Below are positions 1 to 64,000 of a stretch of DNA of 64,000 bases, piece by piece; the stretch's first letter is position 1; every line of letters begins with the position of its first letter. The notes beneath the pieces were generated by a model that saw nothing but the letters and a program-made list of their open reading frames with translations, searched no databases and was not told where the DNA came from. The position numbers and the translations under genes were made by a program. Origin of the DNA: Deltaproteobacteria bacterium (GTDB lineage: Bacteria > Myxococcota_A > Polyangia > Fen-1088); NCBI GenBank assembly GCA_033763315.1, contig JANRKS010000002.1, positions 64,001 through 128,000 on the forward strand. Direction: 5' to 3'.

Positions 1-819
1 CATCGACATGTGCGCTTCAAGCCTGTCTTTGTCTGCTGCCGAAATGCGTCGGTTGCTTTGTTTGAGCCGCCGGTAATCCTCAATGACGGCATCGATGAAG
101 GGCTTCTTCGTTGTCGGGTCAACGGCATTGGTGCCGAACAGATTCTGAAACAGGGTTTTGGGGTCGAAGTCGTTTGCGGTGGGCACCCTCACCACGGGGC
201 CCGATCGGCTCGTGGGGTTCTGGTAAGCCCAACGCATCGTGCTGCTGTATTCGCCAAAGAGGAACGATCGCTGGGCGGGCGCGCGGCGGTAGAAATTGGG
301 CGAATAGGCAAGCGCATAGTCAATCGTGGGATTCGGCGCAATGTTCTTTACAGTGGCGGTTGTGGGTGGCTTGTTTTCGGCGATGAACGAAAACGTGGCG
401 TAGTAGTTGCCCAGCGCCATGCCTTCGTTGTGGCCGACGTACCAAGGGACGTCGAGGCCAGCAAGAACGTTCATCTTGCCTACGAGTTTGTCCGTAAGCC
501 GGCTGCTGGGCGCGCGCAGCCAGTCTGAAACATAGGCATCGCCGCCAGCGAGCTTGCGAACGAGCTTTCCCGATCGCGCGTCGTGCCCCGGGAAGATCGT
601 CTTTGTTTCGGTCAAGGTGTCGAGGCTTGGCAGAACGTTTTCCGGATACATCATCCCGTGCGAGTTGCGCACGCAGAAGAAGCGCTTTTGTGTCGTGAAA
701 CCCGGCGCGCCAAGCGCTCTGCCGGGGATTAACGACGGAAGAAACGGTAATCCGATCGTTACGCCGCCGAGGCCGCGCAGCACTTGTCGACGGGTGGCAT
801 CAATTGGCTTGAAGTTCAT
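1..819 (-). CDS. DUF1552-family protein, runs off the window start
   Basis: Not in the ORF track. Manual translation from ATG 819: MNFKPIDATRRQVLRGLGGVTIGLPFLPSL...QKRFFCVRNSHG... ending ...DKDRLEAHMSM at base 1. Twin-Arg leader, ATGA overlap with the upstream stop. Confidence 0.8.
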   Translation of the reverse strand, partial: MNFKPIDATRRQVLRGLGGVTIGLPFLPSLIPGRALGAPGFTTQKRFFCVRNSHGMMYPENVLPSLDTLTETKTIFPGHDARSGKLVRKLAGGDAYVSDWLRAPSSRLTDKLVGKMNVLAGLDVPWYVGHNEGMALGNYYATFSFIAENKPPTTATVKNIAPNPTIDYALAYSPNFYRRAPAQRSFLFGEYSSTMRWAYQNPTSRSGPVVRVPTANDFDPKTLFQNLFGTNAVDPTTKKPFIDAVIEDYRRLKQSNRRISAADKDRLEAHMSM

Positions 820-2666
820 TGAAATACGCGCTCCCTAAACGAAGGCTGCGAAACAGCGGTCACCAACATGTCTCGAAGTGTTTTTCCCTCCATAAGGCTC
901 TTGCGCAGGCTCTCTAATTGGCAACCATCCCTATCGTCCACCTCTCTGCGTCTGTTCAAGAACCGGAAGTATTGCCTGGCCAAGGAAACCTCAAGCTTTC
1001 CGCTTGAGGCAATGGCATCTGCCAGATCAGCTGCCCCTGCCACGCTTACATTGTCCGCGTGGATTTGCGCATCGGTTTTGGTGTTGATCTCGGGCGTGGC
1101 AACCACTTTGCCTGCGCCGTCAAGCACCGTTTCCTTGGTACGAATGCGGCCCAAGGCATCGAACCCTTCAAGGGCAAAGCCCAGCGGGTTGATGAACGTC
1201 AGGTGGCAGGATGCACACACGGGACGTGACTCGGTGATGCTTGCGATGCGCTCTCGGGTGGATGCCGTCGCAGGAATCGTCGTCGCTTCCATCTGCGCAA
1301 TGGCGTTCGCGTTGTCAGGTGGCGGCGGCAGCGCGTCGCCGAGGATTTGCACCCGCACAAACGTTCCGCGCAAGATCGGATGGGTTTCCACCGTGGGCGT
1401 GGCAAGCAACGCCACCCTTGTAAGCAGGCCTGGGCGTTCGGCAAGCCTGGGGACGTCTGACTTGCCATCCCAGACCGATACGCCATAGAGACGAGCCAGC
1501 GCGGCGTCTTTGGCAAAGACACGCGTGTCTTTCATCAACGCTTGCGGTGAAGCAGGGTTAACCAAGAACAGATCGCGCGCCAAAGCCAAAACATCGTCTA
1601 TCGCCGCCTGACGTAGGGTCATCGTTAGCAATGCGCCATCCGCAGCCGCAAAGCTCTGATACCGCGATTCCTGCTTCAAAGAATCAAACCTGGGCACGTC
1701 GTTGAGCAGCAGCCAGTCTGAAACGAATTCATCAATGACTGGCAGCGCCTTGGGATCGGCCAGCATGCGCTTGACCTGCGCATCGTAAGTGGCCTCCTCC
1801 AGAAGCTTTCCGCTTGTGGCCGCCTCCCAAAGCTCGTCGTCGGGGATGGTATTCCAAAGTTGCAAGGCCAAACGGGAAGCGAGCTCCGTCGCCGTTAGGG
1901 CGCTTTGCCCTGGGCCTGGGCTGGAATTTTCCGTTCCTGATTCAATCGTGTAGAAGAAATCAGGACTGGCAAACAAGATCCCGATGAGCTGGGCGAGAGC
2001 CGTGGCATCCAGGGCCTTCGCGGTGTATTTGCTCATGTAGAACGTTTCGTCATCTGCCGTGAGCGGTCGTCGCAACAATCGAGGACCCACGCGGCGAAGG
2101 AACTCAAGCACGCAAGGTTTTGTGTCTGCCGCGGCGGCGCAATCACCCAGCAACGCACCCACGCGAGCGTCTGTGGTTAACGCTAGACCCACGGCCTCCG
2201 CCGTACGATAAGAGGCGGCAACCAACTCCGTGACGACACCCAAGTCCATGCGACGATATAGCCCTCGCGTCTTTGAACCTGCCGCGGGCGCAACATCAGA
2301 GGGCCAGGTGGAAAGAGCCGACGCCACTTCAGCCTGGGCGGCCCCGGCGAGATCAGGCTTCTGCAGGGCCATGGCAATCAGGTCATTGACCACGTTCTTT
2401 ACTTGCGTGGCGCTCAAGCGTCGCAGCGGCGTGTCGAGCGGTGAAGCTTTGGAATCGCATTGGAATGCCAGGTCCGCCGCACTGGCTGCGCCCCCTTGGC
2501 CGCCGCTGTCGCTGCCGGCACTGTTTCCAGCGACGTCCGCGCCGCCGTTACCTCCGGTGGCATCGCTGCCGTCGTTGCTCACCGATCCTGTGCAAGCGAT
2601 GGGGATAAAACTCAATAACAGGCCGGCCAACAGCAGCGATCGAGAAGGGGGGTCTTGGTGCATCAT
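816..2666 (-). CDS. DUF1592/DUF1588/DUF1595-type lipoprotein with a c-type heme motif
   Basis: Lipobox-like IPIAC, PLRRLS, ELASRLALQLWNTIPDDEL, RPGLLTR, HPILRG, CASCH, NPLGFALEGFDALGRIR. Confidence 0.85.
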   Translation of the reverse strand: MMHQDPPSRSLLLAGLLLSFIPIACTGSVSNDGSDATGGNGGADVAGNSAGSDSGGQGGAASAADLAFQCDSKASPLDTPLRRLSATQVKNVVNDLIAMALQKPDLAGAAQAEVASALSTWPSDVAPAAGSKTRGLYRRMDLGVVTELVAASYRTAEAVGLALTTDARVGALLGDCAAAADTKPCVLEFLRRVGPRLLRRPLTADDETFYMSKYTAKALDATALAQLIGILFASPDFFYTIESGTENSSPGPGQSALTATELASRLALQLWNTIPDDELWEAATSGKLLEEATYDAQVKRMLADPKALPVIDEFVSDWLLLNDVPRFDSLKQESRYQSFAAADGALLTMTLRQAAIDDVLALARDLFLVNPASPQALMKDTRVFAKDAALARLYGVSVWDGKSDVPRLAERPGLLTRVALLATPTVETHPILRGTFVRVQILGDALPPPPDNANAIAQMEATTIPATASTRERIASITESRPVCASCHLTFINPLGFALEGFDALGRIRTKETVLDGAGKVVATPEINTKTDAQIHADNVSVAGAADLADAIASSGKLEVSLARQYFRFLNRRREVDDRDGCQLESLRKSLMEGKTLRDMLVTAVSQPSFRERVFQ

Positions 2667-2997
2667 AACCTCCGTAGGTGGCCGTCAAACAGACATTCGG
2701 CCTTTCTAGAAGGTAGGTGAACGGCAACCTTTCCCCATGGTTCGAAACATGATCGACGTTCTCTGTATAAATACGGAGACGCGGTGCTTTGGGCGGTGGC
2801 TGCATGCCTCTGCGGGGATTCCTCAAAGTCACGGTGGCCTCAAACGGGGCTGTGCGAAGTTTGGGTGCTGGACTCACTGGGTCTCGTGGTACTCCTTTTT
2901 GACGGTTGGCTGAGCGCCCCTATGGGTTCTTTGGGATGGGTCTTGTGCGAGGGCTGAACTCGGTCGGATCAAACAAAGTGCCTTGGAGACCTATTGA

Positions 2998-3513
2998 ATG
3001 CGATCAATGATATTTGCGGGTCTGATGCTGTTGCTATCCGACGGGTGTGACTCGGGAGGCAATGCGGCTAGCGGTCAACTACGTCCGCCCGATGAAGCCA
3101 ACCTCGCGAAGTTCAAGCAGTGCTATCCCGAGTGTTTCGCGGTGATTCTGGCACAGCAGGGGTGCGTGCCCGCAGGGGCGTGCATGACCCAAGCAGGAAA
3201 AGGGGTCTGCTACGACAACGGGGTGCGACTCCTGTTCTCGTCACAAGCCGGCGTGCTACAGCAACGCACGGTTACCAAGGATGGCGCCACTTGCTACATC
3301 AACCAGTTCTCACCTGACGCGACGACGGTGAAGGTGGTCGATGCGGCCGGCGCCCCGCTGGCACAAATCGTTAGTCCGTCGGGGCAGAAACGTATGCAAA
3401 TCACGTGCGGCAACGGTGAAACCTTTGACGTCGATACGAGCTCGGAAGCCTGCTCGGCAGCGAACGCCATCGAAGGTGCCGCCGCCGGTTGCTCGACTGG
3501 CACTTGCCAGTAG
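2998..3513 (+). CDS. Cys-rich putative lipoprotein of unknown function
   Basis: Hydrophobic N-terminus ending SDGC, about ten further Cys, GGAG upstream. Confidence 0.65.
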   Translation: MRSMIFAGLMLLLSDGCDSGGNAASGQLRPPDEANLAKFKQCYPECFAVILAQQGCVPAGACMTQAGKGVCYDNGVRLLFSSQAGVLQQRTVTKDGATCYINQFSPDATTVKVVDAAGAPLAQIVSPSGQKRMQITCGNGETFDVDTSSEACSAANAIEGAAAGCSTGTCQ

Positions 3514-3555
3514 GAGCTCAGTTGCGGTGTTCCCATGGAACGACGAAAGCGCGTG

Positions 3556-4305
3556 CTAGGGGTCGCGGCCGTGGGCAACCGCCTGCGTGCGCAACTCATT
3601 GATGAGGCGGTACCATTGCGCGGGCGGACGATCGAGGAAGGGTTGATTGATGCGCGTCCAGGTTCTTGCCTGCGGTGCGAGCTCGCCCAAGCAGCCGCCT
3701 TGGGGCCGGTTGTGTTCGATGCCACCGTAACAAGTTGGAAGAAATTTTTCGTAGCGTTGGCGTTCGTAATCTGAAAGTTCCGCCATCGACATGGTGAACC
3801 TTAAAGGTGGCAAATGTTCGCGTCGCAGAGGCGCCGGCTGCGTCTCTCCCGTAAAGCTGAAGTAGTCATGCCGCGACAGTTGGCTGATGGGCCGGCTGGC
3901 TTCCGCGTACAAACGCGCGCGCCCACGCGTGGGCGAGTAAAAGTCGATCCTTACGGCCTTGCCTTCTTTGACGCTGCAATACACGTCGACCACGATCACC
4001 CGTCCATTCTGATAGGCACAGGCGTATGAGCGTTGAATGCCTTGCCACGGCCCCGTCCCGATGTGCTGAAGTGGCGCCAAAAGGGCATCTGCGAGCGCCT
4101 CCTCAAGCGTATAAAGTGCAGCCGAGGCCGTGGCGTCTGGTGGCGGGGAAGCCGCGGCGGTGGGCGGCGGCAAAGGCGCGATGTTTGAAGATGGTGGCGC
4201 CGGCCGTTGAGCCACTACGCATGCCGATGTGAGGCACGCTATCCCTACGATCAGTCGCAGACGACCCATCTGGAGATTGTAGGCGCGGTGGAGTGCATTT
4301 TCCAA
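3556..4305 (-). CDS. Hypothetical lipoprotein with a Pro-rich linker
   Basis: MGRLRLIVGIACLTSAC lipobox-like. True start is probably the ATG near 4269. Confidence 0.6.
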   Translation of the reverse strand: MENALHRAYNLQMGRLRLIVGIACLTSACVVAQRPAPPSSNIAPLPPPTAAASPPPDATASAALYTLEEALADALLAPLQHIGTGPWQGIQRSYACAYQNGRVIVVDVYCSVKEGKAVRIDFYSPTRGRARLYAEASRPISQLSRHDYFSFTGETQPAPLRREHLPPLRFTMSMAELSDYERQRYEKFLPTCYGGIEHNRPQGGCLGELAPQARTWTRINQPFLDRPPAQWYRLINELRTQAVAHGRDP

Positions 4306-4392
4306 ATCGCTCGTGTGGTCGTGCCGGCGGAAATGTCCTCGGTTTCTGTCGAGGCTTGAGCTTGGGGGGAAATCCAGGTCTTCAACGCGCCA

Positions 4393-5262
4393 TCATCCGC
4401 CTTCAGACGCGAGCTTGAAGATCGCGCTGTGGTCTAAATCGCCATCGCCTTGAGCAATGAGTTGAGCAAACTGGCGCCGCATCAAGTGCAGCAATGGCGC
4501 CTCCAACCCGAGGGTTCGGGCCACCGCGGAGGCGGCTTCTAGATCCTTCACCTGGTTGGTGATGGTTCCACCAGGCGCGAAGTTGCCTTGCAACATGCGC
4601 TCGCCATGTTCTTGAAGAATGCGGCTGTCCGCGAATCCACCCGCCAACGCGTCGCGAACCGCTTTCGGATCCGCGCCTGCACGCCGAACGAAGGCTAGCG
4701 CTTCCGCCACGCCTCCAAGAGTGATGGCCACGATCAACTGATTGGCGAGCTTGGCGATCTGACCCATGCCGTTGGGCCCCACGTGAACCGGGCGGCCCAT
4801 TGACGTCAACAGGGGACGCATGCGCGCAAAAAACTCCGCATGGCCTCCCGCCATAATGGCAAGCGTGCCGGCGGCGGCGCCCTTGGTGCCACCTGAGACC
4901 GGTGCATCCAAGGCAGCGATGCCCAAGGTTTGCAATCGCCGCGCGTGCTCGATCGCCGCGTCGGGCGCGATCGAACTCATATCGATGACCGTTGCGTCTG
5001 CGGGCAATGCGGATGCCACGCCCGTCTCGAACAGCACGTGCGCCACAGCATGTGCATCGGTGAGCATGGTGATCAGAACGTCAGAATGTGACGCCAGCGC
5101 GGCGGGGCTGTCGAAGAAGATCGCCCCGGCGTTCACCAGTGGCGCGCACTTGTGGGGTGATCGGTTCCAAACCTGCACACGATGACCTGCGGCGAGAAGG
5201 TTTGCCGCCATGGGAAGACCCATGCGACCTATGCCGATAAAGCCGATGCTCCGCGGGTTCAT
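4393..5262 (-). CDS. NAD(P)-dependent beta-hydroxyacid dehydrogenase (2-hydroxy-3-oxopropionate reductase/GarR family)
   Basis: IGFIGIGRMG Rossmann motif, LDAPVSGG, AKLANQ catalytic Lys, GGFADSRIL. Confidence 0.85.
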   Translation of the reverse strand: MNPRSIGFIGIGRMGLPMAANLLAAGHRVQVWNRSPHKCAPLVNAGAIFFDSPAALASHSDVLITMLTDAHAVAHVLFETGVASALPADATVIDMSSIAPDAAIEHARRLQTLGIAALDAPVSGGTKGAAAGTLAIMAGGHAEFFARMRPLLTSMGRPVHVGPNGMGQIAKLANQLIVAITLGGVAEALAFVRRAGADPKAVRDALAGGFADSRILQEHGERMLQGNFAPGGTITNQVKDLEAASAVARTLGLEAPLLHLMRRQFAQLIAQGDGDLDHSAIFKLASEGG

Positions 5263-6242
5263 GTTTGCGGCCGCTGGTTGAGCTCGTCTTCGATGAAGTT
5301 CTGCACGATGGATCGGACCTCGCTGTCGCCGCGAAAGCCCAACGCCACGGCTCGATCGGCGTGAAAGCGCACAGGCCAGCCATTGACGATGTTCAGAATC
5401 TTCTCGTCAGGTCCAAAACTGACAAGCGACGCCGCGTCGGCGCCGGCCACAGAGCCAACGGCATCAAGCATGTCGCTCACAGGCAGCGTGAGACCGGGAA
5501 GTTGCACCGCCGTTGTATCGCCAAGCTGGTGCCGCGACAGCGAGGCAGCGTGGATGAAAGCGTCCACGACTCTGCGCACTGACAGCAAACTCACAAGGGT
5601 TTCGGGAGGAACAGGGCAGCAAAAGCGACGGCCTTCTAAAGGTTCACGCACCAGCGAACTCGCGAAGGATGACGCCGCCAGATTGGGTCGTCCCGGGCGC
5701 ACAACGATGGTTGGCAGGCGCAAGCAGCAACCTTGCAAGAAGCCTCGGCGGTCGTAGTCGTTGATCAAAAGTTCCGCGATCGCCTTTTGCACCCCGTACG
5801 AAGTTTGCGGTGCGAGCGCCGTGAATGTTCCAACGGTTGATGGCATGTGGCCGCCATAAACGGCCGCTGAGCTTGCCATCACCACGGTGGGGTTTGTATT
5901 TAAGGTGCGGCACCGCTCCAGCAGGAGCTGGGTGCCCTGCAAATTAATGCGGTATCCGAGGTCGAAATCCGCCTCAGCTGCCATGCTTACGGCCGCCGCC
6001 AAGTGGAACACGATGCGTGTGTCTTTGTTCAACGCGCGGTGCAAAATGTCAGGATTCGTTGTGTCGCCGTTGATCGCGACCAAGCGCGGGTCAGTGGAGG
6101 ATCGAGGGGTGGCAACGTCCAACACGACGATGCGGCTTATCTCTTCTGTGCCGCGGGCTGTTTTCAGCGAGCCCTGCCGCAAAAGCGCGCCGCACAGTTT
6201 GCTGCCGATGAAGCCAGCTCCACCCGTGATCAATATCTCCAT
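5259..6242 (-). CDS. denD: Extended SDR, D-erythronate dehydrogenase-like
   Basis: ITGGAGFIG, HLAAAVSMAAEADFDLGYRIN, YGVQK (YxxxK), RLPTIVVRPGRPNLAASSFAS. Confidence 0.7.
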   Translation of the reverse strand: MEILITGGAGFIGSKLCGALLRQGSLKTARGTEEISRIVVLDVATPRSSTDPRLVAINGDTTNPDILHRALNKDTRIVFHLAAAVSMAAEADFDLGYRINLQGTQLLLERCRTLNTNPTVVMASSAAVYGGHMPSTVGTFTALAPQTSYGVQKAIAELLINDYDRRGFLQGCCLRLPTIVVRPGRPNLAASSFASSLVREPLEGRRFCCPVPPETLVSLLSVRRVVDAFIHAASLSRHQLGDTTAVQLPGLTLPVSDMLDAVGSVAGADAASLVSFGPDEKILNIVNGWPVRFHADRAVALGFRGDSEVRSIVQNFIEDELNQRPQT

Positions 6243-6311
6243 GCTACGTCACTAGCAAAGGCCCGTTGTCCAGAACCGGCGAACATGCACACTTTCGTGC
6301 GCGTTATGGTT

Positions 6312-7241
6312 TTATCCCTGGTTCTGTTTTGGTTGCCTGTTTCGGCGGGCCCGCGCCCAAATCACCAAACGCTCCGCGGGCCAAAAGCCCACAAAAGCCG
6401 CGCCGGTGAGAGGGTAGGGAAAAGCCACGGCCATCAGTAGCAGAATTCCCGCATGAAACGCCACGATGGCGATGGCCCAAATCCGCAGCGTGCGCCACGA
6501 AACGAGCGCCAGCGGCGCCAACACCTCGAGTGCCAGGCTGGCGCTGGCAAGCGGCGCGAACAGCGCTGGATGAGCGAGAGCCGCTGACCCTATGCTTGAG
6601 TAAACCGCGCCAAGCTCGGCTTTGCGGACGTTGTCGAAGGCGATTTGGTTGCGAAGAAATTCTCCTGCAGCCCAATGCAAGCCATCACCTCGAAGCTTAG
6701 CCACACCGGCCATGAAGTACACGGCCACCGTGAGAATGGCCAGCGTGGCCAACGGCCACCCATAGCGTGGCGAAGCGACGGGCGTGGGGCGTGTGCGTGC
6801 ATCGATAGAGACAGCGTCGGCGGCCGGGGCGAACGCGATCACGATCGCGTGCAATGCCAGCAGATTCTCGGAGTGAAAGATCATCCCCCAACTGCAACGA
6901 TAGGTGCTTACGAAGAGAAACGCTGCCGCTGCCAGTGGCCCCGTCACGGTATGGCGCCAACCCACGGCCACAAGGAGACCGGCGGCGATGGCCACGACGT
7001 TGATTGCCACCACCAGTTCCCACGGTGGGGGTGCAACAAAAGGTGCCAGAACACCCACAGGACGAAAGGCGTCTGTTCCCAAGTTGTGCGTGCGCAGCGT
7101 GGCCGGCAGCAGGCCCACGGAAGTGGCGGCCAGGAACAACCCAATCACGATGCGCACCACCGCCAGTCGTTCCGCTGGCGCGGGAGCGAAGAACGCGTTG
7201 TCTGCGCGTTGCAACCAACCAAGCCCAAAGGTCTTCGTCAT
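6312..7241 (-). CDS. HTTM-domain membrane protein
   Basis: Multiple TM helices, PAERLAVVRI, YFMAGVAKL, FHAGILLLM. ATG 7241 overlaps the upstream stop. Confidence 0.7.
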   Translation of the reverse strand: MTKTFGLGWLQRADNAFFAPAPAERLAVVRIVIGLFLAATSVGLLPATLRTHNLGTDAFRPVGVLAPFVAPPPWELVVAINVVAIAAGLLVAVGWRHTVTGPLAAAAFLFVSTYRCSWGMIFHSENLLALHAIVIAFAPAADAVSIDARTRPTPVASPRYGWPLATLAILTVAVYFMAGVAKLRGDGLHWAAGEFLRNQIAFDNVRKAELGAVYSSIGSAALAHPALFAPLASASLALEVLAPLALVSWRTLRIWAIAIVAFHAGILLLMAVAFPYPLTGAAFVGFWPAERLVIWARARRNRQPKQNQG

Positions 7242-7687
7242 GGCGCATCCGTTTCGTGGGGCACCGGGCACCGCGCGTGCTCAACCCGTTGCAAGGGCAA
7301 GCGGCCGCCGCTGTTGCGAAAGTAAGCAACAGAGTCATAGGTGCTTGTGGCAACGCTGAGCTCGTTGACACCCATGCGCGCTTGCTTGCTGAGGTTGCGT
7401 GCAACTCGTTCGCACAGCGCGCTCGCGTTGCCAAGCGCGATGGCTCGGCCGATCGTGGCGGCCGCTTGCATCACGGCACCGTTGGCCACAAATTCAGGCG
7501 CCACAGGCTGGGCACTCCCATCGGCGGCCAGCGCCAACACGTGCACGGTTTCCATCACCCGGTCCCGCTTGTGCGTGAACATCGGGTACGACGAAATCGG
7601 AAAATCGTCGCGCCCCACCGGCCACCCCAGGGGCAGCAAAACGCCCGCGAGCAGCGAGACAAGGACACCATATGCACGCAAGCGCAT
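7238..7687 (-). CDS. Hypothetical membrane-anchored partner of the HTTM protein
   Basis: N-terminal TM followed by DDFPISSYPMF, coupled to the HTTM gene. Start re-called at MRLRAYG. Confidence 0.6.
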   Translation of the reverse strand: MRLRAYGVLVSLLAGVLLPLGWPVGRDDFPISSYPMFTHKRDRVMETVHVLALAADGSAQPVAPEFVANGAVMQAAATIGRAIALGNASALCERVARNLSKQARMGVNELSVATSTYDSVAYFRNSGGRLPLQRVEHARCPVPHETDAP

Positions 7688-7805
7688 TTCGAGCGGCAGC
7701 CTTAGCACGCCCGACGTGTTTGAACAGCGCGTCTGTGCGTAAACTCGCCATGAGTCAGGCGCGGAATGCTGTGGCCCGAGAGGCGGGGTGCGCAGGCGTG
7801 CGCCA

Positions 7806-8279
7806 TTATGACCGCGCGCCGCAGCGGACCCACAACAGCAAAAGGTCTCGCTCGCCCTCGGTGATGGCCGGGGCCTCGGGCGGCGGCATCGCGCATCTGA
7901 GCAATTCGTCACGCACGGCTGCGGCCCAGTCGGCAACGTGCTGATAATCAGTCAGGGGCCACGGGCCCATGGGGCGTCCATCATGGCAGGTCACACAACG
8001 GTTCGTGATGATCTGCGCAACCTCCGCGTATCGAGGTGCGGGCAGGGAGCAAGACGAAGGGGCTTGGACATTGCACAGCGCCGCAGACGCGTCGATGTCG
8101 CCTGCAGCGTCTAACCCAAGAGGTATTTGTGAATCGTCTGCCACCGAAGCATCAGCCTCACCGGCGTCATGAAAGGCCGCGTCGTTGTGAGCGAGGTCTG
8201 CGCTATCGGAATCGCACGCTCCGAACGCCACTGTGATGAACGCTAGCGCGCAGTGGATCGACGCTCGCAGGGCAGACAT
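7806..8279 (-). CDS. Small monoheme c-type cytochrome lipoprotein
   Basis: VAFGAC lipobox, RCVTCH, distal MPP Met ligand. Start re-called at MSALRAS. Confidence 0.65.
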   Translation of the reverse strand: MSALRASIHCALAFITVAFGACDSDSADLAHNDAAFHDAGEADASVADDSQIPLGLDAAGDIDASAALCNVQAPSSCSLPAPRYAEVAQIITNRCVTCHDGRPMGPWPLTDYQHVADWAAAVRDELLRCAMPPPEAPAITEGERDLLLLWVRCGARS

Positions 8280-8408
8280 GCTTCGCAATGTACGCAGCTT
8301 CCTTCGATGCTTCAAGCTTGCGGGGGCGGCGGTGAGGCATCTGCGACAACAAACCGCACCGCGGCTGCGAGGCCGATCCCGTACACTGGCGCACCAAAGG
8401 AGAAATTG

Positions 8409-9110
8409 ATGGGAAAAACAAGCGCTCTTCTGTTTGCCGTAAGTATCGTGGGGTTGTCAGGCGGAGCGGCCAACGCCCACGTGTCTGTCGTAGGGGGCAC
8501 AGGGTTCGCGAACCAAACACAAGAAATCAAGTTTGGGGTGGGCCATGGTTGCGCCGGCGTCGATACCTTAAGCGTTCGGGTTGAAATTCCCGCAGGCGTA
8601 ACTTCCGTGCGCGCCATAGGCAGCACATTGGGGGCCCCGACGGTTGAACTGAACGACGCGGGCGTCGTCACGGCCGTGACATGGCAAAAGCCCACCAGCG
8701 CGCTCGTGGAGGGCGATCCCAACTACTACACCGTATCGATCCGCGCGAAGTTACCTGACGCGCCGTTTTCGACCCTGTATTTCCCGACGCGGCAGATATG
8801 CAGTACACCCAGCGGCGTGAAGAGCCCCCCAGTTGACTGGAGCGCCATCGGGGAGCCGGTTGATGCAGGTGCCGACGAACCCGCGCCAAGCTTGTTGTTG
8901 CTGCCGGCTCGCAGCCCCGGATGGAACAAATACTTGGTGCCGAAACCTCTGGCCAATTTGAAGGCCGCGTTCGGCGACGCTCAGATCGTTTGGCGTGGCA
9001 CAGCCGCCTTCAGCGCCAACGCTGCCACAACTGAACTCATCAGCGCCACGTCGGGCGTCACAGCGCTAACGGCTCTTGCCGCCGGCGACATCGTGTGGGT
9101 GAGGTACTGA
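8409..9110 (+). CDS. YcnI/DUF1775-family copper-binding protein with a C-terminal extension
   Basis: Signal peptide ending ANA-HVSV (N-terminal His), FGVGHGC, LYFPTRQIC, PAPSL. AAGGAG RBS. Confidence 0.75.
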   Translation: MGKTSALLFAVSIVGLSGGAANAHVSVVGGTGFANQTQEIKFGVGHGCAGVDTLSVRVEIPAGVTSVRAIGSTLGAPTVELNDAGVVTAVTWQKPTSALVEGDPNYYTVSIRAKLPDAPFSTLYFPTRQICSTPSGVKSPPVDWSAIGEPVDAGADEPAPSLLLLPARSPGWNKYLVPKPLANLKAAFGDAQIVWRGTAAFSANAATTELISATSGVTALTALAAGDIVWVRY

Positions 9111-9370
9111 TGCGAAGGCTGCTGATGGCGGTTTGCGCTTTGATGGTCGTCATTGGCGGTGGCGCCGCCGTGATTTCATGTGACGACGATGACGGCACCA
9201 GTACGGATGCAGGGCAAGTTTTGATTGACGCCGCCGCAGACACAGGTTTTCAGGAGGACGCCGCGCGCGCGAACGCAGCAACCCTTTGCGTCGACCGGCC
9301 TGGTGAACTGCCCCGGCCACCCGCAGGGATTCTGCCTTGCGACCTGATACCGCCAGGGCTGTCTCTCTGA
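9110..9370 (+). CDS. Small lipoprotein with a C-terminal Cys pair
   Basis: TGATG overlap, AVISC lipobox, CVDRPGELPRPPAGILPCDLIPP. Confidence 0.6.
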   Translation: MRRLLMAVCALMVVIGGGAAVISCDDDDGTSTDAGQVLIDAAADTGFQEDAARANAATLCVDRPGELPRPPAGILPCDLIPPGLSL

Positions 9371-9391
9371 AGCGTCGCTAACCGTGCTCAC

Positions 9392-10300
9392 CTACATCAC
9401 GGCGCGCACCAGGCATTCGCCTTCACCGCGAAAGTGCCCCACTGTGCGAGCGAGGGCCGTCATGAAGTCGCCTAAAGTGGCGACTTGGAAGCCCGAAGGA
9501 TCGTAGGTGCGCACATCAAGTGGTGTGGCCATGAGCTCCGCCATCGTGATTTCGTTGTCAGCGTCGCGATCGGCGTTGGCTTTTTCTGCAAAGCGCAGCG
9601 ACGTGACGACCGCGGGGTTCGCTGAAGCGCGCAGGCGATCGTAAAAGAAATGATCGCCGTGCGTTGTTAGTTCGCTCACGTCATTGCCGCCGTTGGTCAC
9701 CACGATGCCTTCGATCTCACGTCCACTTTCGGGCGTCTGTTTGCAATCCGTGTATTGCGTCGCGGTCTTAAATCCCCAGTGAAAGGTTTTCTGCAAGGGG
9801 ATGCTTGCCTCGATTTTGGTGGCTGTGCCCTCGACATAAACCGAATAGCCGCCGGCCACCATCAGATCCTTGTCGGCTTGCGTGGCGGCGACAAGCGTCG
9901 TGTCCACCGCCACAGGACTAATTTGATAGCTCACGGCACCCCACGCTTTGGCTTTCAACCCGGCGAAGCTTGTGAGCGTTTTACGCCCGGGCCGCACGTT
10001 GTCGACCAGGAATGAACCTGTGGTTGCGCCGCCGACTGTGCCTTTGGTGTCAGCCACCTGAATGTTACGAAAGGTGACCAAGAATTTACTGTACTTGATC
10101 GTCCAGCCATCCAAGAAGCCCGACTGGCCTGTGGGATCAGGGGGGATCTGCTGTTCAATGTATTCTTCGCCCCAGGTTGTAAAGGATGCGGTGCCTTCGC
10201 CCGCGTCGCTGCATCCGAAGCATGCGACGCAACCAACGAGAGCGACGAGTAAAGCTTTAATGTGATTCATGAGTTTTGTCTCTATTTCGGCCACCTTCAC
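9392..10300 (-). CDS. Lipoprotein of unknown function in the TonB receptor operon
   Basis: CFGC lipobox, TWGEEYIE, THGDHFFYD, GHFRGEGEC. Confidence 0.7.
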   Translation of the reverse strand: MKVAEIETKLMNHIKALLVALVGCVACFGCSDAGEGTASFTTWGEEYIEQQIPPDPTGQSGFLDGWTIKYSKFLVTFRNIQVADTKGTVGGATTGSFLVDNVRPGRKTLTSFAGLKAKAWGAVSYQISPVAVDTTLVAATQADKDLMVAGGYSVYVEGTATKIEASIPLQKTFHWGFKTATQYTDCKQTPESGREIEGIVVTNGGNDVSELTTHGDHFFYDRLRASANPAVVTSLRFAEKANADRDADNEITMAELMATPLDVRTYDPSGFQVATLGDFMTALARTVGHFRGEGECLVRAVM

Positions 10301-11097
10301 GGCTCGTGGTCGGCGGTGAAGGAAAAGTGATAGGCGCTCAGTTGCACAAGCCCCAACAGGAATGCGATGTGTGCGGTGGATCCTTTTGTGATCTCGGTGG
10401 GCGCTTCGGCCGATCCCGGCGCGATGTCGGCAAAATCAACAAGGTTGAACCAAACGTGCGGCTTGATTGTCAGTTTGACGACGCCGGCTCGGTCAACAGT
10501 GGCTTCCTCGAAGCTGCACCCTGGCACCAATCCATCACGAGCGTGCTCCCCAATCGTGGCAAAGTCGACGGCGATACGGAAATGCACGGTGCTTTCGCCC
10601 TTGGTGGCGACGCCCGTGGCCGTCACGGTGTTGCCCTTAAGGTTCGTCAGCGCTGCGCCATCGACGGGGGACGAGAAAGAAAACGTTGCCGATCGATAGA
10701 GTCCCGTGACGCCGTTGCCCGCCGGAAATGCGATAGGGCCAGCAATTAGATTTAACGAATACTCCTTCAACATTTGCCCTTTGGCCACACCCTCGCCGTA
10801 ATGTCCGGGGTGAGCGTGTGCAGGCGGCAACAGCACGCGCTTAAGCCTCTGCCATGGGGTTCGCGCTTGTTGCATAACGAACGCGGGCGAACCATCGAAG
10901 TAATAGAACGGCCCCGTGGCCATTGCCGCTTCAGCTAGCTCGACATTCCAGCCTGAAAGTGTGGTGAAACGTGTATGCACCTCGCGTGCGGGCTCCACTT
11001 GCGTGCGAAGGATGATGCGCTTGCCGGTGGTGCCGTCACTGCAAGCGATTCCAGCTAGGGCCAGAATGAACGTTAAGATCGCGCACTGCTTTTGCAT
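10297..11097 (-). CDS. Lipoprotein of unknown function with a His motif, in the TonB receptor operon
   Basis: AGIAC lipobox, AHAHPGHY, overlaps the next gene. Confidence 0.7.
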   Translation of the reverse strand: MQKQCAILTFILALAGIACSDGTTGKRIILRTQVEPAREVHTRFTTLSGWNVELAEAAMATGPFYYFDGSPAFVMQQARTPWQRLKRVLLPPAHAHPGHYGEGVAKGQMLKEYSLNLIAGPIAFPAGNGVTGLYRSATFSFSSPVDGAALTNLKGNTVTATGVATKGESTVHFRIAVDFATIGEHARDGLVPGCSFEEATVDRAGVVKLTIKPHVWFNLVDFADIAPGSAEAPTEITKGSTAHIAFLLGLVQLSAYHFSFTADHEP

Positions 11098-11105
11098 ATT
11101 CCGTC

Positions 11106-13145
11106 CTAAAGAAAAAGGCTAACCTCGAATAACATAGCCCTTGGATTGCCCACGGTGACGAAGCGTTCGGGAACCACACTGGCCGCGCCGTTTTGTTGCC
11201 ACCGCGCCGCGAACGCAAACTCACCATCATACCAATCGCGGTTCAACACATTCCACACAGACATTCCCGCACCGATGGCGCGGTAGCGCACCCGCAACGC
11301 CGAATCGACCAAAAAAATGCTGTGCCCCCACTCTCGGTAGGGCAACGGTCGCCCCATCAACAAAGACAAGCCCGTGCCGAACTCGGCGCGCAACGCATGG
11401 GCGCGCACGGTGATGTCCCGCCTGAACAACACATCCGCGCGCGCCACCCATTGCGGCACGTAGGGCAAAAGATCGCCCTTGCTGAACTGGGCGTCGCTGC
11501 GGGTGAAACTCGCGCGCGTGAATGTTCCGCTGGCGGTGGCCAGCAACCAATCAAGGTGCTGCCACGTGAGATCCAATGCCATCCCCTGACGCTGTGATGC
11601 GGGGACGGTTTCGTTGCGGGTGGTGCGGGGATCGAATACCAAATCTTCTGACAGGCGCGTGACGAAGCCCGCCACCGAAGCGTTGCCCCAAGCCCCGTTC
11701 GCTCGCACCCCCAGCTCGCCACTGCGCACACGCGCAAACGGCGTGGCCTCGCCGTCTGCCAAACTGCGTGCCTGAGGCGAGCGAAACCCTTCGCCGTAGC
11801 TGAGCAGAATATGGCCATCGGTCCACGCACGAAAGTCGATGGTTGCCTTTGGGCCCGCAGATAAACCCTGCGCTGAGCGCGATTGACCTGCAGCGCGGGC
11901 GCCGCGATCGGTGGCGGTGAATCCCAAGGCATTGAGCCGCACGCCGCCTCGCAACGTGAGTCGTGGGGAAGGATGGAGGGCGGCATCCAGATACGCTGCG
12001 AGGGTGTTCGCACGCACCACGGCCTGCACATCATCACCGGTCACGCGGCCGTCGATCGATGAGAGGCGCTTCTGCGATTGTGTGATCCAATCAGACCGTG
12101 CAACCAGTCCCAGCTCGATGGTGTCTTGCGGGGCCAATAGGTGAACACGTTTGCGAAAATACGCGTGGCTGCCGGCGGTGACGGCGTCGTTGATTTGTTG
12201 CTGTGCATCGCCATTGGGATCGGTCAAGAACCCTGTGAAATTTTGGCGCAGACGCATGCCGTGCGTCACCACGTACGCGGACAAACCCGAACGTTGGCCC
12301 GGCCTATCTTCACCAAGTTCAACCAAGGCCTGCGAGCGTGACGAAGCGCCGCCTTGCGAGGGGTCGTATGTGGCGAAACGATCGACGGCACCGCTTCGGA
12401 CATCCGAAAGCGCAAGCACACCAGCCGACGAAAACCGTGCGGCGTAGGATGAGATCAGCACGCGCAGCTTCAGGCCATCGGGCAGCGCCCAGACCGCTTG
12501 CGATAGCGCCGAGGCCCGTTCCGCCGCGCGGGCGGGACCAAAACCATCCGTGTGATAGTGCTCGAACGCCGCGAACGTCTCGTCCTGGGTGTCGGGTGGG
12601 TGATAGGCAATGAATTGGCGCTGCGTTCCGAACGATCCTAAGGCCGCCTTCGCGGTGACGCCCGGTTCCGCGTATCCCAAGCGAAGATGCAGCGACCCGG
12701 CCACGGCAAAATCGCCTTGCCGCGGATCGTATGCGCCCGCTTGTGCGCGAACCTGTTGCACAACCTCGGCAGGAATGAAATTCAGATCCGCATAACCTTG
12801 ACCGTGGATGTTCGAAACATCGTTGACGGGGATGCCGCCGGCCACAACCTCAATGTCCTGGCCATGGATCGCGTCAAAGCCACGAAAGAACATTTGCGAG
12901 GCTTTGCCTTCGCCGCCGTGATGGGTCACGAACATCCCCGGCACCACCATCAACAGATCGTCAGCGGTTTTGTGGGGCGCGGTGCGGAGCGCTTCCCGAT
13001 CGCGCACGCTTTGTGAAGCGCTACGCGGCGGGGCGGGCGCCACAACAGTCACGTCGTAAGGTGAAGGCGTCGATTGTGCGAAAAATAGAACCCAAATGAA
13101 CAGAGGCATTGTGCAAACTCCCGAACGCGCGCTCTCGAAAGGCAC
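11106..13145 (-). CDS. TonB-dependent receptor (putative divalent-metal uptake)
   Basis: Plug motifs VPGMFVTHHGGEGKASQMFFRGFDAIHGQD and HGQGYADLNFIP, beta-barrel, C-terminal GNPRAMLFEVSLFL. Start may be ATG 13109. Confidence 0.85.
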   Translation of the reverse strand: MPFESARSGVCTMPLFIWVLFFAQSTPSPYDVTVVAPAPPRSASQSVRDREALRTAPHKTADDLLMVVPGMFVTHHGGEGKASQMFFRGFDAIHGQDIEVVAGGIPVNDVSNIHGQGYADLNFIPAEVVQQVRAQAGAYDPRQGDFAVAGSLHLRLGYAEPGVTAKAALGSFGTQRQFIAYHPPDTQDETFAAFEHYHTDGFGPARAAERASALSQAVWALPDGLKLRVLISSYAARFSSAGVLALSDVRSGAVDRFATYDPSQGGASSRSQALVELGEDRPGQRSGLSAYVVTHGMRLRQNFTGFLTDPNGDAQQQINDAVTAGSHAYFRKRVHLLAPQDTIELGLVARSDWITQSQKRLSSIDGRVTGDDVQAVVRANTLAAYLDAALHPSPRLTLRGGVRLNALGFTATDRGARAAGQSRSAQGLSAGPKATIDFRAWTDGHILLSYGEGFRSPQARSLADGEATPFARVRSGELGVRANGAWGNASVAGFVTRLSEDLVFDPRTTRNETVPASQRQGMALDLTWQHLDWLLATASGTFTRASFTRSDAQFSKGDLLPYVPQWVARADVLFRRDITVRAHALRAEFGTGLSLLMGRPLPYREWGHSIFLVDSALRVRYRAIGAGMSVWNVLNRDWYDGEFAFAARWQQNGAASVVPERFVTVGNPRAMLFEVSLFL

Positions 13146-13222
13146 GCCAATGCGCGCGCTCGCCGCTCATGCACGTGGGTGCGTGAACAGGCTGGCGGCA
13201 CCAGCGGCCGTTGGTGCGATTG

Positions 13223-13759
13223 CTACGCGAGTGCGGGCGGGCCACGAATGTGCGGCGGGATTGTGTGCGGGTGGCCGTACCGCTCGAAGCGAACGGCTTC
13301 GTCGAGCACATGCAACCGTAGAAGAGCGGGCACGGGATGTAGGCTGGGTGTGCATCCGTGAAACAGCAGCCCGAAGTGCAGCAGCGAGCCGTCGCCTTGC
13401 GCGAGTGGTTCGGTGGGCGAGGGCGTTCCGGATCGACAGGTGGCGCTGCTGCTAAAGCGGGCGGCCGCCAATGCCGTGTCGTTGTCCCCGGATCCGAAAG
13501 CGGCCCCGCGCACTTCGTCGAGCACCTCTTGCAACGACGATGGGCGCTCTTCGGCTTGCACCCTGCCATCCAGAAACAACACGCCGTTGGCGGTGTGGAT
13601 GTGGTCGGCCCAGTGGTTGTAGATGTGAGCGGCTGGCGCCACCAAGGTGCCAACGACAAAACAGAGCAGCGCGGCCCACCCCGCGCTCAAGCGACGCCAC
13701 GACCTCATCGGGCGACAACGCCGCCGCTGTTGAGTCTTTTCGGAGGTGACGTGAGCCAT
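13223..13759 (-). CDS. His-rich leader protein ending in RGPP (DUF2946/CruR-like architecture)
   Basis: Hydrophobic helix, then AHIYNHWADHIH, LLHFGLLFHG, GHPHTIPPHIRGPPALA-stop. Start is 13759 or 13708. Confidence 0.6.
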   Translation of the reverse strand: MAHVTSEKTQQRRRCRPMRSWRRLSAGWAALLCFVVGTLVAPAAHIYNHWADHIHTANGVLFLDGRVQAEERPSSLQEVLDEVRGAAFGSGDNDTALAAARFSSSATCRSGTPSPTEPLAQGDGSLLHFGLLFHGCTPSLHPVPALLRLHVLDEAVRFERYGHPHTIPPHIRGPPALA

Positions 13760-13849
13760 GGCCACGAAGCCCGGACGTTGACAGAAAGTGGCTGCGGGCG
13801 CCAGGCCACGGTCCGAGACATCCGCGCGTTGGGGACGTTTCGCGCGTTG

Positions 13850-13866
13850 TCGCATTTGAATTGCAA
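13850..13866. promoter_or_regulatory. Imperfect 17-bp palindrome, candidate Zur/Fur-family operator
   Basis: TCGCATTTGAATTGCAA matches 12 of 14 positions of TTGCAAT-N3-ATTGCAA. It lies between the two divergent TonB receptor operons. Confidence 0.4.
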
Positions 13867-14040
13867 TAACGGTACAGGTGCAATATCTTCGCTGGCCATG
13901 CTTCCGGGTTCATTCACTTACTCCACCCGTCCGCTTTTCCGGCGGCGGGGGGGGGCTCGCCTCGGGGCACCCAGGCGTGCCACTTTCGCAGGCCGCCCTT
14001 CACTTTGGGCGTGGTGAACCTGCTATTGGAATCAGAAGCC

Positions 14041-16473
14041 ATGGGGAAGCCATTCACATCAACCCTGTACCGAGCCGCAGCGACCGGCGCTTTGGTCATG
14101 GTTTGCACCCCCGCGGTGGCGCAATCCGCGGCGTCACCGGCGGTCTTGGCGAACCACTGTGCGGCCACGCTTGATGTGCACATCATTGAAGCGTTCGACC
14201 ACGAGCCTGTGTCGGCCGCCAACATTACGGTCAACCACACGTTTGCGGGCAGCACCGATGAACACGGCCGCTTGAAAGTGGAGGGACTTTGCGCGGGCAA
14301 GGTGATGGTTGAGGCGGCCCACGATGCGTTCGAGCCAGGCGCCCGTCTCATCACACTTGGGCCTTCAGGTTCCGTTGAGATCGAACTCAAGTTCAAGGTG
14401 GAAGAATACGCCGTTGAGACGAAAGTCACGCGCACGGTCGACATGCGATCCACGGCCACAATCTCCGATGAGGCGCTCGAGCGAAAACGCGGCCAATCAC
14501 TTGCAGAAGCGTTGGCAGATGTCCCGGGCGTAAGCCAGCTGCGCTCAGGAAACGGCCTGGCCAAGCCCATTGTGCGCGGCCAGTTTGGGCGGCGTTTACC
14601 GATCATCGTTGATGGCGTGCGACACCGCGCGCAGGATTGGGGCCTAGACCATGCGCCTGAAATCGATCCGGCGATCGCCGATCGCATCAGCGTCGTGCGC
14701 GGCGCATCGGGTGTGCGCTATGGGCCCGATGCCATCGGTGGCGTTCTGCTTGTGGATCCTCCCGACATGCGCCGCAGCCCCGGTGTCGAAGGGCAAACCC
14801 ACCTCGTCGGGTTCTCCAATGGGTGGGGCGGCGACTTATCGACCCGCGTGCAAGCGGTGCCCGCGTCGCTGCCCGCGCTGACGTTGCAGCTTGAGGGCAG
14901 CCTCAAACGGCAAGCGGCTGCGCGCACGCCGGATTATGCGTTGGACAACACGGGCCAGGAGCAGTGGACGGCGGGTGCCACGCTCGCCTACCGCGCCAGC
15001 GAGGCTGTGTATCAATTGTCATTCCGGCACCTGGCCGCTGAACTTGGCGTCTGCCTTTGTTACCGGATCGATTCGCCCAGTGACTTCATGGCGCAGATCC
15101 AGCGCGGCAAGCCATCTGGTTTTGAGCTTTACCGCGCCGATGCGAACATCGAACGCCCTTATCAAGCGCTGGCACACGATCTGGCCGTGGCGCGCGCCCG
15201 ATGGACGCTGGGCAATGTGGGCACGCTCACTGGCACATATGCGTTTCAATACGATCACCGCCGCGAATACGCCCTTGTCCGCCAGGCCGTTTCGGGATCG
15301 CAATTCGCGTTTCGGTTGTGGACGCACGACATTGATCTGACGCTCGAACACACGCCCGTTCATCTTTCCGATCACCACCATCTGATCGGCTCGATCGGCG
15401 TGGTGGGCATGGCGCAAGTTCACTCTTACGACGGTTTGCCGTTGGTGCCTGATCATAAAGCTGGCAGCGCGGGTGTGTTTGCTGCCGAACGTTTGATCGC
15501 GGACGAGTATGAGCTGGAAGCGGGCGTTCGCTACGATTTCCTCGCGCGCACGGCGGCCTTGGACCGAGATGATTTTTTGCGGCTTGTGCGCAGTGGTCAG
15601 CTTCTCAACGATGCTTGCGGCGGGGTGACGGACGCGACGGCGAAAATAAATTGCTCCTCCACGTTCCACACAGTGTCGGCGTCGCTCGGCGCTCTCCGCC
15701 GTTTCACGACCGAATGGTCGAGCAAACTGGATCTCTCTGTGGCGTCGCGGCCACCCAACCCCGATGAACAATACCTCAACGGCACCGCGCCTTCGTTTCC
15801 CGTGTTCGGCCTCGGGCGACCCAACCTCGGCGCCGAAACGACCTACTCGGCCTCCATAACCGCCACATACAGCTCGGCAAAGCTTGCGGGCGAGGCCTCT
15901 GCCTTTGGCAACTACATCGCCGACTACATTTATTTTGCCCCCGCCATCGGGGCCGACGGTATGCCGATCTTCGACGTGCTCATTCGCGGCGCGTTCCCGC
16001 GCTTCGTCACGCGGCCCGTGGATGCGGTGTTTTATGGTGCCGACGGTGGGCTCACAGCGGTGCCGCTGCCGTGGCTTGAGATTGGGGCGCAGGCGTCCCT
16101 CATCCGCGCGCGGAACGTCACTGATCACTCGTATTTGGTGTTCGTGCCTTCAAACAACGTGCGTTCGTCGATCACAGTGAAACGCGCCCAAGTTTGGGGC
16201 ATGAGCAACGTGATGGCATCGGTGGCCGGCTCATACACCGCTCGTCAATCTCGCTTCGACCTGGCTGCCGACCTGGCGCCACCGCCCGAGGCGTATTTTG
16301 TTTTGGGTGGAACGATTGCGGCCGAAAAACGCGTGGGCAATCAAGTGATCAAGTTTGCTTTGCAAGGCGCGAACGTGCTGGGTCGTCGCTATCGTGAGTA
16401 TACAAGCCTGATGCGCTACTTCGCCGATCAGCCGGGGCGTCAGGTGATGCTGCGGGTGTCATTGTTGTTTTGA
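14041..16473 (+). CDS. TonB-dependent receptor with an N-terminal carboxypeptidase-regulatory-like domain
   Basis: Signal peptide, SLAEALADVPGV, KPIVRG, QDWGLDHAPEID, YGPDAIGGV, C-terminal Phe. Confidence 0.9.
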   Translation: MGKPFTSTLYRAAATGALVMVCTPAVAQSAASPAVLANHCAATLDVHIIEAFDHEPVSAANITVNHTFAGSTDEHGRLKVEGLCAGKVMVEAAHDAFEPGARLITLGPSGSVEIELKFKVEEYAVETKVTRTVDMRSTATISDEALERKRGQSLAEALADVPGVSQLRSGNGLAKPIVRGQFGRRLPIIVDGVRHRAQDWGLDHAPEIDPAIADRISVVRGASGVRYGPDAIGGVLLVDPPDMRRSPGVEGQTHLVGFSNGWGGDLSTRVQAVPASLPALTLQLEGSLKRQAAARTPDYALDNTGQEQWTAGATLAYRASEAVYQLSFRHLAAELGVCLCYRIDSPSDFMAQIQRGKPSGFELYRADANIERPYQALAHDLAVARARWTLGNVGTLTGTYAFQYDHRREYALVRQAVSGSQFAFRLWTHDIDLTLEHTPVHLSDHHHLIGSIGVVGMAQVHSYDGLPLVPDHKAGSAGVFAAERLIADEYELEAGVRYDFLARTAALDRDDFLRLVRSGQLLNDACGGVTDATAKINCSSTFHTVSASLGALRRFTTEWSSKLDLSVASRPPNPDEQYLNGTAPSFPVFGLGRPNLGAETTYSASITATYSSAKLAGEASAFGNYIADYIYFAPAIGADGMPIFDVLIRGAFPRFVTRPVDAVFYGADGGLTAVPLPWLEIGAQASLIRARNVTDHSYLVFVPSNNVRSSITVKRAQVWGMSNVMASVAGSYTARQSRFDLAADLAPPPEAYFVLGGTIAAEKRVGNQVIKFALQGANVLGRRYREYTSLMRYFADQPGRQVMLRVSLLF

Positions 16474-16499
16474 GAAACCTTAACCAAGTGGAGATTCTT

Positions 16500-17117
16500 A
16501 TGCGCAATTTGGGTCGATACATCAGTGGTCTAGTTTGGTTCTGTGTGGTTGCCATCGTTCCTGGTTGTGGTGGCGACGAGGTCGGCAATATCAATGAGCC
16601 TGAGGTCATCACCACGATCACTTTGACGGCCACACCCACGGGCGGCGGCGCCTCCATCGTGGCTGGTGTTGACGATCCCGACGGCGATGGTGGCAACCCT
16701 CCCATCGTCACGCCCCTGGTGCTTTCTCCTGGCACGTATGACATGACGATCAATCTGCAAAGCAAGCTTTCCACGCCACCGGCGGACATCACTCAAGAAG
16801 TGCGTGACGAGGGCATCACCCATCAGCTTTTCTTTACAGGTCCGGCGGTGAATGGCCCTGCCAGTGCACAGCCTGCGGCACCGCTCGGCCAGGCTTACGC
16901 GGATGCCGACAGCAATGGCCTGCCGGTGGGCCTGGCCAACAAGATCACGGCATCCGCTGGCGCAGGCTTGTTAACCATAACGCTGCGGCATATGCCTGCA
17001 GTGAATGGCGTCGCTGTAAAAACCGCGGCCCTTGCCGAAACCGTGAGAACGATGGGCTTTTCAGGCATCGGCGGCTCCACCGATCTGCAGGTCAACCTGC
17101 CGGTGACAGTGCAGTAG
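16500..17117 (+). CDS. TonB receptor-associated lipoprotein
   Basis: IVPGC lipobox, NEPEVITT, DPDGDGG, HQLFF, ITLRH. Confidence 0.75.
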   Translation: MRNLGRYISGLVWFCVVAIVPGCGGDEVGNINEPEVITTITLTATPTGGGASIVAGVDDPDGDGGNPPIVTPLVLSPGTYDMTINLQSKLSTPPADITQEVRDEGITHQLFFTGPAVNGPASAQPAAPLGQAYADADSNGLPVGLANKITASAGAGLLTITLRHMPAVNGVAVKTAALAETVRTMGFSGIGGSTDLQVNLPVTVQ

Positions 17118-17230
17118 CCTCGGCTGCGGCCCGGCTTTGGCAACAACACAGCGCTTCTCTTTCGCGAAGAAAGGCCCAACGACAGCGGGTTTAGTAACGA
17201 TAAGAGCCAACTTTCAGATACCATGCCGTC

Positions 17231-18310
17231 TTGCCTCCTGTAGACCGAGACGACCAAGGCACCGAGCGCGACCAAACCGACGAAAGTCTGCGCGTGGAAC
17301 GCGAACGCGCCGACGACTCACTGATCGAGATCCTGGCGGCTATCGATGAGACAGCGGACGCTGTCATCACGCGGGCCCGTGAGCGCGCGGATCGCGTTGT
17401 GGCCAAGGCGCGCAAAGACAGCGACCGCAAATCGCGTATGCCTTTGCCCGACGCGCATCTGACACGTGAGCGATTGCTTGAGGATGAATCGTTGTTACAT
17501 GAACGCGCCACGGCCGACGAAGCTTTGCGCGTCGAACGCGCTGCTCAAACAGCTCTCGTTGGCCTTGAGCGAGCCGAAACCGATCGAGATCTATCCAGTG
17601 AGAGGGCGCGTTCGGATAAGGCCCTTTCGACACGCGATGAGTTTTTGGGGATTGTGAGCCACGATCTTCGCAATTTGCTCAACGGGGTGGTGGGGTTTGC
17701 ATCGCTGATCGAGCAGGGCATTGCACAAAAGAAGGAAGACGCGACGTTGCTCACATACGCCCAGCGGATACGCCGCTCCGGCGCGCGTATGGATAGGATG
17801 ATTGGCGACCTCGTCGATGTCGCAAGCATCGACGCCGGGGCTCTCGCCGTTACACAAGAGGTTGTGGATCCAACCAGCGTGGTGCAGGAAGCTGTTGAGA
17901 CCTTTGCCGCCCAAGCGTTGGCGCGATCCATCACCGTTCGCGCGGAGATTGAGCTTTCGCAAACGCAGGCCGCGTTCGATCCAGCGCGTGTGTTGCAGGT
18001 GCTCACGAACCTGCTGAGCAACGCGATCAAGTTCACTGGGGCCAACGGCAGCGTGGTGGTGCGCGTTGCCACGGTGGGCGATGAGTTACGGTTTTACGTC
18101 AAAGACACGGGTATTGGCATTCCTGCGTCCCAACTCGCGGTTGTGTTCGAGCGCTATAAACAGATTCACCAGAACGATCGCCGCGGCGTGGGGCTTGGCC
18201 TTTACATTTCGAAATGTATCGTGCAAGGGCACGGGGGCAGGATCTGGGCCGAAAGTGAAGAAGGGCAAGGAAGCACGTTTCACTTCACGCTGCCTGCCTT
18301 CGCGGCTTAG
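17231..18310 (+). CDS. Cytoplasmic histidine kinase with a charged repeat N-terminus
   Basis: VSHDLRN H-box, NLLSNAIKF, DTGIG, GVGLGL. No TM segments. Confidence 0.9.
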   Translation: MPPVDRDDQGTERDQTDESLRVERERADDSLIEILAAIDETADAVITRARERADRVVAKARKDSDRKSRMPLPDAHLTRERLLEDESLLHERATADEALRVERAAQTALVGLERAETDRDLSSERARSDKALSTRDEFLGIVSHDLRNLLNGVVGFASLIEQGIAQKKEDATLLTYAQRIRRSGARMDRMIGDLVDVASIDAGALAVTQEVVDPTSVVQEAVETFAAQALARSITVRAEIELSQTQAAFDPARVLQVLTNLLSNAIKFTGANGSVVVRVATVGDELRFYVKDTGIGIPASQLAVVFERYKQIHQNDRRGVGLGLYISKCIVQGHGGRIWAESEEGQGSTFHFTLPAFAA

Positions 18311-18418
18311 CCAACCTTGAGTTGCAATTTCGCGATAACAGCACTGACGGTTCCAGTAACCGACTTGCGCAATGACTGAACGTGTGTTTAGTATGCAGGC
18401 AGCCAAGGAGGCTTCGCC

Positions 18419-18868
18419 ATGTCTGACACCACCAGCCCCATTTCTGAACCGTTGCACGATTTGCTCCGCCTCTTCGCTGAACATCTTGCCGAGGTTCGGT
18501 TCGGCGACATCGACAAAGGCGTTCTTGAGGCGCAGGCCGCGCGCGTGTTGATGGCCGCACAAGCCGCAGAGGAAGCTCAGGCCGCTTTAGACGCGGCACG
18601 CAGCGCTTTGACGGCCGCACAGCAAACACTCTTGGTGACTGGCCAGCGGGCGTTGGCGTATGCGCGTATTTATGCTGAGACGTCACCCGAGCTGCTTGGG
18701 CGCTTGAACGTCGTATCGTTAGGGCCAGGCACCCCCTTGCAGAAAGCGCGCGAGGTGGAAATGAAGGTGGCACGGCGCCGCCCACGCAAGGACGCAGAAG
18801 ATGAAATGCCAGCGCTGCCCGGCACGGTTGGTGAATCGTCGGTTATGGCGGCGACAGCCTCCGCATGA
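18419..18868 (+). CDS. Hypothetical coiled-coil protein
   Basis: AAGGAGG RBS, Ala-rich helix. Confidence 0.65.
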   Translation: MSDTTSPISEPLHDLLRLFAEHLAEVRFGDIDKGVLEAQAARVLMAAQAAEEAQAALDAARSALTAAQQTLLVTGQRALAYARIYAETSPELLGRLNVVSLGPGTPLQKAREVEMKVARRRPRKDAEDEMPALPGTVGESSVMAATASA

Positions 18869-18894
18869 CGTTTTTGGCGATTGAGCGTGGCGGC

Positions 18895-18933
18895 TTGACC
18901 CACTCAGCAAACAGCGTATCGTTTTTTGACGAT
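18895..18933 (+). promoter_or_regulatory. Putative sigma70 promoter with an ArsR-type inverted repeat
   Basis: TTGACC-N16-TATCGT, with palindrome ATCGT-N6-ACGAT (18918-18933) overlapping the -10 box and the start codon. Confidence 0.45.
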
Positions 18934-19147
18934 GTCCGCTCGTGAAGCGTCCACTCGCTGTTGTCCGCCGACGGCGGCGCTGGGCATTCACAGCGGCGCC
19001 GCCTTTGCGGCGGTGATCGGTCCCTTGGTTGAAGTGCCGGCCTTGATCGGGCTCGTGCATGTGGCTTTGTGGGCGGAGCGCCGGCTCTTCCACGCGACGT
19101 CTGCCGAAGCTTCGTCGTCCTTGTCCCACCCCATCACGCAGGAATAA
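18932..19147 (+). pseudogene. acr3: Remnant of the arsenite exporter Acr3 (last TM only) fused to a short CC-containing N-terminus
   Basis: [25 protein letters not shown] is the Acr3 C-terminal GPLVEVP motif. The ORF is only about 71 aa. Confidence 0.75.
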
Positions 19148-19150
19148 ACC

Positions 19151-19255
19151 ATGATCAGGCACGGTGAAAGCATCTTGTTTTTGTGCGTCGCCAACGCGCG
19201 CTTCCGTACGGCGCACGACACCATACGAGGCCTTCTGCAAACGTTGGAAAAGTAG
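19151..19255 (+). pseudogene. arsC: Internally deleted arsenate reductase (LMW-PTPase type)
   Basis: MIRHGESILFLCVAN|ARFRTAHDTIRGLLQTLEK*: the start of the P-loop is joined directly to the C-terminal helix. Confidence 0.7.
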
Positions 19256-19328
19256 CGCCGACGCAGGCGCTGCGCTGCTCCAGCGCCGCTTGACGCTGCC
19301 CGGGCTTGCGGCGTATGACGGCCGTGCC

Positions 19329-20474
19329 ATGAACGAAGACGCTCGAACGTCGCTGGCCGAATTGGCGCGGCTGTTTTTGCGTTTGGGCGCGACTGCGTTT
19401 GGCGGGCCCGCGGCGCATATCGCAATGATGCAGGATGAAGTGGTGAAGCGCCGCAGATGGCTCACGGATCAGCGCTTCTTAGATCTGCTCGGCGCCACAA
19501 ATCTTATCCCCGGGCCCAACTCCACCGAGATGGCAATCCATATCGGGTGGCAGCGGCGACGTTGGTCAGGGTTGTTGGTGGCAGGTGTTTGCTTCATCGT
19601 CCCGGCCATGCTGATCACCGCGGCGGCCGGCTGGGCTTATGTGCGCTTTGGCGCGCGCGTTGAAGCCCAAAGCGTGCTTTACGGCATTAAGCCCGTGGTC
19701 CTTGCTGTGGTGGTCCAAGCGATCTTGGGTTTGGCACCCAAGGCGGCAAAGACGACCACGTGCAAAGTCATTGGTTCGGCCGTTGCTGTGGCCGCGGCCT
19801 TCGGCACAAACGAACTTCTGCTGTTGATCGGGGCCGGGCTCGCGGCGCTGTTTGCGGCTCGCAAAAGCGCGCTGCTTCCAAACACTTTGTCGCCGGCTGT
19901 TCCGGCGCTTGTTCCAGCGGCCGCCGCCGCCGCAGGCGCACCTACGCTGCCGGGTTTGTTCTGGGTGTTCTTCAAAACGGGCTCTGTGCTTTACGGCAGC
20001 GGCTATGTGTTGCTGGCCTTCTTGCGGACGGCATTGGTAGAGCAACGACATTGGCTCACCGACGCACAACTCATTGATGCCGTGGCGGTGGGGCAAGTCA
20101 CGCCAGGCCCGGTGTTCACAACGGCCACCTTCATTGGTTACGTCTTAGGCGGGCCGCACGGCGCGTGGGTTGCCACGCTGGGGATCTTTGCACCTGCCTT
20201 CATCTTTGTGGCCGCAAGTGGTCCTTTGATCCCGCGGCTACGCGCTTCGTCCAGCGCTGGAGCGTTTCTTGATGGCGTAAACGTGGCGTCGCTCGCGCTC
20301 ATGGCTGTGGTCACGGTGCAGTTGGCGGCCGCCGCCCTGGTGGATCTGCCCACGTGCCTTCTTGCGGTGGCCAGCGCCGTGGCGCTTGTCCGTTGGCGGC
20401 TCAACTCTGTGTGGCTCGTGTTGGCGGGTGCGCTGGCCGGCTGGTTGCTTCACGCGGCGGGCTTCGCGCACTAA
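19329..20474 (+). CDS. chrA: Chromate efflux transporter (long-chain CHR)
   Basis: LGATAFGGPAAH, IPGPNSTE, YGSGYV, GQVTPGP. Start re-called at MNEDAR. Confidence 0.92.
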   Translation: MNEDARTSLAELARLFLRLGATAFGGPAAHIAMMQDEVVKRRRWLTDQRFLDLLGATNLIPGPNSTEMAIHIGWQRRRWSGLLVAGVCFIVPAMLITAAAGWAYVRFGARVEAQSVLYGIKPVVLAVVVQAILGLAPKAAKTTTCKVIGSAVAVAAAFGTNELLLLIGAGLAALFAARKSALLPNTLSPAVPALVPAAAAAAGAPTLPGLFWVFFKTGSVLYGSGYVLLAFLRTALVEQRHWLTDAQLIDAVAVGQVTPGPVFTTATFIGYVLGGPHGAWVATLGIFAPAFIFVAASGPLIPRLRASSSAGAFLDGVNVASLALMAVVTVQLAAAALVDLPTCLLAVASAVALVRWRLNSVWLVLAGALAGWLLHAAGFAH

Positions 20475-21415
20475 GCCTTTTTTCGGAACAATCGCCGCAC
20501 TCCCAGCACCAGGGGCACGATCACCGCGCCTGCAATGATGCCCAACGTTGCATTGAACAGCATAGGTGCCACCACGGCGAGCGCCGGACCTATGCCGGCG
20601 ATCGTCTTTACGTGCGCCGCCCACGCGTCGAAGGTGAGCGCGATAAGGGGCACGCCGTGGCTAAGAATGCCACCGCCCACCAAAAACATCGCAACAGTGC
20701 CGGCGAAGGAAAGCGTCTTCATTAGAAGCGGCGCCGTCTTGAGCAACAGCGTTCCAACTTTGCGCTGTACCAACGGCGCGGGCGCTCCGGCCCTCGGCCG
20801 CAGCAGATGCGTGCCCACATCGTCCATCTTCACGATGCCGGCCACCAAGCCATAAACGCCGACCGTCATCAATGCCGCAATACCGGCAAGCACCGCAACA
20901 CGGGTCACCAAAGGCTCGCCCGCCACTGTGCCCAGCGCGATGATGACGATCTCGGCCGACAAAATAAAATCAGTGCGGATGGCGCCCGCAATCTTTTCCT
21001 TTTCGACCGCCAAGACCTCGGCTTCGGAACTGGCTGCCGCCTTCGCCAGGGCCGCTTCGTGTGCCCCTTGTTCGTTCGGGTGCAGCCACTTGTGCACCAG
21101 TTTCTCTACGCCTTCGTAACAAAGGAACGCCCCGCCGAGCATCAACAACGGCGTGACGACCCAGGGGGCAAAAGCGCTGATCGCCAAGGCGCCGGGCACC
21201 AAGATGGCCTTGTTCCAAAGTGATCCTTTGGCAACCTTCCAGACCACCGGCAGCTCACGTTCGGGACGAACGCCCGCCACTTGTTGTGCGTTGAGCGCCA
21301 AATCGTCGCCCAACACACCGGCCGTTTGCTTGGCAGCCACCTTTGTGAGCGTGGCCACATCGTCAAGCACAGACGCAATGTCATCCAGAAGTGTAAATAA
21401 GCTCGCGCCAGGCAT
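20471..21415 (-). CDS. DUF808 (YedI-like) membrane protein
   Basis: LLDDIASVLDDVA, AGVLGDDLALNA, RELPVVWKVAKGS, IRTDFILSAEI. Confidence 0.9.
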   Translation of the reverse strand: MPGASLFTLLDDIASVLDDVATLTKVAAKQTAGVLGDDLALNAQQVAGVRPERELPVVWKVAKGSLWNKAILVPGALAISAFAPWVVTPLLMLGGAFLCYEGVEKLVHKWLHPNEQGAHEAALAKAAASSEAEVLAVEKEKIAGAIRTDFILSAEIVIIALGTVAGEPLVTRVAVLAGIAALMTVGVYGLVAGIVKMDDVGTHLLRPRAGAPAPLVQRKVGTLLLKTAPLLMKTLSFAGTVAMFLVGGGILSHGVPLIALTFDAWAAHVKTIAGIGPALAVVAPMLFNATLGIIAGAVIVPLVLGVRRLFRKKA

Positions 21416-21503
21416 TCGGTATGCGAGTTAGTGTTGCAAGCGGCGCGAGAAAAGCAAACATTAGCCGGCTCAGGCTGCTTTGTTACGAGATCAGGACGAA
21501 TCA

Positions 21504-22421
21504 ATGACGAAATCATGTTGGCGTGTGTTGTGGCTGTTAATGTCGATGCCCTGTGTTCTTTCGTGCGCGCGGGTTCAGGCGGCGCCGAAAGCCGCTGCGG
21601 CGAAGGTTTCCCGTAGTCCCAGCATCCGCCTCATCGTGCGAGGTGATGATCTGGGCGCGTTGCATGGCATCGACGCCGGCGCAGAGAAAGCATTCACCCA
21701 AGGCATCATGACCGTGGCACACGTGATCGTGCCTGGCCCCTGGTTCCCCGAGGCCGTGCGCCTGCTGAACGCTCACCCCGAAGTGGACGTTGGCATCCAC
21801 CTCGCGATCACGAGTGAATGGTCGAACGTGAAGTGGCGCCCCTTGACGCACGCGCCGAGCTTGGTTGACGACGACGGCTTCTTCCGCCCCTTCATTTGGC
21901 CCAACAAGAGCCTGCCTGGCGCCTCACACAAAGAAGCGGGCACGTGGAAGTTAGAAGAGATCGAAGCGGAGTTGCGTGCGCAAATTGAACTTATCAAGAA
22001 GCGCCTGCCGCGTGTGTCCAACGGCGGTTGTCACATGGGCTGCGATTCACTCGATCCCAAGGTGCGTGACCTGATCGTGCGCCTGCTGCGCGAGTATAAG
22101 CTCACGCCTGATCGCACAAACCTCAAGCATCTGCCAATCGAACACCCGAAGGATCGCGCAGGCAACACCTTGACTTGGCAAGAGCGCGAAGCCGCCTTGA
22201 TCAAGGCGTTGGAAACCGTGGGGCCCGGCGATTACGAAATCGGCGAACACCCCGCCACCGACGATCCTGAGATGCGTGCCATTTCGCATCCTGGCTACGA
22301 GAACGTGGCCGAAGACCGGGCGGCTGTGATGGCCGTTTGGACGAGCGCCAAGGTCAAAGAAGTGATCGCCCGCCGAGGCATCGCCTTGATCGGATTCCGT
22401 GATCTTCCCAAACAAAAGTAG
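21504..22421 (+). CDS. Exported YdjC/ChbG-family carbohydrate deacetylase
   Basis: Signal peptide, LIVRGDDLG, GIHLAITSEW, CHMG, EHP. Confidence 0.85.
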   Translation: MTKSCWRVLWLLMSMPCVLSCARVQAAPKAAAAKVSRSPSIRLIVRGDDLGALHGIDAGAEKAFTQGIMTVAHVIVPGPWFPEAVRLLNAHPEVDVGIHLAITSEWSNVKWRPLTHAPSLVDDDGFFRPFIWPNKSLPGASHKEAGTWKLEEIEAELRAQIELIKKRLPRVSNGGCHMGCDSLDPKVRDLIVRLLREYKLTPDRTNLKHLPIEHPKDRAGNTLTWQEREAALIKALETVGPGDYEIGEHPATDDPEMRAISHPGYENVAEDRAAVMAVWTSAKVKEVIARRGIALIGFRDLPKQK

Positions 22422-22433
22422 TTTGGCGCCTTC

Positions 22434-23846
22434 GTGAAGTCTGCCGCACAGCGAGCCCGGATTGAACGTGGCGACTGGCAAACGCCGCGCACGCTCGCAC
22501 GTGAGGTTATGGATGTGGTCGCAACCACATCGCCGCCACCCGCCAGCGTGCTTGAACCCACGTGCGGCGTGGGTGCGTTGTTGCACGCTGCCGCTGAGTT
22601 TTTTCCTCGCTCGCAGTTGTTCGGTTTTGATGTGGCCGAGGCGCACCTAGAGGCGGCGCGCGCGGCACTAACGCACACAGCCGCCACCTTCGTGTGTGCG
22701 GACTTTTTCAATGTTGACTGGGATGATGTGGTGGCGAAGTTGCCGCAGCCAATCTTGGTGCTGGGCAATCCACCATGGGTGACGAACGCGGCCGTCGGAG
22801 CCCTCAACGGCACCAACTTGCCAGCGAAGTCAAATTTCAAAGGGGATCGCGGCCTCGAGGCGCGCACGGGCCGAGGCAACTTCGACGTGTCCGAGTGGAT
22901 GCTGCTGCGGCTGCTGCGCGCGTTGCAGGGAACACACTTCACCCTGGCCATGTTGTGCAAGGCAGGGGTGGCGCGGCAGGTGTTGCTTCAATCCACGGGG
23001 ATGAAGGTCGCGGGTGCGCTTTATGAGATTGATGCGCGTGTGCACTTCGACGCCACCGTGGACGCTGTGCTGCTGGTTCTGCGATCAAAAGAGCGGGTGC
23101 AGACCGTTTGGCCGGTGTATCCGAGCTTGACCGCCGCCGCGCCCACGCGCACTTTGGGAATGCACGACAACGCGTTGGTCAACGACGTTATGTTGGCGAA
23201 GGAAACAGCATTTCTTGAGGGCCCTTCAGACCTCACGTGGCGTTCGGGGCTTAAACACGATTGCTCGGCGGTAATGGAATGGACACAAGCAACGGGCGGT
23301 TGGCAAAATGGCTTGGGTGAAGTGGTGCCCCTTTGGGACGAGGGCCACCTTTATCCCTTGTGCAAGGGCTCGCACGTGGCCGCAGGGCGCGGCCCCAACC
23401 ATCGCGTGCTCGTCACGCAAACGAAGTTAGGGCAAAACACGCGAGAGCTTGAACAAGCGGCGCCCCACACGTGGTCTTATCTGCAGCGGCATGCCTCAAG
23501 GTTTGCCGCGCGCAAAAGCCGCATCTATAACGGGCAACCACCGTTCGCGATGTTCGGCGTGGGTGATTACTGCTTTGCCAATTTTAAGGTGGCGATCTGT
23601 GGCCTTTACAAGCGATTGGCGTTCCACGTCGTGGGCCCTCACGACGGGCGTCCGGTGATGTTTGATGACACCTGCTATTTCTTGCCGTGCACTTCGCTAG
23701 AACAAGCGCAATCGCTGACGCAAGCGCTTAACGGCGATCTAGCGCAACGATTTTTGCGGGCGCGTCTGTTCGTCGACAGCAAACGCCCGGTGACCAAGGC
23801 TTTGTTGGCTCGGCTGTCGTTGCCCCGCCTCCTGTCACACTCTTAA
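22434..23846 (+). CDS. Amino (N6-A/N4-C) DNA methyltransferase, apparently orphan
   Basis: GDWQTP, VLEPTCGVG (motif I), GNPPW (motif IV), C-terminal TRD region. Confidence 0.8.
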   Translation: MKSAAQRARIERGDWQTPRTLAREVMDVVATTSPPPASVLEPTCGVGALLHAAAEFFPRSQLFGFDVAEAHLEAARAALTHTAATFVCADFFNVDWDDVVAKLPQPILVLGNPPWVTNAAVGALNGTNLPAKSNFKGDRGLEARTGRGNFDVSEWMLLRLLRALQGTHFTLAMLCKAGVARQVLLQSTGMKVAGALYEIDARVHFDATVDAVLLVLRSKERVQTVWPVYPSLTAAAPTRTLGMHDNALVNDVMLAKETAFLEGPSDLTWRSGLKHDCSAVMEWTQATGGWQNGLGEVVPLWDEGHLYPLCKGSHVAAGRGPNHRVLVTQTKLGQNTRELEQAAPHTWSYLQRHASRFAARKSRIYNGQPPFAMFGVGDYCFANFKVAICGLYKRLAFHVVGPHDGRPVMFDDTCYFLPCTSLEQAQSLTQALNGDLAQRFLRARLFVDSKRPVTKALLARLSLPRLLSHS

Positions 23847-25210
23847 GCCGAAAGCGCGCTGATCTCGCCCTTCGAATCGGCGAACGCCGTCACTTTCACA
23901 CCCATCCGGCCAAGCAGCGATAACCACAAGTCACTCATGGGCGTGCCGGGCGGCATCTTGATGTGCCGACCGGGTCCAAGTGTGTTGTTCCCGCGTCCGA
24001 ATACCAACGTTGGTAGGTTCCTGTGCTGGTGTTTGTTCCCGTCCGACAAGCCGCTGCCGTACACCAACATCAGCGAATCCAATAAACTGGCATCGCCTTC
24101 CCGCGTGGCTTTGAGCTTGGCCACAATCCGCGCCAGCTGGCCCACGTGAAACGCATCAATCTTCTCAAGCATTGCAATCTTGTGCGGCTTATTTGAGTGG
24201 TGCGAAAGATCGTGGTGTCCCTCGAAACACTCAAGCGACGGGAAGGTGCGGTTGCTGAGTTCACGGCTAAAGATGAAGGTGGCAATGCGCGTGCTATCGG
24301 TTTGCAAAGCCAACACCAACAGGTCGCTCATGATCTTCAGGTGTTCTTCATATGTCGCCGGAAACGCCGTGGGGCGGTGCGCGCCCTTAGGGATGCGAGG
24401 GGTGGGAATATGCGCGGCGTTTTGCAGCTGCAGTTCCACCGAACGCACGGACGTATAATATTCGTCCAACTTCTGTTGGTCGGCCTTGCCTACCCCGCCG
24501 CTCAGCTTCTTCGCGTCTTTCGCCACGAAATCCAGCACACTTCGACGCTCCTGTATCCTGGCCGCTTGTGCCGCCTTTGCCCTCGAATCGTGTGCACCGG
24601 TTGGCCCAAAAATGCGTTCGAACACAAGCCGCGGATCCACCTCCGGTGGCAGTGGGCTGGTGGGGGACCGCCAAGACAATGTGTTTTGATAGGCGCAGCT
24701 ATAGCCGCTGTCACACGCGCCCGCCTGTTGCCCGCGATCGCAGATAAGCTCAAGCGAGGGCAAGCGGGTCAGGTGCCCCAGCTCCGCGGCCGCGAGCTGA
24801 TCCACCGACACACCCAAGGAAACGTCGGCTGCGGTCTTCTTAGGGTGTGCACCGGTTAGATAGCTTGCGCAGGCGCGCGCGTGATCGCCAGGCCCATCGC
24901 CCAGCGCTTCGCCATTGGCGTGGTCGAGCCCCGAGATCACAAGAAAGTCATCGCGAAACGGCGCCAGGCCAGCCAAGGTGGGCGATAGCGTATAGCCTTT
25001 GCCTTCGTTCTCGGGCAGCCACTTGTTCATGATCATCCCGTTGGGCGTGTACATGAACACCAAACGTTTCGGCGCAAGGTGGGCCGGCGAGGCGGCGCTG
25101 GCTCGATTGCCTATGGCTGACATGGCCTCAAGCCAAGGCAGCAGTAGTGTGGCTCCCAGCCCGCGCAACGTCGCACGCCGTCCCAGGGTTTTGTTTTTCA
25201 ACACGATCAT
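23843..25210 (-). CDS. DUF1552-family protein
   Basis: GRRATLRGLG, RLVFMYTPNG, GPGDHAR, CDSGYSCAY, HHDLSHH. Start 25210 in an ATGA overlap. Confidence 0.9.
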   Translation of the reverse strand: MIVLKNKTLGRRATLRGLGATLLLPWLEAMSAIGNRASAASPAHLAPKRLVFMYTPNGMIMNKWLPENEGKGYTLSPTLAGLAPFRDDFLVISGLDHANGEALGDGPGDHARACASYLTGAHPKKTAADVSLGVSVDQLAAAELGHLTRLPSLELICDRGQQAGACDSGYSCAYQNTLSWRSPTSPLPPEVDPRLVFERIFGPTGAHDSRAKAAQAARIQERRSVLDFVAKDAKKLSGGVGKADQQKLDEYYTSVRSVELQLQNAAHIPTPRIPKGAHRPTAFPATYEEHLKIMSDLLVLALQTDSTRIATFIFSRELSNRTFPSLECFEGHHDLSHHSNKPHKIAMLEKIDAFHVGQLARIVAKLKATREGDASLLDSLMLVYGSGLSDGNKHQHRNLPTLVFGRGNNTLGPGRHIKMPPGTPMSDLWLSLLGRMGVKVTAFADSKGEISALSA

Positions 25211-27753
25211 GGTTGTGTTTCCGAGGCTGTTAAGGGCGGGGTGTTCGCGGGAATGCGGAATTGGCGGGCCGGCTCTTCGTCGCCGCGCGTGTATAAAAAC
25301 AGTGGGCTTTGCACCACCGCCAAGATGAAGTCGCGGAAGCGATAGCCCTTGGCCTGCGTGGACTGCATGATGGATTCCACCACGCACTTGTCCGCAGGGG
25401 CCAGGCCGCGCGCCAACGCATACGTCAACAACCGTGTGGTGAACGCTTTGACGAAGGCTTCGCGTTTGCTTTCAGACAAGATTTGCAGCAGTTCGGCAGA
25501 ATCCTTGAACTTCTTGCCGCTAAATTCCCCGCTGGCGTCCACGGGCTCGCCTTTGTCCCTCGTGCGGTATTCCCCGATGCCGTCGAAGTTCTCAAGCCCA
25601 AACCCAATGGGATCCATCCGCGCGTGGCACGTGGCGCATGCAGGGTTTTTGCGATGTTCCTCCAGCAGGTGGCGCACGCTGCCTTTGACGTCGCGGCCCT
25701 CCGGCAGCTCGGGCACGTCTGGCGGTGGTGGTGGTTGTGGCGCGTTCAGCAAGGTTTCAAGCACCCACTTGCCTCGTTTCACAGGTGACGTACGTGTGGT
25801 GCTTGAGGTGATGGTTAAGATGCTCGCGTGGGTCAGCACCCCACGCCGAGGCGTGCCGGCCAAGCTCACTTTGCGAAATTCAGGACCACTGACATCGGCG
25901 AGTCCATAGTGTTTGGCCAGGAGCTCGTTGGCGAACGTATAGTTGGCGCTGAGAAAATCCAACACTGATTCATTGTTCTGCAGCACGTGCGCGAAGAAGC
26001 GCACCGTTTCTTCCTTCATGGCTTCACGCAGAGGCTCGTCGAACTTCCTGTAAATGAAGAAGGCCGGCGCCGCGTCGTCGATGTTGCGGAACTGCAGCCA
26101 CTGGCCGCCGAAGTTCATCACTAAACGCTTCGCCTTGGGATCGTCAACCATGCGATTGACCTGGGCCCTCAAGTTCTGGCGCAGCCGACCTGCGTCTGCG
26201 TCCGCGCGCAAATTCTCATCGGGGGGACCGCTCCACAAAAAGTAAGACAGGCGTGCCGCTAACGCATGATCGTCAAGCGGCATCACCTGCCCCGACGCGG
26301 GTTGCGATGGGGCTCGATCAAAGCGAAACAAAAACGGCGCCGACACAAGCGTGGCTTGCAGCGCGCGGCGCACGCCGTCCTCGAAGGTGGCTCCAGCATC
26401 CCAGGCCGCTTGCGCCAAACGCAGCAGCGGTGGCACTTCATCATCTTTCAGCGGGCGGCGGTACGCTTGTGAAGCGAACCGCGCAATGATGGCCGTGGCG
26501 GCGGCAATGCGGTCGCCTTTTGTGGGCTGCGTGAAGAACACACGCTCGTAGCCGGGGCCTCGGTCGCGCGGCGGCGTCAACGGCCCCTGCAGCTCCAACG
26601 TATGCACGGCCATCTCCATGCGAAATGAAGGCGGCAACGCGAGGCCGGGCGGCACTGTTTCACCTTGTGACGCCAACGCCAACGCCGGCGCATCGCGCTT
26701 GGCTGCGACGCTGATGTGATGCTTGCCGGCGGGAACGGTGAGCACAGCCTCAAACCAACCTTTGCGTTGCTTGCCAAATCGCACGCGTTCTTGGGTCTTG
26801 TCGTCCACCACAAAGCTCACCACGGGATGCTTTACCGTGATGCTTAACGCATTCTTCGCGTCGGGCGGTGGCTTTGAAGGCGCGCCAGGAATCGGCGGCC
26901 GCGTCCAGTTCTCTGCGAAGACGCGCAACCGATACTTCGTCTCGAAAGGTGTTTGCACATCAACGCCCAGTTCATCTTCTTGATCGCTGTTCAGGATCAT
27001 CCAGCCGTCGCCGCGTGGACGCGTGCCGTGCCCAGCCTCGGCGAGATCACCCGGAATGATTTGTTTGCGCGGTTTGATTGTGGTCGGATCGTAAAACGCC
27101 GCGTTGAGGGCTGTATCAGCCGCGTCCATATAGCGTTCCACCAACAGTGGCGATGAGGTCAATGCGTTGGCTATGTTGTCGAATCCGTAACCGCTGGTGT
27201 CGGCAGGCAGCAACGCCTGGAGTGGCAGGTCGATGCCCAAAAGATCGTGTACCGAGTTTTCGTACTCCTGGCGGTTGAGCCGGTGCGCTGTGGTACGGCC
27301 GGGATCGATGGCGGTGCAATCAAAGCGGAGCACTTTCGCGTCGATCCAGTGGGTCAGCAGATCGCGCTCTTGCAGCGTGGGTTGAGATTCGTCGTCGGGA
27401 GGCATGGCGAAGGCCTCGACTTGATCCACGACGGTCTGCCAGCGGTTGTGATCCGGGTTGGGGGCTGCCAACAATTCCTCCAATGAAAGCCCGCCACGCG
27501 ACTTGCCTTGCCCGTGGCAGGTCAGACAATACTTTTGCAGCACTTGGTGGGCCGCAGGGGCAACGTGGTTGGGTGCAGCCTGCGAAACCACGTGAACAGG
27601 TGCGGTGGTGCTCGCATGCAGGCGCGGGCCGCACGCCTTTGATGCCATCGCCGCGATGAAGCAAAGCGCGCAACGTTTGAGATGTGGCAGAAATGTCCTC
27701 AATTCGCTGAACCGTCGGACAGGAGACTGCCGTGATAGCGCCTTGACAGCCAA
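25207..27753 (-). CDS. DUF1592/1587/1588/1585/1595-type protein with an N-terminal cytochrome c domain
   Basis: CLTCH and CATCH, HRLNRQEY, GFDN, RLSYFLWSGPPD, TSPVKRG. Confidence 0.9.
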   Translation of the reverse strand: MAVKALSRQSPVRRFSELRTFLPHLKRCALCFIAAMASKACGPRLHASTTAPVHVVSQAAPNHVAPAAHQVLQKYCLTCHGQGKSRGGLSLEELLAAPNPDHNRWQTVVDQVEAFAMPPDDESQPTLQERDLLTHWIDAKVLRFDCTAIDPGRTTAHRLNRQEYENSVHDLLGIDLPLQALLPADTSGYGFDNIANALTSSPLLVERYMDAADTALNAAFYDPTTIKPRKQIIPGDLAEAGHGTRPRGDGWMILNSDQEDELGVDVQTPFETKYRLRVFAENWTRPPIPGAPSKPPPDAKNALSITVKHPVVSFVVDDKTQERVRFGKQRKGWFEAVLTVPAGKHHISVAAKRDAPALALASQGETVPPGLALPPSFRMEMAVHTLELQGPLTPPRDRGPGYERVFFTQPTKGDRIAAATAIIARFASQAYRRPLKDDEVPPLLRLAQAAWDAGATFEDGVRRALQATLVSAPFLFRFDRAPSQPASGQVMPLDDHALAARLSYFLWSGPPDENLRADADAGRLRQNLRAQVNRMVDDPKAKRLVMNFGGQWLQFRNIDDAAPAFFIYRKFDEPLREAMKEETVRFFAHVLQNNESVLDFLSANYTFANELLAKHYGLADVSGPEFRKVSLAGTPRRGVLTHASILTITSSTTRTSPVKRGKWVLETLLNAPQPPPPPDVPELPEGRDVKGSVRHLLEEHRKNPACATCHARMDPIGFGLENFDGIGEYRTRDKGEPVDASGEFSGKKFKDSAELLQILSESKREAFVKAFTTRLLTYALARGLAPADKCVVESIMQSTQAKGYRFRDFILAVVQSPLFLYTRGDEEPARQFRIPANTPPLTASETQP

Positions 27754-27881
27754 CTGAAAGCGGTTGCGGGTGCAGCCGTTTGCGCCGCCGACGTAGGCGT
27801 CGTCACAGTCTGGTGGTACTCGCCGCTTATTTCACACGTTTGTGGTGAAGGGGGTGGGGGGACAGGCCATTACTAAGTGGC

Positions 27882-30131
27882 ATGCGATTTTTAAGCTGTG
27901 TCGCAGTGGCCCTTGGCCTATTTTCGGGATGCTCACCACAGGGCCGCGGCTCGTCACCTGCGGAGGTGGACACAGGTGGCCAGGGCGGCGGCACCCAGCA
28001 AGGGGGCCAAGGAGGTGACGAGGGGGTGGCCGGTCGGGGCAAGGGGGGCATGGGCGGAACCGCTCTTAACGACGCCGGAGCGGCAGGTGCCGCGGGGGGC
28101 AGCGCTGTGGCAGCCTTGCCAGCAGGCCCCAAGATATTTGTTGCCACCAGCGGTAGCGACAGCGGCGGCGATGGTTCTGCGACGAAGCCTTTCGCAACGA
28201 TTGGCGCTGCCGCTGCGGCGGCCAAACCGGGAGACACGGTTGTGATCCGCGCCGGCACCTACCGCGAAACAGTTACGCCTCGGCTTTCAGGCGAGGCTGC
28301 CAATCCAATCACCTTCATGCCCTATCCGAACGAGATGGTCACTGTGTCAGGCGCCGATCCTGTGACTGGATTCACCAAGGACGCGAACAACGCCTACGTG
28401 GCCACCGCGAACTTCACCTTCACGTCCACCACCAACCAAAGCGATCAGGTGTTTTGGCAAGGCGCCATGATTCATCTGGGACGTTACCCTGATTACGGTG
28501 CCGACATCGCCCGCCCCAAGAAAGCCTCGCTCACCAAATTCATCAGGAAAAGCCGCGCCGACAATTGGACCACTGGTGTCTTTGAAGACGCAAACCTGCC
28601 CGTCAAGCCTGATGGTTTCTTCGCGGGCGCAGGAATCTACATGCAACCCGATTTTCAAGCGTGGAGTTGGACTTTTACGGGAACCGTCACCGATCACAAG
28701 GGCAAACAACTGACGCTGAAATCGCGCAACGACAGCGGCAACACATCTGACGGTTCATCTTACCCGGTTGGTTCTCGGTATTACCTGTTTGGCAAGAAAG
28801 AGCTGATGGACGCTCCCGGCGAATGGTATTTGGATCGCGCCGCGAAAAAGCTGTTCATCATTCCTCCGGACAGCAAAGCACCTACCGACGCCGATGTGCA
28901 AATGAAGCGCCGCGAGCTTTGCTTCGACCTGGACGGCAAAAGCTTCATCACCATTCGCGACCTAACCCTGTTTGCTTGCGCCATTAGCACAGACAAAGCC
29001 GCGGGTGGCGACAATGTCGGCTACGAGAGTGACGGCAAAACGCGCTACCCGTGGCGCGGTGGAGGATCCGTGGCGGCCAGCCAAGGTGTTGTCATTTCGG
29101 GCATCACGGCGCGCTACATGGATCACATCACCGATCTGTCGGGCCACTTTTATCTGCAGTGGGGCCAAAGCACAGGCATCGTGCTTTCAGGCAAGGGCCA
29201 TCGCATCGAGAACAGTCGCTTGGGCCCTTCTGCCTGCAACGGGATCACGCTGCTGGGGCAGGGCCATCGCGCCACCAACAATCTGATCGAGAACGTTGAT
29301 TACGTGTCAGTGGATTGTGCGGGCATCAACACCGGAGGTGCGGCGCCAACATCAGATCACGAGATCGATCACAACACCATTCGGTTCACGGGACGCAGTT
29401 GCATGACCACGCGCAAGTTGGCCAACTCAGACCTAGGCAACCTGAAGGCGCGCGTTCATCACAACGATTTGCATCATTGCATGTTGCAGGACTGGGACGG
29501 AGGGGGCCTTTACACGGCCGTGTCAGATCTCAAGTGGCAGCGCATCGATCACAACTGGGTGCACGACATGGACGGCTTCGCCGTCGCGGGGCTTTACACC
29601 GATTGGTGCAAGAATGTGATCGTGGACCACAATGCCATTTGGAACGTGGAGTGGGGCATCCTTCACCAAGGGTATTTCGACGACAAAGCGAACAACGCGC
29701 TTTGCTACAACAATAGCATCGCCGTTAAGAACACATCATCCACACCGTATGGACCGTTCGGCTTTGGAGGCAACAAGGGCAGCAATATGGGCACCGTGCT
29801 CCGCAACAACCTTGTGATGCTGTTAAATGAAGGCAAAGGCTATAAGCCCGTGAGTGACGCTTATGGGTCTGCGCAGTTGTCTGAAAACATGTTCTCAAAC
29901 GGAAGTTCTGGTCCCGATCTGGGCTTCACCAATCCAGCTCAGGGCGACTTTTCTTTCAAAGTCGCGAACGCTCCTGGCATCAATGCAGGCAAACCAGTGG
30001 GCTCGATCAGTCGTGATGGCTTTGACGTACCGTCTTTTAACGATGTGGCGTCGGGCGCGCCCGATCTTGGTGCTTATGAACACGGCCAGCCCGCATGGAC
30101 GGCCGGGTGCTCACTCGCGGGCTGCAACTAA
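27882..30131 (+). CDS. Right-handed parallel beta-helix lipoprotein (putative polysaccharide-active enzyme)
   Basis: FSGC lipobox, Gly linker, KPFATI...PGDTVVIRAGTYRE, repeated IDHN, DGGGLY, PDLGAYE. Confidence 0.8.
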   Translation: MRFLSCVAVALGLFSGCSPQGRGSSPAEVDTGGQGGGTQQGGQGGDEGVAGRGKGGMGGTALNDAGAAGAAGGSAVAALPAGPKIFVATSGSDSGGDGSATKPFATIGAAAAAAKPGDTVVIRAGTYRETVTPRLSGEAANPITFMPYPNEMVTVSGADPVTGFTKDANNAYVATANFTFTSTTNQSDQVFWQGAMIHLGRYPDYGADIARPKKASLTKFIRKSRADNWTTGVFEDANLPVKPDGFFAGAGIYMQPDFQAWSWTFTGTVTDHKGKQLTLKSRNDSGNTSDGSSYPVGSRYYLFGKKELMDAPGEWYLDRAAKKLFIIPPDSKAPTDADVQMKRRELCFDLDGKSFITIRDLTLFACAISTDKAAGGDNVGYESDGKTRYPWRGGGSVAASQGVVISGITARYMDHITDLSGHFYLQWGQSTGIVLSGKGHRIENSRLGPSACNGITLLGQGHRATNNLIENVDYVSVDCAGINTGGAAPTSDHEIDHNTIRFTGRSCMTTRKLANSDLGNLKARVHHNDLHHCMLQDWDGGGLYTAVSDLKWQRIDHNWVHDMDGFAVAGLYTDWCKNVIVDHNAIWNVEWGILHQGYFDDKANNALCYNNSIAVKNTSSTPYGPFGFGGNKGSNMGTVLRNNLVMLLNEGKGYKPVSDAYGSAQLSENMFSNGSSGPDLGFTNPAQGDFSFKVANAPGINAGKPVGSISRDGFDVPSFNDVASGAPDLGAYEHGQPAWTAGCSLAGCN

Positions 30132-30889
30132 GGGTTCTGCAACGAGGCCGTGCAGAACGATTGCAGGTTGCAATAGGGCAGGGCGCACGCGCCAGGGTTG
30201 GCCCCCGGATCCACGCGAAGCGCGAACTGGCCCAGCCGGCCTTCACAAGCAAAATCACGGCTTGCGCCTGGCATGCCGGACACGTCGATGGCGATGTTGA
30301 ACGCCACCTTGCCACTTGGTGCCCATGCAGCCAATCCGAGCGCCGATGCCGTCACCAAGGCCTCCACCACATATCCGTCTGTTGTCCGCCGCGCCACGAG
30401 GCTTGGCTGCGACCAAGGGCCGAGCCGTTCATAGGTTCGATAAAGGTCCGCGACCTCACTGTCACTGTTAGACGCAGGCGCTGGTATCACGATCTGCACG
30501 GCACCAGGCGCGTCGTAGGCGGGCGCTTGGCTGAACGTGCCGTCGGCATCCACAAACAGTTCAACGGCGTCGCCACAAAATAGGTTGGGGATGACCGACG
30601 CCTGTACCCGGGGCGTTGTGATTTGCACAAACGCATAGAGTCCGTCGGGCCGCCACGCCATCGCATAGCGCGCCACAAAGTCTTCAGGGAAGGGGGCCGA
30701 CGTATTCCACCCCCGCCGTGGCAATGGCTGCAGCGCCAGCCCGGGCTCCAGCGTCCCGTCAATGACGGGTGCATCAGGCAGCCGCATCAACTGTGTGCAT
30801 GCGTTGCTTTCGCGCGCCAAACTGACGTCGGGCGCGCAGCCCCCAAGCGGCAACAAGCAGACGAGAACGTGCGTGATTTTTGAACTCAC
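30128..30889 (-). CDS. Lipoprotein with a CBM9/DOMON-like sugar-binding domain
   Basis: LGGC lipobox, APVIDGTL, AWRPDGLY, GDAVELFVD, GYVVEA. GTGA overlap with the upstream gene. Confidence 0.65.
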   Translation of the reverse strand: MSSKITHVLVCLLPLGGCAPDVSLARESNACTQLMRLPDAPVIDGTLEPGLALQPLPRRGWNTSAPFPEDFVARYAMAWRPDGLYAFVQITTPRVQASVIPNLFCGDAVELFVDADGTFSQAPAYDAPGAVQIVIPAPASNSDSEVADLYRTYERLGPWSQPSLVARRTTDGYVVEALVTASALGLAAWAPSGKVAFNIAIDVSGMPGASRDFACEGRLGQFALRVDPGANPGACALPYCNLQSFCTASLQNP

Positions 30890-31572
30890 GGGCCATCCAA
30901 CAAGCGCTGCGCCCGCTTTGCGTAGATCGCCCCCGATCGGCCAGCCAACAGCGAGCGCAGACGGCTGCGTGCTTGCTCGGGCTGCTTGAGAGCCATCCAT
31001 GCTTGCGCCGCCAGCAGCTCGCGTTCCGCTGCCAAAGCGCCGTTGGGAAATCGACCTTTGTGTTCGTCAGCGGCCGTAAGCGCCTCGGCAGGCGATGAAG
31101 CGAGCCGCTTTTGCGCGCGCACCAACAAAGCTGTCTCGGCGGCCAGATCTTGTGTCTCGGGCAGCGCGACGGCCGCGGGCGCGGGTTGTGCGCGGTGACT
31201 GCGGCGGGTGGGCTTTGCCGGGGCCACCGGATCGATGGCGGCCTCAACGCGCGGCCCCTGTGGTGCCAGCACGGGCGGTGCTGCCGGCCCGCTGACCACG
31301 GCGCGGGCCGGCAGCACCGGAGCGTGTGTGGCGTGCTTGCGGAACATGATTGCGCCACCTGTTACCACGGCCAACAACGTGACAGCCGCCATCGCTTTGT
31401 ACCAAACGCTTGCGGCTGTCACGCCACCCACGGTCACGATGCCTGCGGCCAAACGGTTACGCATGCGCTGCTGCGTGATCATCGAGAGCGATTCGCTTTT
31501 AGGCAAACCCCGCACCGCCGCCCTCAACTCTTCGGACACATCGGTGCTGTCAATCAGTCGACGTGGTTCCAT
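30886..31572 (-). CDS. Putative anti-sigma membrane protein
   Basis: Single TM, Pro/Ala linker, C-terminal LAAETALL...FPNGALAAERE. Directly downstream of the ECF sigma factor. Confidence 0.65.
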   Translation of the reverse strand: MEPRRLIDSTDVSEELRAAVRGLPKSESLSMITQQRMRNRLAAGIVTVGGVTAASVWYKAMAAVTLLAVVTGGAIMFRKHATHAPVLPARAVVSGPAAPPVLAPQGPRVEAAIDPVAPAKPTRRSHRAQPAPAAVALPETQDLAAETALLVRAQKRLASSPAEALTAADEHKGRFPNGALAAERELLAAQAWMALKQPEQARSRLRSLLAGRSGAIYAKRAQRLLDGP

Positions 31573-31596
31573 CTGCGCCCTCCTTTGCCAAATGAA

Positions 31597-32172
31597 TCAT
31601 CGTGAACGCCCCGGTTTCGTTGATCTCTTCTTGCTCTTGGTGCCTTGGGCCATAGCAACGAGGTCACGCCGCGCATGGTGCAAACGCGAATAGACGGTGC
31701 CCACAGGAATGCCCAACTGCGAAGCGATCTCATCGCATGGCAGTCCGTCAATCTCGAACATCACAAACACAGCGCGGTGCTCAAGGTCCAACCGATCGAG
31801 CCAGGTTTGCATGCGTTGCCGAAACTGGTTGGCCGCGGCCCGCGCTTCAGGGGATTGGCCCTCGTGGGCCACCGCTGGTGGCTCCTCGCTGGTGAGCTGC
31901 TCTTGCCGTCGGTGTGCGCGGCGTCGGTAGGCGGCCGCCACTTTCAAACAGATCCCAAACAGCCACGCCGTGAGCTTCGCCGCGCGATCATATGTGTGCA
32001 GGCGGCGGTGCACGACGATAAAAACATCTTGGCACGCGTCCTCAAGATCAGAAGCCCAGATGCCCATGCGCTGTAGCGTCAACCACACGAAGTGAGCGTG
32101 GCTGTCATAGATCGAATCCACCGAAAGTGGTCGGGCCGGAGGAAGCTTGGATATGTGGGCGTGCTCGGGCAC
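31597..32172 (-). CDS. ECF RNA polymerase sigma factor
   Basis: EDACQDVFIVVHRRL, AWLFGI, EIASQLGIPVGTVYSRLHHAR. Start is approximate. Confidence 0.9.
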   Translation of the reverse strand: MPEHAHISKLPPARPLSVDSIYDSHAHFVWLTLQRMGIWASDLEDACQDVFIVVHRRLHTYDRAAKLTAWLFGICLKVAAAYRRRAHRRQEQLTSEEPPAVAHEGQSPEARAAANQFRQRMQTWLDRLDLEHRAVFVMFEIDGLPCDEIASQLGIPVGTVYSRLHHARRDLVAMAQGTKSKKRSTKPGRSR

Positions 32173-32209
32173 CGTTATGCTTTGGTAATGTGAGCTTCGG
32201 CCGTTTCCT

Positions 32210-33181
32210 TCACTGAAATGAGACGCCCAACCCCAATCCGGCGTGGCTCCCAACGGCACTTGGCTGAAACACGGTGCGTTCGGTCCCCTCAACAAAGAAC
32301 CGGTGGCGCACAACGGGCGCAACCAAACCTGCATCGAGGGCGATATGCACCGGTCCCCACAGCCTCCAGGCCGCGCAAACGTGAGCTTGGCCGGCCACAT
32401 AAAGCCTGTCGCCCGGCGACGTGGGTGCGGGGCTGTAAGTGACGGCGTGAATCAATCCCCCCAACAGGTTGGCGCACCCGGTGACCCGCCAACGTTCCCG
32501 CACCCAGCCACGGCACAGGCCCACCCAGGTGGCGGCCAACCCAAACGCGAAACTGCTGTCGCTGACGGGGCGCACTTGCGACAAAACCAGCGCCCCCGCC
32601 TGCAGCTGCCAAAGCGCGGCCCGCGCATCGGTTTGTTTGTGCAACGCGATCTCTGTGTGCGTGCCCACCCCGTAAGCGGTTTGTGGCAAGAGGCCATGCG
32701 ATACCACGCCCACAACAGCAACAGACGCATGCCGATCGGGTGCCTGCGTCGTCACAGGTACGCTTGCTTTTGCAGCCGGCGGTGGAGGACTCGGTTCGGC
32801 TTGCAATGACAATGGATCGATCAACAGCGCGACCGCCAACGCCACGGCTTCACCCAAGGTTTGGCATTCCTCTTTCGTGCCGTGGAAGGTTCTTTCAGCG
32901 GCGGTTTCATCGCCTTCAGCCATCCACACCCGCGCCTGCACATCCGTGCCGACCTCCGTCAGCAGAACCTCCACGCGCCGCTTGACCGCGTTGGCCGCAA
33001 GCGTGAATGGGTTGCGTCCCAATTTGCCAACCACGTTGGCGGCGATCGCGACGGCGTCGGGGCACAGATTCAAATGCGGCGTGCGCACCACTGACAACAC
33101 GGTGTCGGCTGGCACTTCCGCAAAAGCAGGGGAGCACATCAACGTCAACGTCCAAACGGCACCGACAAACCACAGGTTCAT
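32210..33181 (-). CDS. Exported hypothetical protein with a putative C-terminal beta-barrel
   Basis: Signal peptide, EAVALAVALLIDP, Pro linker, amphipathic strands ending GLGVSFQ. Confidence 0.65.
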   Translation of the reverse strand: MNLWFVGAVWTLTLMCSPAFAEVPADTVLSVVRTPHLNLCPDAVAIAANVVGKLGRNPFTLAANAVKRRVEVLLTEVGTDVQARVWMAEGDETAAERTFHGTKEECQTLGEAVALAVALLIDPLSLQAEPSPPPPAAKASVPVTTQAPDRHASVAVVGVVSHGLLPQTAYGVGTHTEIALHKQTDARAALWQLQAGALVLSQVRPVSDSSFAFGLAATWVGLCRGWVRERWRVTGCANLLGGLIHAVTYSPAPTSPGDRLYVAGQAHVCAAWRLWGPVHIALDAGLVAPVVRHRFFVEGTERTVFQPSAVGSHAGLGLGVSFQ

Positions 33182-33243
33182 GCGGTTGATTTGGGCGGGC
33201 TGCACCACGGCCCCAAACTATGCCATAACTTTGCGAGAGCCTC

Positions 33244-33963
33244 GTGGCTTTCGTGGACACCGCCAGCGCAGGCGGTCATGCTGCGCGCATGTTGTTGCGA
33301 GACGCCGTGGTGCAAGGCCTGCGGGCCGCCCGGGCGAACGTGCGGCCTGGCTTGATCCTGTGGGCCATGGCTTTGCTGGTGGTTGGTGGTTACTATTTTT
33401 CCCACCAAGCGCGCGCAGCCTTGGATGCGTTGGCGGCGTTTAAAGAACGGTGGGGCTATGGGTTCGCGATCGTGTCCACGGCCTTGTGGGGGGCCGTGAT
33501 TCCGTCTGTGTTTTTGCGCCTGTTCCACCGCAAGCACATGCTTTCGCTCGGCTCATTCATCTTCTTGGTGGTTTTCTGGGGCTGCAAAGGCGCCGAAGTG
33601 AATTGGCTCTACGAGGTGTTGGCCCGGGTTGTCGGCACCGACTCATCGCTGCGCACGGTGCTCATCAAATGCTCTTTGGATCAATTGCTCTATGGGCCGC
33701 TATGGGCTGTGCCAACTTTGGCGCTGGCTTACTTATGGCGCGACAAGGGCTTCTCCTGGCGGCGGACCTGGGCGGCCCTCGATCGCCATTTCTACGAAAC
33801 AACGGCCTTGCCCATGTTGTTGGCCAACTGGGGGGTGTGGATTCCCACCGTGGCGGCGATCTACGCGTTGCCGACGGGCTTGCAATTGCCCATGCAGAAT
33901 TTGGCGCTGTGCTTGTGGTCACTGATGTTGGCGTTTATGACCGGCAAGCCAGCCACGGCTTGA
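33244..33963 (+). CDS. Mpv17/PMP22-like membrane protein
   Basis: KCSLDQLLYGP, NWGVWIP, multiple TMs. Confidence 0.6.
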   Translation: MAFVDTASAGGHAARMLLRDAVVQGLRAARANVRPGLILWAMALLVVGGYYFSHQARAALDALAAFKERWGYGFAIVSTALWGAVIPSVFLRLFHRKHMLSLGSFIFLVVFWGCKGAEVNWLYEVLARVVGTDSSLRTVLIKCSLDQLLYGPLWAVPTLALAYLWRDKGFSWRRTWAALDRHFYETTALPMLLANWGVWIPTVAAIYALPTGLQLPMQNLALCLWSLMLAFMTGKPATA

Positions 33964-33970
33964 ACATCTC

Positions 33971-36900
33971 ATGTCAACAACCGAGCCCGAATCCCCAGAC
34001 GTTTCCCTGCCGCCCCGTGAGGCGGGAGCGCTGCGCGTGTGGGCGGCCGCCCATGGCGTTGAACCGTTCTTGAGCATGCTGGCCGTGGGCACGCCCGACT
34101 CGCCCATTCCGCACTACATGGCCAGCGGGCAACAAACGGCGTTGACCTTCGAAGACATCCTGACGGGCAGTCCGCGCTTGCTGGGTTCGCTTGGTAAGTT
34201 GCTGCAAGACGCGGTGGCCGAACGCCTGCAAGCCTTTGCGCGCGCCCGTCGCCAGGCATTGCTCGAACTGCACACACGCGCGGCCTATGTGCCACCCAAT
34301 GATCCCGTATTGGCGGGCTTTTTTGATTGGTTGCGCGCCTCCCTGCCGTTTTTAGATCAAGCGCCGCGGCTGCTCGGGCGCTATTGCGGCAGCACGGTAT
34401 CGCTTTGGCGCGAAACCCGCCCTTACCTCGTTTTCAAAGAAGAAGATCTCTATGCGCCCACCTCGCGCAGCACCACCTACTGTTGCTTGCAACTGATGGG
34501 TTGGGAAACGGCATTGCCGCGGCTCACGTTGTGGACCGATCGGCGCCACACAGATGTGGCCCCCCCTCGCGACGTGCAGTTGGCCGCCACGCATGCGTTC
34601 TTGAAGTTCATCAGCGACGCGTCAGCGTCGCAAGCACGCGACCTCAAAGACGTGCTGGCGACGCCGGGCTGGACGTATGTGTTGCGTGAACTTGATGAAG
34701 AGCTTGATCGATCTGATCTATCTGCGCCGCAAGACACAACACCTGAACGCATCGGGTTTCGTCTGCGCACCGTTGGGGGGCGCTTCACCGTGGAACCCGT
34801 CTTGCAGAAGCGCCGCAAAAACGGCCAGGGCTATTCCACCGGGGCGCGCCTCGACTGGCGTGAGCTGCGGGTCAAATCGTCGAGCTTGGACGCCCACGAT
34901 CTGCGTGTGGTGCGCGCATATTTTGATCCCATGCACTTTGATCCCACGATGGCGCCGAGCAATGGCGATGCGGCTGTGTTTGCTTGCTTGTCGGCGATGG
35001 CGGATCACCCGCGCTGTTATGTGGAGGGGCAGGGCGAAACGCCACTTGTGATCGAGAACGCACGTTTGCTCGTGCGGTTTACCGAGGATGCGGGCGGCAA
35101 TCTTCTGCCGGGGTTCGAGCTGGGGCCGCTGTCGTTGTCACCCGCGCAGATGATGAAAGCCGCGCGGGATGGCCGGCACGTCATCGCTGTGTCCCCCGTA
35201 GATCCCAACCACGTGGTCTTGGCGGCATTGAATCCAGCCACCGCCGCTGTGGTGCGCGCGTTCGCCGCAGCACCGGTGCCCATCTCCGTTGAAGCGAAAG
35301 AAGATTTATTGGCGCGCTTGCAGCCCATCCAGCCGCTTGTGGATATGGAGTTGCCGGCGAGTTGGATCGGCGAGATCAAACGCCAGGAGCCACGCTTGGT
35401 GGTGCGTTTGGTGCCCGAGCAAAACGGTGCCTTGGGCGTCGAGGTCTACGTGCGGCCGATGCCCAACGGTCCCGCTTGGCCCGTGTCACAAGGGCCAAGT
35501 GTGGTGATGGGCGGCGTGTTCTCGCAACGTCATTCGGTGCAACGCGATTTCGCCGAAGAAGAAGGCTTGGCCGCTGCGTTGGAAGACAAGTTGAAGCTCA
35601 ATGCATTCGCCATCGAAGGCGCGCACAAGTTCTACTTACCCGCGGGCGATGGCGTGTTCGATTGGTTGACGGAGCTCAAGCAGCACAGCGAAAGTCTAGA
35701 TGTGCAGTGGCCGCGCGGAGGTGCCTTGCAATCAGGCGGGTCGGTGGGCAAAGGCCAACTGCAGTTGCGCGTGAACACGCAGCGCGAATGGTTCGCCGTG
35801 GATGGCAACGCCCGCCTGCAAGATGGTACCGATGTGCGCTTGGCCGAACTGCTCACGGCTGCACGAGAAGGCCGCCGGTATGTGTTGGTGCAGGGCAACC
35901 GCTTTGCCAAGCTCGAAGAAGAGTTGCGCACACTGTTGGCCGCGGCCGATGGCGATCTGTCCGTGCACCAAGGTGCGTTCAAGGTGGGCCGCACGCATGT
36001 GCAGTCACTCATCGAACTCGTGCAGCATCCCGAGCAAATGGCCGCCGATGCGGCGTTTGAAGCCTTCCGTCGGCGCTTGGACGAAAGCCAAGAGGTGGTG
36101 CCGCGCGTGGGTGAAACGCTGGGCGCGGCGTTGCGCCCTTACCAATGGGACGGGGTGCGGTTTCTCGCGCGTTTGGCCCATTGGAATGCGGGCGCCGTGC
36201 TCGCCGACGAAATGGGATTGGGCAAAACGCTGCAGGCGCTGGCCTTGCTTGAACACCGCGCGGCGCTGGGGCCCGCGATCGTTGTTTGCCCCACATCTGT
36301 GTCAGCGAACTGGCTGCAAGAGGCCGCGCGGTTTTCGCCTGATCTCAAGGTCATCTCATATCGAGAAGGCGCCCGCGAAAAGCTATTGCCTGGGGTGGGA
36401 GCGGGGGATGTGCTCGTGGCCAGCTACGCGATTGCTGCGCTCGATGTTGAGGCCCTATCCACTGTGCCGTTTGCCACGCTGGTATTGGATGAAGCACAAT
36501 CGATCAAGAACGCACAAACAGATCGCGCGCGTGCCGTGAGGCGCTTGCAGGCCGATTGGAAGCTGGCGCTCACTGGAACGCCGCTTGAAAACCGCTTAAG
36601 CGAATTGTGGAGCTTGTTTCACACCATTTCGCCCGGTTTGCTTGGCAGTTGGCAACGCTTTCGCAGCGTGTTCGGAGTGCCCATCGAACGCTACAACGAT
36701 GCGGAACGCCGGCGCCGCTTGGCGCAGGTGGTGCGCCCTTATCTTTTGCGCCGACGCAAAACAGACGTGGCGCAAGAGCTGCCCCCGCGCACACCGATGG
36801 TGCGCAAAGTGGTGCTCTCGGCGGTGGAGGCGCGCCACTATGAAACGTTGCGCGCGGCCACCGTGGACGCGCTCTCGAAGAAGAAACGCAAAGAGCGCGA

Positions 36901-37539
36901 CGAACACCCGGACGTGCGCATGATGCTGCTGGCAGCGTTGACACGCCTGCGACAATTGGCTTGCCACCCGCGCTTGGTTCACCCCGACGCCGGTCCTTCC
37001 TCCGCGAAGTTGGATGAACTTGTGCGGTTGGCGCTTGAGTTTCACGACAATGGCAGCCGCATGCTGGTGTTCTCGCAGTTCCGTTCGTTTCTCGACATTG
37101 CCGAGCCCGCCTTGAACGCCGCCGGATTAACCACGCTGCGCCTCGATGGCACCACACCTGCGCGGCTGCGTGGTGAATTGGTGGATAAGTTTCAAGCCGG
37201 GCAGGGCGATGCGTTCTTCATCTCGCTCAAAGCGGGCGGCGTGGGCTTGAACCTCACGGGCGCCGATGTGGTGATTCATCTTGATCCGTGGTGGAACCCA
37301 GCCGTTGAAGATCAAGCAAGCGATCGTGCCACCGCATCGGTCAAACCAAGCCCGTCACGATTATGCGCTTGGTGGCGCAAGACACCGTTGAGGAAGCCGT
37401 GCTGGCCCTGCATGAAGACAAACGAGCCCTGCTTGAAGGCGTGCTTGAAGGCACGGACGTGGCCGGTGCGTTGTCGGTCGATGATCTGGTGAGCCTCATC
37501 AAATCGCCTCGCTCCGCCACCGGCTTCGGCCTGGCCTAG
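33971..37539 (+). CDS. SNF2-family helicase/ATPase with a 1-nt frameshift near 37330
   Basis: LRPYQ, LADEMGLGKT, DEAQ, LTGTP, GGVGLNL, DPWWNPAVEDQASDRA. HRIGQ and the rest of the C-terminus continue in another frame to TAG 37539. Confidence 0.9.
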
Positions 37540-38141
37540 CGGGGCTTCTTTGCCAGCACCAACAAGCGGTTCAGACCCGTGGCATTTGCGCCAACAGACA
37601 CTGGATGAACCAGCTTCGCTGCCAACCCCGCTGCCCGCAACGCCGCCCGCACATGCGGTTCGCTGTGCCGGCAGCCGCCCGGATCGTCGCCCGCGACCCC
37701 CAAAGTGGTGCCTTCTTCGGCGTAGCCGACTGTGAATGCCACTAGCCCCTGGGGGCGCAGTGAGGTGGCAAAAGCAGCCAACCAGCTATCTAGTGTGCCA
37801 CTCGACGAGCTTGCCGTCGCGCAGGTCAGAAGATCGAAGGCACTTCGATTCGCGCGGAAGAACGATGGGACATCCGCCGTTACGACATCCGTGTAGACCC
37901 TGGAGCCATCATGGCGCAGACGTCTCGCCTGATCGGCCAGCGCAGCCGACGGCTCCACTCCCACGAGGGTTTCGCCTAGCGGCGAAAAGATGGGCCCACA
38001 TAAACCGAAACCACAACTGGCCTCGGCCGTGGCCCCCTTACCGCAAACATACCCCTGGTATTCCAACACGACTTCGGACACGAAGCGGGCACACCCCAAG
38101 GCCAGGTCCATCGTCGGTGCAGAGTCTTCGTGCTCTTCCAA
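37536..38141 (-). pseudogene. Degenerate class I SAM-dependent methyltransferase-like ORF
   Basis: EASCGFGLCG (eroded DLGCGTGLCG), LVGVEPSAAL, FDLL, LRPQGLVAFT, RHSEPHV. No good start codon. Confidence 0.45.
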
Positions 38142-38451
38142 AGGCGTGACTTTATCACGTCAAGAGACCTTCCTCTTGAAGGCGTGAGCCCAATGAAAAT
38201 CATCGGTGCGCTCCATGAGCAGCGTGTGCGTCGAAAGGGCCAACGACGTCTTGTGTAACATAGACAGACATGTGGGTCCCCGTGCCCGTCGCGGCCCTTT
38301 GTTGAGGTGCATGGCCGCATGAATCGAACTTTTTTCCCGTATTGCCTAAGTATTTACTCACATTAGACACACCTTAGCGCTAAGACCACGGGCTGCGGCG
38401 CCCTGCGCACGGGCCCCCAAACGACGCTTGGTTGTCTCTTAGGAAGTTCCG

Positions 38452-39777
38452 ATGCCCATGCAAACGTCCACCTTTCTCACGCCCCTGGCACTGGCCGCTT
38501 TTGTTGCAAGCTGCACTTTAGGCGGCTGCCAGCCCCAAGGAGAGGACGGCCCTAGCGGTGAAGGTGGCGCGGGAGGCGAGTTCACGGATGACGGCGGCAG
38601 GGCGGGCAGCGATTCGCCCATCGGTGGGGGGGGCGGCGCCGCTGGCGGTGGCCAAGCCGGGTCGTCTCAAGCGGGCAGCGGTGCTGGGGGCCAAGCGGGG
38701 GCGTCTCAAGGCGGCGCCGCTGGCGGTGGCCAAGCTGGTTCTCAAGGCGGCAAGGGAGGTGCAGCGGGTGCGGCACCTGTGCGTGTCGACTTTGGCATCG
38801 ATAGCCTGCCTGACAACACCACTTGCATCGCCATAGCGACCGCCACCGATACAATTCCACCCAAGCTCAGCGACACGGGATGCGTGCAGAAGCAAAACCC
38901 CCGCGAGCCCGCAACAGGCGTGATCCCCTACGACGTCGCTTCGCCCCTGTGGTCTGACGGCGCCAGCAAACGTCGTTTTATGGCGTTGCCTGCAGGCGGG
39001 AAGATCAAGGTCCAAGCGGATGGCGACTGGGAGCTTCCCATCGGCACCACGCTGATCAAAACGTTTGAGCTTGATGGGCAGATGCTGGAGACGCGTTTCA
39101 TGGTCCGTCTCAAGGACGGTTCGTGGCTCGGTTATACGTACCAGTGGCCGCCGAATGGCACAGACGCGATGTTGCAAGACAAGGACGCGGCTGATCGAAA
39201 GGTTGGCAACATCAGATGGACGTTCCCCAGTCGCGCCAATTGCTTGGCCTGTCACACCGAGGCGGCGGGGCGATCGCTTGGGCTTGAGACCGCGCAGCTC
39301 AACTCCGACTTCGTGTACAGCGGAAACAAGGTGGCCAACCAGTTGGCAACCTTCACTCATCTGGCGTTGTTTACAGCGCCGATTGGCGATCCGGCGAAGC
39401 TTCCCGCACTGCCCAACCCGTTGACCTCCACAACGGCCACCACAGAAGCGCGCGCTCGTTCTTATCTGCATTCAAATTGTTCACACTGCCACCGGCCCGG
39501 CGGGGCCATGGAGGTCTCCTTGGATCTTCGCTACGCCACGACATTGGCGCAAACCAAAACGTGCAACGTGGTGCCTTCCAAGACCACCTACAACATTCCT
39601 GGCGCCATGTTGATCGCGCCGGGCAGCGCGGGTCCCGACAGCCAGTCGATTGTTTCTGTTCGTCTAAACAGCACCATTGCAAACATTCGCATGCCGGCCC
39701 TAGGCACCAGTGTCCTCAATACGCAGGCGGTCGCTCTCATCGACGCCTGGATCACTAAATTGAAGGCGTGTCCCTAG
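38452..39777 (+). CDS. Diheme c-type cytochrome lipoprotein
   Basis: LGGC lipobox, PLWSDGASKRR, PIGTTLIKTF, CLACH, CSHCH, RMP. Confidence 0.8.
   Translation: MPMQTSTFLTPLALAAFVASCTLGGCQPQGEDGPSGEGGAGGEFTDDGGRAGSDSPIGGGGGAAGGGQAGSSQAGSGAGGQAGASQGGAAGGGQAGSQGGKGGAAGAAPVRVDFGIDSLPDNTTCIAIATATDTIPPKLSDTGCVQKQNPREPATGVIPYDVASPLWSDGASKRRFMALPAGGKIKVQADGDWELPIGTTLIKTFELDGQMLETRFMVRLKDGSWLGYTYQWPPNGTDAMLQDKDAADRKVGNIRWTFPSRANCLACHTEAAGRSLGLETAQLNSDFVYSGNKVANQLATFTHLALFTAPIGDPAKLPALPNPLTSTTATTEARARSYLHSNCSHCHRPGGAMEVSLDLRYATTLAQTKTCNVVPSKTTYNIPGAMLIAPGSAGPDSQSIVSVRLNSTIANIRMPALGTSVLNTQAVALIDAWITKLKACP
38632..38735 (+). repeat. 26-bp direct repeat within a Gly-rich linker
   Basis: GGCGGCGCCGCTGGCGGTGGCCAAGC at 38632-38657 and 38710-38735, encoding GGAAGGGQA. 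Confidence 0.7.
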
Positions 39778-39821
39778 ATGTTCGCAGGAACGCCCGACAC
39801 CTAACCATCTTAAGAGGTCCA

Positions 39822-41351
39822 ATGAAGCGTCACACTAAGTTCGTTGTTTCCATGCTTGCGAGCGCCACCGCCATGGCGGTGGCCGTCGTTTCCTGTTCGT
39901 CGTCATCGTCCAATAAGGGCGGTAACGGTGGCGATTCCGGAGGCTCGGGTGGTGAGGATGTCTCTGGAGGAAAAGGTGGTGATTCTGGCGCTGGTGGGAG
40001 CAGCAACAACACCGCGGGAGGCTCAGGAGGCAACGTAAACGGCGGCAACGGAGGTAATGGCGGGGGATCGGCTGGTGGCAGTGGCGGAACCTTATCCGTC
40101 GTGAACACAGCTAGCTGCGTTCCTCCAAAACTCAAGTTGACGTCCGTGGCCACGGCGTCTGACAGCGTTATGGCGATCGCCCAAGCGGAAGGCGATCCAC
40201 GCATCTTCGTGGTTGAACTGAGCGGCATCATTCGAATCTTGCGCGATGGCAAACTTGAGCCCACGCCGTTTGCAGACTTCACCGACAGCGTGATGATCGC
40301 GGGCAATGACGGCACGTCGGAGCGGGGCCTGCTCAACTTGGCCTTACATCCGCAGTTCAAAACGAACGGCCGCTTCTTCGTGTTCTACACGCGCAGAGCG
40401 GCGGATCCCCTTTCCTCGGGCGCTGCGGGCGACATCGTCATCGCTGAGGGCAAGCAATCCACGACGCCCGACAAAGCGGAAACAACGCTGAAGGTCTTCA
40501 CCACCGTGACACACCCCGAGGACAATCACATTGGCGGTATGTTGGGATTCGGGCCTGATGGCAAACTCTATGCGGGCATTGGGGATGGCGGGGGCGGTTG
40601 GGACAAGTTCAAAGCGGGCCAAGACGATAAACAGAAGCTGGCCAAGATCCTGCGATTTGATGTCGATAAGCCGTCCGAGACCGTGCCCGGCAACCTAAAG
40701 GCCGCTGGCGCCGACATTCACTCGTGGGCCAAGGGGGTGCGCAACCCATTCCGAGGCAGCTTCGATCGCGCCACCGGAGATATGTATTTTGGCGACGTGG
40801 GAGAGGCTAGCTACGAGGAAGTGAACTTCGTACCTCCGGGCCAAAGTGATCTGAACTTTGGATGGGGATACGACCCCACACTGGTTGAGGGACAACATCA
40901 AAAACAGTCGGGCATGGAGGGATTGCATCCTTTCCCCTATTTCACGGCTGTGGCGTGGCAGCCTAGAGATTATCTGCCCGTATTTGAGTACCCACACGAT
41001 GGCCCCGGATGGAGTGCCGCCGCTGCGTCCTATATGAGGATGGGGTTCTCGTGCGGCGGCGGAGATAGTTCCGCCTGTTCGGCAGCGGTCGTGGGCGGAT
41101 TCGTGTACCGAGGCAAGAAGATCCCTGCGATGTACGGACGCTACGTGTTCGGCGACAACCCGCGCAACAAGATCAATTCGTTCATCGTCAAAGACAAGAA
41201 GGCCACCTGCGAGGCCGATCTGTCAGACGATCTAGAGGTGAAGGCCGCCGGAACTCGTGTAGGCGGGCTCAGTGGCTTCGGCGAGGATGCAGCCGGCGAA
41301 CTTTACGTCCTTGACTTGGATAAGCACATCTATCGGATCGAAGCCGAGTGA
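39822..41351 (+). CDS. PQQ-dependent glucose/sorbosone dehydrogenase-family lipoprotein
   Basis: ERGLLNLALHPQF, NHIGGMLGFGPDG, GDGG, GVRNPFR, GDVG, FGEDAAGELY. Confidence 0.88.
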   Translation: MKRHTKFVVSMLASATAMAVAVVSCSSSSSNKGGNGGDSGGSGGEDVSGGKGGDSGAGGSSNNTAGGSGGNVNGGNGGNGGGSAGGSGGTLSVVNTASCVPPKLKLTSVATASDSVMAIAQAEGDPRIFVVELSGIIRILRDGKLEPTPFADFTDSVMIAGNDGTSERGLLNLALHPQFKTNGRFFVFYTRRAADPLSSGAAGDIVIAEGKQSTTPDKAETTLKVFTTVTHPEDNHIGGMLGFGPDGKLYAGIGDGGGGWDKFKAGQDDKQKLAKILRFDVDKPSETVPGNLKAAGADIHSWAKGVRNPFRGSFDRATGDMYFGDVGEASYEEVNFVPPGQSDLNFGWGYDPTLVEGQHQKQSGMEGLHPFPYFTAVAWQPRDYLPVFEYPHDGPGWSAAAASYMRMGFSCGGGDSSACSAAVVGGFVYRGKKIPAMYGRYVFGDNPRNKINSFIVKDKKATCEADLSDDLEVKAAGTRVGGLSGFGEDAAGELYVLDLDKHIYRIEAE

Positions 41352-41414
41352 CAAAACGACGGCGTCGGATGAGCGCAACGCGACTTCGGCGCCGTTGGAA
41401 TGAGAGCACGGGGC

Positions 41415-42809
41415 CTAAAACACGCCCGTGATAGGCCCGGGCTTGACGCCCTTGGCCTGGGTGCCGAAGGTGGTGTCCTTCTGACCGAACGCCTGCAGCA
41501 CGGTGACGTAGAGGTTGTTGAGCGACTGATCGGTGGAATTCCACACTTGCTCGACGTCGGTGAACGAAAGCAGCCGCCCCATCTTCACGTCAGGACCCAG
41601 GCTGCCCGCCAACACCGCATGCACCGAATTGCCGTTGTGGCCCGCGCCATAGCCGAAGTCGCACGTCCATTGAATGGCTGTGTGATCCAACAACGATCCG
41701 CCTTCTTCCTGCACCTCAGAGAAGCGCGACATCATTTTCGCAAACCGCGACGCATACCAACGGTAACCCGACAGCAGCCCGCTGATGTTGCGCTTGGATT
41801 CCCCCGCGTGCACCATGTCGTGCCAGTTCGCGTATCCCGAAAGAAAGCCGCTGAAGACGCCCGGGTCGTGATCGTCTGTGAACTCGACGGTTGCCACGGG
41901 TGTGAGGTTGCACGCGAACGCCATCGCCAGGATCTCGATTTGCGCTTCGGCGCTGGCTTCGTGGTTCGCGTCGGGGTTAAAGCCCGCCGGCAAGGTCAGC
42001 TTCGGGGTTGTGCATGACGTGCTGCCTTGCGCGGCAAAACGCATCTCAAGCTCGCGAAGCTTATCTGAGTGTTGATCCAAACGGCGTTTGTCTTCGGTGC
42101 CAAGCCGCGAGCGGAAGCTGGCCATATTCTCCTTCACGCCGTCGAGCACTGACTTGCGACGCAAAGCCAAACGTTCCAGTTCTTTGGCCGACTGATCGTT
42201 CGTGGTGAACAGCGAAGCCAGCACCTTGCGCGGATCGCCCTGCGATTCAATGCGATCGCCGGGGCCCGCATAAAGCCGTATCTTCGCCGAGCGGCCCACA
42301 GCCAAATTCAAGCTTGAGCGCTGGCCCGTTTTGCGAATGCGCGACGACAGCACCTGATCAAACGATGGCCCCGTGCCATTGGGGGCGCACGTCAAACACG
42401 TGCTCTGCTTCGTGGTGTGGCCATCGCCGGTCGCGAGATCCGAGACTTTGTTGTCGATGCCGCGCAGAAACAGCATGCGATCTTTGTAGGGAGCGATCGG
42501 CTCCAAAATGGAACCCAGCTTGAAGTCGGTGGGGCTGGTCCCCGGGATCGCCCACTGGTTGTATTGCGTTCCCTGCCCTTGGTGCCACAACAAGAAGCGC
42601 TTTGGCACGCCGGGCGCGGCTTGCGCTTTGCCGCTGAGCGCTTCGATGAATGGCAGACCCAAGGTGATGCCGCCCACGCCCCGCAACAGCGCGCGTCGGC
42701 CCAAAACGAATGCACCAGTCTTGTGCGCTTGTGCGTGTTGTAACTCTTGGTCAACCCGCTTTTGATCGGCGGCCACTTTGCGATTCATGGTGGTTCCTCC
42801 TGCGCTCAT
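41415..42809 (-). CDS. DUF1552-family protein
   Basis: GRRALLRGVGGITLGLPF, RRKSVLD, DKRRLDQH, WHDMVH, SLLDHT. Start is 42809 (ATGA overlap) or 42788 (GGAGG RBS). Confidence 0.88.
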   Translation of the reverse strand: MSAGGTTMNRKVAADQKRVDQELQHAQAHKTGAFVLGRRALLRGVGGITLGLPFIEALSGKAQAAPGVPKRFLLWHQGQGTQYNQWAIPGTSPTDFKLGSILEPIAPYKDRMLFLRGIDNKVSDLATGDGHTTKQSTCLTCAPNGTGPSFDQVLSSRIRKTGQRSSLNLAVGRSAKIRLYAGPGDRIESQGDPRKVLASLFTTNDQSAKELERLALRRKSVLDGVKENMASFRSRLGTEDKRRLDQHSDKLRELEMRFAAQGSTSCTTPKLTLPAGFNPDANHEASAEAQIEILAMAFACNLTPVATVEFTDDHDPGVFSGFLSGYANWHDMVHAGESKRNISGLLSGYRWYASRFAKMMSRFSEVQEEGGSLLDHTAIQWTCDFGYGAGHNGNSVHAVLAGSLGPDVKMGRLLSFTDVEQVWNSTDQSLNNLYVTVLQAFGQKDTTFGTQAKGVKPGPITGVF

Positions 42810-44548
42810 TGCGGCACCCGGCGGTAAAGGAAGTTGTCGCTCAGGCTCAGTGCCACCAACAGCTCTTTGAGATCGCCCTTGGCTTCCGAGAATTTGTTTT
42901 CGATGAACGCGATCGCGCACGCATCGTCGTCGCCATAGCTGCGCGCAATGGCGTATGAAAACAGCTGCCGCGCGAAGCAGCCTTTGACCACCTCACTGCT
43001 GGCCAAACGCTTTGCCAACTCGGGGCCGCCATTGAACGCGCCACTGATGTCGCCTGCGTCCACCAGCTCGCCGCTTGTGTCGACCGTCAAGTTGTTGCCC
43101 TCAGTGGTGCGGAAGCGGCCAAGCGCGTCGTAGCCTTCCAAACCAAAACCGATCGGATCCATCATCGCGTGGCAACCGGCGCACGTGGGATCGTTGCGAT
43201 GCTGGTTAAACCGTTCCCGCCCCCGCACGTTCGGATCCACGGCGGGTGGTTCGATCACGATGTTGGCTGGAATCACGATGTCTTGGCAAAGCATGTGGCG
43301 CCGCACGAAGGCACCACGGGCCACCGGGAAGGACTCCTGAGAACCAGCGTGCGACGCCAAAAACGCCGCCGATGTAAGCAGGCCCGCGCGCTGGCTTTCG
43401 TTCAGCGAAACCTTGGCAAACTTGTCACCCATGCTGGAATCGGCACCGTAGATCTTGGCCAACGACGCGTTTACCATGGTGCTCTTGCCGGCCAACAAAC
43501 CAGCGATCGAGCCGTCGCCACGGAACGCCAATTCAGTGGCGGCTTGGCTGACCTCAGAGCGCATGGCTGTGGCCAAACTCTCATTCCATTCGGGGAATCG
43601 GGCGGCGTCTTTGGTTTGGCTATCCAAACGATAAAGCTCAAGCCAATCTTCCAAGAACGGTCCGTACACGTTGAGCGCGCGGGGATCAGACAGCATCTTG
43701 CGCGCCTGCGCTTCGACGTCCTTCGATTCGTGCAGCATGCCGTCGTCGGCCAGTTGTGAGAGCTCATCGTTGGGCGGGGAATCCCACAACAAGAAGCTCA
43801 ACCGCGAGGCAATTTCGTGGTCCGTTAATGGCACCACGTCCCCTGAAGCGCCTGTCTTGGCGCCGAATTCTGAGATGTATAGGAACTGCGGCGACTGCAG
43901 CACAAGTTCCACGACGGCGCCCAAAGATTCGGCCGGTGTGAAGGCGGCGCCAATCAGTTTGCTGTAGGTGTTATTTAACGTATCGAGCTCGGCCTTTTCG
44001 AGGGGCCGCCTGTACGCCTTGCGCGCAAGCTTTGCGATGTAGCCGCGCGCACAGGCGTCGTCCGCGGCGTTCGTGGGGGCGCAACCGGCCAAGGCTTTCA
44101 CGTCCGTTGTAACCTTGGTGGCGATTGTTGTGGCCGCTGATGATATTTGTTCTGCGCCGTCCGCGGTCACGCTGTTGGCATCAACAAACGTGCGATAGCC
44201 CTCGCGAATCGAAGCCTTGGGAAATGTGTTCGCCGTGGCAGCCGCCGCGCCGAACAGCTCTTTGACCGCATTTTGAAACTGCGACTGTGTAAGACGACGG
44301 TTCAGAACCACGCCAGGCTTGGGTGCCTTGCACAAAGGTGCGGGCGCGCCGGGCTCCGATAGCGGAGGACTGTCGGTGTTCTGGTCGCCGTTGGCGACGT
44401 CGTTGCCATCAGGGCTTTTCTGGCTGCTGTCACCACCGCTGATGCTGCCCGTGCAGGCCGTGGCAAACACAATGGCAGCGTACAAAGCTGAGCGTGCAAA
44501 GCTTTGCGCCTTTGCGAACGCGAACCGGCAAACGAACTGCTGCTGCAT
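42806..44548 (-). CDS. DUF1592/DUF1588-type lipoprotein with a c-type heme motif
   Basis: ATAC lipobox, RRLT, RLSFLLWDSPP, RAGLLT, CAGCH, DPIGFGLEGYD. Confidence 0.9.
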   Translation of the reverse strand: MQQQFVCRFAFAKAQSFARSALYAAIVFATACTGSISGGDSSQKSPDGNDVANGDQNTDSPPLSEPGAPAPLCKAPKPGVVLNRRLTQSQFQNAVKELFGAAAATANTFPKASIREGYRTFVDANSVTADGAEQISSAATTIATKVTTDVKALAGCAPTNAADDACARGYIAKLARKAYRRPLEKAELDTLNNTYSKLIGAAFTPAESLGAVVELVLQSPQFLYISEFGAKTGASGDVVPLTDHEIASRLSFLLWDSPPNDELSQLADDGMLHESKDVEAQARKMLSDPRALNVYGPFLEDWLELYRLDSQTKDAARFPEWNESLATAMRSEVSQAATELAFRGDGSIAGLLAGKSTMVNASLAKIYGADSSMGDKFAKVSLNESQRAGLLTSAAFLASHAGSQESFPVARGAFVRRHMLCQDIVIPANIVIEPPAVDPNVRGRERFNQHRNDPTCAGCHAMMDPIGFGLEGYDALGRFRTTEGNNLTVDTSGELVDAGDISGAFNGGPELAKRLASSEVVKGCFARQLFSYAIARSYGDDDACAIAFIENKFSEAKGDLKELLVALSLSDNFLYRRVPQ

Positions 44549-44865
44549 CGGATCCCTCCACCCACAAAACGACGTATGGGTAATTCGACTAGCGAATAGG
44601 GTAACATTGGGTCGTTTTGGTGTCGCCCATATTTACCCGTTGGGTAGACCTTTTTATCTAAACAGATATACGTAAAATACTTACGGGTGTGTGCGTATGT
44701 AGCAGGGTCAACCACGCCGCCAACCGATAAGGCGCAGCCACTCTAGGGTCAGGCCGCGTTTGCGTTTGGATGCCCTCGGCCACCCGATGGTCACAAGCGA
44801 AACGCGGGGGCCTTGCCGGGTGTTACGGTCACGTTAGTGCGGACACCCATGAAACTCATGCCAGC

Positions 44866-45531
44866 TTAGGGCTCGCTGATCCTCTCGCGCTCTTCACGCC
44901 GCTTGAGCAAAAACTCAGCCAAGGCCCCCTGGGAGTGGACTCCCAACTTGCGGTAAATCGCCTTGAGGTGGTTACGGATCGTGTGCGGTGAGATGCCCAA
45001 CGCCGTGGCCATCTCTGGCGCGCGCCGCCCTTGCAGCAGCAGGCCCAAAATATCTTTTTCGCGCGCTGAGACGGAACCGCGCTCTTCGATCGTTAGCAGC
45101 TCATCCAGCGACCACACAGACGCGGCTGCAGGCATCATCGAGGGGGTGTGGCGAGGCGCGTGTTCTTTGAGCACGCGATCCACAGCGGCGGTGAGTTGCT
45201 CGGGGAAAAACGGCTTGCGCAGATAATCGGCGGCGCGGTTGCGCATGGCTTCGATGACGTCTTCGATGTTGCCCGTGCCGCTCATGATGATGACGGGCAG
45301 ATCCAGGCGGCCTGCGTCGCGCAGGCTTTTGAGCAGCGCGTGGCCGCTCATGTCGGGCAAGCCCAAATCCAGCAGGATCAAGTCGATTGGTTGCTTGAGC
45401 AGGGCGAGCGCTTGCTCAACTGAACTCGCCGTGTGCGTCTGTAGGCCCTGGCGCTCAAGCACCTGCCTCACCGACTTGGACAAGCCAGCGTCATCGTCCA
45501 CGATAAGAACTGTTTTCTGCAAAAGCGGCAT
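44866..45531 (-). CDS. Response regulator, REC plus LuxR HTH
   Basis: LIVDDD, LLDLGLPD, KPF, SAREKDIL...GISPHTIRNHLKAIYRKLGV. Confidence 0.9.
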   Translation of the reverse strand: MPLLQKTVLIVDDDAGLSKSVRQVLERQGLQTHTASSVEQALALLKQPIDLILLDLGLPDMSGHALLKSLRDAGRLDLPVIIMSGTGNIEDVIEAMRNRAADYLRKPFFPEQLTAAVDRVLKEHAPRHTPSMMPAAASVWSLDELLTIEERGSVSAREKDILGLLLQGRRAPEMATALGISPHTIRNHLKAIYRKLGVHSQGALAEFLLKRREERERISEP

Positions 45532-45742
45532 CTCCCCCCCGGACCCAGTTGCCACGCTCAAACTGCGCCATGGTACGTGAGACGCACACGTTGTCACGAG
45601 ATTCGCTCAATTGCGGCACCCTTTCATAGTTTTTCACGTCAGCCTCGTTACAAAATGGCTCACTATGAGTCAGTTGTCTGTTCGCAATCGGCGCGGTGGT
45701 GTCAAAGAAACAGGACAAGCTGCCGATGTTCCGATTTCTGCC

Positions 45743-46600
45743 ATGACCTCGGACGCGTCATCGTCGCCAAATCGAAACGAGCCTGTGTTCCTCGGCGAAT
45801 ACCTCGTTCGCCTTGGCTTCGTGACGGAGCCGCAGCTTGCCGCTGCTTTGGCGCTGCAAAAGGAGGTGAACCTCAAACTTGGCGAGTGCGCGGTGGATTT
45901 GGGGTTCCTGTCACGAGCGGATGCGTTGGCCGTCTATGAAGCGCAACGAACCAACGATGTGACTTTTGGTGTGCTTGCGGTGAAGTTGGGCAAACTTACT
46001 CGACTTCAGCTTGAACAGGCGCTTGAGTACCAACGCTTTAAACACCTTCGCATTGGCGAGGCGTTGGTCAAGTTGGGCGCGATCTCAGCGCCTTTGCTTG
46101 AACAGGCAGCGAAAGCTTTCGAGGATCTGTGGCCTAAACCTGCAGCGAAGACGGCCGCCGCGCCCGCGAGCAAAGTGGCGGAATCTGAGCTTGTGGATTG
46201 TACGCAGCGTTTGTTGGTACGCGTGGCGGGGTTACGCACGAAACAGACGCCCTGGGAACCCTTGGACGCGGGACCTCGGGTTGACCTTCTCACCACAGGG
46301 ATACAGCTCAATGGGCGGGCCCGCCTGGGTTTATGGATTTCAGTCTCGCGGGTGACCGGTGCCGCTTTGGCCAAAGGGTTGCTGCCCGGTTTTGAGGGCC
46401 ATGACGTTGGCCACCTGGCGCTTGATGAACTTGTGAACATGGTGTGCGGCCATGCCGTGTCGGCGCTTGAGAAGGTCGGTTTACATTGGAGCAACTGCCC
46501 TCCCAAGCGAGGCTGGCCCGAGTTACACACGCAAACGGGGCACGTGGTGACTTTGGTTGCCCCGGATGATGAACGCTTGGAGTTACGGGTGACGCGCTAA
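45743..46600 (+). CDS. MshEN-like repeat protein with a C-terminal CheX-like domain
   Basis: Four LG/FG/IG-xx-hydrophobic-xxG repeats, DELVNMVCG (ExxN). Start uncertain (45665 possible). Confidence 0.65.
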   Translation: MTSDASSSPNRNEPVFLGEYLVRLGFVTEPQLAAALALQKEVNLKLGECAVDLGFLSRADALAVYEAQRTNDVTFGVLAVKLGKLTRLQLEQALEYQRFKHLRIGEALVKLGAISAPLLEQAAKAFEDLWPKPAAKTAAAPASKVAESELVDCTQRLLVRVAGLRTKQTPWEPLDAGPRVDLLTTGIQLNGRARLGLWISVSRVTGAALAKGLLPGFEGHDVGHLALDELVNMVCGHAVSALEKVGLHWSNCPPKRGWPELHTQTGHVVTLVAPDDERLELRVTR

Positions 46601-46615
46601 AGTCTTCGCGCTGGC

Positions 46616-47686
46616 TTAGACTTTGCGCGCTTCTAGCTTTTGACGTTCGCCTTCAAGCTCGAGCGAGAACGATTTGGCTTCTGAGCCCACCTTTGCTGAC
46701 AAAGCGGCCAGCGGCAAGGCCGCGCGGGTCACGCCGAAATCCAGCACGGTTTGCGGCATATGGGGCGCCACACAATCGGCAGGCTCTTGCACAAATACGG
46801 CCCCGCCCGCGCCCGCAATGGCTGCCGCACCCAGGGCGCCATCGCGGCCAAGCCCCGTCAGCAAGACGCCAATGGTGAACCGACCGCAAGCCACGACCAA
46901 GCTTTTAAACAACGGATCGGCCGCTGGTTTAACGTAGTTTTCGGGCGCTGTGTCGAGCAGCCGAATGCGCCCTGTTTGTGAATCCAAAACCATATGGCGT
47001 TCGCCTGGCGCGACGAAAACGTGGCCCGCCCGCGCCACGACACCCGACGTGGCCAATTCCACCGGCAGCGCAGATCGTTCCCGCAAGCGCTTGACCAGAT
47101 CCTCCATCATCCAAGCCGGTCCGTGTTGCACGACGAAAACGCAGGTTTCGGGTCCCGGCGTTAGGGCTGAGAGAAACGCGCCTAAGGCGGCGGGGCCACC
47201 TGTGCTGGCAGCCACCCCCAGCGCCACGAAGGGAGGCACACCCGTGTGTTTGACGGGACATAGGTCGGCGGACGAAGGGGAGGGCTGGGCGCGCCTCGCC
47301 AACGCTGCGCGCACCACCTGCGCCACCACGGCGGGTTCCGAAGGTTTACCGAGAAAATCATCGGCACCGGAGGCGAGCGCGTGGCTGCGAGCTTCCTGGC
47401 TGGCCAGTGCCGTCAACATGATTACCGCAGGCCTGTGTGGCACCTCGGCCCGCAAGCGGCGGCACAGCTCAATGCCATCCATCTCGGGCATCAACCAATC
47501 TGTCACGAGCGCGCCAAATTCCACTTGCTTGAGCAGGGCCAGAGCGGTCTCACCGTTGTCGGCGCGACGAACGTCGAAACCAGCGTGCGCCAATGCGACC
47601 TCCAATAGACGACCCGACACCGGATCGTCTTCGGCGATCAGCACCCGCGAAGAAGCTTCGGACACGACTGTTTCATCGACAGCCAA
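46616..47686 (-). CDS. cheB: REC-CheB methylesterase (second copy)
   Basis: AASTGGP, VQHG, LTGLGRDG catalytic triad, N-terminal receiver domain. Confidence 0.85.
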   Translation of the reverse strand: MAVDETVVSEASSRVLIAEDDPVSGRLLEVALAHAGFDVRRADNGETALALLKQVEFGALVTDWLMPEMDGIELCRRLRAEVPHRPAVIMLTALASQEARSHALASGADDFLGKPSEPAVVAQVVRAALARRAQPSPSSADLCPVKHTGVPPFVALGVAASTGGPAALGAFLSALTPGPETCVFVVQHGPAWMMEDLVKRLRERSALPVELATSGVVARAGHVFVAPGERHMVLDSQTGRIRLLDTAPENYVKPAADPLFKSLVVACGRFTIGVLLTGLGRDGALGAAAIAGAGGAVFVQEPADCVAPHMPQTVLDFGVTRAALPLAALSAKVGSEAKSFSLELEGERQKLEARKV

Positions 47687-47718
47687 AGGCCGTTCTTTAG
47701 ATACCGCCCTTGTTGCCG

Positions 47719-48111
47719 ATGCAAATCCATATGCAGGTGCGTGAGGAACGGGAAACCGTCAGCATTGATCGCCTCGCGGCCTTGCTTGGGGGGGACGCTC
47801 AGGGCGCACAGGAGATCCTTAGTCTGTTCTTGGCAGAGATCCCACGCTATGCCCAGCGCTTCGCGGTGGCCACGTCGGTGCCTGAGTTTGCGGGGCTGGT
47901 TCACCGGCTGCGTGGTTCATTGCTGCCGCTTGGGCTGCTGACGGACGCGGCTCGGTTGGCCGACATTGAGCTTGACGCGCGATCATCAACAACGATAGAC
48001 GGCGACGCCATCCGTTGGATCGCTACCTTGCTGCCGGCGCTCGCCGCGGAGACCCAGCAGCAGCTGGACTCACGCGGATCCCAACGAACAAGGCAAGGCC
48101 TTAAGCCATGA
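47719..48111 (+). CDS. Stand-alone Hpt-domain protein
   Basis: LVHRLRGS phospho-His motif, helical. Confidence 0.6.
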   Translation: MQIHMQVREERETVSIDRLAALLGGDAQGAQEILSLFLAEIPRYAQRFAVATSVPEFAGLVHRLRGSLLPLGLLTDAARLADIELDARSSTTIDGDAIRWIATLLPALAAETQQQLDSRGSQRTRQGLKP

Positions 48112-48136
48112 CGGGGTCTGGCCGATAACTTTTGCC

Positions 48137-49285
48137 GTGAGCATCTCTTCCAAATTAGTCACGGCGGCGTTGGTGGGAACCGCTTTGCCCACCGTGGGGG
48201 GCATCGTGGGGTTCGTGATGCTTACGCGAGCCAGTGATGTTCCACCCATGTTCTTGTGGGGCGGTCTGGCGGCTTTGGCCCTAGGTGCTTTTGTTGGCGG
48301 CGCGGTGGTGTTGTCTATGGTGCAAAAGGTTTCGTTGCGGATCGAAAGCCTGCGCGAATCGGTACATGAATTGGCCGGCACGCCCAAGAACTTGACCAAA
48401 CGCGCAGCCGTTGACGAGGCTGACGACATTGGCAGCGCCGCCGAATCGCTTAACACGTTTGTATCGGACGTGCAGGGCGTCGTTTCGTCCATCGGCAATG
48501 GTCTGTCGTCGCTCGATGACATTTCCGAGCGCATTCGTTCGGCGAGCGAGGTGTTGGCCCGCAACGCAGGCGCCGTATCCATATCCGCCCAAACTGTTTC
48601 GGCGTCCGCCACCGAGATGCGTGGCAACGTGCAAACGGCCGCCGAAGGAACTTCGCAACTTGAAGCCAGCATCCGCGAGGTGGCTCGCAGCGCCGCACGC
48701 GCTTCCACAATCGTTCACCACGCCAGCGCCGTGACAAAGGAAGCGGCGGCCACGATATCGAAGTTGGGGAAAAGTGGTGAAGAAATCGGCGTCATCATGG
48801 CGGCGATCAATGAGATCACCGAACAAACCAATCTGCTTGCCTTGAACGCCACGATTGAAGCGGCTCGGGCGGGTGAAGCAGGCAAAGGGTTTGCGGTGGT
48901 TGCATCGGAGGTAAAGGAATTGGCGCGCCAAACCGCAGAATCCACGGATGACATCGCCCGTCGTGTCGCAGCCATGCAGGAAAATGTGGCGGGGGCCGTG
49001 GCAGCGATCGACCGCATCGAGCGGGTGATCGGCGAAGTGAGTGAAGCTTCAACGTCGATTGCCGCTGCGGTGGAAGAGCAATCGGCCGCCACCGCCGAGA
49101 TCGGGCGAAACGTTAGTCAGCTCGCCGATGCCGCCAATCTGATCGCCACGGAAATCGAAGGCTTTGCATCTGTTGCGGTACACGTGGCAGACAGCAGCCA
49201 ATCGGCCAACGGAGCGGCGCAGTCATTGGCGTCCATCTCTGGCGAACTGAAAACAGCAGTTTCGCGTTTTCAACGAGCGGCCTAG
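48137..49285 (+). CDS. Methyl-accepting chemotaxis protein lacking a periplasmic sensor domain
   Basis: Two TMs with a short loop, [35 protein letters not shown]. Confidence 0.92.
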   Translation: MSISSKLVTAALVGTALPTVGGIVGFVMLTRASDVPPMFLWGGLAALALGAFVGGAVVLSMVQKVSLRIESLRESVHELAGTPKNLTKRAAVDEADDIGSAAESLNTFVSDVQGVVSSIGNGLSSLDDISERIRSASEVLARNAGAVSISAQTVSASATEMRGNVQTAAEGTSQLEASIREVARSAARASTIVHHASAVTKEAAATISKLGKSGEEIGVIMAAINEITEQTNLLALNATIEAARAGEAGKGFAVVASEVKELARQTAESTDDIARRVAAMQENVAGAVAAIDRIERVIGEVSEASTSIAAAVEEQSAATAEIGRNVSQLADAANLIATEIEGFASVAVHVADSSQSANGAAQSLASISGELKTAVSRFQRAA

Positions 49286-49327
49286 GCCTTCGCATGAACA
49301 CTTGGTTGGTTTTGCGGACGACAAGGG

Positions 49328-49789
49328 ATGGCTTTCATGCTGGCGGGTAGCCCAGTGTCGCAACTTGACGAAAAGAAGCTGGTCAGTTGCGTGTCGGACG
49401 TAACTGCGGCCATCTGCGGCATTAAGTTTATGCCCGGCAGCCTCGTGGAAGGAGACGCGTGGATCGCGGCGTGTTTGCCCATCAAAGGCGGCGTGCCCAT
49501 CACCATCGCCCTGTTGAGCGATGAGAGCTGCTCCCGCGCTTTGGCCGCCGGCATGTTGCAGATGGAGCCACACGACCTCGATCGTTTGTTGATTGAGGAC
49601 ACTCTGCGAGAAATTCTGAACATGGTAGCCGGTCAGGTGAAGACGGCGCTCAATCTAGATCAAGCGCTGGGCTTGCCCACGATCGTTGCCCCCGCTGAAC
49701 TGAACAACCGGCTCGCCAATGGCTCAAGGCGCATTGGCTTAGCGTCGGGCCCCTTATCGCTGATGTTGGCTTTGGCCCCAGGACCGTAA
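49328..49789 (+). CDS. CheX-like phosphatase
   Basis: REILNMVAG, LGLPTIV. Confidence 0.7.
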   Translation: MAFMLAGSPVSQLDEKKLVSCVSDVTAAICGIKFMPGSLVEGDAWIAACLPIKGGVPITIALLSDESCSRALAAGMLQMEPHDLDRLLIEDTLREILNMVAGQVKTALNLDQALGLPTIVAPAELNNRLANGSRRIGLASGPLSLMLALAPGP

Positions 49790-49806
49790 CTTTAGAGGAC
49801 GTACAC

Positions 49807-50994
49807 ATGCCATGCATCTTGACAGTTGATGATAGTCGCGCGATCCGCATGATCGTCTCCCGCGTCGTGCAGGAGATGGGCTTCGAGGTCGACGAAGCGG
49901 AAGACGGCTTGCAGGGTCTATCCCATCTTGAAGAGATGGAATATGCGCTCGTCGTTTTGGACGTGACGATGCCGAACCTCGATGGCCCCGGCATGCTTGC
50001 CAAGATGCGCGAGGCGGGTAACGCCACGCCTGTGCTGATGCTGACTTCGGAATCCAAACGCTCAATCATCGCCGACGTCATGAAGAACAAAATTGAGGAT
50101 TACATCCTCAAACCGTTCAAAAATGACGAACTCAAGGCCAAGATTCTGAAGATTCTAAAGCAAAAGGATCCCGGCATTTTGTCGAGCCTTGGCACCGCCC
50201 AGCCCGAGCCTTCTCGTGGCGTGTCATCGTCGGAGCGCGAAGCGATGGGGGTTTCGGCCGCGTCACCGGACGCTGGCGCACGCCAGTTCGGCGATATCTT
50301 GGTCATCGACGACATGGAGAACGTGGCCAAGAAGCTGCGGACTTTGATCCCCCAACACTTTTCGTTGTCGACGGCGCTGAACGGGCAGGCGGGCCTCAAG
50401 ATCTGCCGCGAAAAAACCTTCCGTCTCATCTTGATCGACCGCGAATTGCCAGACGTTCAGGGCGCGGTGCTGCTCAAACAACTGCGCGTGCTGCAACCGG
50501 GCACGGCATGCTTTGCGATGGCTCTGAAGAGCTCGAACAATCTGGCCCAAGAGGTCAAAGATGAAGGCTTTGACGACTTGCTCGCCAAGCCGTTTACGGG
50601 TGAAGCTGTTGATGAGATGCTGGGGCGCTTCTTTGATGGTCAAGAGCTTGTGACGCGCGAAGAAAACGTCCTTGCTGTTTCGGCCTTCGTTGGCAAGGAA
50701 GATCGCCTCGACCGATATTTCACGCGCGTCAAGCGCCTGATGAAAGACTCGGTGCAGGAGATCGCCGAAGCATGCTTCGAGACGATTATCATTGACGCCA
50801 CAAAAATGCCTGTGGACATGCAACGCAACGTTCAAGTCGTGCAAGAATTGGCCGAAGCCAGTAAGAAGCTTGGTCTCTCAGTTTGTCTGGTGGGGCCGGC
50901 CGAAATCAAAAAGAGTTTGGAATTGTTTGAGGAGACGGCCGGCGTACAGGTGTATTCAACGTTGTCGGAAGCTCGCGCCAGCATGGATGCCTAG
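49807..50994 (+). CDS. Tandem receiver protein with a C-terminal STAS-like domain
   Basis: Two REC domains (LDVTMP, IDRELP), C-terminal IIIDAT...VCLVG...YSTLSEA. Confidence 0.8.
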   Translation: MPCILTVDDSRAIRMIVSRVVQEMGFEVDEAEDGLQGLSHLEEMEYALVVLDVTMPNLDGPGMLAKMREAGNATPVLMLTSESKRSIIADVMKNKIEDYILKPFKNDELKAKILKILKQKDPGILSSLGTAQPEPSRGVSSSEREAMGVSAASPDAGARQFGDILVIDDMENVAKKLRTLIPQHFSLSTALNGQAGLKICREKTFRLILIDRELPDVQGAVLLKQLRVLQPGTACFAMALKSSNNLAQEVKDEGFDDLLAKPFTGEAVDEMLGRFFDGQELVTREENVLAVSAFVGKEDRLDRYFTRVKRLMKDSVQEIAEACFETIIIDATKMPVDMQRNVQVVQELAEASKKLGLSVCLVGPAEIKKSLELFEETAGVQVYSTLSEARASMDA

Positions 50995-51003
50995 GAGTCA
51001 CGG

Positions 51004-51897
51004 ATGCCGCAACCAGGAACAGCAAATGACTCTGATGCCGCCGCTCGCGTGGCGGCGCAGCTTGAGCAGATCGCGCTTGCTCGCATTGAGCAAGACAGGC
51101 TGGCGTTGCCCGCTTTGCCGCAAGTGGCCACCAAGAGTCTGGAGATCTTGCGCAAGAACGACTTTAGCGCCAAGAAGGTCACTGACCTTATCGAAACCGA
51201 TCCCATTTTGGCGGTCCGTATCCTTCGCACCGCCAACAGCGCGGCGTTTGGCGCGCGTCAACCCATCACCAACATTCAGCACGCCGTCACCTATTTGGGT
51301 GCGAACAAGCTCAAGACCGTTTTGATGGAAGCGGCCGCGCGGCCAATCTTTGAATCGCGCGACTCGCGCATCGCCGAAGCAACCAAAGGCTTGTGGGATC
51401 ATTCCATCGGCGTCGCCATTTTGGCGCGTGATCTATCCGTGCTTATGGGCGTGGGCGATCCCGAAGACGCGTATTTGGCGGGTTTGCTTCACGATGTGGG
51501 CAAGCCTGTTTTGGCAACGCTATTGCTTGAGGCCGAGAACATCATGGCCTTGCGATCCACAAAAGAGTGGATGGATTCGGCGGTTTGGGTGGACACGTTA
51601 CAGAAGAGCCATCGCAAGGTGGGCGTGGCCGTGGCCAAGCGCTGGACGGTGCCTGAAAAGGCCATCCAAGCGATTGCCGATTGCGGCGACTACGATTCAA
51701 CGGACCGAACTTCGGCGGCAAATCTTGTGCGTTTTGCCAACGCCATCACGAAGCGTGTTGGTCTTTACGTCGGTAAGGTGGACAGCGACGAAGTCGAAAC
51801 GCTTATCATGATCGGCCGATCGCTCTTGGGGCTCGACGACGAAGGGCTCACACGGTTGGCGACGGGCTTGATCGATCGCGTGCGCGGCCGAGGCTAA
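51004..51897 (+). CDS. HDOD-domain protein
   Basis: LPALPQVA, DPILAVRILRTANSA, LWDHS, GLLHDVGK. Confidence 0.9.
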   Translation: MPQPGTANDSDAAARVAAQLEQIALARIEQDRLALPALPQVATKSLEILRKNDFSAKKVTDLIETDPILAVRILRTANSAAFGARQPITNIQHAVTYLGANKLKTVLMEAAARPIFESRDSRIAEATKGLWDHSIGVAILARDLSVLMGVGDPEDAYLAGLLHDVGKPVLATLLLEAENIMALRSTKEWMDSAVWVDTLQKSHRKVGVAVAKRWTVPEKAIQAIADCGDYDSTDRTSAANLVRFANAITKRVGLYVGKVDSDEVETLIMIGRSLLGLDDEGLTRLATGLIDRVRGRG

Positions 51898-52349
51898 AGC
51901 CCCGCTGCGCGCGAGGCGGTGTCCAGCACCGTAACCCTCACCAGTGCCTGGCCCACGGGAACGTCCACGCTGGCGAGCTGCCCAACGGAGGGGAATACAC
52001 CTGAGGCGCCTTGCTCGGGAACGCTGGGCAACGACATCTGCGCTTGCCCCAAGATGCCCTTTATGTTGCCCGCGATCATGTTCGCAAATTCGTGAACCGC
52101 GTCCTGAGCTTCATCCAATGACGGCGCTTGGTCGCCCGACATGTACATGCGACGAGCCAGCTCAAGGGCCAAGCCTGTGCTGCATTTGACAGCGATCATG
52201 CCTTCGAATCCGCCCTTGAGCGCGACGCTGCTGCGCACAAATGTGTCACCCTTGTCGTTGAGTTCATGACTGACCGTTATCGAAAGCGATTCAAAGATCG
52301 TTTCCACCAACGCAGCAACTTGCTCGTTCAAGGATGTCGCACTTGTCAT
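51894..52349 (-). CDS. cheX: Chemotaxis phosphatase CheX
   Basis: DAVHEFANMIAGNIK, MSLPSV. Last gene of the che operon. Confidence 0.8.
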   Translation of the reverse strand: MTSATSLNEQVAALVETIFESLSITVSHELNDKGDTFVRSSVALKGGFEGMIAVKCSTGLALELARRMYMSGDQAPSLDEAQDAVHEFANMIAGNIKGILGQAQMSLPSVPEQGASGVFPSVGQLASVDVPVGQALVRVTVLDTASRAAGL

Positions 52350-52351
52350 GG

Positions 52352-53179
52352 CTAACTTCTTCCTGCCAGCTTGTAAGCGATGGAGCGGCCAACGGTAACG
52401 CTCGTGAATGTATCAGTCACACCAATGAGTGACTCGGAAGCGCCCAAGAACACCACGCCGTCTGGGCGCACGTGAGCCACCAGCCTGTCCATGATCAGAC
52501 GCCGCGTGGCCGTGCTGAAGTAGATGAGGACGTTTCGAAGGAACACGATGTCTAACGACGGCAAACCTGACCACGGGGCCACGAGGTTCAATTGCCGCCA
52601 CGAAATTGCGTTGCGCAGATAATCCTTGGCGCGCCAACCGTCGGTGGTTCGCTCAAAGTGTTTCACCATCAACTGGGCCGGCAGGCCACGGCCTATCTCA
52701 ACTTGATTGAACACACCTTCGCGCGCCCGATCGAGGATCGACGTTGCGACATCTGTGGCCATAATGTCGATCTGCCAGGAGGCCAGTTGCGGAAAATGCT
52801 CGCGCACCAACATGGCGATGCTGTAGGGCTCCTGGCCTGTTGAACAGGCCGCGCACCAAATGTTGATCCGGCGTTCGCTGCTGCGTGCGGCGATGAGCGC
52901 AGGTATGACGTGGTGTTTGAGTGCCTCAAACGGATGTACATCACGAAAGAAGCTCGTCTCGTTGGTTGTCATGGCTTCAACCGACGCCAGGGCCTCGGCC
53001 CCGTCTGGATGAAGCCTGCACTGAGTCACCAGATCTGAGAGATCCTTGAGGTTGAACTTGCGCGCGACAGGCAGCAAGCGCGACTCCGCAAGATACGCCT
53101 GCCTGTCGTCAAGCACGATCGAGGTGCGCTTGAGAACCAACTCCCTCACGAAGTCGAAGTCTGCTCGCAGAAGGCTCAC
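52352..53179 (-). CDS. cheR: Chemotaxis methyltransferase CheR
   Basis: TTNETSFFRD, WCAACSTGQEPYS, RNVLIYF. Confidence 0.95.
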   Translation of the reverse strand: MSLLRADFDFVRELVLKRTSIVLDDRQAYLAESRLLPVARKFNLKDLSDLVTQCRLHPDGAEALASVEAMTTNETSFFRDVHPFEALKHHVIPALIAARSSERRINIWCAACSTGQEPYSIAMLVREHFPQLASWQIDIMATDVATSILDRAREGVFNQVEIGRGLPAQLMVKHFERTTDGWRAKDYLRNAISWRQLNLVAPWSGLPSLDIVFLRNVLIYFSTATRRLIMDRLVAHVRPDGVVFLGASESLIGVTDTFTSVTVGRSIAYKLAGRS

Positions 53180-54276
53180 GGCGTCCTCCGGTGCGTCGGC
53201 AACCCGCCGCGGAGGGTCGACTCATGCACCTTTGTCAGCTCTGCCGCGATGGCATCCAATGGCAACACACGGCACGCATGGCCCGCCCGCAGCACAGCGC
53301 TTGGCATGCCCCACACCACGGAGCTGGCTTCATCTTGAACCCACACGCTGCCCCCGCCGGCCACTGCGGCGCCGCATCCTTTCGTGCCGTCGGCGCCAAG
53401 TCCCGTCATGATGATGGTCAGAAGATGGCTGCCGTAGTGCCGCGCCGCTGAACGCAGCAAAACATCAACTGAAGGGCGGCAGCCATTTTCAGGGGCGTTC
53501 TTGTCGAGCACCGTTCGCAGCTGACCATGGGCGTCTGCGGCCAACGTCATGTGTTGATCACCGGGTGCAAGCAGCACCACGCCGGGTTTGATGACCTCGC
53601 CTCCAGTGGCTTCTTGAACCTTCAGCTTGCCTGTGCTGCTCAGCCGCTCGGCCATCATCTTGGTGAACGTGGCCGGCATGTGTTGCACGATGAGGAGCGG
53701 GACGCTGAAGTTGGCCGGCAAGAACGGGATGACCTGTGCCAAAGCCACGGGGCCGCCCGTGGAGATGCCAATCACGATGAGGCCGACAGGCGCTTGTGAT
53801 GGCGCGGCCAACATCGGCTGCGCGGTTGGACCCGCGATCGCCTTGCGCCCGGATTCTGTGGCAGAGTCGCTTGAGCGGCGTGTGGCAAGCGCCACCACCT
53901 TTGGCACGAGCAGGTCGCGCAGCAGCTCGCGTGATTTATCGATGCCGCCACCCGTGGGCTTGCTGAGGTAATCAGAGGCGCCAAGCGCCAAGGCGTCCAG
54001 CGTGGCTCTGGCGCCGCGGTCGCTCAAGGTGGAGAACACAACGACGGGCAGGCGGCTGTTGCGTTTGCGCAGCTCACGGAGCACGCCGAAGCCGTCGAGG
54101 TTGGGCATCTCAAGGTCAAGCACCATGACGTGCGGGTTAAATGTGGTGACCTTTTCAAGCGCGGCAATGCCATCTTGAGCGGAAGCTGTGGTGATGTTGG
54201 GTTCACGCCCGAGCTCGTCGCAAAGAACCTTACGAATGACCAGCGAGTCGTCGACGACGAGGACGCGTATGCTCAT
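53176..54276 (-). CDS. cheB: Chemotaxis methylesterase CheB
   Basis: REC, GISTGGP, VQHMP, RPSVD, MTGLGADG. Confidence 0.95.
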   Translation of the reverse strand: MSIRVLVVDDSLVIRKVLCDELGREPNITTASAQDGIAALEKVTTFNPHVMVLDLEMPNLDGFGVLRELRKRNSRLPVVVFSTLSDRGARATLDALALGASDYLSKPTGGGIDKSRELLRDLLVPKVVALATRRSSDSATESGRKAIAGPTAQPMLAAPSQAPVGLIVIGISTGGPVALAQVIPFLPANFSVPLLIVQHMPATFTKMMAERLSSTGKLKVQEATGGEVIKPGVVLLAPGDQHMTLAADAHGQLRTVLDKNAPENGCRPSVDVLLRSAARHYGSHLLTIIMTGLGADGTKGCGAAVAGGGSVWVQDEASSVVWGMPSAVLRAGHACRVLPLDAIAAELTKVHESTLRGGLPTHRRTP

Positions 54277-54277
54277 G

Positions 54278-54652
54278 TCAGGCGTCCAATAGCCCCATCA
54301 GAACCAATTTTTCCCTGAAGCCATCTCGGCTAAAAGGCTTGATGAGATATTCATCCGCGCCTGCGTCGAGGGCGTCCAGGATCTTGTTGGCCTCCGCTTC
54401 GGTGGTGACCATCATCATGCGAACGGCGGCGTGAGCGGGGTTCTGCCGTACGATCTTCAAGAATGAGAAGCCGTCCATTTCGGGCATGTTCCAGTCAATC
54501 AGTGCCACGTCTAGCGGCAACGAGCGCGCGAACACCTCCAGCGCTTCGCGGCCATTCCCCGCCTCAGCGACGACGTCAATCCCCAGCTTGTTCAAGAAAT
54601 TGCGCAGCATGCTCCGCATGGCTCGCGAGTCGTCTATGATCATTGCCCGCAT
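54278..54652 (-). CDS. cheY: CheY-like response regulator
   Basis: IIDDS, IDWNMPEMDG, KPF. Confidence 0.88.
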   Translation of the reverse strand: MRAMIIDDSRAMRSMLRNFLNKLGIDVVAEAGNGREALEVFARSLPLDVALIDWNMPEMDGFSFLKIVRQNPAHAAVRMMMVTTEAEANKILDALDAGADEYLIKPFSRDGFREKLVLMGLLDA

Positions 54653-54669
54653 CTGACCGGTTCGCTCCC

Positions 54670-55830
54670 TCAATACGCAAATTGCGAAAGCACCTTCTTG
54701 AGCCCGTCTGCCATGCGGGTAATCTCGTCAGCGGCACGGCGCGTGTCGGCCGCGCCCGACGACGTGCTTCGCGCGGCATCCGCCACACCGGCGATGTTGC
54801 TGCTGATCTCTTGCGTGCTACGCGCTCCATCACCCAGCGTATGCGCGATCTCTGAAGCGATGGACCGTTGCTCCTCTAAGGCTGTGCTGATCGCGCTTTG
54901 CATGTCGTTGACGCCGGAAATAACCGCCTTGATGTCACCGATGGCGGCGACGGCAGATTGTGTGTCACCGCGGATGGCTTCAATCTTCCGCGCGATGTCC
55001 GCCGTGGCGCGCGCCGTTTCGTTGGCGAGTTCCTTTACTTCATTTGCTACGACCGCAAAGCCACGTCCCGCGTCGCCTGCGCGCGCGGCTTCGATGGTGG
55101 CATTGAGTGCCAAAAGGTTGGTTTGCTCCGCGATGCTGTTGATGATGCGAACGATTTTGCCAATGTCAGCGCTAGAATCGCCCAAACGTCGAATGGCGCC
55201 ACTGGCTGATTCCACAGCCTTAACCGCTTGCATGGAGGCGCCCGTCGCTTTGGAGCTGTTGTCCGAAACCTCCTGAACAGACGCCTTCATCTGATCGGTT
55301 GCGCCCGCCACAGATGTCACATTCCGCATCACTTGCGCCGAGGCGGCCGTCACCACGTTGGCCTGCGCGGCGGTTTCTTCGGCATTGGCGCTCATCTGCT
55401 CGCTCACCATCCGCAGTTCGTCCGCGGCTAGTGTCAATGTGTCGCTTTGCGACTTGACCTTCAAAAGTGTGCTTCGCAATGTCTCAACCGTTTGGTTGAT
55501 GGAGTTCGCTAAGTCCGAGAGCTCGTTCTGATCCGCGTTGTTAAGCCGTGCGGTCAGATCGTTGTTCGCCACGGCTTCAAGTACGCGTTGGGCTTCCTTG
55601 ATCGGCAAATCGAACGAACGAACGATTCCCCCGGCCACGGAACGGGCAAGTACGAAGAACGCGATCGCGGTGGCAGAGCAGATCACGACGGGCATAACGA
55701 GGCTCCGCCCCGCCGCGGCCTCGCGAAACGCGAAGAATGCAATTGCGGTTTGAGCCCCAAGGCCCACAAGCGTGACCGAGGTGACTCGTGAGAGCCCGCG
55801 GCGGATGGAGCTACTGGTGTTTGAAGGCAT
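54670..55830 (-). CDS. Methyl-accepting chemotaxis protein lacking a periplasmic sensor domain
   Basis: Two TMs with a short loop, [35 protein letters not shown]. Confidence 0.92.
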
Positions 55831-55856
55831 CGAACGGCTCTCTCTTCCCTAGGTGG

Positions 55857-56288
55857 TCAAAGTTCCGAAGCGTCCATGGCGCGAACGGCGTCGAGAACCA
55901 GCAACAAGCGCTTTTCTAGTTTGAAGGCGCCGCGTAGCAAGCGGCGGCCCTCGCCTTGGAGGGTCTCGGGAATGGGTTCGAAATCCTCCGAAGGAACCTC
56001 AATCACGTCTGCAACCCGATCAACCAAGAAGCTGACCAACCCGTCCTGACCACGCAGCAAGACGTTGAACGACTTTTTGCCAGGTGGCAGCGGTGCAAAC
56101 CCAAAGCGATGTCGCAAATCGACCACCGGCACGATTTGTCCACGTAGGTTCATCAAGCCCTTGATCGCTGGTGGCGCCAGCGGAACTTGGGTGAGAGGCT
56201 GTTGCCTCAACACCTCTTGCACCCGCAGCGCGTCTACGGCGAGGAAATACGAATCCAAGTAGAACGTGCAGAGCTGTTCCATGGTCAA
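55857..56288 (-). CDS. cheW: CheW
   Basis: VQEV, GLMNLRGQIVPVVDLR, LLLVLD. Confidence 0.93.
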   Translation of the reverse strand: MTMEQLCTFYLDSYFLAVDALRVQEVLRQQPLTQVPLAPPAIKGLMNLRGQIVPVVDLRHRFGFAPLPPGKKSFNVLLRGQDGLVSFLVDRVADVIEVPSEDFEPIPETLQGEGRRLLRGAFKLEKRLLLVLDAVRAMDASEL

Positions 56289-58495
56289 GCCGACTTCAGC
56301 AGTGAACGGGCTTGCTCTTCTCCAAGCACCGCGGACAAAACATAGTCAAGGTCAAGGATCTCGGCGATGCGTGACTGAAGGATCAATGTGCCAGCCACAC
56401 CCGGCCGTGTGCCCGCATGTTGCAACGTCACGGGGCCTTCAACGATGTCCAGGATGTCGGCCACCACAAGCCCCATATAGGCACCTGGGCGACCGAACAC
56501 GATGACGTTGGCTTCGTTGTTGCTCGCCTCCGGCGCGTCGCTGCGGGGGCGTGAGCGCCGTTCAATAACCACGCGCTCAACCGGCACCACGGGCATGATG
56601 TCATCGCGGTACTGAATTGCCTCGTGCTCCCCCGATGGCTCCAGCTGATCTGTTCTGATGATCTCAAGGCGCGCCACGCTGGCCAGCGGAATCGCCATTC
56701 GCCCATCGTCGGGCCCGCGGAACAACAAGTATGTGCACCGCTCCTGTGCTGCGAGCACGAGGTCAGATAGCTTTGGCAAAGCCGCGCGTTCGCGGATCTC
56801 GGACACCACATGCCCCCGTTGAGCCAATCCCAATGTGTCCAGGATCAGCGCCACACGGCCGTCCCCCAGGATTGTTGCGCCAGCGAAGATGCCAATGTCT
56901 TTCACCTGCTTCGGCAACGGTTTGACCACGATCTCCTGTTGGCCCGTGACGTTCTCGACCACCAAACCAAACTGGCGGCCGCTGGCTTGCAGCACCACGA
57001 TGTAGAAAGAGGTGCGGCTAACGGAGGAAGGCCTGCCGATCTGTTCGTCGAAGAATATGAGCTGCAACAGCTTGCCGCGCAGGCGGTACACGGGAGCGCC
57101 ATGCACATATTCGATCAGTTGCTCATTGCGACCCTCTTCCACACGCACAAGCTCAAGCAGATTCACCTGAGGAACCGCGAAGCGGTCGGACCCGGAGGCC
57201 ACGAGCAACGCCGGCACGATCGCTAAGGTCAAGGGAATGCGCAGACGGAATGTCGTGCCCTTGCCCAACTGGGTCTCCACTTCAACGGTGCCGCCGATGG
57301 CCTCAACGTTGGTTTTGACAACGTCCATGCCCACGCCACGGCCCGACACGTTCGTCACTTGATCTGCGGTGGAGAACCCGGGCAGGAAGATGAGGCTTGT
57401 GAGCTCCGGCTCGGTGAGCCCTGCCACTTGTTCGGGCGTCACCAGGTTGCGTGCCAAGGCTTTGGCTTTGACTTTGTCGAGTGGGATCCCTGCGCCGTCG
57501 TCGCTCATCTCGATGTTAACTTGGCCACCTTGGTGAAAGGCGCGCACAAGGATGCGCCCTTCGGCGGGCTTGCCTCGCGCCTGACGCACGTCGGGCGGTT
57601 CGATGCCGTGATCCACCGCATTGCGGATGAGGTGGGTGAGGGGATCCTTGATGGCTTCGATGAGCGTCTTGTCGAGCTCGGTGTTCTTGCCCTCCAATTC
57701 AACGCGGACGAGTTTGCGACAGCCACGTGCGAGATCGCGGACGATCCGAGGAAACTTGCTGAACACGCTGTCCACTGGTTGCATGCGCATGCGCATGATT
57801 CCCTCTTGCAGCGCGATCGTGATCAGGTTCAGGCGCTGGGCGGCGGCGGACGACAAGGCGTCAGCGCGCGTGGAGGGCATCTGCATGATCTGATTGCGGG
57901 TCAAGACCAGCTCCCCCGCGAAGTCCATCAGGTGGTCGATCAGCCCCACGTCGACGCGCACCGTTTCGTTGGCAGTGTGACTCTCGTGTTGGGCGGGTGC
58001 GTGTGCGTCCACTGCAATTGGTTCCTCCACCGCCGGCTCGGGCGCGATGTGAACGGGGGCGGGGGGCGCAGCAGGAGCTACGGGTTCGGATCGTTTGATT
58101 TGAACAGCCTCGCCTGCGGCCATCTGGCGCAACGTTTCGGTCAACTCCGAGTAATCCTTGTCGCCGTCGGTGGCACCAACCTCAACCTCATCAAGCATGG
58201 CGCGGATGGCATCAACCATGGCCAACAGGGCGGTGGTCTTCGCGTCGTCCAATCGAATCTCGCCGTCCCGCATGCGGCTGAGCAAGCTTTCACCGGCATG
58301 TGTCAGCGCTTCCAATTTCGTGAAGCCCAAAAAGCCCGACGTTCCCTTCACGGTATGCGCGCAACGAAAGATCCGCGCCAACAGCTCCTTGTCGTCGGGC
58401 GTCTCTTCGAGCGCTACGAGATCGCGGTCCAACTGATCCAAGCCTTCACGACTTTCGACCAGGAACTCGGCGACAATCTCTTGCATTCCGTCCAT
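56285..58495 (-). CDS. cheA: CheA with two C-terminal CheW-like domains
   Basis: IFRCAHTVKG, HLIRNAVDHGIE, VSGRGVGMDVV, PLTLAI, second CheW-like domain. Confidence 0.95.
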   Translation of the reverse strand: MDGMQEIVAEFLVESREGLDQLDRDLVALEETPDDKELLARIFRCAHTVKGTSGFLGFTKLEALTHAGESLLSRMRDGEIRLDDAKTTALLAMVDAIRAMLDEVEVGATDGDKDYSELTETLRQMAAGEAVQIKRSEPVAPAAPPAPVHIAPEPAVEEPIAVDAHAPAQHESHTANETVRVDVGLIDHLMDFAGELVLTRNQIMQMPSTRADALSSAAAQRLNLITIALQEGIMRMRMQPVDSVFSKFPRIVRDLARGCRKLVRVELEGKNTELDKTLIEAIKDPLTHLIRNAVDHGIEPPDVRQARGKPAEGRILVRAFHQGGQVNIEMSDDGAGIPLDKVKAKALARNLVTPEQVAGLTEPELTSLIFLPGFSTADQVTNVSGRGVGMDVVKTNVEAIGGTVEVETQLGKGTTFRLRIPLTLAIVPALLVASGSDRFAVPQVNLLELVRVEEGRNEQLIEYVHGAPVYRLRGKLLQLIFFDEQIGRPSSVSRTSFYIVVLQASGRQFGLVVENVTGQQEIVVKPLPKQVKDIGIFAGATILGDGRVALILDTLGLAQRGHVVSEIRERAALPKLSDLVLAAQERCTYLLFRGPDDGRMAIPLASVARLEIIRTDQLEPSGEHEAIQYRDDIMPVVPVERVVIERRSRPRSDAPEASNNEANVIVFGRPGAYMGLVVADILDIVEGPVTLQHAGTRPGVAGTLILQSRIAEILDLDYVLSAVLGEEQARSLLKSA

Positions 58496-58630
58496 GAAGG
58501 GCGCTTTAACTCCGGGTTATGTATCGGCGGTCTTGGGTCGGTCTTGAGAAGACAAGCCAGGTCCACTGCAGATGCGCGATGCGTTGCGCTTTTTAGCCGA
58601 CCGCCGGGCGCTTTGGTGTATTGTCAGGCC

Positions 58631-61291
58631 GTGACCGTGGCAGGCCTCTGTGTGATCGCAACCATGACCACGATGGTGGCCGCCGCATACGCGTGGCGGT
58701 TCCGGCGCCAAAAAGCATCAGCGCGCGCGATCGCCCTCTATTGTGCGTCGTTGGCTGCGTGGAACGCGCTGCACTTCATTGAGATCCGCACTGGCGGCTT
58801 GGCAGGAAAGGTCGTGGCCGACAGCCTTCAATACCTGGCGATCGGCGTTGCGGGCGCGGCCATCTACCGCGTGGCTTGGCACGAACTGGCCTGGGCGCGG
58901 TTGGGGCAAAAACTGTTTGGCTTTCTGGGCGGCTCTGCATTTGTGACCAGCGTTGTGGCCGCCTTTGCCGGTCTTGCCGGGCGCCCAGAAGCAAGGCTCT
59001 CAGTCTCATCACCCGCCATTCTTGAGTATCCCTTTACCGCCATGGATACGATTGCGTCCCTGGTCTTTTACACCGAGGTGTTTGTGGTGGTGGTCTTGCT
59101 GCTCCGCAAGCTTGCGGGCGAGCCTGCCGTATGGGCGCGGCGCACATTGGCTCTCCTTGGCGCCTTGGCCTTGCCGAGTGTCGTTGCCTTTTTTTCACTG
59201 GCCGTGGGCTTGACGATTCAGGGCGACAGAGACACGTCGCCCGCGAGCAGCATCATCGTCAGTGTATGCGTGTTTTGGCTCATGCGTCGATCCGTCGCCG
59301 CCAACATCACGCCGCTTGGCCGTCAAGCCGTGTTCGAGGCGATTCAGGACGCTGTGTTCGTGATCGACGCCAGCGCCAACGTTATAGACATCAATCATGC
59401 GGCCTGTGCTTTGGTCGGCGTGCGACCTCAGGACGTCGTGGGCAAACCAGTTCACGACATAAAAACGCGTCTCCCCGCTTTGGGCACCTGCTTCGCTGTG
59501 CAGCCACAATTGCATAGCCGTTTGGAAATCGATCTCACGCTTGCGGGGGAAATTCGCCACTTTGAGGTCAGCCAGCACGCCGTAAAGGCAGAAGGTGAGA
59601 TTGTTTTGGGAACGGCGATTCTGCTGCGCGATGCAACCATCGCCGTGCAGTCCCGGCGCGCGCTTTCCGCTTCGCACGCACAAGCGCAATCGGCGCTACT
59701 TCAATCTGAAGAGCGGTTCCGCACACTTTTGGATCAAACGTATCAGGTGATCTTGATGCTGGACGGGGACGGCAACGTAAAGTTCGCCAATCGTGCGGCC
59801 TTGGGCTTTTTCCACACCAAGTTAGACGACGTCATCGGCAAGCCGTGGTCCGCATTGTTGCAGGCTGGGGTTCCACACGATCACCAGGAGAACATGGGCG
59901 CGGCTTTGACCCATGCTAAGGACGGCGCGTTTGAGCGCATCGTGGTGCCGTTTGAGCCAAACGCCGGAGCCAAGCGCGTGCTGGACGTCTCGTTGACCCC
60001 CGTCCGCAGCGCCACGGGCCCTGTTCACGAGATCATTCTTGAGGGCCGTGACATCACAGCCATGTTGGAATCGCAGGCCAAAGGCGAATCCTTGCAGCGG
60101 CAGTTGTTCCAATCGCAGCGTTTGGAAGCTGTGGGGCGCATGGCTGGAGGTGTTGCGCATGACTTTAACAACCTCCTCATGGTGATCCTAGGTAACGTTA
60201 GCGTCTTGACCGAAGACCATTCGGTCAAGCCTGAGCAACGCGTATGTTTGGAAGACATCGAAAGGGCCGCGGTGACAGCGTCTGAGGTGGTCAAACAATT
60301 GCTTACGTTCAGTCGTCCGCGCTCGGTGGGGCACGACGTTGTAGAGCTGACCGATGTGCTGGCGCGCACGCAAAGCCTTGCCGTTCATACCGCGGGCGAT
60401 GGCGTACGATTCGCCTGGCGGGTGCAGGAAGGCCTGTGGCCGATCGTTGGTGATGCCACGCAGGTGCAGCAAATCTTGTTGAACTTGGTGGCCAATGCCC
60501 GAGACGCCACGCCTGAAGGTGGGTCGGTTGAAGTGGACATCCGCAACGTTTCGATTGCACCTGAGCAGAAAAGCCATGGCACCAACAGCCGTCCTGGCAA
60601 CTTCGTGTTGTTTCAGGTTACGGACGCCGGCACCGGGATGTCGACCGCGGTTATTGAACGTGCGTTCGATCCCTTCTTCACCACCAAGCCAGAGGGGCGA
60701 GGTACAGGATTGGGTTTGTCTGTCGTGTATGGCGCCGTCCAGGGGATGGAGGGTTTTCTCGAGCTGCGTTCTGAGGTCGGCAAGGGGACCACGTTTGAGA
60801 TCTACTTGCCTGCGGCCGATCCATCGACCAGAAGAGCCTCACAGGATGCGGTTTTGGTGAAGCAGGCGCCCCTCAAGTCGACGGTCTGGGTGGTTGATGA
60901 CCAAAGCGCCGTGTTGCTCACGATGAAACGGATCCTGGAGCATCATGGCTGCACCGTGCATGTGTTCGACGATCCGGAGGGTGCGCTGGCAGCAGCGCAA
61001 ACTGAAAGCACAGCGCCCGAAATTTTGATTACCGATCTAAGCATGCCGCGGATGTCCGGCACGGGATTGGCGCGCGCGCTGGTGCAACGTTGGCCGCAGC
61101 TGCGGGTGTTGTTTGTGTCGGGATACCCCGACATCGATTCGAAGGAGCTCGACGTCGGCGCGGCTTGTGTGGAACTGATGGTTAAGCCGTTTTCTGCAGA
61201 GGACTTCCTTCAGAAACTGAACGACTTACGAATGACGTCGGTTGACCGCGCCGTTGGGATCGGAGCGGTTCATCAATCTTCAAGAGGCTGA
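58631..61291 (+). CDS. Hybrid sensor kinase (7TM-type input, two PAS domains, HisKA, HATPase, REC)
   Basis: Multi-TM N-terminus, VAHDFNN, PFFTTK...GTGLGL, C-terminal REC. Start re-called because the ORF-track extension is antisense to cheA. Confidence 0.88.
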   Translation: MTVAGLCVIATMTTMVAAAYAWRFRRQKASARAIALYCASLAAWNALHFIEIRTGGLAGKVVADSLQYLAIGVAGAAIYRVAWHELAWARLGQKLFGFLGGSAFVTSVVAAFAGLAGRPEARLSVSSPAILEYPFTAMDTIASLVFYTEVFVVVVLLLRKLAGEPAVWARRTLALLGALALPSVVAFFSLAVGLTIQGDRDTSPASSIIVSVCVFWLMRRSVAANITPLGRQAVFEAIQDAVFVIDASANVIDINHAACALVGVRPQDVVGKPVHDIKTRLPALGTCFAVQPQLHSRLEIDLTLAGEIRHFEVSQHAVKAEGEIVLGTAILLRDATIAVQSRRALSASHAQAQSALLQSEERFRTLLDQTYQVILMLDGDGNVKFANRAALGFFHTKLDDVIGKPWSALLQAGVPHDHQENMGAALTHAKDGAFERIVVPFEPNAGAKRVLDVSLTPVRSATGPVHEIILEGRDITAMLESQAKGESLQRQLFQSQRLEAVGRMAGGVAHDFNNLLMVILGNVSVLTEDHSVKPEQRVCLEDIERAAVTASEVVKQLLTFSRPRSVGHDVVELTDVLARTQSLAVHTAGDGVRFAWRVQEGLWPIVGDATQVQQILLNLVANARDATPEGGSVEVDIRNVSIAPEQKSHGTNSRPGNFVLFQVTDAGTGMSTAVIERAFDPFFTTKPEGRGTGLGLSVVYGAVQGMEGFLELRSEVGKGTTFEIYLPAADPSTRRASQDAVLVKQAPLKSTVWVVDDQSAVLLTMKRILEHHGCTVHVFDDPEGALAAAQTESTAPEILITDLSMPRMSGTGLARALVQRWPQLRVLFVSGYPDIDSKELDVGAACVELMVKPFSAEDFLQKLNDLRMTSVDRAVGIGAVHQSSRG

Positions 61292-61334
61292 GGCTGTTTT
61301 GCGCGCGCGTTGGATTTGGGTATGGGGAGGGATA

Positions 61335-62075
61335 ATGATGGCGGCGACGTTCGGCTTCGGCGAAGCGCGTGCAGCCGATCTTGGTATCAGTCCACCCAGC
61401 AACCGCCTGTTCGTGTCGGGCGAAGCGGCGGCGGGCGGGATGGTCCGCAGCCAGGTGGCGCTGGGTTACGGAAGGCCACACCAAGCGTGGAGCGGTGCCG
61501 AGGTGTGGGGGCTCACGTTCTCCACCTTCGGCAGCGTGGGCGCGTCTTTGCGCGGAAAACTTCCGTTCATCGATGCGAACATCGGCATTCGGCAAACGTG
61601 GGCGTATCAATTTGGGAGGCTGCCTCCGGAGGAGCATCACAGGGGCGTTGACGATTCTGGCGCACAGAATCGCTACGTGGCGATCGACGCCGGCGTCACG
61701 CTCTATGCGCCGGCACCGTACGGGTATGCGTTTGTGTGGGCCGACCTAACCTTGCCCGACATTCCCAACGATGCGCACATTTACGAAGAGCATCTGCGTG
61801 CCATTGTCGGGCGTGGCGCTTCGTGGGCCGTGCGGCCAACTTATCTGTTCGCCACGAACGAAAGCCGATTGTCGTTCGGTCCGATGCTTGAGTATGTGCG
61901 GTTGGGTGGCCGTCGAGCTGGCATGTGGAGGGTGGGGGGCTGCGTGTTTTATGAACTGTCTAAGCGTTGGGACTTTGGCCTTGTGCTCACGGGCGCCGTA
62001 TCAGGACCCGATGAGTTGTCGCTGTGGGATGGCATGTGGGGCACGGGACGTTTTCGCTACCGCTGGTCCCTTTAA
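61335..62075 (+). CDS. Exported hypothetical protein, possibly an outer-membrane beta-barrel
   Basis: Signal-like N-terminus, aromatic amphipathic strands, ends RFRYRWSL. Start uncertain. Confidence 0.55.
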   Translation: MMAATFGFGEARAADLGISPPSNRLFVSGEAAAGGMVRSQVALGYGRPHQAWSGAEVWGLTFSTFGSVGASLRGKLPFIDANIGIRQTWAYQFGRLPPEEHHRGVDDSGAQNRYVAIDAGVTLYAPAPYGYAFVWADLTLPDIPNDAHIYEEHLRAIVGRGASWAVRPTYLFATNESRLSFGPMLEYVRLGGRRAGMWRVGGCVFYELSKRWDFGLVLTGAVSGPDELSLWDGMWGTGRFRYRWSL

Positions 62076-62149
62076 ACGCCCCGCGGATTCTGCGCCTTAA
62101 GGCGCAGCTCGCTTCCTCCGAGTAACCCGACAACATTTATGGAGCGGGC

Positions 62150-64000
62150 ATGACAACGAACGACGGTGGCGGCGAAAACCGGCCGGGGGCAGGGCTAAGC
62201 ATCCACGCTTTGCGCCGGTTGATTCTGACCGCGTTGGTGGTTTCCGTCTCTGTCAGTTCGGTTGGCGTGTTCTTGCTGGTTCACCAGATATTCGCCAACT
62301 TCGGCCCAGCTGTAGAGAAGGATCTGGAATGGCGTGCCGTGCGTGGCGCGCGGGAGCTTTCGGCTGCCAGTGCCTTGGGTTTGGCGGTCAGCGACGCCCA
62401 AACGGCGAAAGAGCATTGGATCGATCACATCAAATCACCCGATGTTTTGGCCATCGTGGCTGTGAACGCGGAAGGCGTCGAGGTGGCCCGGCACGGGCAA
62501 ACGACCTTGCGTCTGGACGAGCTGTTCGCGGGAAAGCCCGGCAAGGTGGTGCGGTCCGACAAGTACTTTCTCTCGTGGTCTGATGCGCTCGTTGAAGGTG
62601 GATCCGTGGGCCGCTTGGCCGTCGTGATTGGCACCAAGCGTCTCGTTGAATCGCAGGCGCTGCTGCAAAAGGTGCGCATCACCACGGGCGCCTCCGCGTT
62701 CTTCGCCCTGGTCGGCGGCATTTTGTTCATCACCTTCTTCACGCGCGCCATTATCAAGCGCGACGCGCAGCTAGCGGAATATGCGGCCACCTTGGAGAAA
62801 AAGGTGGAGGCCCGCACCGCGGAGCTAGACGAACGCAACCGCGGTATGCGGCTTGTGCTCGATAATGTGAGTCAGGGTTTCGTGACCGTCAGTCTTGCGG
62901 GGGTCATGGCACCCGAACGATCCGCCGTGGTTGACCAGTGGCTTGGGACGCCGAAGGAAGGGCAAACCTTCGATTCCTTTGTTCGTCCCTTCGATCCCCA
63001 CGCGGCCGATTGGTTCTCGCAGGGCCTCGTTGAAATTGCCGAAGACATCATGCCCCTTGAGCTTTTGATCGAGCAGCTCCCCAAGCGTGTGCGAGTCATG
63101 ACGATGACCCTTGCGGCCTCGTACATTCCGATCATGCGCGCCCAGAAGGTTGAAAACATCTTGGTCGTGTTGACAGACATCACAGCGGCCTTGGAGCGTG
63201 AACGGCTGGAGCGCGAGCAAAAGGAGACTTTGGCCATGTTCGGGGCCATATCCAGCGATCGCAGCGGTTTTGTGGATTTTCTTGAGGACGCCGAGCGCAT
63301 GGTCAAATCCATCACGGAGGCCGAGGACGATGACTTCGACACCGAGAAGCGCCTCATCCATACGCTCAAGGGAAACGCTGGTCTGTACGGCTTAAACAGT
63401 GTTGTGGCTGTATGCCATGACATCGAATCACGTATGGTGGAGGACGGCGAACGACTTAGGCCCCAAGAGCGCTCCTTGGTGCAATCAGCCTGGAGCCCCG
63501 TTGCCGCGGCCGCTCGAGCTCTGCTGGGGGAAGGGGCCAAGGGGCTGGTCATCGAACAGCGAGACTACGATAAACTTGCGCAGCTTATGCAGTCGGGTGC
63601 TTCGCTTGTGGCGCTACAGAAGGAGCTGGCTTCGTGGCAACATGAACCGGTCAACTTGCGCCTGGAACGGCTGGCCACGCAAGCACGCCAACTGGCCCAC
63701 AAGATTGGCAAGCCGGGTATACGCATTCTCACGGACGCGGATGGCGTAAGGCTTGATCCGAAACCATGGCTTGGTTTTTGGTCCGCGTTCGTGCACGTCG
63801 TTCGTAACGCGGTTGATCACGGCATTGAACCGCCCGACACGCGCGTCGATAAGGGCAAGCCCGCGCACGGCAACCTGTGGCTGTCTGCGCGGCTTGAGGC
63901 GGGCGCTTTCATCGTTTCAGCCCGTGACGACGGCAAAGGCATCGATTGGGTGAAATTGGCTGCGAAGGCCGCCGAAAAAGGGCTCCCAGCGAACACGCGT
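62150..64000 (+). CDS. Membrane-bound CheA-like kinase (TM-periplasmic-TM-PAS-like-Hpt-HATPase), runs off the window end
   Basis: Not in the ORF track. Manual translation: MTTNDGG..., LEKKVEARTAEL, LVLDNVSQG, LIHTLKGNAG, VHVVRNAVDHGIE, DDGKGIDW. Confidence 0.8.
   Translation, partial: MTTNDGGGENRPGAGLSIHALRRLILTALVVSVSVSSVGVFLLVHQIFANFGPAVEKDLEWRAVRGARELSAASALGLAVSDAQTAKEHWIDHIKSPDVLAIVAVNAEGVEVARHGQTTLRLDELFAGKPGKVVRSDKYFLSWSDALVEGGSVGRLAVVIGTKRLVESQALLQKVRITTGASAFFALVGGILFITFFTRAIIKRDAQLAEYAATLEKKVEARTAELDERNRGMRLVLDNVSQGFVTVSLAGVMAPERSAVVDQWLGTPKEGQTFDSFVRPFDPHAADWFSQGLVEIAEDIMPLELLIEQLPKRVRVMTMTLAASYIPIMRAQKVENILVVLTDITAALERERLEREQKETLAMFGAISSDRSGFVDFLEDAERMVKSITEAEDDDFDTEKRLIHTLKGNAGLYGLNSVVAVCHDIESRMVEDGERLRPQERSLVQSAWSPVAAAARALLGEGAKGLVIEQRDYDKLAQLMQSGASLVALQKELASWQHEPVNLRLERLATQARQLAHKIGKPGIRILTDADGVRLDPKPWLGFWSAFVHVVRNAVDHGIEPPDTRVDKGKPAHGNLWLSARLEAGAFIVSARDDGKGIDWVKLAAKAAEKGLPANTR

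What the first reader, a model, noticed from the sequence alone, without database searches (positions are those of the whole stretch)
13110..13759. His-rich leader ORF ending in RGPP upstream of a TonB receptor: candidate metal-sensing ribosome-arrest regulator
Seen: a small ORF with an N-terminal hydrophobic helix, His clusters (HIYNHWADHIH, HFGLLFHG, GHPH..PH) and a terminal IRGPPALA. It ends about 80-115 nt before the co-directional TonB receptor gene. Known: DUF2946-type leaders (CruR, CutF) combine an export signal, a CxxC copper site and a C-terminal Pro-rich (RAPP-like) motif to control downstream metal genes, and RAPP/RGPP motifs act as arrest peptides. Inference: this is a variant without CxxC that uses His ligands, so it may sense Zn/Ni/Co rather than Cu. 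The last major His cluster lies about 45 aa before the prolines, roughly just outside the exit tunnel.
Basis: partly seen in the sequence, partly recalled or inferred. Interest (0 to 1): 0.78.

Follow-up and report, generated by a model that had tools for sequence, protein, structure and literature searches.

The report
His-rich RGPP stalling leader before TonB receptor
A small membrane-anchored, histidine-rich gene ending in the ribosome-stalling motif Arg-Gly-Pro-Pro sits just before an outer-membrane importer gene in a myxobacterium, and it most likely acts as a metal-sensing translational switch of a kind already described for copper in other bacteria.

Summary
On the minus strand, 13223-13708 (or from 13759) encodes a 161-aa protein with an N-terminal hydrophobic helix, His clusters and ...HIRGPPALA-stop. 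It lies 77 or 113 nt before a TonB-dependent receptor (TBDR).

The ORF belongs to a family with no Pfam hit above threshold, found across Myxococcota (48 of 401 class genomes, 25 of 401 phylum genomes). In 44 aligned members, P25, H28, H32, H111, R155, P157 and P158 are invariant. The C-terminal motif is RGPP (34), RAPP (9) or RPPP (1), 1-14 residues before the stop.

H111 to R155 is always 43-45 residues, although that linker is only 16% identical. The other inter-motif distance varies from 24 to 101 residues. The RGPP codons vary synonymously. RGPP is about 3.5-fold depleted in this genome. A homologous TBDR follows in 26 of 27 loci.

Best reading (0.7): a Cys-free, CruR/CutF-like arrest-peptide metal sensor that controls the receptor. 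It fails the DUF2946 tests: no CxxC, and the Pfam model PF11162 scores below threshold.

The metal is unresolved. Context (a DUF1775/YcnI gene and two MbnP-like lipoproteins) leans towards copper rather than Zn/Ni/Co.

The class is already published (Roy 2022; Ozturk 2023; Fujiwara 2025), and this scan has found it before in other genomes. I rate it a new variant of a known kind.

The parts
13223..13708 (-). Leader ORF, 161 codons plus the TAG stop. An alternative start at ATG 13759 adds 17 residues.
   Evidence: P0002 is identical, 161 aa. The coding score is positive only in this frame.
13628..13681 (-). Hydrophobic N-terminal helix (residues about 10-27), preceded by Arg residues. It is probably an uncleaved signal anchor with the N terminus inside the cell.
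   Evidence: Sequence. The AlphaFold2 helix 2-32 has block pLDDT 88-96. No consistent small-x-small cleavage site appears in alignment A3. No signal-peptide predictor was run.
13595..13636 (-). First His motif, P25-x2-H28-x3-H32-x3-H36-x-H38, directly after the helix.
   Evidence: P25, H28 and H32 are invariant; H36 and H38 are at least 90% conserved in 44 sequences. Mean pairwise identity of residues 25-42 is 0.47.
13373..13399 (-). Second His motif, H/Q104-G-x-G-S-x-x-H111-F112.
   Evidence: H111 is invariant; H104, G105 and G107 are at least 90% conserved. Mean pairwise identity is 0.65.
13247..13372 (-). Linker of fixed length and variable sequence (residues 113-154), rich in Ala, Pro and Leu.
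   Evidence: The H111-to-R155 distance is 44 (25 sequences), 43 (10) or 45 (9) of 44. Mean pairwise identity is 0.16.
13235..13246 (-). RGPP, the presumed arrest motif (R155 G156 P157 P158; codons CGT GGC CCG CCC).
   Evidence: R, P and P are invariant in 44 sequences; position 2 is G in 34, A in 9 and P in 1. Codons vary synonymously across 23 loci. RGPP is depleted to 0.29 of expectation in this genome.
13110..13222 (-). Intergenic region, with GGGAG (13118-13122) 8 nt before ATG 13109.
   Evidence: In the predicted free RNA, C13123-G13120 pair with G13234-C13237 (the second Pro codon plus one base) with probability about 0.9. The fold as a whole is no stronger than shuffles (z -0.25).
11106..13109 (-). 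TonB-dependent receptor, the presumed regulated gene (an alternative start is GTG 13145).
   Evidence: Pfam Plug and barrel domains. Homologues follow the leader in 26 of 27 loci and in 20 of 20 extended loci.
10297..11097 (-). Lipoprotein of 266 aa, MbnP-like (a lead only).
   Evidence: No Pfam or NCBIfam hit. Atlas structure search gives TM 0.53-0.60 to MbnP clusters. It is present after the receptor in 4 of 20 other extended loci by blastp.
9392..10300 (-). Second lipoprotein, 302 aa, with the same lead.
   Evidence: No Pfam hit. Atlas feature score is 0.90 to an MbnP cluster. It occurs with the 266-aa gene in the same 4 loci.

Best explanation
The ORF encodes a regulatory leader protein that works like CruR and CutF.

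Shown by sequence: it has an N-terminal signal-anchor helix, two conserved His motifs, and a 42-44-residue linker of free sequence but fixed length. It ends in R-G-P-P a few codons before the stop and directly precedes a TonB-dependent receptor gene.

Inferred mechanism:
1. The ribosome stalls with the first Pro codon in the P site and the second in the A site, as shown for RAPP/RGPP arrest peptides.
2. While it stalls, receptor expression is kept on. Either the stalled ribosome holds the second Pro codon away from the receptor's GGG Shine-Dalgarno bases (SecM/CutF type; I give this about 55%), or it blocks Rho (CruR type; about 45%).
3. At that moment the second His motif is about 46 residues from the peptidyl-transferase centre. 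That places it just past the exit tunnel, or at the outer end of the translocon, next to the membrane-proximal first His motif.
4. Metal bound between the two motifs folds or pulls the chain, releases the stall and turns the importer down when metal is plentiful. This is the CruR logic.

The metal is not established. The gene context leans towards copper.
For: - Family: 5 representatives at E<=1e-3 among 1.84 billion proteins; 21 proteins with the profile; 48 of 401 genomes of the class; 25 of 401 of the phylum sample, 9 of them outside the class.
- Conservation: in 44 aligned sequences, 20-55% identical to the window protein, P25, H28, H32, H111, R155, P157 and P158 are invariant.
- Motif: RGPP 34, RAPP 9, RPPP 1. 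It lies 1-14 residues before the stop, most often 3.
- Ruler: H111-to-R155 is 43-45 residues in 44 of 44, while H38-to-H111 ranges 24-101. The linker is 0.16 identical, against 0.65 for the His motif. In 11 further loci the distance is 43-46.
- Selection acts on the peptide, not the RNA: the R, G/A, P and P codons vary synonymously in 23 loci.
- RGPP is avoided in this genome: 12 observed against 41.5 expected, while permutations of the same residues score 0.65-1.42. It ranks 40th lowest of 30,426 tetrapeptides.
- Linkage: a homologous receptor follows in 26 of 27 loci, in 20 of 20 extended loci and in 10 of 11 further loci. Intergenic gaps are 39-182 nt.
- RNA: across 23 loci the SD/start window pairs with the segment a stalled ribosome would cover at 0.37, against 0.17 in shuffles (Wilcoxon p 0.002; the loci are related). 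In the window the pairing probability is about 0.9.
- Literature: RAPP and RGPP give robust, EF-P-refractory arrest. They are enriched near the C termini of small exported proteins upstream of TonB receptors, YcnI, PCu(A)C and PepSY genes (PMC12992588, sections 12, 13 and 24 and passages read). CruR has RAPP 3 residues from its end, a fixed CXXC-RAPP spacing and a downstream receptor (PMC9426467, passages read).
Against: - No experiment on this family exists, and stalling cannot be computed.
- The window protein has no PF11162 hit even at E<=10. hhalign against 5 DUF2946 members gives 10.5% probability over 32 columns. Descent from DUF2946 is therefore unproven.
- The intergenic fold is no more stable than shuffles (z -0.25).
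- When the stalled-ribosome segment is blocked, predicted SD accessibility hardly rises: 0.047 against 0.015 in shuffles, p 0.09. In the window the SD simply re-pairs elsewhere.
- Pro-Pro codons are complementary to GGAGG-type SD sequences by their nature, so part of the pairing signal is trivial.
- At 110-210 aa the proteins are long for leaders, and they could also have a function as finished proteins.
- The AlphaFold2 model is confident only for the helix (mean pLDDT 69.9, pTM 0.37), so a two-motif metal site is not shown.
- One locus (L074) has no receptor within 1.5 kb.
- The direction of the response (metal releases the stall or causes it) is inferred only from the fact that the target is an importer.
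Confidence: 0.7

Rival explanations
1. The protein is an ordinary, stable, membrane-anchored periplasmic metal-binding protein, such as a chaperone or accessory of the receptor. Its conserved C-terminal RGPP would then be a structural or interaction motif rather than an arrest signal.
For: Members are 110-209 aa long and have two conserved His motifs. Some secondary structure beyond the helix is predicted. The only invariable partner is the receptor.
Against: RGPP is among the most avoided tetrapeptides in this genome and across bacteria (PMC12992588, section 12 read). The 42 residues before it are free in sequence but fixed in length, which is unusual for a folded interaction domain. The residues after PP vary in number (1-14) and kind.
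Confidence: 0.12
2. It is an arrest peptide but not a metal sensor. The stall would be relieved by membrane insertion or translocation force alone (a SecM/MifM-type monitor), or would simply act as a constant translational throttle on the receptor.
For: It has an N-terminal signal anchor and a moderately hydrophobic stretch right after the second His motif. Known RAPP-type peptides monitor the Sec and YidC pathways (PMC12992588 and PMC10987492; abstracts and passages read).
Against: Five or six His positions are invariant or nearly so across 44 diverse sequences, and many members carry extra His/Asp repeats. The downstream gene is a metal-type importer context, not a secretion factor.
Confidence: 0.13
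3. The ORF is a chance open frame in GC-rich DNA, and the motifs are coincidental.
For: Many long spurious ORFs overlap this region. My crude gene caller did not keep the ORF when it used the longest start.
Against: The coding score is positive only in this frame. Homologues conserve the motifs at the amino-acid level in dozens of genomes, with synonymous codon variation.
Confidence: 0.01

Closest known systems
CruR (Bp2923) of Bordetella pertussis, prototype of Pfam DUF2946/PF11162 (PMC9426467)
   Same: Both are the first gene before a TonB-dependent transporter. Both have an N-terminal export signal, an R-x-P-P motif three residues before the stop, and a metal motif at a fixed distance from it (45 intervening residues in CruR, 42-44 here). 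The proposed logic, in which metal relieves the stall and the importer is turned off, is borrowed from CruR.
   Different: There is no CxxC (0 of 44), and His motifs take its place. The motif is RGPP in most members rather than RAPP. PF11162 scores below threshold or not at all. The taxon is Myxococcota; the passages I read list CruR homologues in proteobacteria plus a few Planctomycetes, Firmicutes and Deinococcus. Intergenic gaps are often shorter (39-182 nt against 162 nt). Rho dependence is unknown.
CutF of Rhodobacter capsulatus and CutF-like proteins (PMC9973294; bioRxiv 10.1101/2025.02.05.636593)
   Same: Both are exported nascent-chain sensors with a C-terminal Pro motif whose stall is proposed to open RNA structure over the next gene's ribosome-binding site. 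His-only CutF-like clusters (SSN clusters 14 and 17) have been reported.
   Different: CutF uses CxxxC and PPP, depends on EF-P, and switches on a detoxifying oxidase when copper is present. The reported His-only clusters sit next to HupE/UreJ genes, not TonB receptors. I could not see their HMM logos because supplements are closed.
RAPP/RGPP arrest peptides surveyed by Fujiwara et al. 2025 (PMC12992588), including ApdA, ApdP and the seven Streptomyces lividans peptides
   Same: All carry RGPP or RAPP near the C terminus of a small (<300 aa) membrane or secreted protein upstream of a regulated gene. The motif is depleted proteome-wide. TonB-dependent receptors are named there as an enriched downstream class in Gram-negative bacteria.
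   Different: That survey is based on the motif alone and does not describe this family, its His motifs or its ruler in the text I read. [quoted passage not shown]

Membership tests
DUF2946 / CruR (PF11162) | Match to the PF11162 profile above the gathering score (23.7 bits) | tested here: not met
   The window protein has no hit at E<=1 or E<=10. Of 44 family members, 12 have hits at E<=10, the best at E 0.0016. Among the 10 members scanned one by one, 4 matched PF11162, at 7.9-12.2 bits; L006 and L016 aligned end to end.
DUF2946 / CruR (PF11162) | Conserved CXXC (or CxxxC) metal motif | tested here: not met
   0 of 44 sequences contain C..C or C...C. Mean Cys content is 1%, against 8.8% for His.
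DUF2946 / CruR (PF11162) | C-terminal RAPP-type motif a few residues before the stop | tested here: met
   RGPP 34, RAPP 9 and RPPP 1 of 44. The tail is 1-14 residues and is 3 in the window protein.
DUF2946 / CruR (PF11162) | Fixed spacing between the metal motif and RAPP (45 intervening residues, within 1-2) | tested here: inconclusive
   A fixed spacing exists but involves a different motif and a different value: H111-to-R is 43-45. The second Cys-to-R distance is 45-48 in 5 DUF2946 members of the phylum and 46 in CruR (PMC9426467).
DUF2946 / CruR (PF11162) | Detectable homology by profile-profile comparison | tested here: inconclusive
   hhalign of A3 against A4 (only 5 sequences) gives probability 10.5%, E 0.003, over 32 columns covering the helix and first His motif.
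DUF2946 / CruR (PF11162) | First gene of an operon with a TonB-dependent transporter or other metal genes | tested here: met
   A receptor follows in 26 of 27 loci and in 20 of 20 extended loci. Co-transcription was not tested.
RAPP-like arrest peptides (Chiba laboratory class) | RAPP or RGPP near the C terminus of a small membrane or secreted protein upstream of a co-directional gene | tested here: met
   The hydrophobic helix is supported by sequence and by the AlphaFold2 model. No dedicated topology predictor was available.
RAPP-like arrest peptides (Chiba laboratory class) | The motif is otherwise avoided in the organism's proteome | tested here: met
   RGPP scores 0.29 and RAPP 0.37 of expectation in a crude set of 5,303 ORFs from the window's genome.
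RAPP-like arrest peptides (Chiba laboratory class) | Demonstrated ribosome stalling (peptidyl-tRNA, toeprint) | not testable with these tools
   This needs in vitro translation or in vivo reporters.

The most novel reading that the evidence does not exclude
This is an independently evolved, cysteine-free sensor and not a diverged DUF2946. The 44-residue ruler would equal the length of the ribosome tunnel plus the SecYEG channel. On this reading, the second His motif emerges on the periplasmic side exactly when the ribosome reaches RGPP, beside the first His motif held at the membrane surface by the signal anchor. Periplasmic metal would then clamp the two motifs together and pull the nascent chain out of arrest. 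That would be a co-translational, transmembrane 'His clamp' reporting periplasmic metal (Cu(II), or Zn/Ni) directly to the translating ribosome that controls the importer.
Probability: 0.2. Interest if true: 0.7.

Novelty: new variant of a known kind. Interest (0 to 1): 0.42.

Why it matters
Metal control of gene expression through a stalling nascent chain has so far been shown only for two copper systems, CruR and CutF, both of which use cysteines.

A well-defined family that replaces the cysteines with histidines, while keeping the stall motif and a strict length ruler, offers a clean natural comparison. It could address two questions: what the ruler measures (tunnel only, or tunnel plus translocon), and whether the principle extends to other ligand chemistries or other metals.

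It also gives an annotation rule for a Pfam-less gene found next to a distinct subfamily of TonB receptors across Myxococcota.

The value is incremental. The general class of RGPP/RAPP leaders before TonB receptors is already in print, and this scan has met it in several other phyla.

Tried and rejected
- Whole intergenic fold of the window: no more stable than shuffles (z -0.25).
- Terminator and promoter scan: 0 promoter-like sites, and the 2 terminator-like sites lie inside the leader's 5' part.
- C-over-G bias as a sign of a Rho loading site: the intergenic regions (C 0.36, G 0.31) are no more skewed than the coding parts.
- Shared operator upstream of the leaders: no 8-10-mer is enriched over shuffles in 25 upstream regions. 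No inverted repeat was found in 13700-14010.
- The search for related loci on all species genomes failed twice because the alignments lack a stretch conserved enough to search with. I used a phylum-level genome search instead.
- AlphaFold2 of the leader is confident only for the helix, so no fold search was run.
- AlphaFold2 of the 266-aa lipoprotein with 4 sequences was poor (pLDDT 48.6), so no fold search was run. The profile of the same 4-sequence alignment (A5) found nothing meaningful in the PDB (best E 0.42). The MbnP likeness therefore rests on the Atlas alone.
- Sequencing runs: no RNA holder is listed, and the DNA holders carry only small shares.
- My first proteome filter (GC3 >= 0.8) was wrong for a 60.6% GC genome and was discarded.
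- Genes after the receptor: only the receptor is conserved. The two lipoproteins follow in 4 of 20 other loci by blastp, and the ORF calling there is crude.
Full report
**Observation.** The feature lies on the minus strand. The open frame runs 13223..13855. From ATG 13708 it gives the 161-aa protein that the public protein collection also holds (P0002); ATG 13759 is an alternative start.
- a hydrophobic N-terminal segment preceded by arginines
- HIYNHWADHIH
- HFGLLFHG
- GHPHTIPPH
- ...HIRGPPALA followed by TAG

The next gene on the same strand has Plug and TonB-receptor barrel domains. It starts 77 nt (GTG 13145) or 113 nt (ATG 13109, with GGGAG 8 nt upstream) after the stop. The leader frame has a positive codon-usage score (+0.116 per codon), while the four overlapping alternative ORFs score -0.03 to -0.18.

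**A real family.** Neither Pfam nor NCBIfam recognises the protein. An exhaustive HMMER search of 1.84 billion representatives found 5 relatives. A profile search found 21 proteins, none with a Pfam domain on record. One is named only as a hypothetical protein of a Polyangia bacterium.

Six-frame searches of genomes found the family in:
- 4 of 61 close relatives
- 48 of 401 genomes of the class
- 25 of 401 genomes sampled across the phylum, 9 of them outside the class

I aligned 28 genomic copies and 16 database proteins as A3 (44 rows, 20-55% identical to the window protein). A few rows are near-duplicates (L013/L028, L031/L033, L007/P0008). One row, L019, comes from a genome flagged unpublished, G338; no claim depends on it. 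Invariant positions are P25, H28, H32, H111, R155, P157 and P158. H36, H38, H104, G105 and G107 are at least 90% conserved.

**The stall motif and the ruler.**
- The C-terminal motif is RGPP in 34, RAPP in 9 and RPPP in 1 of 44. It lies 1-14 residues before the stop, most often 3.
- The distance from H111 to R155 is 44 (25 sequences), 43 (10) or 45 (9).
- By contrast, the distance between the two His motifs (H38 to H111) ranges from 24 to 101.
- The fixed-length linker is no better conserved in sequence (mean pairwise identity 0.16, second half 0.12) than the indel-rich middle (0.17). The second His motif scores 0.65 and the first 0.47.
- Eleven further loci from the phylum search give 43-46 (L068 is the same place as L027).
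- The Arg, Gly/Ala and Pro codons differ synonymously among 23 loci, so selection acts on the peptide.
- In a crude ORF set of the window's own genome (5,303 ORFs, 85% of the bases), RGPP occurs 12 times against 41.5 expected (0.29) and RAPP 22 against 59.9 (0.37). Permutations of R, G, P, P score 0.65-1.42. RGPP ranks 40th lowest of 30,426 tetrapeptides with at least 20 expected. Several of the 12 occurrences lie in doubtful N-terminal extensions.

**Linkage.**
- A co-directional ORF homologous to the window's receptor follows the leader in 25 of 27 loci by phmmer. L032 was added by tblastn, giving 26 of 27.
- The remaining locus, L017, has only about 600 nt before its contig ends.
- In 20 of 20 loci extended by 10 kb, the receptor is the next gene.
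- In the 11 extra loci it follows in 10; L074 has none within 1.5 kb.
- Gaps to the most likely receptor start are 39-182 nt.
- Nothing else is conserved. The two lipoprotein genes that follow in the window recur in 4 of 20 other loci.

**Which metal.**
- The leader is 8.8% His and 1% Cys on average. Many members carry His/Asp repeats, which gave weak hits to the His-rich loops of ZIP and CbtB.
- The context points elsewhere. A DUF1775/YcnI gene lies at 8253-9110 (E 1.2e-13).
- The 266-aa and 302-aa lipoproteins have MbnP clusters as their nearest named look-alikes (Atlas structure TM 0.53-0.60; feature scores 0.88 and 0.90). These are leads only. My own model was too poor to check them, and the PDB sequence search was empty.
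- TonB transporters, YcnI and MbnPH-like genes are the partners listed for copper-type cruR operons (PMC9426467, passage read). YcnI and TonB receptors are enriched after RGPP/RAPP ORFs (PMC12992588, section 13 read).
- I therefore regard copper as somewhat more likely than Zn/Ni/Co, but the question is open.

**Relation to DUF2946.**
- The window protein has no PF11162 hit even at E<=10. Twelve of 44 relatives have hits at E<=10 (best E 0.0016). In the 10 members scanned one by one, 4 matched at 7.9-12.2 bits (cut-off 23.7), two of them end to end.
- The window's genome has no DUF2946 above cut-off. In the phylum, 9 of 301 genomes do.
- Five of the phylum's DUF2946 ORFs have the classical CxxC and RAPP, with second-Cys-to-Arg distances of 45-48.
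- hhalign of the two alignments gives 10.5% probability over the helix and first His motif only.
- The architecture is parallel, but homology is not shown. Convergence on the same design is possible.

**RNA.**
- The window's intergenic fold is not exceptional (z -0.25).
- In the predicted ensemble, C13123-G13120 of the receptor's ribosome-binding site pair with the second Pro codon plus one base (13234-13237) at about 0.9 probability.
- Over 23 loci, the SD/start window pairs with the segment a stalled ribosome would cover at 0.37, against 0.17 in dinucleotide shuffles (p 0.002; the loci are related, and CCN CCN is by nature complementary to GGAGG).
- Blocking that segment changes predicted SD accessibility little (0.047 against 0.015, p 0.09). 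In the window the SD re-pairs elsewhere.
- This hints at SecM/CutF-type unmasking but does not establish it. Rho-type control as in CruR remains possible, although it is less comfortable for gaps of 39-55 nt.

**Mechanism proposed.** All of the following is inference.
1. The positive-inside rule puts the N terminus in the cytoplasm and both His motifs outside.
2. The ribosome stalls at R-G-P with Pro-tRNA in the A site. This is the site established for RAPP-type peptides (PMC12992588, section 7 passage).
3. H111 is then 46 residues from the catalytic centre, roughly the length of the tunnel plus the translocon.
4. While the stall lasts, the receptor message stays translatable, or is protected from Rho.
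5. Metal bound by the two His motifs folds or pulls the chain, ends the stall and lowers importer synthesis.
6. The opposite sign (metal induces the stall, as in CutF) cannot be excluded.

**Novelty.**
- The principle is known: CruR (PMC9426467) and CutF (PMC9973294, passages read; bioRxiv 10.1101/2025.02.05.636593, introduction and discussion read).
- His-only CutF-like clusters are reported, next to HupE/UreJ genes (PMC9973294, passage read).
- Fujiwara et al. 2025 report that RGPP/RAPP small ORFs are enriched upstream of TonB receptors throughout Gram-negative bacteria (PMC12992588).
- In that paper's text, a term search found 'Myxococc' once, in the legend of Figure EV2, which plots the under-representation of RGPP, RAPP and RAGP by phylum. 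A term search of PMC9973294 found none.
- My two searches on the topic ('DUF2946' with 'arrest'; 'RGPP' with 'arrest peptide') returned no paper on such a family.
- The supplements of these papers, which I could not open, may list it.
- Earlier notes of this scan describe the same kind of leader in Bacteroidota and Acidobacteria, among other genomes, including a His-rich Cys-free one.
- I therefore file it as a new variant of a known kind, of moderate interest.

Noticed in passing
L080:650-1207 (+), i.e. G000 contig C36 about 47149-47706: A second small ORF in the same genome has a hydrophobic segment and ends in RGPP two residues before its stop. It is followed by an HlyD_D23 (CusB-type) gene and an ACR_tran RND pump gene. 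This is the commonest context reported for CutF-like leaders.
   Followed up: partly
L079:663-1349 (+), i.e. G000 contig C11 129162-129848: A third ORF (229 aa, with a signal-like N terminus) ends in RGPP one residue before its stop. It lies upstream of a 1061-aa DUF4215 Cys-rich repeat protein.
   Followed up: partly
window 8253-9110 (+): A DUF1775/YcnI-family gene (E 1.2e-13). Its likely signal peptide is followed directly by a His. From memory, an N-terminal His is the copper ligand in YcnI; this was not tested here. No RGPP ORF precedes the gene.
   Followed up: partly
window 9392-11097 (-): Two consecutive lipoproteins (266 and 302 aa) have no Pfam family. Their nearest named Atlas look-alikes are MbnP copper-binding proteins. 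No MbnH-like peroxidase gene was seen beside them.
   Followed up: partly
window 14005-17117 (+); L058 (G342): A second TonB receptor (822 aa, with a CarboxypepD_reg-like N-terminal part) and a 215-aa lipoprotein are transcribed divergently from the leader. In G342 their homologues (56% and 55% identity) lie directly downstream of the leader-receptor pair, so the two units seem to be functionally linked.
   Followed up: partly
L003, L004 and other loci: By eye, several leader-associated receptors are longer (up to about 946 aa) and begin with a segment that looks like a TonB C-terminal domain. The whole receptor group shares an unusual His/Asp-rich plug motif. Neither point was tested with a profile.
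   Followed up: no
L011, L023, L030: A sub-clade of the leader family carries an insert with two conserved cysteines between the two His motifs. The ruler and the C-terminal R[G/A]PP (RGPP in two, RAPP in one) are unchanged.
   Followed up: no
window 7806-8315 (-) and 6312-7271 (-): A 169-aa lipoprotein with a CxxCH haem-binding motif and an HTTM-domain membrane protein lie next to the YcnI-like gene.
   Followed up: no
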